From an uncultured virus (IMG/VR IMGVR_UViG_3300030376_002698) (Duplodnaviria; Heunggongvirae; Uroviricota; Caudoviricetes): a stretch of 20,000 bases of DNA. The position numbers were made by a program, and so were the translations under genes. This document shows, in pieces, positions 1 to 20,000 of this stretch; the first letter of the stretch is position 1, and every line of letters begins with the position of its first letter. The notes below the pieces were generated by a model. The model did no database searches and was not told the origin of the DNA. It saw only the letters and a list, made by a program, of their open reading frames with translations. The stretch covers positions 53,596 through 73,595 of the IMG/VR virus record IMGVR_UViG_3300030376_002698. One strand, given 5' to 3'.

Positions 1-49
1 TAGCTTTTGCATGTTTTATATTTTTTAAATTTATAGCTTTACTAATCAT
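1..49 (-). CDS. small basic MISK-type protein (partial, runs off window)
   Basis: ATG at 49 reads MISKAINLKNIKHAKA and stays open to the window edge. Same N-terminus as three upstream ORFs. Not in ORF track. Confidence 0.65.
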   Translation of the reverse strand, partial: MISKAINLKNIKHAKA

Positions 50-72
50 ATTAACAGTTCCATTTCTTTAAT
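47..72 (-). repeat. 26-bp near-identical copy of 240..265 (3' end of DUF6321-like gene plus next start codon)
   Basis: catatta[a/g]cagttccatttctttaat at 47-72 and 240-265, one mismatch. Confidence 0.9.
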
Positions 73-92
73 TATTTTTTTGTTTTCTTTTT
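71..92 (-). repeat. 22-bp exact copy of 524..545 (3' end of ORF 525..800, KKTKK-stop)
   Basis: attatttttttgttttcttttt at 71-92 and 524-545. Low complexity, but it abuts the 26-bp repeat. Confidence 0.75.
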
Positions 93-242
93 TTTAGTAG
101 GCTTTGCTTTTTTTAGCATACTTTTTTTACTTGCAATGGCAGATCTAAGTTCTTTAACAGAAGAATAATTTTCTGGGTTAATTTTTCGCATACCTATACT
201 TGATAATTTTCTATTTATTGCACCTAAGTTTATACTTTTCAT
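72..242 (-). CDS. small Lys-rich protein, 56 aa
   Basis: Hand translation MKSINLGAINRKLSSIGMRKINPENYSSVKELRSAIASKKSMLKKAKPTKKKKTKK. Starts 1 nt after the upstream stop (TAA-T-ATG). Not in ORF track. Confidence 0.7.
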   Translation of the reverse strand: MKSINLGAINRKLSSIGMRKINPENYSSVKELRSAIASKKSMLKKAKPTKKKKTKK

Positions 243-243
243 A

Positions 244-525
244 TTAGCAGTTCCATTTCTTTAATGCTTTATTAATTCTTGAGTTTGGATCATTAGCAGT
301 CTTTTTAGAAGTTAATCGTTTCTTCATGCCACCCATTCTTGCACAAAATGATTTTCTTCGTTTAGCAGCTTTAGATCCTTTTTTTAATTTACTTGGTTTT
401 GTAGTTACAGCAGTCTTTAGTTTACTACCTGGATTAGCACGTCTGTACGATGCTACACCCTTTTTGTTTAATCCACCAGAAGAACTTTTACCTTCTTTAC
501 GTTGCCATGCAGGAGATTTTGCCAT
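244..525 (-). CDS. basic phage protein, DUF6321-like
   Basis: AWQRKEGK..GGLNKKG..YRR.NPGSKLK...RRKSFCARM...SRINKALKKWNC matches the motif pattern of this widespread phage family. Confidence 0.75.
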   Translation of the reverse strand: MAKSPAWQRKEGKSSSGGLNKKGVASYRRANPGSKLKTAVTTKPSKLKKGSKAAKRRKSFCARMGGMKKRLTSKKTANDPNSRINKALKKWNC

Positions 526-800
526 TATTTTTTTGTTTTCTTTTTATTTTGTACAGATCTACCTACTGCACCAGCAGTCGCTCCAAGACCTGTACCTACT
601 ACGCCTCCAACAAGTATACCAGGACCATATTTTTTAATTGTTGGCTTTGCTCTTCTACCATATCTTTTTGCCATTAATTTTGCAGTTTCTTTTTTGCCTA
701 TTAATTTACTTGCTGATTTAGCTTGTTTTATATCTGTTTTTAATGTGGTTTTTACACCATGGAATGCACTTCTAGCTGCATTTACATATTTACTGATCAT
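525..800 (-). CDS. small basic MISK-type protein with C-terminal glycine-zipper-like segment
   Basis: ORF track. GILVGGVVGTGLGATAGAVG segment. TAATG coupling to next gene. Confidence 0.75.
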   Translation of the reverse strand: MISKYVNAARSAFHGVKTTLKTDIKQAKSASKLIGKKETAKLMAKRYGRRAKPTIKKYGPGILVGGVVGTGLGATAGAVGRSVQNKKKTKK

Positions 801-814
801 ATTATATACCTTTA

Positions 815-1027
815 TTATTTCTTTTTATTATCTTTTGTGCCTAATTTATAAGCACCATAAAGAAATCCAGCTTTTACAGGTATTCCAATTGCTGAACCTA
901 CTATCATTGCTTTTGTCATAGGATCTGCTTTACTATATTTTCTACCTAATTTTTTTTTAACAATTTTAGATTTTCTACCTGTGTTTTTTAAATAATTAAA
1001 AGCTTTTTTTGATGCTTTACTGATCAT
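815..1027 (-). CDS. small basic MISK-type protein with hydrophobic Gly-rich C-terminal segment
   Basis: ORF track. Strong SD (AGGAGGT). AMIVGSAIGIPVKAGFLYGAY segment. Confidence 0.75.
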   Translation of the reverse strand: MISKASKKAFNYLKNTGRKSKIVKKKLGRKYSKADPMTKAMIVGSAIGIPVKAGFLYGAYKLGTKDNKKK

Positions 1028-1047
1028 ATTATATACCTCCTATTCCT

Positions 1048-1395
1048 TTAAAAAGGAACATATATTGTTTTTGTTGCTAATTTAAATTTAACTGATTGTT
1101 TTCTTTGAGGTCTTGACAGTAAATTTTCTTTTCTTTCTGACTTTTTTAGATCTTTATACTTAGATTTACTTAAGGGAAAAGTTCCCCATTTAGAAGAACC
1201 TTGTGATTTAAATTTTTTATCCATGTATTTTCTTTGTGCTTTTAAACCTCTACGAGATCTATACAGAACATTTCTCACTGATGGCTGTCCATAATCGCCA
1301 GTTGTTTCAAATTGTGTTTTGTATCTCTTTAAACTTTTTGATTTACTTTTACCAAAAGCTTTTGTGCCTGCTCGAATAGCTGCTTTACTGATCAT
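1048..1395 (-). CDS. small basic MISK-type protein
   Basis: ORF track. ATGA overlap with terL stop. K/R-rich. Confidence 0.75.
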   Translation of the reverse strand: MISKAAIRAGTKAFGKSKSKSLKRYKTQFETTGDYGQPSVRNVLYRSRRGLKAQRKYMDKKFKSQGSSKWGTFPLSKSKYKDLKKSERKENLLSRPQRKQSVKFKLATKTIYVPF

Positions 1396-2684
1396 ATTAT
1401 ATACCTTGTATCTACGTTAATATCTTTAGCCCAATCTGATCTTTCAGGCGCTTCGCCTACACACCCATATCTAAAACTGTCAGATCCGTGTGAAGCCCAG
1501 TTATGATGGGGTTTATTTTTAAAGACTTGGTTCTTATCATCAAATACCTTTTTATATTGTTTGAGAGCTTCGATGCCTTGTTTGCATCTTATTCTATCAA
1601 ACCAACAATTAGGTAATGTGTTTCTTACGGATTCTATACCGTGATCTACTTCTAGTTTAGGAGCTACTTCAAAGTTTAATCCTAACTCTGCAGCTACTTC
1701 TAATCTAGATTTACCTGTGCCTAGTTCCCTAGTTACAATATCGTGTGGAGCTATATGTGCACCATAGTTATATGGCTTTTCATTTAACTTACTTACATAA
1801 AATGCTAATGATTCACCATTTGTTTCATAGTAATCAATTAGTCTTACTTCGTTATTAACTCGTTGTGCAAACCAAATTGCAGTAGAGTCACCAATACCTA
1901 AATCCCACCATGTTTCTACATCTACTGTAGGATCATATGGTACATCACCTATACGTTTTTCTTTTTCTGCTTGTTCCATTAAAGCACCATAATAAGCACC
2001 TTGTACTGCAGCATTAAATGAACATTCATACTCCTGTTGAAATTGTGAGTCTGGCATAGTGCGTTGTGCATCTTCTAACTCCCAGTCAGGAATAACATTA
2101 GTGTCAGATGATCTATACATACAACCATACCAATCTCCACTATCAGTACGTTTTGCAAAATCAAATACTTCCCAGAACTGATTATGCCCCATTGGTGTTC
2201 CTATAAAGATAACAAACCCAAGTTTATCAGATACTGCAGGTCTTATAATCTCAGTCCAGGTACGAGGTGACATAAGAGCAAACTCATCTAATACTACTCC
2301 ATCAAACCCTAGTCCACGAAGTGCATCTGGATTGTCAGCACCAAATATCTGTATTCTTGATCCGTTATATAAATCTATTTTTAATTCTGTTTCGTTTCTA
2401 CCACCACCAAGTTCCATTAATGGTTCTGTATATTCTTTGAGATAGTCAAAAGCTACAGCCTTACCTTGTCGGTAGGTAGGTGCTATGTAAGCTAATCTAG
2501 CATTATCTTTTTCAACAGCAGTAGCTACTAGTTTCCATATAGCTAGGCAGGTCTTACCAAAACGTCTATGACAAACAATAACATTAAATCTTTTTAAGTT
2601 TTGGAATACTTCCCACTGATACTTACGAGGTGTAAACGGTATTGTTATTTCTTTTTGTTTTACTTCTTTTCTGGTGCGTGGCAT
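1392..2684 (-). CDS. terL: terminase large subunit
   Basis: Walker A HRRFGKT, Walker B VVLDE, coupling motif GTP, FQQEY, nuclease motifs WDLGIGD and HGSDSFRY. Confidence 0.97.
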   Translation of the reverse strand: MPRTRKEVKQKEITIPFTPRKYQWEVFQNLKRFNVIVCHRRFGKTCLAIWKLVATAVEKDNARLAYIAPTYRQGKAVAFDYLKEYTEPLMELGGGRNETELKIDLYNGSRIQIFGADNPDALRGLGFDGVVLDEFALMSPRTWTEIIRPAVSDKLGFVIFIGTPMGHNQFWEVFDFAKRTDSGDWYGCMYRSSDTNVIPDWELEDAQRTMPDSQFQQEYECSFNAAVQGAYYGALMEQAEKEKRIGDVPYDPTVDVETWWDLGIGDSTAIWFAQRVNNEVRLIDYYETNGESLAFYVSKLNEKPYNYGAHIAPHDIVTRELGTGKSRLEVAAELGLNFEVAPKLEVDHGIESVRNTLPNCWFDRIRCKQGIEALKQYKKVFDDKNQVFKNKPHHNWASHGSDSFRYGCVGEAPERSDWAKDINVDTRYII

Positions 2685-2947
2685 AAATTTATACTAATTG
2701 GTTTTTTGCTATCACCAGTTATTTTGTGTTCCTTACTTGCTAATCTAGCATGCACGAAAGGTGCAGCTTTCTCTGCAGCCCACATCTTCCGTTCAGGAGA
2801 AGTACCAGGATTGTTTAAGACATTCAACATATAATCCAACGGTGTTCTACTTGCACCCCTAATTTTAGCTTCAAGATTAGCGCCTTTACTGCCATCTTTT
2901 ACGCCTTTAGGTCTACCAGCTCCTGGTCTTTTACCGCCATGTGCCAT
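2660..2947 (-). CDS. terS: terminase small subunit (putative)
   Basis: Immediately upstream of and overlapping terL. N-terminal GGKRPGAGRPKG, then TPLDYML...AAEKAAPFVHARL, typical of small phage TerS-like proteins. Confidence 0.75.
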   Translation of the reverse strand: MAHGGKRPGAGRPKGVKDGSKGANLEAKIRGASRTPLDYMLNVLNNPGTSPERKMWAAEKAAPFVHARLASKEHKITGDSKKPISINLCHAPEKK

Positions 2948-3222
2948 TATACTCTTACGCCTCTACGTCTTAGAGCTTCATTAAGTCTATTAGTTCTACC
3001 ACGTTGTACAGCTTTACCTTGTGTATATCCTATAGTACCAGCAGCACCGCCACCAATAGTAACAGGGTTAAGTAATGCTTTACCTGCTAATGTCTGTGCA
3101 CCACCTAATACTGTTTTCTTTTTAGTAGACTTTTTCTTGCTTTTTTTCTTTTTCTTTTTAAATATCTTGCTTTCTTTATTAGAAGCTTTTTTAAATAGCT
3201 TACTTGCAACTTTACCTATCAT
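2947..3222 (-). CDS. small basic protein (MIGK start, poly-Lys, Gly-rich C-terminus)
   Basis: ORF track. Coupled by ATGA and TAATG overlaps on both sides. Confidence 0.75.
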   Translation of the reverse strand: MIGKVASKLFKKASNKESKIFKKKKKKSKKKSTKKKTVLGGAQTLAGKALLNPVTIGGGAAGTIGYTQGKAVQRGRTNRLNEALRRRGVRV

Positions 3223-3575
3223 TTTGCCCTCCTTTTGGCATTTTTATATCTAGCCATTTGTAGTCTTTCTGACCTATTAACAGCTTTACGTTGTTGTGCT
3301 TTACTTACTGATCCAAATTTACCACCAAAATCTGTAGTCATATATCCAGTTGGTTTACTTCCTACAGGTTCAGGTCTTGACACTTTATCAAATTCATAAA
3401 CTTCTTTTTTTGGTTTTATAGCTTGTTGTTTCTTAAAAGTCTTAGCATACTTTTTAGTTGGCTTACCAGCAATAAACGCAGCTAATTGATCTTCATTTAA
3501 TTTATCTTTTAATTTTTTAGGTTTTTTTTTCTTAGTTGTAAGGTACTTAGAAGCAAACCTACTTATGCGAACCAT
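3219..3575 (-). CDS. basic hypothetical protein
   Basis: ORF track. K-rich. Coupled on both sides. Confidence 0.75.
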   Translation of the reverse strand: MVRISRFASKYLTTKKKKPKKLKDKLNEDQLAAFIAGKPTKKYAKTFKKQQAIKPKKEVYEFDKVSRPEPVGSKPTGYMTTDFGGKFGSVSKAQQRKAVNRSERLQMARYKNAKRRAK

Positions 3576-3826
3576 TATCTATTTAATAGACCAGGCATCA
3601 TTGCATCTCTAGTTGTTGGCGGAGCCATACGTCTAGGTTGTTGCATTTGATTCATTTGTGGAGGTACAGGTGCAGCTCCCATAGGTCCAGGTACATTAGA
3701 TACTTGTCCTGGTTGCTGTGGTTGTACCATTTGTTGTTTTGCCATAACTATCTTACCGAGAGTTTGTAACTCATTAGCTGATAGTGCAGATATTTCTTCT
3801 GCTAGTGTAACTAAACTTTTAGCCAT
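3575..3826 (-). CDS. Gln/Pro/Met-rich low-complexity protein
   Basis: ORF track. N-terminal helix followed by Q/P-rich tail. TAATG overlaps at both ends. Confidence 0.75.
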   Translation of the reverse strand: MAKSLVTLAEEISALSANELQTLGKIVMAKQQMVQPQQPGQVSNVPGPMGAAPVPPQMNQMQQPRRMAPPTTRDAMMPGLLNR

Positions 3827-3987
3827 TATAATAGTCCTTTTTTAGTATTATTTACCACTAACTTTACGTCTGGTTGTGGTGTATATTCGATGTCAAGTTC
3901 TTTCTTATATCTAATAGGAGCAGATTCTTTAGTACCATTTAAGGCTTTTATTAGGTTAGCAATAACCTCTTTATCTGATTTACTCAT
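3826..3987 (-). CDS. hypothetical protein, 53 aa
   Basis: ORF track 3826..4011. Start moved to ATG 3987 (MSKSDKEV) to minimise overlap with the upstream gene. Confidence 0.6.
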   Translation of the reverse strand: MSKSDKEVIANLIKALNGTKESAPIRYKKELDIEYTPQPDVKLVVNNTKKGLL

Positions 3988-4249
3988 CTCCACCAGCGAA
4001 TGCAGCAGCACCTATAGATGCATATCCAACAGGTCCTTGTACTTGTCTACGAATGGTATTTAATCTGCCTTTGCCTTTTAGACCTACAGCACCTCTTATA
4101 CCTGATTCTTTTGTTTTAGTTTTAGCATAAGTTTTTGTACCTTTTACTCTAGATATTTTAGCCCCTGCCTTTTTTTTGCCTTTAAGTACTTTTCTAGCAG
4201 TTTTTCTGCCAAGTACTTTAGCTGTTAGTCCTACAATTGGTAATGCCAT
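3980..4249 (-). CDS. small basic protein with Gly/Ala-rich C-terminus, 89 aa
   Basis: ORF track 3980..4291. Start moved to ATG 4249 (MALPIVGL) behind an AGGAG SD. Confidence 0.7.
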   Translation of the reverse strand: MALPIVGLTAKVLGRKTARKVLKGKKKAGAKISRVKGTKTYAKTKTKESGIRGAVGLKGKGRLNTIRRQVQGPVGYASIGAAAFAGGDE

Positions 4250-4262
4250 TGTGTTTGTTCTC

Positions 4263-4502
4263 CTATCTATAAGCTCGTGTTTTACGAGCAATGTTTTTTG
4301 GTTGTTTTACGTGTTGTTTACCTTTTTTAGTGCCTTTACGCTTTGCTCTTGTAGTAGCAGCGTATTCTTTAGCCGATAACGACTTAATAGCTTTCTCAGG
4401 TAGGTATCTTTCACCTGTTTTAGCAGAAGGTTTACCAGATTTGGTCCGCCATTTCTGTTTACCCCAGTTCTTTAAGCTCTTTTGAGACTTCTTCAGGGTC
4501 AT
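4263..4502 (-). CDS. basic protein, C-terminal half of DUF5872-like family
   Basis: QKSLKNW..QKWRTKSG...ERYLPEKA...LS..EY..T..AKR.G..KGKQ motif. Confidence 0.7.
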   Translation of the reverse strand: MTLKKSQKSLKNWGKQKWRTKSGKPSAKTGERYLPEKAIKSLSAKEYAATTRAKRKGTKKGKQHVKQPKNIARKTRAYR

Positions 4503-4672
4503 TTATAACCGCCACCACCAGCCTTGTAGCGTTTCGCTAGCATTTGGGCTTTACGTGCCGACCATTGACCAGCTTTACCGCCCTTTGTGCCAGATTTTAT
4601 ACTCTGGAACATGCGTTTACGCATACCAGGCTTAGTATAGTTTCCAGCCTTGTTAACGGTACTCTTAGCCAT
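4499..4672 (-). CDS. basic protein, N-terminal half of DUF5872-like family, 57 aa
   Basis: Hand translation MAKSTVNKAGNYTKPGMRKRMFQSIKSGTKGGKAGQWSARKAQMLAKRYKAGGGGYK. ATGA overlap with next gene. Not in ORF track. Confidence 0.8.
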   Translation of the reverse strand: MAKSTVNKAGNYTKPGMRKRMFQSIKSGTKGGKAGQWSARKAQMLAKRYKAGGGGYK

Positions 4673-4675
4673 GAC

Positions 4676-4777
4676 TTATAGTACTATTACTAGTACGAGT
4701 ATAGCTGCACATGCAATTACTACGCCTTTTTTTTGCATAGTTAGTCCGTGCCATTTATCCAATATAATTTTTTTCAT
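4676..4777 (-). CDS. 33-aa single-pass membrane peptide
   Basis: Hand translation MKKIILDKWHGLTMQKKGVVIACAAILVLVIVL. AAGGA SD. Fills the gap exactly. Confidence 0.65.
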   Translation of the reverse strand: MKKIILDKWHGLTMQKKGVVIACAAILVLVIVL

Positions 4778-4780
4778 AAT

Positions 4781-4933
4781 TTATCCTTTGTTATGCTTCA
4801 TTTGTACTGGAAACTTAGCTGTTAAGCTAGCTCCCTTATGTTTTTGAAATTTACCTGTATGCTTCATAAGCTTAAAACCTTTACCAGCTTTCATCCAATG
4901 AAAACCTGCAGGTGCTTTAACGTTTTTATTCAT
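4781..4933 (-). CDS. 50-aa basic protein (KAPAGFHWM motif)
   Basis: Hand translation MNKNVKAPAGFHWMKAGKGFKLMKHTGKFQKHKGASLTAKFPVQMKHNKG. TAATG coupling. Confidence 0.7.
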   Translation of the reverse strand: MNKNVKAPAGFHWMKAGKGFKLMKHTGKFQKHKGASLTAKFPVQMKHNKG

Positions 4934-5019
4934 TACTTTTTCTTACCTTTTTTCTTCTTAGATTTCATGATCTTATCTTTGAGAGCTTTAGGTAATGTCA
5001 TCTGTTTCTTAGTAAGCAT
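4933..5019 (-). CDS. 28-aa Lys-rich peptide
   Basis: Hand translation MLTKKQMTLPKALKDKIMKSKKKKGKKK. Stop overlaps next start. Confidence 0.65.
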   Translation of the reverse strand: MLTKKQMTLPKALKDKIMKSKKKKGKKK

Positions 5020-5101
5020 TCTTTTTACCCTTCTTCTTTTTTTTCTTCTTCATTGGTGGTCTGCCTTTAGCAGATCCGTACGTTCCTTTACCCATTGGCA
5101 T
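5009..5101 (-). CDS. 30-aa Lys-rich peptide (MPMGKGTYGS..GRPP motif)
   Basis: Hand translation MPMGKGTYGSAKGRPPMKKKKKKKGKKNAY. AGGAG SD 7 nt upstream. Confidence 0.7.
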   Translation of the reverse strand: MPMGKGTYGSAKGRPPMKKKKKKKGKKNAY

Positions 5102-5144
5102 GATAGTTCTCCTATTTATGTGTTTAAATGCGTTTTAAGCTATG

Positions 5145-5864
5145 TTACAGCACGATTGCTTTATTATTGGGATTATCCAGTACCGCAGGTGAAAACATGT
5201 TTAAATTGCCTGCTATAGTCCTTCTCTCGCCTGGTCCTTCAAAAGGGTAGACACAGTGCTGACACCATGATGGAAAGAATATAATCTTACCAACCTCAGG
5301 TTTAATGGTTTTGCATAGAGCTGGTCTTAGCTCTTCTAAACCCCTGATACTCGTTTGACCGAAATGAAACTGTAAGAAGCCATCATAAGCACCACCAGAG
5401 TTATAGAGATCAGTAGGCTTATAGTTATTATTATTGGCTATTTGCGGTGGTATCTTAGTCCAGGTAGTAAATGATATGCCCATAGGCGTATCAGTACCAT
5501 GATCATGCAAGGGGTTATAATCCCTCTCATAAGAGTGTACCGACCATAAGCTGTGGACATGAGGAATACGCTTCATGTCTCTGATACCAACATGTTGACC
5601 AAAATGGTGTACATAAGTACCAGCAAGCTGCGCTACATATTTTGTAAAAGGTAATACCAATGGATCTCTATCATCCATTTTAAGTTGTTCGCCGTGCGAT
5701 ATCTGTCCGACCAGATTATCTGAAAAGTCCACCCCTGCAGGCTTTTTATGTTTAGCGTCTAGGTATTTATTCAGATCGTTGACCATACGCTCTTCCATTT
5801 GCACCTCCATCAGAAGTGCTACACTTACCTGCGATAATTTAATTTCTACTTCTTTATCCGCCAT
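5145..5864 (-). CDS. putative 2OG-Fe(II) oxygenase
   Basis: YNPLHDH, IIFFPSW..HCVYPF and ERRTIAGN are the Fe- and 2OG-binding motifs of phage TIGR02466-like oxygenases. Confidence 0.85.
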   Translation of the reverse strand: MADKEVEIKLSQVSVALLMEVQMEERMVNDLNKYLDAKHKKPAGVDFSDNLVGQISHGEQLKMDDRDPLVLPFTKYVAQLAGTYVHHFGQHVGIRDMKRIPHVHSLWSVHSYERDYNPLHDHGTDTPMGISFTTWTKIPPQIANNNNYKPTDLYNSGGAYDGFLQFHFGQTSIRGLEELRPALCKTIKPEVGKIIFFPSWCQHCVYPFEGPGERRTIAGNLNMFSPAVLDNPNNKAIVL

Positions 5865-6045
5865 ACCAACTTATTAAATCCTTTAAATCCTTTGTGTGCT
5901 TTATAAACCTCTTATCATCACCTTTAATTACTATAGCGATTTCTGGATTAGGAGCAACCTTATTCCCACTGAGCCTGGCATATAATTTTGCCTGATCTCT
6001 ACCGAAGCTATCTTCCCCGAATATGACGTGTCCAACTCTAGGCAT
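5854..6045 (-). CDS. hypothetical protein, 63 aa
   Basis: ORF track 5854..6213. Start moved to ATG 6045 (MPRVGHVIFG) behind GAAGGGGGGG, because the upstream extension runs through hairpin DNA. Confidence 0.6.
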   Translation of the reverse strand: MPRVGHVIFGEDSFGRDQAKLYARLSGNKVAPNPEIAIVIKGDDKRFIKHTKDLKDLISWYGG

Positions 6046-6082
6046 AAGCCCCCCCTTCATTTGATTAGTCTCAATACAAACC

Positions 6083-6520
6083 CCCCTATATATCATTATG
6101 CACTGCTGTAGCAGTGTTGATGTGTGGGGGCATTCTAAAACCCCACGCTTTTGAATTGACGCTTTGAATGCATTGGGGAAATTGATTCTTGAACTCACAG
6201 TTCGACTGTGCATTCGACCGCTTTCTCTGCATCTGCGAGCGTCAATGCATTAAGTGATATCTGCATTGCAAGACTTCTTTGTCTTACGTGTAAGGAAGTG
6301 ATGCAATGCATGTAAAGTCTGGGCTCCTTTGTATACACGACGGACGCTAACACGGCTTACTAACATCATACGAATCGGGATTTGTAGTCAAGTATTATAT
6401 CGGTTCCAGGCGCTTGCATTTTTTCTTCTTGTTCGGCGCAGCCGAACGCTTAATGCACGACAACAAGTTGTCGAAGCTTCTACCAATCTAACACTGGACA
6501 ACTGCATCCAGCGATTAGTT
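6083..6520 (+). ncRNA. candidate large structured element (ncRNA, origin or genome end) at the transcription divergence point
   Basis: Stems 6083-6095/6118-6130, 6100-6106/6111-6117, 6155-6164/6237-6246, 6165-6172/6209-6216, 6262-6270/6302-6310, 6317-6323/6405-6411, 6369-6375/6380-6386, 6431-6437/6441-6447, 6458-6463/6468-6473. Non-canonical pairs are G-T on the + strand. Confidence 0.5.
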
Positions 6521-6584
6521 ATGCTGTGAGTAATTGTGTTAGTTGAATAAACAGCTACCACCTAACCTCTAAAAGGAGATTACT

Positions 6585-6788
6585 ATGAATAACAATAAAA
6601 ATATAATACAAGTACTTGACGCAGCTCAAGTCACAAGCACAGAAAGTTACTTTCAAGATAGTTGCGAACAGTGCAATTCAGAATTTATATTTGGGGATTC
6701 TATACATACCCTAGTAAATGATGACCGTGACTACCATCCTGTGTCTATAATCTGTGGAAAATGTTTCAATCAAATAGGGAGAAAATAA
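6585..6788 (+). CDS. small Zn-ribbon-like protein
   Basis: CEQC...CGKC. AAGGAG SD. Confidence 0.7.
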   Translation: MNNNKNIIQVLDAAQVTSTESYFQDSCEQCNSEFIFGDSIHTLVNDDRDYHPVSIICGKCFNQIGRK

Positions 6789-6789
6789 C

Positions 6790-6948
6790 ATGATATCAAT
6801 TATAATTATATCAGTACTACTACTAACTAACTTATTTACCTTCTTGTGTCTGGTTCATCTTGAACAGGAGACAAACGACTTGCTGAAACAGGTTGAGGAG
6901 GAAAGAGAATTTAGTAGAGAATTAATTAAAACAGGAGAAAAATCATGA
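6790..6948 (+). CDS. 52-aa membrane-anchored protein
   Basis: Hand translation MISIIIISVLLLTNLFTFLCLVHLEQETNDLLKQVEEEREFSRELIKTGEKS. ATGA overlap with next gene. Confidence 0.6.
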   Translation: MISIIIISVLLLTNLFTFLCLVHLEQETNDLLKQVEEEREFSRELIKTGEKS

Positions 6949-7676
6949 ACGGTAAAATTGATTACGAACTAGAAGCTAGTCATATACTAGAAGAACATAA
7001 TATCGAAGAAGCATCAGAAAGTATGGTAAGGTCAGTTGATACTAATAAAAGTATTACTTGGTCGCACAATACTTTCGAACTGCGAAACGCTCATGCTGCA
7101 CTATTGCATGCTGAGATAAGAGAGTATCATGCTCAAACTGAGTTGTTGACTGCTATAGATAACGACTTAGTTGATGCACGAATGGAAGGCTCTCACGACC
7201 AGGAAGGTATCTATGGCTTTGATAATCCTAATGAGATTATGGTACACAAGAAAGATTATATCATAAGAAGTCAAGAGTTCTTTCTTGATTCAGCTTTAGG
7301 TAAACTCAAGATGTTTTGGTTACGATATGGTTGTAGTCATGTATCTTGTTTGTTGTACACCAAGTCAGGTAAACTAGGATACAAGCAAACTCAAATTGCT
7401 AAGATAGCTAGTACTGGTTGGTACAATGAATTGATTAGACTTACTGATAACAAAGAACTTATCAGTGTCTATGATTCAGAAAGACAACAGTTGAGCTACA
7501 GAATCAATGGTAATATTGCTGCTCTCAAATCTGCTACTACACCAGCTGTAAAGCAGGGAAATTTGTTTGAGAAACAAGCCTTAACCCAATTGGTTCAAGT
7601 ACAAGACCGTGAGAATAAACTCAATGCGTATCTTGATAAACAACCACTTGTGGTAAAAGAACAAGTAAACAAGTAA
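6945..7676 (+). CDS. hypothetical protein, 243 aa
   Basis: Long ORF, AGGAG SD, followed by a terminator. No family recognised. Confidence 0.85.
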   Translation: MNGKIDYELEASHILEEHNIEEASESMVRSVDTNKSITWSHNTFELRNAHAALLHAEIREYHAQTELLTAIDNDLVDARMEGSHDQEGIYGFDNPNEIMVHKKDYIIRSQEFFLDSALGKLKMFWLRYGCSHVSCLLYTKSGKLGYKQTQIAKIASTGWYNELIRLTDNKELISVYDSERQQLSYRINGNIAALKSATTPAVKQGNLFEKQALTQLVQVQDRENKLNAYLDKQPLVVKEQVNK

Positions 7677-7683
7677 AATCCCC

Positions 7684-7731
7684 TGATGGGTTAGTCGGTT
7701 ATACACTGGCTAACCTGTCAAATTTTTTTTT
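7684..7731 (+). terminator. intrinsic terminator
   Basis: 16-bp stem 7684-7699/7705-7720 with G-U pairs, T-tract at 7723-7731, just after a stop codon. Confidence 0.85.
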
Positions 7732-7885
7732 GTAGTCCAAGTCTGTCTACATAGGGTGTATAAAGAAATACATAGATATGTAGAATTATAAACAACACAT
7801 AAGAGGTTAAAGAATAGATGATTCAAGTGTAGAAGAAGCTGGTAAAAAATAACTCCAGAGTAGTGCAACTACATAGAATATCTTA

Positions 7886-7983
7886 GGACTGTCGGTCACA
7901 GAAGGGGAGAAGTAATCAATAGGAACGAGATTGAGATTATTTCAAGAGTGGATTCTTGGCTCGACCAGCATGTTAGACAGTCC
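7886..7983 (+). ncRNA. candidate multi-stem RNA element upstream of ORF 8018
   Basis: ggactgtc/gacagtcc, ggtc/gacc, gaagtaatc/gattatttc, aagag/ttctt. Confidence 0.5.
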
Positions 7984-8017
7984 GCTTATATTAACAATCA
8001 ACACATAGGAGGTAAAA

Positions 8018-8227
8018 ATGTGGAGAGTACTAAAATCAATGAGTAATTTATTACTTATAGACAGAGTCGTGAAGAGAGTGAAAGACGTTGCTAACGTGGA
8101 CCCATCTCTTGATGAAGCTCTTGAGCAGTACGAAAAAGCTCAGGAGAAAATAGGTAGATTAGAGCAAGTGATAGCTAGAAAGCATCAAAGGCTACAGTCT
8201 ATCGTAATTCGTAACAAACAAAGCTAG
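8018..8227 (+). CDS. small coiled-coil hypothetical protein
   Basis: ORF track. AGGAGGT SD. Confidence 0.75.
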   Translation: MWRVLKSMSNLLLIDRVVKRVKDVANVDPSLDEALEQYEKAQEKIGRLEQVIARKHQRLQSIVIRNKQS

Positions 8228-8236
8228 GAGGATAAT

Positions 8237-8494
8237 ATGGCTATAGATACGAGTAAACAAGCAAGCATGTATGTTAAAGGTTACATGCAAAACATCTGGA
8301 AACGTGACGAGTCAGGTCAAGTGGTAAAACCATTTGAAAAGACTGGTGAACAGTTTAAGGTAATACAAACAATTAATATGCCTATAGATACTGTGCGACC
8401 AGGTGAAAGCATCACTGTTGAAACTCTTAACCAATTGGTAGAGAGAAACAATGTTGATGTTTCTATGGTAGAAGCACCAAGACCTAAAAACTAA
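8237..8494 (+). CDS. hypothetical protein
   Basis: ORF track. AGGAGG SD. Confidence 0.8.
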   Translation: MAIDTSKQASMYVKGYMQNIWKRDESGQVVKPFEKTGEQFKVIQTINMPIDTVRPGESITVETLNQLVERNNVDVSMVEAPRPKN

Positions 8495-8504
8495 TACTGG
8501 GTAA

Positions 8505-8543
8505 GGTGGGGAAGTTGATGTTCAGTCGGCTTAAATCCCCACC
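8505..8543 (+). promoter_or_regulatory. intergenic bulged hairpin without U-tract (possible RNase III or stability element)
   Basis: ggtgggga/tccccacc plus agttgat/gtcggct. Confidence 0.5.
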
Positions 8544-8568
8544 CCCCTATTCAACAAAAGGAAAAGTT

Positions 8569-8763
8569 ATGATAGAATTCGAAATATCTTCAATGCTAGA
8601 CCAAGTCAGGTCTGGTAAAATGACAGCTGACACCTTTGTAAACAAGTGTGAAGCTATCGTTAATAATTTTAACAAAGAACTAGAAAAACAAGGACAAGCT
8701 GCTTATGAGGAGCAAGAGTCCAAAAGTATGTTGGAGGCAGAACTAAATGGAAACGATACGTGA
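8569..8763 (+). CDS. hypothetical protein, 64 aa
   Basis: ORF track 8506..8763. Start moved to ATG 8569 behind AAAGGA, because GTG 8506 lies in a hairpin. Confidence 0.7.
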   Translation: MIEFEISSMLDQVRSGKMTADTFVNKCEAIVNNFNKELEKQGQAAYEEQESKSMLEAELNGNDT

Positions 8764-8923
8764 ACAGTTATTACTAAAACTCAATAATCATCTTGATATG
8801 TATCATGGCATTATGGCTGGTCAAGCAGTCGGATGCGAACATAGAGAGATGGAGCAAGCACAGCAATTAGCTGAAATATTACAAATTAACTTGGATACTT
8901 ATGAGGAGGAACGTAATGGTTAA
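8747..8923 (+). CDS. hypothetical protein, 58 aa
   Basis: Hand translation METIREQLLLKLNNHLDMYHGIMAG...YEEERNG. GGAGG SD. Fills the gap between neighbours. Confidence 0.65.
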   Translation: METIREQLLLKLNNHLDMYHGIMAGQAVGCEHREMEQAQQLAEILQINLDTYEEERNG

Positions 8924-9680
8924 ACACATTGCAACTAAACCACAAACTACTAATAATTATAGTATGTTTAAATTCAAACATGGTAATAGACCAGTAGATC
9001 AAGCTCATGTAAAAAAGCTGATTACATCTATGACCGAAGTATATGTACCGCAAACAATTTATGTCAACAAACGACACGAAATAACTGACGGTCAACATAG
9101 ATTCACCGCAGCTAAAGCACTAGGTCTACCTATTACTTATATGGTTACAGATCATTCATTGGATGATATCCGTAGGATGAACCAGAACAATAAGAACTGG
9201 AGTATAGATGATTTTCTTAGCTCTTATGTAAGTATAGAAGCTAAAAAGAATCCTGAAACAGTTGGTCCATATGGTGTATTCAAACACTTTAAAGACATTA
9301 CTGGTTTTGGTAATGCAACTTGTATCATGATGCTATCTGATGTAGCATCAAGTACTATTGGATTAGTTCATTCTAGTGTAATCAAAACATTCAAAAGCGG
9401 TGAGTTTGTTATACCCCCTGGTCAGTTTGAAAAAGCTAAACGCCAGGCTAAAATGATTAATTTAGTTGGTCATTTTTATGAAGGTAACAAACGTAGATCG
9501 TTCATTGCAGCGTTTATACAGGCACTAAATGATGAGAAGTTTGATTTTAAAAAGTTTATAAGAAAACTAGAATTAAATCGAAGTAAGCTATTTCATTGTA
9601 CTAGTACTGATGAGTACCTAGAGGCTATACAAAAGCTGTACAATTGGGGTGATAAAAAGAAAACTAAACTAAGGAGATAA
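8916..9680 (+). CDS. ParB/Srx N-terminal-domain protein
   Basis: NRPVDQAHVKKLITSM...IYVN...ITDGQHRFTAAKALG. Start moved to ATG 8916 behind GAGGAGG. Confidence 0.8.
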   Translation: MVKHIATKPQTTNNYSMFKFKHGNRPVDQAHVKKLITSMTEVYVPQTIYVNKRHEITDGQHRFTAAKALGLPITYMVTDHSLDDIRRMNQNNKNWSIDDFLSSYVSIEAKKNPETVGPYGVFKHFKDITGFGNATCIMMLSDVASSTIGLVHSSVIKTFKSGEFVIPPGQFEKAKRQAKMINLVGHFYEGNKRRSFIAAFIQALNDEKFDFKKFIRKLELNRSKLFHCTSTDEYLEAIQKLYNWGDKKKTKLRR

Positions 9681-9681
9681 T

Positions 9682-10008
9682 ATGGAAAATAAATACAATG
9701 TTATGATACTACCTGCATCTGGTGGCATCATTGCACAAACTGTGCCAGGTGATGATGGTCCTAACTTTAAAGACATCAAAGAAATGCTTGGCATCAAAAT
9801 GATTGAGATAACTGGTGCTACTATGGGTGGTAAAGATTACGATCTATACTTCGATGAAGAAGGTAGATACAGTAACAAAGCTATCATTAATGATTCTGCA
9901 ACTGTATTCTTTTTAGCGTGGTTGGCTAAGGAAGGCAGAACTACTATGATACCTAATGTAGTTGGTAATGCAGCTCTTGTCCAAAGGGAGCCAGTCAATG
10001 TCAAATAA
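9682..10008 (+). CDS. DUF3846-like protein
   Basis: IKEMLG...IE...DLYFDEEG...N..AT...VVGNA pattern. Confidence 0.65.
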   Translation: MENKYNVMILPASGGIIAQTVPGDDGPNFKDIKEMLGIKMIEITGATMGGKDYDLYFDEEGRYSNKAIINDSATVFFLAWLAKEGRTTMIPNVVGNAALVQREPVNVK

Positions 10009-10243
10009 CAATTCAATAATTAGTAAATATGATAATTACCAAAGTGAGCATGCAGATGTACCTGGTAGTGGTAACATTATTGGCATACTTGAGAATGAAT
10101 CAATAGAAACTGTATTCAGAGTATTTGGCGGTACTATCGAAGATACCCCAAAACAAGTATGGTCTAATGTTTCTAATGCTGTTTACGAGTATTTAGGTAA
10201 TCATAATATAATTGATCTACAAGTAAAAAGGACACTGCAATGA
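9998..10243 (+). CDS. hypothetical protein, 81 aa
   Basis: ORF track 9962..10243. Start moved to ATG 9998 behind GGGAG. Confidence 0.7.
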   Translation: MSNNNSIISKYDNYQSEHADVPGSGNIIGILENESIETVFRVFGGTIEDTPKQVWSNVSNAVYEYLGNHNIIDLQVKRTLQ

Positions 10244-10452
10244 GTAAAAGAGATGACGATCTTCTTACTGTAATAAATTTTGATGATGAGCAACCACATC
10301 AAAAAATCCAATATTTAATGTCAGAAGGTAATCGTAGAATTATACAATCTTCTTATAGTAAAGAAGTTATAGAAGAAGCTGCTGCTTACTTGAATAATCT
10401 TAATGCAAAGTTTGAAGGTAAATACCGAGAGAAATTTTATAGGTTAAAGTAA
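10240..10452 (+). CDS. hypothetical protein
   Basis: ORF track. ATGA coupling. Confidence 0.75.
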   Translation: MSKRDDDLLTVINFDDEQPHQKIQYLMSEGNRRIIQSSYSKEVIEEAAAYLNNLNAKFEGKYREKFYRLK

Positions 10453-10453
10453 T

Positions 10454-10642
10454 ATGGATAAATTTTCATTTATATTAGTACTAGCTGCATTAGCATTTTT
10501 TTATGTAGTTGGTAGTGTAACAATTGTTGGTTTTAAATCAGAAGCTTTAATTTCTGAGGTACATAATCAACTAGATACAATGTGGTCCGAAATAGAAATA
10601 GTTCGTGATCAAACATACTCTATATATACAGAGTGTAAATAA
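10454..10642 (+). CDS. small membrane protein
   Basis: N-terminal hydrophobic helix FSFILVLAALAFFYVVGSVTIV. Confidence 0.7.
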   Translation: MDKFSFILVLAALAFFYVVGSVTIVGFKSEALISEVHNQLDTMWSEIEIVRDQTYSIYTECK

Positions 10643-10661
10643 TTCCCCGTTAGAGGTGAAT

Positions 10662-10905
10662 GGGTGGTAGGTTTCTCTTGTTAATCTACCACTTTAAAAT
10701 ATTTGAGTACAGTCTCTTCCACCTGGAAAGTTCTGCAAACTAGGATGATCTCGTTTGAGTTGCGCATATACAACGAGAGCCCAAGCCTGTCACTGGTTAC
10801 TTTAACCACCTGGTATATTGTACTGTATTCAATAGGTAGAGGGTATACAGCCAAGGATATCCGTATCCAGTTTAAACAATGTGGCTACTGGGTATGCTCT
10901 CTACT
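10662..10905 (+). ncRNA. candidate structured RNA region (hairpin, four-way junction and long stem)
   Basis: 10663-10673/10683-10693; 11-bp stem 10703-10713/10822-10832 enclosing three hairpins; 13-bp stem 10836-10848/10892-10904. Confidence 0.55.
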
Positions 10906-10925
10906 GCTTAATGAAAGGAAAATAT

Positions 10926-11135
10926 ATGACTACAACAATAGAAAAAAATAATACATTTGCTACATTTAAAACTCAAACTGAATTGTTTAAATATATTAAT
11001 TCTATGACTGGTCCAGGTGAATCTTATAATATGGCACTTGGTGCAGGATTAATGTGGAATACAATAGCACATATATTACAGGAGGATAAAAATGACACAT
11101 CCAAAGGATCCAAGACTAAACGGTTGGAAATATAA
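10926..11135 (+). CDS. hypothetical protein, 69 aa
   Basis: ORF track 10881..11135. Start moved to ATG 10926 behind GAAAGGA. Confidence 0.7.
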   Translation: MTTTIEKNNTFATFKTQTELFKYINSMTGPGESYNMALGAGLMWNTIAHILQEDKNDTSKGSKTKRLEI

Positions 11136-11325
11136 GAGCTTTAACTTAAATGATAAAGAACATGCAGCTGTCGTACAGATGTATGAAGATTGTAGCAAAC
11201 GCTATGATCTCAAACAAAAAACTATATTCATGACATTAATAAAAATGTTACATGAGTATGGTACAAAAGATACATTCTTTGATGATGTATTAAAAACAAT
11301 AACGAAAGGAAAAACCAATGGCTAA
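11092..11325 (+). CDS. small hypothetical protein, possibly ribbon-helix-helix-like DNA binder
   Basis: AGGAGG SD. YKSFNL strand followed by two helices, by eye only. Confidence 0.65.
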   Translation: MTHPKDPRLNGWKYKSFNLNDKEHAAVVQMYEDCSKRYDLKQKTIFMTLIKMLHEYGTKDTFFDDVLKTITKGKTNG

Positions 11326-11839
11326 AATGAGTGAACGACAACGAGAGTATTTCTTATCAAGAGTTAATGATGAGATATACAATCACAAAAGATCATTAGA
11401 ACTAAAAGAATCTAGTGCTAAAGAAAAGATGGTTAAGACATTATATCCTAAGTATGTAGAACAAGTAGGAATTAAGAAAGAACTAGCAGAGCTACAAGCA
11501 TTAGAAACTAAATACAATAAGTTACTTAATCACATGGGAGGTACAATAAGTAGAATGTTCGATGCTGAAGATAATATGTACATGCATACTGATAATAATT
11601 CATATGCGAATGTAGTATCTAATCTAACTAGGTTAGCTAAGAAAACACTTGATCGTGAGTTTGTAAAATCACCTGAAGGTAAAGCTATGTTGCAGTTAGA
11701 TCAGGCACATCAACGAGCTAAAGATATTATATGGTCAGCAGGTTCTGATTCTAATATCATGGAAGTAGTTGGTAATGTATTAAGTAAAGATGTTGGTATC
11801 AGCCTTAACTACAATCCATTACAAATAGAAAGTAAATAG
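11318..11839 (+). CDS. helical/coiled-coil hypothetical protein
   Basis: ORF track. GAAAGGA SD. Confidence 0.85.
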   Translation: MAKMSERQREYFLSRVNDEIYNHKRSLELKESSAKEKMVKTLYPKYVEQVGIKKELAELQALETKYNKLLNHMGGTISRMFDAEDNMYMHTDNNSYANVVSNLTRLAKKTLDREFVKSPEGKAMLQLDQAHQRAKDIIWSAGSDSNIMEVVGNVLSKDVGISLNYNPLQIESK

Positions 11840-12013
11840 ATATTCAGGCGTACTGACGAGTACAAGTACAAGTCTGATAGAGATGACCAGTGTAAGCCTT
11901 CTGGAATTAGAATAGCGATATAATATTTATTCTTTACTAATTTATAGAGTTGAATCTCTCAGGTTTTATAGGATTGGCTTCCCTACATCTCGTTAAAAAA
12001 AGAAAGGATAAAT

Positions 12014-12160
12014 ATGTGGTATTTTATAATAGGACTTATTCTTGGTTGGATCTTTAGTAGATCTTACAAGAAACTAAAAGTAGATATGTCAGAGATACTT
12101 GATGATCTCAAATCACTTACTGGTCGTGCTGCGAATAAGCTTCGTGATATAGACGAGTAA
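12014..12160 (+). CDS. 48-aa membrane-anchored protein
   Basis: Hand translation MWYFIIGLILGWIFSRSYKKLKVDMSEILDDLKSLTGRAANKLRDIDE. GAAAGGA SD. Confidence 0.65.
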   Translation: MWYFIIGLILGWIFSRSYKKLKVDMSEILDDLKSLTGRAANKLRDIDE

Positions 12161-12475
12161 GTTAGGGTTATCCATAAAGAATAATGGTTGTATTACATTA
12201 GCTGTATTAAGTACTACACGTTCTTCTGCAGTACCATCAGCTAGTGCCATACCTTCATTAGTCTCACCAATATATTTAAATACACAGTGTAGCAGCTCAT
12301 GAATAATAGTATTCGCTTCTTCTTCTGGACTTAGTCCTGGTTGTATTTCTATTTTAGATTGTCTATCAAGATACTGTCCATAGCAGTCCGTCATATTATC
12401 TGAACGGAACTCAGGAGATGCATAAACAATATCTATTGTACGATAACCTACTTTTACTTTTAAAGGTAGTTTCAT
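12113..12475 (-). CDS. HEXXH metallopeptidase-like phage protein
   Basis: YG.Y....KIEI...L...E..NTIIHELLH...EERVV. Confidence 0.75.
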   Translation of the reverse strand: MKLPLKVKVGYRTIDIVYASPEFRSDNMTDCYGQYLDRQSKIEIQPGLSPEEEANTIIHELLHCVFKYIGETNEGMALADGTAEERVVLNTANVIQPLFFMDNPNLLVYITKLIRSTTSK

Positions 12476-12524
12476 ATGAGCACACCTATTCTAGTGTAGT
12501 AATAATTACTATACGAGTTGGAAC

Positions 12525-12848
12525 TCATTTGCAAGATTTATTCCATAATAAAGCTGCATAAATTGTCGGTTCTAAACAGTAGTTTAACCAGAACTTACGT
12601 TCATTGCCATATTGTTGATGTAATTCCATATGGTGAAACATGCATAATGGTACAGTTTTAGAGTCACAAACCTTTAATCCCATAGCTGCATGTTGGGTAA
12701 ATGTAAGATGATGTGCATGAATATCGTAATCTGTCTTACAAATACAGCAAGAAAGCTCTCTAATAAGCTTTAAATGCTTAGGAGAACGGTGTCTAGGCTC
12801 TATACTAGGGTCAAATAATGATTTATCTATGCGTTTGCGCTTAGCCAC
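12525..12848 (-). CDS. DUF968-like Zn-binding HNH-type protein
   Basis: R...HL..IR.L.CCIC...HAHH...G.K..D...VPLC..HH.ELH..G.E..FW. Start moved to GTG 12848. Confidence 0.75.
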   Translation of the reverse strand: MAKRKRIDKSLFDPSIEPRHRSPKHLKLIRELSCCICKTDYDIHAHHLTFTQHAAMGLKVCDSKTVPLCMFHHMELHQQYGNERKFWLNYCLEPTIYAALLWNKSCK

Positions 12849-13302
12849 GTATGGTATTACCTTTGTTTTGTAGACCAAAATGAAATGCAGCTTCACCTAA
12901 AGCTTCTCTAAGTCTATGACCTCCATAGTATTTAGACCATTTCATTCTTCTATTTAAATCTGATATAGAATAACCTTCACCACAGACAAGATCAAGGACA
13001 ATAGCTGATGTAGGACCAACTACAGAGTTGCATCTAGCTAGTTCTTGCATAGCATCTAATTTATGATCTGCTATATCACCTTTGCCTGTTACGTCTATTT
13101 TTTCAGATAAACCAGCAGTACGTGCACCTATTAGTGATATTTCAAATAATTTACGATATTTAAGACCAGCAGAGTATTGAATACTTGAAATTAAGTTACG
13201 ATTACGTAAAGTATCAAGAGAACATTCACGAAGATTCATAACACGAACATAGCTGCCTTGTTTTAAAACTGGGGCTATATCTCGTTTATCTTCTTTGTCC
13301 AT
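12841..13302 (-). CDS. DUF6456-like putative transcription regulator
   Basis: L..L....LI...QY.AG.KY...VG.....VLDLVCGEG.SI...RLREAL..AA.HFG pattern with C-terminal HTH. Confidence 0.7.
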   Translation of the reverse strand: MDKEDKRDIAPVLKQGSYVRVMNLRECSLDTLRNRNLISSIQYSAGLKYRKLFEISLIGARTAGLSEKIDVTGKGDIADHKLDAMQELARCNSVVGPTSAIVLDLVCGEGYSISDLNRRMKWSKYYGGHRLREALGEAAFHFGLQNKGNTIRG

Positions 13303-13359
13303 AAGTAAATATATAATATGATTTGTTGAATTTAATCAACGAATATGATTAATTAGAAA
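13303..13359. promoter_or_regulatory. short divergent promoter region with imperfect inverted repeat
   Basis: atttgttga-N6-tcaacgaat at 13321-13344 between divergent genes. TTGATT-N18-TATATA on the minus strand. Confidence 0.5.
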
Positions 13360-14136
13360 GTGAGTAATATGAAAAAAACCAATCCTATATTGAATGAGGA
13401 ATATCGCCATAGTGCCAGTCGTGGTAATGATTATGTAGATAGTCCTGCATTATGGTTAATGCGTAACTATTTCCAACTTAAATCTGATACTAACTATAGT
13501 ATGACTATGGGTAATGCATCAGAGCATGCAGCTCATGTAGGTCTTACAGCACCTGGTACAATTGATGTTAAACAAGTAGCTTATAATACATTTAGCCAGA
13601 TGGCTGAAGATTTATTGCGTGAAGATCAAGGTGTAATACCAAAACAGCTAGATAAGGTTGGTGAAATAGCTCAACACTTTACAAATGTACTTATTAAAAT
13701 ACAACAAGATCAAAAGTTATTACACTATAACAAGAAATATATTGCTAAAGTCAGTGGGTTAAAACACAAAGTAACCTATGTACCAGACTTTGAGTTTGAA
13801 GATATAGTTGTTGATACTAAAGCAACAATGGCATTCCCAACAGATCCATACAAAACTAAGCTAGCTCATATAAGGCAAGCTTCATTGTATGGTGCGTTGT
13901 TGAATAAACGAACTGCTCTCTTATACGCTACAGATAAGAAGGTAGGGCTATTTGAGATACCACCTGAAGTAGTAGAGGAACAAAGTGCCTTTATGTTCAG
14001 TGTATTCAAGAAAATAGAAAAAACTAACAAACTGTTTAAAAATGCAAAAGAGTTCATTGAGTATACAGTATTAAACACAGATGGGTACAAATGGGATGTT
14101 GAAACTAAAAGACTCGCTAATAGGTATTGGTCTTAA
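13360..14136 (+). CDS. PD-(D/E)XK exonuclease (RecB/ExoVIII-like)
   Basis: HSAS...G.A.EH...PDF...VVDTKAT...HIRQASLY. Start could be ATG 13369. Confidence 0.8.
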   Translation: MSNMKKTNPILNEEYRHSASRGNDYVDSPALWLMRNYFQLKSDTNYSMTMGNASEHAAHVGLTAPGTIDVKQVAYNTFSQMAEDLLREDQGVIPKQLDKVGEIAQHFTNVLIKIQQDQKLLHYNKKYIAKVSGLKHKVTYVPDFEFEDIVVDTKATMAFPTDPYKTKLAHIRQASLYGALLNKRTALLYATDKKVGLFEIPPEVVEEQSAFMFSVFKKIEKTNKLFKNAKEFIEYTVLNTDGYKWDVETKRLANRYWS

Positions 14137-14152
14137 ATTAAAAGGAGGAAGT

Positions 14153-14665
14153 ATGGCTTTTCAAGCACAATTAAAAAAAGATGCAAGGGATTACTCAGAA
14201 GGTTCTGAAGTAAAATTCTGGATTCCTGCAAAACTCAGTGGCAACGATATTGTTGTCTACTGGAATTCACCACTAATGAGTGATGGCGCTGATCCAATGA
14301 CTTTGAAAGAAGGTTCATGGATTGAGTTCGATGGTTACAGTAAGAATGGTAAGTCTTATACAGCTAAACAACTTAAAGCTGTAGATGCTCTATCGGTCCT
14401 GGATGAAGATCCTATGGCTAATGATGCACCAAAGAAAGCTGCTACTAGTCATGGTAATGCGATAGATAATGCAATGCGTGATGCTGGTATGGTTAAAGTT
14501 AGAGCTGTAAATGATATTATGATAGCATCTCGAACTGAAGATATTTCATTTAGTGATCAAGTCAAATATGTACAACGTGCAGTAAATCTTTTACATGCAT
14601 CTAATATGAACCAAGATGAGGTAGACGCTGAATATGACGACAAAGGACAGAAAATACCTTTCTGA
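14153..14665 (+). CDS. putative single-stranded DNA-binding protein
   Basis: OB-like N-terminus (LKEGSWIEFDG), acidic tail ending IPF, follows the exonuclease. Start moved to ATG 14153 behind AGGAGG. Confidence 0.6.
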   Translation: MAFQAQLKKDARDYSEGSEVKFWIPAKLSGNDIVVYWNSPLMSDGADPMTLKEGSWIEFDGYSKNGKSYTAKQLKAVDALSVLDEDPMANDAPKKAATSHGNAIDNAMRDAGMVKVRAVNDIMIASRTEDISFSDQVKYVQRAVNLLHASNMNQDEVDAEYDDKGQKIPF

Positions 14666-15098
14666 TTCTGAAATCATAGAACTGGATTCAGCTTTTTTTG
14701 ACAGCTATCATGAGAATGTGTGCAAGGTAGCTGTTGAAAACTTTAAACTTGATGGTGAATTAGTGACTATAATTATAGGTCATGCAAAGGGTGAAGCTAA
14801 ATTAACTAAAGTTATTGATAAAAACTTAACTGTAGAAGCTCCAAAGATTATGCAGCTACTAGAAGATTTAGAAATTACTAGCTATAGTTTTGTTAGTGAA
14901 GGTCGTATGCGTGTACCTAACAGACAAAGTAAAGTACCTGTAATAGTTATATCATCACATAATAGATCAGATGATTCCAGAACTACAATTTATAGAATAC
15001 AATCAAGAAAGAATAAAAAGATTAGTTTGTTTGCTACTGGTGAACAAGATGATCATGTATGGAATTATTTATTTAAGAAGGAAAGAGTATTACAATGA
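14634..15098 (+). CDS. hypothetical protein
   Basis: ORF track. Confidence 0.75.
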   Translation: MTTKDRKYLSDSEIIELDSAFFDSYHENVCKVAVENFKLDGELVTIIIGHAKGEAKLTKVIDKNLTVEAPKIMQLLEDLEITSYSFVSEGRMRVPNRQSKVPVIVISSHNRSDDSRTTIYRIQSRKNKKISLFATGEQDDHVWNYLFKKERVLQ

Positions 15099-15343
15099 AC
15101 ACTAATCATTTAGATATGTTAGATGCTAAAATGCGTTTACAAGACTATCAACAGAATGCGCCTAAACATTGGTTCATAGAAGCTAAGGACCAAAAAGGTA
15201 AAGTTGTTGATGCTCGTGTAGATGCACATACACTTGATGCTGCAAAAAGAATGTTTTTACGACAGTTTCCAATGCATGAGATAGTAAAATGTACCAGGCT
15301 AAAATCTTATATTGAAAAGAAAGGAGGCATAAATGCCTTATGA
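15095..15343 (+). CDS. hypothetical protein
   Basis: ORF track. ATGA coupling. Confidence 0.75.
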   Translation: MNTNHLDMLDAKMRLQDYQQNAPKHWFIEAKDQKGKVVDARVDAHTLDAAKRMFLRQFPMHEIVKCTRLKSYIEKKGGINAL

Positions 15344-15710
15344 TTTAAACAATTTTGAAAAGACTAAGAAGAATATTAAAATAGGACAAGAATCAATACT
15401 TGATGAATCTGCTGCTGAAAGAGCTTATAACTTTTGTATAAACAACTTAGACACACTTACTGAATACAACCAAGCTTATATACTAATGGATGGTTATACA
15501 AAGATACTACTTAATACAATTAAAAGCGAGTCAGATGAAAAGTCAGATGCTGCTCGTAACACAGAAGCTTATGCAGATAATCGTATGCTTACACATAATG
15601 ATAACTTAGCATTTGCTAAAGCTAGATATGACCACTTAAAAGAACTTTATAGTCTTGCTAAAGAACGTATAGGTATGTGGCGTACTAAAGAAGCATCTTC
15701 TAGAATTTAA
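15333..15710 (+). CDS. coiled-coil protein, possibly UvsY-like recombination accessory
   Basis: SDAAR..EAYAD...MWRTKEASSR C-terminus and recombination-module context. Function is inference. Confidence 0.6.
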   Translation: MPYDLNNFEKTKKNIKIGQESILDESAAERAYNFCINNLDTLTEYNQAYILMDGYTKILLNTIKSESDEKSDAARNTEAYADNRMLTHNDNLAFAKARYDHLKELYSLAKERIGMWRTKEASSRI

Positions 15711-15934
15711 TCTAAAATTTTATCACAGTGCTTAACACCAGTTTGATCAGTAGTCATTAAACATTGTTCTAAGCTACAAGTATATTGTACTTGATTACCT
15801 GAGTTTCTTTCTGCAGTTCTTTTTGCAGCTAAACATGTACTAAGATTGTCCTGGTGGTACCAACCTTCTATATTTTTATTTCCACCATCATATACATAGA
15901 GAGACAGTATGATTACTGTTTCAATGATTCCCAT
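15707..15934 (-). CDS. small Cys-rich protein with hydrophobic N-terminus
   Basis: ORF track. Four Cys. Confidence 0.7.
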   Translation of the reverse strand: MGIIETVIILSLYVYDGGNKNIEGWYHQDNLSTCLAAKRTAERNSGNQVQYTCSLEQCLMTTDQTGVKHCDKILD

Positions 15935-16295
15935 TCTTTCTTTCCTCTAAATCTATAATACGATCTTCATGAAACTGTATAATCATTTCATTTTTTAATA
16001 TTAAAGGTATTTCACCTTCCATTTGCTCTTTAAGTTTTTCTGTACTTTCAGCAAGATATTCAACCAACATATACAATTCTTGTATTTGTGGACTAACCAT
16101 ATCGCCTTTGGGAACACCTTCAATAAAAGTATTTGCAGCTTCTAAATCTTTATTGATTAACTGCAATGTAGTTTCTATGCTGTTCAGTCTTTCAACAATA
16201 GTAAAGTAACTCATAGTACCTATAGCTACTGCAGCTAGTATAGCTAAAAGATTTCTTGCAGGTAAAGATATTTGTGTAGAGTCCGATAGTTTCAT
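15921..16295 (-). CDS. membrane-anchored coiled-coil protein in lysis region
   Basis: TM segment LLAILAAVAIGTMSYF followed by heptads. Confidence 0.75.
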   Translation of the reverse strand: MKLSDSTQISLPARNLLAILAAVAIGTMSYFTIVERLNSIETTLQLINKDLEAANTFIEGVPKGDMVSPQIQELYMLVEYLAESTEKLKEQMEGEIPLILKNEMIIQFHEDRIIDLEERKNGNH

Positions 16296-16507
16296 ACTTC
16301 TGATCCATATCTAGACTCACAGTAAAACTCAAATCCTTTAAGTGAATCACCATATGTAATTATATGTGGACTTAATAATTCTATTTTATGTTCTGCAATA
16401 TATTCATGACATTCCCAAGTATCTTTAAATGTTTCAGCTTTATATTCTCTACCAACAGTTAAGTCAGTATCATGAAATGTTAAAACTATTGTTATTATAA
16501 ACCACAT
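16292..16507 (-). CDS. small protein with hydrophobic N-terminus and two Cys
   Basis: ORF track. Coupled on both sides. Confidence 0.7.
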   Translation of the reverse strand: MWFIITIVLTFHDTDLTVGREYKAETFKDTWECHEYIAEHKIELLSPHIITYGDSLKGFEFYCESRYGSEV

Positions 16508-16890
16508 TATTTTTTACCAAAGAATTTAGTTGCTCCTTTAATACCAAATGATGCACTTACGATTACGCCTAATGTGTATTTATACCAATCAGGAGTCATT
16601 GCAAGAGCTGCAAAACCCCGTTCAACATACTCCACAGTAAAAGGCAAAAAGCACAAGAGCAGAGGAATTGAAAAAAGGATGGTGAGATATTCGTCTTTCC
16701 ACGATTCTTTGCTGCCTTTGATTGCTTCCACATCCCAATCTATTTCCCCTTTTATTTGCTGTTTAACTATCTCAGTTTCAGCTTCTATTTTGACAAGTTT
16801 TTGTTGTGCTTTAGCTTTACGAGTATCTACGTATCCACTAATAGCATCACCAGCCACTCCTAGAAGAGGCTTGATTAACATTTGTAACAT
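16507..16890 (-). CDS. putative holin-like membrane protein
   Basis: Directly after lysozyme. SWKDEY.T...SIP..L.F and PDWY...LG.IV.ASFG TM segments, basic C-terminus. Confidence 0.7.
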   Translation of the reverse strand: MLQMLIKPLLGVAGDAISGYVDTRKAKAQQKLVKIEAETEIVKQQIKGEIDWDVEAIKGSKESWKDEYLTILFSIPLLLCFLPFTVEYVERGFAALAMTPDWYKYTLGVIVSASFGIKGATKFFGKK

Positions 16891-17346
16891 TTATAATAAC
16901 CTTATGATATGTGATAGATTTAAAGCTCGTTCAAAGGTTTGATCAGCCCATCTGCTATCCATCATTTCGTCAGCAGCGGTATTAAAATCTCCTTGATTTA
17001 GAGCCTTAAACATTTTTTTAAATTTAGACACTCTTGGTCTACCCATTTGAAACACCATTTCAATCAAAATACCCTCTATTTTAGCTATAGCACTAGGAGG
17101 TATGTCTAATGTATATAAATTAGGCAAATACTGTTCTATGAGCTTTTTTGACCCTTTTACAGCGATTTCAAAATCTTTTTCAAATATCTCAGTTAGATAC
17201 TCTTTAGAATACTTGCTGCCTATCTGTATGTTATCTTCAGGCAATATCATATGTCCATAGCCTATTGTAGCTATACCTAGAGTGTCATTATATGCAACAT
17301 CACGGAAGCCTTCATGCTCCATGATACGTTTTTTTATTTCATTCAT
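16891..17346 (-). CDS. endolysin, GH24 (T4-type) lysozyme
   Basis: HEGFR..AY.DTLG..TIGYGH catalytic E/D/T. MVFQMG...FKKM...AADEMMDSRWADQT..RA. Confidence 0.93.
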   Translation of the reverse strand: MNEIKKRIMEHEGFRDVAYNDTLGIATIGYGHMILPEDNIQIGSKYSKEYLTEIFEKDFEIAVKGSKKLIEQYLPNLYTLDIPPSAIAKIEGILIEMVFQMGRPRVSKFKKMFKALNQGDFNTAADEMMDSRWADQTFERALNLSHIIRLL

Positions 17347-17726
17347 TATTTTATTGTATAGCCTTGTGGCTGTGTTGATAGGTTAGGTAGTTTATCTGGC
17401 TGATTGCCAGCTATAATATCTTCTAAATTTTTGTGTATATACCATACAGCAGAACCAATATAACTATCTCTAGTAAAGGTTTCTGAAATTTCTTTTAACG
17501 AACAACCAAACTGTAACAATAAAGACACAGCTTTGCCTGAGCTGCGTAACTCTCGGTCCAAAGTAGATTCAGACTTTTTAGTTTTAACCCATATAGCAAC
17601 AGGGGTTACACCTTCTTCATTAATCATATAATCAATGGTTGATACGATTGGTTGGTTATCTATTAACATACGAACATTTATAGAACGCATTCTATTTGGT
17701 ATTTCCATTCTTGCCACGTTATTCAT
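17346..17726 (-). CDS. stand-alone TSCPD-like domain (NrdJ C-terminal-like)
   Basis: RMEIPNRMRS...P..IW...K...LD..L......VSLLLQFG..L.EI...F. Confidence 0.6.
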   Translation of the reverse strand: MNNVARMEIPNRMRSINVRMLIDNQPIVSTIDYMINEEGVTPVAIWVKTKKSESTLDRELRSSGKAVSLLLQFGCSLKEISETFTRDSYIGSAVWYIHKNLEDIIAGNQPDKLPNLSTQPQGYTIK

Positions 17727-17922
17727 ATTTCTCTAGTAGCATCTGTAGGTAATGAATGGCTTTTTCTATATCTTTACTTTTACCTTTATCACGATGCCTG
17801 GTTACATATTTAATTACGTTACCTTCTATGTATGGTAGCTTGTTAGCTATTATATACTCAGTAGGTTGAATCTTTAACTTAGAATAATGTGTTCCATCAA
17901 TTTGTTTTTTAAATGCACTCAT
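17719..17922 (-). CDS. DUF3310 protein
   Basis: QIDGTHY....IQP.EYI..N.L...EGNVIKYVTR...KG...DIEKAIHYL. Confidence 0.9.
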   Translation of the reverse strand: MSAFKKQIDGTHYSKLKIQPTEYIIANKLPYIEGNVIKYVTRHRDKGKSKDIEKAIHYLQMLLEKYE

Positions 17923-18620
17923 GGACAGACTTTATTCCATTTGCCTCCTTTATTCAAGACCATTGGTAATAATTTTGGTTGACTATTTATAATGATACCA
18001 CAGCCTATTACTGGTCGGTCTTTAAATATTTTATCATAAGCAAAAGCTAGAGCATCTTTATCTATTAAGCAGCCTACTTGCATAGCCCATAATAACGACA
18101 TTGGATTACCCCAATAGGCAATAGAATATTTGGTATGAAAATGCCCTTGTACATAACAAGTTCCTTGTTTTTGCCCTACTGATAATATATTTGCAGATTT
18201 ACCATGATGAAATGATACGCTGTTACCATCAGGTAGCTTTAATGTAAGTTCCTCATGCCATTTCCATTTAGGTCCTACCTCTAATACTTCGTTATAACCA
18301 CGCATATAAGCTCTTGGTAGTCCTGCTTTAAACGATCTTCTGTATGCTAGGCTGCCATGATTACTATGAAGTAAGTCCATAGAAGGAAATAATGTTTCTA
18401 ATTCTTTGATTACTTTTTTTGATTTAATAAGTTCATCACCAGCAGATGCTAAATCAGGATCCTGTCCATGCATGTTTAATCCATGTTTATCACATTCATC
18501 ACCTATGTTTACAATTTTATCAGGTGAATATTTTTTCTTAATTGCTTTTAAAAAATCTAACGCATCAGGATGATGGTAAGGAATGTGTAAATCACTTATG
18601 ACCAATATTGATTTATGCAT
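17919..18620 (-). CDS. calcineurin-like metallophosphoesterase
   Basis: SDLHIP, GDE.D, SNH, HHG, GHFH motifs. Confidence 0.9.
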   Translation of the reverse strand: MHKSILVISDLHIPYHHPDALDFLKAIKKKYSPDKIVNIGDECDKHGLNMHGQDPDLASAGDELIKSKKVIKELETLFPSMDLLHSNHGSLAYRRSFKAGLPRAYMRGYNEVLEVGPKWKWHEELTLKLPDGNSVSFHHGKSANILSVGQKQGTCYVQGHFHTKYSIAYWGNPMSLLWAMQVGCLIDKDALAFAYDKIFKDRPVIGCGIIINSQPKLLPMVLNKGGKWNKVCP

Positions 18621-18655
18621 AAGTTATATAAATCTTATTCATGCTATTTTGTCAA
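18621..18655 (-). promoter_or_regulatory. possible sigma70-type promoter for the phosphoesterase-to-lysis genes
   Basis: TTGACA at 18655-18650 and AT-rich TATATA just before the ATG. Spacing is 19 nt (non-canonical) and no SD is present. Confidence 0.35.
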
Positions 18656-18852
18656 ATAAGAGATCTTACTATTATATAGAGCATCTGAGCAAAGACAGTA
18701 GTACCAATAAACCACACTAAAGCACGCAGTTGACGCATATCTTTTTCAATATGAAATAGATGATTATCCTTAAGGGTGTTGAGCTTATTATCCATTAGCT
18801 CTAGTTTACCCTCAATGCGGATAATGGCTTCTCTATTCTGACTTTCCGTCAT
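18652..18852 (-). CDS. coiled-coil protein with C-terminal TM helix (XhlA/holin-like)
   Basis: IIRIEGKL...NHL.HIE.D...LVWFIGTTVFAQMLYIIV. Start moved to ATG 18852. Confidence 0.7.
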   Translation of the reverse strand: MTESQNREAIIRIEGKLELMDNKLNTLKDNHLFHIEKDMRQLRALVWFIGTTVFAQMLYIIVRSLI

Positions 18853-19024
18853 CTTCAGCAAGTTTTTCTTTAGGCAGTTCAGCTTGTAGTTGTGCTGTCC
18901 AATAGTTTATGACAATATCTAAGTCAGCTTTTTGTTCACCAAGTCTCATTAACTTAGCGTACACTGCTTTACCTTTGTCAGATAAGGTAGTTTGATTGTA
19001 TTCTTTATCGTTTATTGTAAACAT
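18833..19024 (-). CDS. small tail-fibre-associated protein
   Basis: MFTINDKEY....LSD motif, directly downstream of the tail fibre. AAGGA SD. Confidence 0.7.
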   Translation of the reverse strand: MFTINDKEYNQTTLSDKGKAVYAKLMRLGEQKADLDIVINYWTAQLQAELPKEKLAEDDGKSE

Positions 19025-19036
19025 TTTATATCCTTA

Positions 19037-20000
19037 TTATTCTCCTTTTAAAGTTTTAACTTCTGCAGAAAGTTCTTTGACCGCATTTATTAAAACAGGT
19101 ATTAGTCTTTGATAAGTCAAACCATAATTACCATCTTCACCCTTACTAGTTATAAGAGCAGTTTCATCTTCTACTTTATAACCATATCCTCTTTCTAGTG
19201 TCTCAACATCTTGAGCTAATAAACCACTAAACAATTTTTGTTTTTTGTGTGTACCATCAGGTGTTGCATCATCATCATAATCTGACCTCATATCCCATCG
19301 ATAAGTAACTGGGTTTAATTGATTTACAAAATCTAAGCCCATAGTTAAGGCTTCGACATCTGTTTTATCTCGTTTGTCTGAAGTTACTGTCCAATCCACT
19401 TTTATAGAAGCATCAGTAACTGAATTATTACCTAAAACAATACTATTACTGCTTGTGGTGATATTGCTTGGAGAAGCACTGCCACCCGCACCTTGACCTA
19501 CACAAGTATTATTACTACCAGAAGTTATGTTGTTTCCAGCAGAACCACCAATAATAGTACAAGCAGAACCTGTATTTACTCGTAAACCCGCTTGAACGCC
19601 TACTGCTACATTTTCAGTATCATTTACTGATGTACCTGTATTAAATGCTTTTAATGCTTCAAAACCTACTGCAACATTATATCTATCACCTTGTGCCGTA
19701 CTTAATGCGTCTCTACCGACTGCTACGTTGTATGCACCAGCTTGTAATGCAGTACCAGCTTGATAACCAATTGCTACATTATCATCACCAGTAGTAATAG
19801 CATCAAGTGCGTTTAAACCATAAGCTGTATTATATTGTGCGGTACTATCTGTGCCTGATACATCGTGAGTATAAATAGAGCCTGTGTCACCTTGAAAGAA
19901 AGGAATACCATTAAAACTAGTAGCAACAATAGTGCTTGATCCAGTTATAGCACCGTCTACTTGTAAGGTAGATGCCATATCTACAGCACCATCAATGTCT
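19037..20000 (-). CDS. tail fibre with C-terminal peptidase S74 intramolecular chaperone (5' partial)
   Basis: N-x-A-V-G-x-x-A beta-roll repeats, cleavage motif TSDKRDK, GLLAQDV, Y..LIPVLINAVKEL. Frame stays open upstream of 19978 (DIDGAVD-MASTL). Confidence 0.9.
   Translation of the reverse strand, partial: DIDGAVDMASTLQVDGAITGSSTIVATSFNGIPFFQGDTGSIYTHDVSGTDSTAQYNTAYGLNALDAITTGDDNVAIGYQAGTALQAGAYNVAVGRDALSTAQGDRYNVAVGFEALKAFNTGTSVNDTENVAVGVQAGLRVNTGSACTIIGGSAGNNITSGSNNTCVGQGAGGSASPSNITTSSNSIVLGNNSVTDASIKVDWTVTSDKRDKTDVEALTMGLDFVNQLNPVTYRWDMRSDYDDDATPDGTHKKQKLFSGLLAQDVETLERGYGYKVEDETALITSKGEDGNYGLTYQRLIPVLINAVKELSAEVKTLKGE

Follow-up and report, generated by a model that had tools for sequence, protein, structure and literature searches.

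Phage genomes are mosaic, but the sequences at which their modules are exchanged are rarely visible. In poxviruses, gene accordions are formed when a tandem array of one gene expands and contracts through recombination between repeats. The promoter-early stem-loop (PeSL) elements, as described in excerpts of Arbiol et al. 2010 (PMC2839356) and Comeau et al. 2014 (PMC4122927), are mobile cassettes with a regulatory role that occupy hyperplastic regions of T4-type phages, where mini-circles are formed by exchange between nearby repeats. Under the boundary-sequence model (Susskind & Botstein 1978; Clark et al. 2001, as cited in an excerpt of PMC3029335), short conserved linkers are the sites of homologous exchange between phage modules. 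The internal proteins of T-even phages have a capsid targeting sequence in common and, in T4, are packaged with the DNA, make lysine contacts and counter host defence (excerpts of Rao & Black 2010, PMC3012670). An earlier note on the DNA analysed here did not recognise the locus as a described system; PeSL cassettes and boundary sequences are described analogues, so there is precedent for it. The island itself appeared undescribed in the literature found on hypervariable small basic genes between terminase and portal in pelagiphages, although a supplementary table of PMC11094077, a marine virome paper whose excerpted text mentions hypervariable regions encoding packaging functions, may list comparable regions. 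Literature on DUF6321 and DUF5872 held nothing that bears on the island.

The window (the whole 20,000-nt stretch of DNA that was analysed) comes from an uncultured marine phage in which the interval between the large terminase gene (terL) and the portal gene is a fast-changing row of tiny genes for highly basic proteins. Where the earlier note counted at least six small genes in this interval there are exactly six, namely MISK1, MISK2, MISK3, DUF6321, MKSI and MISK4, and the exchange sequences at their boundaries are explicit. The portal gene lies just beyond the window (record 51195-53327). The genes of the island and its neighbourhood are as follows:

2947-4933, minus strand: second variable block of small basic genes, upstream of terS; includes MIGK91, with an N-terminus like that of MISK2
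2660-2947, minus strand: small terminase-like gene, 95 aa (PHROG 641, terminase small subunit, E 8.5e-8)
1392-2684, minus strand: terL, large terminase, 430 aa; its final 11 nt are the upstream half of linker J1
1048-1395, minus strand: MISK1 ORF, 115 aa, pI 10.8; no Pfam or PHROG family
815-1027, minus strand: MISK2 ORF, 70 aa, pI 10.5; Gly/Ala-rich hydrophobic stretch
525-800, minus strand: MISK3 ORF, 91 aa, pI 11.1; Gly-rich hydrophobic stretch and KKKTKK tail
244-525, minus strand: DUF6321 gene, 93 aa (Pfam PF19846); its 3' end forms linker J2
72-242, minus strand: MKSI, 56 aa; mosaic, with an N-terminus like MISK4 and a 3' end like MISK3
1-49, minus strand: MISK4, 82 aa, first 16 codons in the window; extends to record 53396

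The best phage matches to terL were HTVC106P (49.6% identity) and HTVC010P-type pelagiphages, with weak Pfam matches to Terminase_6N/6C; Pelagibacter phage HTVC106P and Methylophilales phage Venkman are distant relatives of the clade that carries the island. DUF6321 matched PF19846 over model positions 1-72 of 72 (69.5 bits against a gathering cutoff of 28.5; E 4e-19). The mosaic make-up of MKSI is seen in two repeat families, D1 (14-80 vs 207-273 at 75%) and D10 (71-95 vs 524-548 at 96%). MISK4 is followed by a 69-nt spacer, which contains the terL 3' end in degenerate form, and then by the portal gene.

Two types of short linker head these genes. J1 is a 23-nt unit, AGGTATATAATATGATCAGTAAA, made up of the final 11 nt of terL, an ATG and three further codons that give the MISK start; J2 is a 26-nt repeat made up of the last ∼22 nt of the DUF6321 gene and ATGA. 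Their copies in the window are:

1384-1406, minus strand: J1 copy 1, the real terL end (RYII, TGA) overlapping the MISK1 ATG in an ATGA stop/start overlap
1016-1038, minus strand: J1 copy 2, intergenic at this site, preceded by GGAGG; RNA unstructured
789-811, minus strand: J1 copy 3, exact 23-mer
239-264, minus strand: J2 copy 1, the DUF6321 3' end (..KKWNC, stop) and the ATGA of MKSI; repeat family D1
46-71, minus strand: J2 copy 2, non-coding at this site, precedes MISK4

The three exact J1 copies are those that the earlier note had reported, against 0 expected: none of 200 dinucleotide-preserving shuffles held the 23-mer three or more times at up to three mismatches, and the entire 73,595-bp record held only three matches at up to two mismatches. 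The degenerate fourth copy claimed at 36-53 stood in part. Its start half (ATGATTAGTAAA, heading MISK4) matches J1, but its upstream half is of the J2 type. A fourth, degenerate copy of the terL-end half of J1 (AGGTATATAATAT) is found outside the window, directly 5' of the portal ATG (record 53329-53341). J1 thus precedes MISK1, MISK2, MISK3 and, as its terL-end half, portal, and J2 precedes MKSI and MISK4. In codon 2 of J1 copy 3, four relatives (L090, L100, L101 and L016) have ATT where this phage has ATC.

As in PeSL regions, a hot spot contains small non-essential ORFs with short regulatory repeats between them, and ORFs are inserted, deleted or replaced at the motif from one close relative to another; the PeSL motif likewise ends in a Shine-Dalgarno site followed by the next gene's start codon (as far as the excerpts of PMC2839356 and PMC4122927 describe it). 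The linker differs in having neither a sigma-70 promoter nor a stem-loop terminator, in being only 23-26 nt long, and in taking in the coding end of the gene before it together with the opening codons of the gene after it. The island furthermore resides in the late terL-portal operon of a phage with a ∼37-kb genome, whereas PeSLs are found in the early regions of T4-type myoviruses. Promoter-like sites within positions 1-5000 numbered 14, against 15.4 expected from shuffles, and none was common to the three linkers; the linker contains TATAAT without a conserved -35. No terminator-like site was found on the minus strand, and no inverted repeat or hairpin in the linkers, the single inverted repeat of the 1.8-kb array (10 nt) being within MISK3. 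Five junctions folded as RNA gave z-scores of +1.41, -1.12, +1.10, +1.12 and +0.59, as expected for an open translation start. J1 is therefore an unstructured Shine-Dalgarno/start unit and, because it has no promoter or hairpin, is not a PeSL, although by analogy it appears to work like one. With the boundary-sequence model (as cited in the excerpt of PMC3029335) the locus shares short sequences at the boundaries of otherwise unrelated genes, and mosaic junctions that coincide with them; it differs in that the linkers are explicit, stem from the 3' ends of terL and DUF6321, and recur in tandem in a single genome.

The gene content of the interval was compared across 80 of 486 related loci plus metagenome loci, divided into a close clade (terL at least 87% identical) and a next clade (terL 68–70%). 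The earlier note had anticipated a variable gene set with breakpoints at the repeat, and this is what the alignment of intervals showed. Among the close-clade loci listed, the 27 complete terL-to-portal intervals, which may include repeats of one assembly since metagenome loci possibly duplicate IMG/VR contigs, fell into 11 gene architectures of 282 to 1660 nt. Six of the 11 were found in at least two contigs; terL-MISK2-MISK3 came from a single contig (L014, the same as L100). DUF6321 is the constant member, present in 27/27. MKSI was found in the 1660-nt architecture only. Among the next-clade loci listed, terL adjoins portal in 50/50, with an ATGA overlap at all 30 junctions inspected, and the two genes also adjoin in HTVC106P and Venkman; this distribution suggests that adjacency is the ancestral state.

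Different ORFs do occur behind the same terL-end repeat, as the earlier note had proposed, the first gene being one of seven kinds (MISK1, MISK2, MISK3, MIVK43, MSIN64, MNKK43 or DUF5872-N) or else DUF6321 directly. The MISK genes form a nested series behind terL, with MISK3 alone, MISK2-MISK3 and MISK1-MISK2-MISK3, and a reordered MISK2-MISK1' also occurs. MISK2 directly follows terL in L012, L013, L035, L105 and L100, and MISK3 does so in L101, L016 and L090. Each of the three directly follows terL in at least one genome and a different cassette in others, and the switch point is always the 23-mer linker.

Homology between close relatives breaks off at the linker. L016 (terL-MISK3) and L100 (terL-MISK2-MISK3) are 99.2% identical over the last 600 nt of terL and differ by exactly one cassette, MISK2, and one linker. 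L008 and L010, with flanks 99.8% and 98.4% identical, differ by MISK4, as an indel bounded by linkers. L022 and L024 have flanks that are 98.6% and 99.6% identical, yet differ by whole cassettes, and this phage and L007 (flanks 99.6% and 99.0%) have six and two genes, respectively. Relatives with flanks at 98–99.8% thus differ by whole genes at a tandemly repeated 23-nt unit taken from the end of an essential gene and a start codon. The identity of cassettes also disagrees with that of their flanks. MISK2 is identical to that of L100 at 201/201 nt, with terL at 88.5–93.2%; MISK1 is only 69.8% identical to that of L012, with terL at 92–97%; and MIVK43 of L007 and L022 is 95.5% identical, with terL at 83.8% and DUF6321 at 83.7%. 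Cassettes so much more or less alike than their flanks require exchange between lineages. MNKK43 is in the terL-portal gap in L021 and upstream of terS in L008 and L013 (87–89% nucleotide identity), which points to movement of a cassette from one site to the other.

We consider it likely that the locus is a hyperplastic accessory-gene island at the terL/portal junction, consisting of linker-headed cassettes that are exchanged by recombination at the linkers. A clade of ∼37-kb marine phages would have acquired it at a site where terL and portal were originally adjacent. Its genes would be translationally coupled, each headed by a copy of J1 or J2, with the last 11 nt of terL in J1 doubling as Shine-Dalgarno site and spacer, so that the linker would be a ribosome-loading site and an identity stretch at once. 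Recombination at linkers, within one genome or between co-infecting relatives, could then add, remove, reorder or replace whole genes, and because the linker would serve both roles every product should keep its reading frame and its expression within the late operon; the island genes are presumably expressed late. The earlier note's view of the repeats as recombination handles fits the gain, loss and swapping of genes at linkers, with the amendment that there are two linker types, and we infer that the linkers cause the exchanges, by homologous or short-homology recombination, rather than mark them. Its comparison to an accordion fits loosely: an array may expand and contract by recombination between repeats as in poxviruses, but the units are different genes rather than copies of one gene, and no head-to-tail copies were found, nor was any Rfam family, tRNA or cassette-scale tandem repeat. 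The locus may offer a compact, testable case in which short homology and translational coupling let a phage try new small genes while its essential late operon stays intact, and suggests that such exchange operates in small abundant marine phages too, beyond the T4-type.

The same array could, though we think it unlikely, be a tandem family of fast-diverging paralogues in which the 23 nt are a selected translation-initiation region, perhaps with occasional gene conversion, and in which ordinary deletion or illegitimate recombination produces the variants; gene boundaries would then look special merely because other products are inviable. MISK1-3, MIVK43 and MIGK do share a loose N-terminal pattern (MI-x-K ... 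[KS]AF, the [KS]AF motif being within the first 14 residues of MISK1, MISK2 and MISK3), and MKSI can be seen to be a partial copy of MISK4 that has since diverged. A relaxed linker pattern was carried by 18 metagenome contigs, of which 8 were unrelated and had it at the head of unrelated genes, so the linker resembles a generic AT-rich Shine-Dalgarno/start region and its conservation may be partly functional. Many junctions in relatives are also without a common linker, and none was recognisable at several junctions such as MISK3/DUF6321 and that of the DUF5872 pair. The gene bodies, however, have no detectable homology. Profile pairs of MISK2, MISK3 and MIGK, built from only 2–5 sequences and thus shallow, gave hhalign probabilities of 0.7–10%, with 0.7% in two of the three pairs and the highest value stemming from a weak 24-residue N-terminal match of MIGK to MISK2 (E 0.003, probability 10%). 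The earlier note's statement that the bodies are unrelated is therefore largely correct, this match and the loose motif being the exceptions. Moreover, identity is either complete or absent and stops abruptly at -11 and +12 around the ATG, the upstream half copies terL coding sequence rather than a Shine-Dalgarno site only, and the discordance of cassettes and flanks described above requires exchange between lineages. A BLASTP comparison for paralogy returned many weak K-rich matches without composition correction and was not trusted.

Dedicated site-specific recombination of the integron type, with the repeats as sites of a recombinase, would account for cassettes that each carry one gene and no promoter, all point the same way and are joined by a repeated junction, but is extremely improbable: no integrase or other recombinase family was recognised by Pfam and/or PHROGs among the 59 window ORFs, many of which have no family, the linkers have no attC-like imperfect inverted repeat or hairpin, and their sequence, coding or ribosome-site, is a copy of that of adjacent genes. 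That metagenome assembly of short repeats and mixed strains produced the array or the variety of architectures is very improbable as well. The record is a join of two related ∼37-kb genomes, contigs break in the DUF6321 stretch, where their summed depth is very high, and one architecture comes from a single contig; against this, the three-copy array is also present in an IMG/VR contig (L006) and two scaffolds (L096 and L102), with the 1660-nt form identical in L006, L102 and partly L096, and six of the 11 architectures, as noted, occur in at least two contigs. Logan contigs of run X1, whose assembly words exceed the repeat in length, bridge all three J1 copies with 0 differences. The repeats are thus very probably not the assembly artefact that the earlier note had allowed for. 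No recombination event in progress was caught in the runs, all 22 of which consisted of contigs, which cannot show rare variants; X1, which has the long form at a contig depth of ∼55, gave no joint within the array. Run X4 held contigs of the long array together with contigs of the minimal terL-DUF6321-portal form, and the joints in X4 and X6, from strains ∼5% apart aligned at 90% likeness, reflect co-occurrence and not recent exchange. A joint from 469 to 1242 (side 21, depth 2.7) was seen in run X5, and there were joints within terL (2469-2609); uncovered bins in X5 and X6 are uninformative.

The cargo of the exchanged cassettes is uniform in charge: the cassette proteins have pI values of 10.3–11.9, all above 10, and 25–38% K+R, in agreement with the earlier description of a different K/R-rich ORF (MISK1, MISK2 and MISK3) behind each repeat. 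The MISK start heads four of the six island genes, and related MI-x-K starts head other cassettes. The ORFs are under purifying selection, with dN/dS below 1 for cassette genes, 0.15–0.52 for the MISK type (0.38 for MISK3; 0.43 for MISK1 against the L012 allele, whose protein is 57% identical) and 0.04–0.18 for DUF6321. Pfam and PHROGs returned nothing for MISK1-4, MKSI, MIVK43, MSIN64, MNKK43 or MKGK60. Only three clusters of MISK3 homologues were found among 5.8 billion proteins, in a search that needs shared 5-residue words and may miss distant relatives. The ESM Atlas gave no usable match for MISK1 and only unnamed viral clusters (<0.9) for MISK3; its own models were poor (pLDDT 0.47 and 0.61). 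MMKS48 and MKKK45 produced chance-level matches only (Pfam E 0.06, PHROG E 0.0068).

It is possible, and we propose it tentatively, that phage DNA is what the cassette proteins act on or accompany, for instance as proteins inside the virion or injected together with it. Like the T-even internal proteins (as presented in the excerpts of PMC3012670), they are diverse small basic proteins with at most a short N-terminal sequence in common; unlike those, the common MISK start is limited to four of the six genes and, at four residues, is too short to be taken for a signal, and packaging here is a guess. A membrane role for the four proteins with Gly-rich hydrophobic stretches is doubtful. Improbable as a whole is a fuller reading in which the small, lysine-rich proteins would form an arsenal under rapid reshuffling, enter the capsid with the DNA and be injected along with it, so that small marine phages would have a functional equivalent of the T-even internal proteins. 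The MISK leader and linker would then combine ribosome start, recombination handle and incorporation signal, and the ubiquitous DUF6321 module would be a conserved DNA- or capsid-binding anchor. If this were true, cassette turnover would follow the defence systems of hosts among the abundant bacteria of the ocean. Among the scanned window ORFs, no protease was recognised. The AF2 model of DUF6321 is helical (pLDDT 80.5); Foldseek found 0 matches to it in the PDB, and the best of 48,161 chains compared by VIA-align was within noise (Z 4.6). Other DUF6321 proteins were the sole returns from BFVD. Few small modules of marine phages are as widely shared as DUF6321.

The virus record is 73,595 bp long, and the window is its final 20 kb. 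Self-comparison resolved the record into two related, colinear genomes of ∼37 kb lying head to tail (∼72% nucleotide identity at offsets of 36–39 kb); the window falls in the second of them. The "100% complete" estimate for the record is misleading because the record joins two genomes. The first genome lacks the island, and its terL abuts the portal gene. Six small ORFs were counted on the minus strand of the second genome, in agreement with the earlier note, which had placed at least six small genes between terL and portal (window coordinates unless stated otherwise):

2660–2947, minus: terS-like gene (PHROG 641)
1392–2684, minus: terL; identity is 49.6% with Pelagibacter phage HTVC106P, 47.4% with Methylophilales phage Venkman
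between terL and portal, minus: six small ORFs, the island
244–525: DUF6321 gene of the island, widespread and conserved
record 53329–53395 (window −266 to −200): 69-nt spacer before portal, containing a degenerate terL 3'-end copy
record 51195–53327, just beyond the window, minus: portal, 710 aa; scaffold and capsid genes come next

The putative scaffold gene contains a run of 10 N (record 50896–50905).

The repeat observation was confirmed. Exact copies of the 23-nt linker J1 lie on the minus strand at 1384–1406, 1016–1038 and 789–811, its first 11 nt being the last terL codons (R-Y-I-I), followed by an ATG overlapped by terL's TGA stop and nine final nucleotides that encode I-S-K. Three matches were reached in 0 of 200 shuffles, and no fourth copy was found in the whole record at ≤2 mismatches. 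The 1660-nt array recurred unchanged on a separate IMG/VR contig (L006) and, among other scaffolds, in full on L102 and in part on L096, while Logan contigs from sequencing run X1, possibly the source sample, spanned positions 486–1718 and all three 23-mers with 0 differences (position in locus L001 = window position + 712).

A terL search for relatives returned 80 loci among 486 confirmed. In all 50 loci with terL 68–70% identical, terL abuts portal, with an ATGA stop/start overlap in 30/30 inspected junctions; the same adjacency was found in HTVC106P and Venkman, and it is therefore the ancestral state. The close clade (terL ≥87% identical) comprised 27 complete intervals, namely 21 searched loci, five metagenome loci and the window's own genome, with possible duplicates as some metagenome loci may repeat IMG/VR contigs. 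The gene set of these intervals is not fixed, and 11 architectures were present.

Architectures of the terL-to-portal interval in the close clade (D, DUF6321; the other names are cassettes; MISK1', the MISK1 allele of locus L012)
D alone; 282 nt; 5 loci
MIVK43-D; 410 nt; 3 loci
D-MISK4; 513 nt; 1 locus
MISK3-D; 554 nt; 1 complete locus and partial L016
DUF5872N-DUF5872C-D; 647/651 nt; 5 loci
DUF5872N-C-MKKK45-D; 786 nt; 1 locus
MSIN64-DUF5872N-C-D; 845 nt; 1 locus
MIVK43-DUF5872N-C-MMKS48-D; 933 nt; 2 loci
MNKK43-MKGK60-DUF5872N-C-D; 963 nt; 1 locus
MISK2-MISK1'-D-MISK4; 1073 nt; 4 loci
MISK1-MISK2-MISK3-D-MKSI-MISK4; 1660 nt; 3 loci
terL-MISK2-MISK3, partial twelfth architecture; L014 (same contig as L100)

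Contigs of four sequencing runs were also placed on the interval at 90% likeness. Run X4 contained the long form at a depth of ∼7 with 0 differences, together with portal–DUF6321 and DUF6321–terL joints at a depth of 12–14 that correspond to the minimal architecture, and run X6 yielded a contig reading terL-MISK3-like-DUF6321. These joints stem from related strains, not fresh recombinants.

Breakpoints fell at the linkers, with different ORFs behind the same repeat, as the earlier note had anticipated, and shared sequence always started at the linker's AGG. The internal copies sit behind unrelated sequence, hence the sharp start of identity at AGG; it ends equally sharply after AAA. For each of MISK1, MISK2 and MISK3, some genome has the cassette immediately after terL and others have it after a different cassette; MISK2, for example, precedes MISK3 in the window and MISK1' in L012. 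The cleanest comparisons came from near-identical pairs: L016 and L100 (99.2% identity across the final 600 nt of terL) differ by one linker together with MISK2, L008 and L010 (flanks 99.8% and 98.4%) by MISK4 behind the second linker, J2, and L022 and L024 (flanks 98.6% and 99.6%) in MIVK43 and in MMKS48 versus MKKK45, while the window's genome has six genes versus two in L007 (flanks 99.6% and 99.0%). Codon 2 of MISK3 is ATC in genomes of the window's type, as in its neighbours, and ATT in L090, L100, L101 and L016, which is compatible with crossover or conversion inside the linker, a point change being equally sufficient.

Several cassettes were far more, or far less, similar than their own flanks, a sign of exchange between lineages. 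The window and L100 have the same MISK2 (201/201), yet their two terL halves match at 88.5% and 93.2%; the MIVK43 copies of L007 and L022 agree at 95.5% (terL 83.8%, DUF6321 83.7%); and MISK1 is only 69.8% identical to the L012 allele (terL 92–97%). Taken as a whole, the data support recombination at gene-boundary repeats, and we infer that the linkers caused the exchanges.

The supposed degenerate copy at 36–53 shares the start half of J1, yet its upstream half belongs to J2, which consists of the final ∼22 nt of the DUF6321 gene and is repeated before MKSI (239–264) and before MISK4 (46–71). MKSI is itself a mosaic, resembling MISK4 over its first ∼15 codons and matching the MISK3 end at 96% over its last 25 nt. 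Immediately before the portal ATG, the terL-end half occurs a fourth time, again exactly. It closes the ∼40-nt degenerate terL 3'-end copy (77% identity), which looks like a scar left by whatever event opened the junction between terL and portal.

The systems described in print that come closest are the promoter-early stem-loop (PeSL) cassettes of T4-type phages (PMC2839356, PMC4122927) and a boundary-sequence model (PMC3029335), and the island operates like both. However, two defining PeSL features, promoter and stem-loop, are absent from its linker, and the island is therefore a variant rather than a PeSL member. A PeSL identity for the linker was rejected: promoter-like sites were not enriched over positions 1–5000 (14 vs 15.4 expected), the coding strand had no terminator-like site, junctions were unstructured when folded as RNA, and no junction carried an inverted repeat. 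The linker instead looks like a translation start, with AGG, AAGG or GGAGG 8–11 nt upstream of the ATG, and the ATGA overlap by which terL and portal were ancestrally coupled is kept. A relaxed linker pattern headed unrelated genes on unrelated contigs (L091–L095, L098, L099, L103, L104, L106), including 8 of 18 metagenome contigs, those eight without a terL or portal match. The linker thus resembles a generic AT-rich ribosome site plus start, and part of its conservation is therefore functional.

Cassette bodies had no detectable relationship to one another, as originally proposed. All 14 types encode proteins of pI 10.3–11.9 with 25–38% K+R. MISK2, MISK3, MSIN64 and MKGK60 each have a Gly/Ala-rich hydrophobic 17-mer (Kyte-Doolittle 1.55–1.82). 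Based on dN/dS (0.15–0.52 for MISK-type cassettes; 0.04–0.18 for DUF6321 and DUF5872), the cassettes are coding and under constraint. Among 5.8 billion proteins, MISK3 matched just 3 clusters; DUF6321, by contrast, matched at least 7,983 at E of 1e-5 or better, the best 120 listed being 79–96% identical to the query. Across 30 aligned DUF6321 sequences, W7, C61 and a terminal W-N-C are invariant, and the predicted structure is helical and matched no known fold. Cyanophage proteins of 100–1143 aa carry DUF6321 as their C-terminal module, and depositors named some of them "virion protein" or "structural protein". Given these annotations, the late-operon position and the charge, our best guess is that the cassette proteins may have a DNA-associated or virion-internal role. 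The internal proteins of T4 have only a targeting sequence in common, touch DNA via lysines and act against host restriction (PMC3012670).

DUF5872 is consistently split into two adjacent ORFs with a TAATG overlap (L019:4249–4625, likewise L020–L031), of 46 aa (profile positions 1–39) and 76–78 aa (positions 54–108), both under purifying selection (dN/dS 0.07–0.17). A pair at window 4263–4672 is weakly similar to them, below Pfam significance.

Upstream of terS (2947–4933) lies another variable block, again of small and very basic genes, with its own single-gene indels among relatives. It holds look-alikes of MMKS48 and MKKK45, and the MNKK43 cassette, first behind terL in L021, occurs upstream of terS in L008 and L013 (87–89% nucleotide identity). 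The MIGKK gene of this block (79–81 aa) was present only in L008 and L014. The early or middle region encodes a ParB-like protein that matches GmrSD_N below threshold (8901–9680) and an HNH/DUF968 endonuclease-like ORF (12525–12896).
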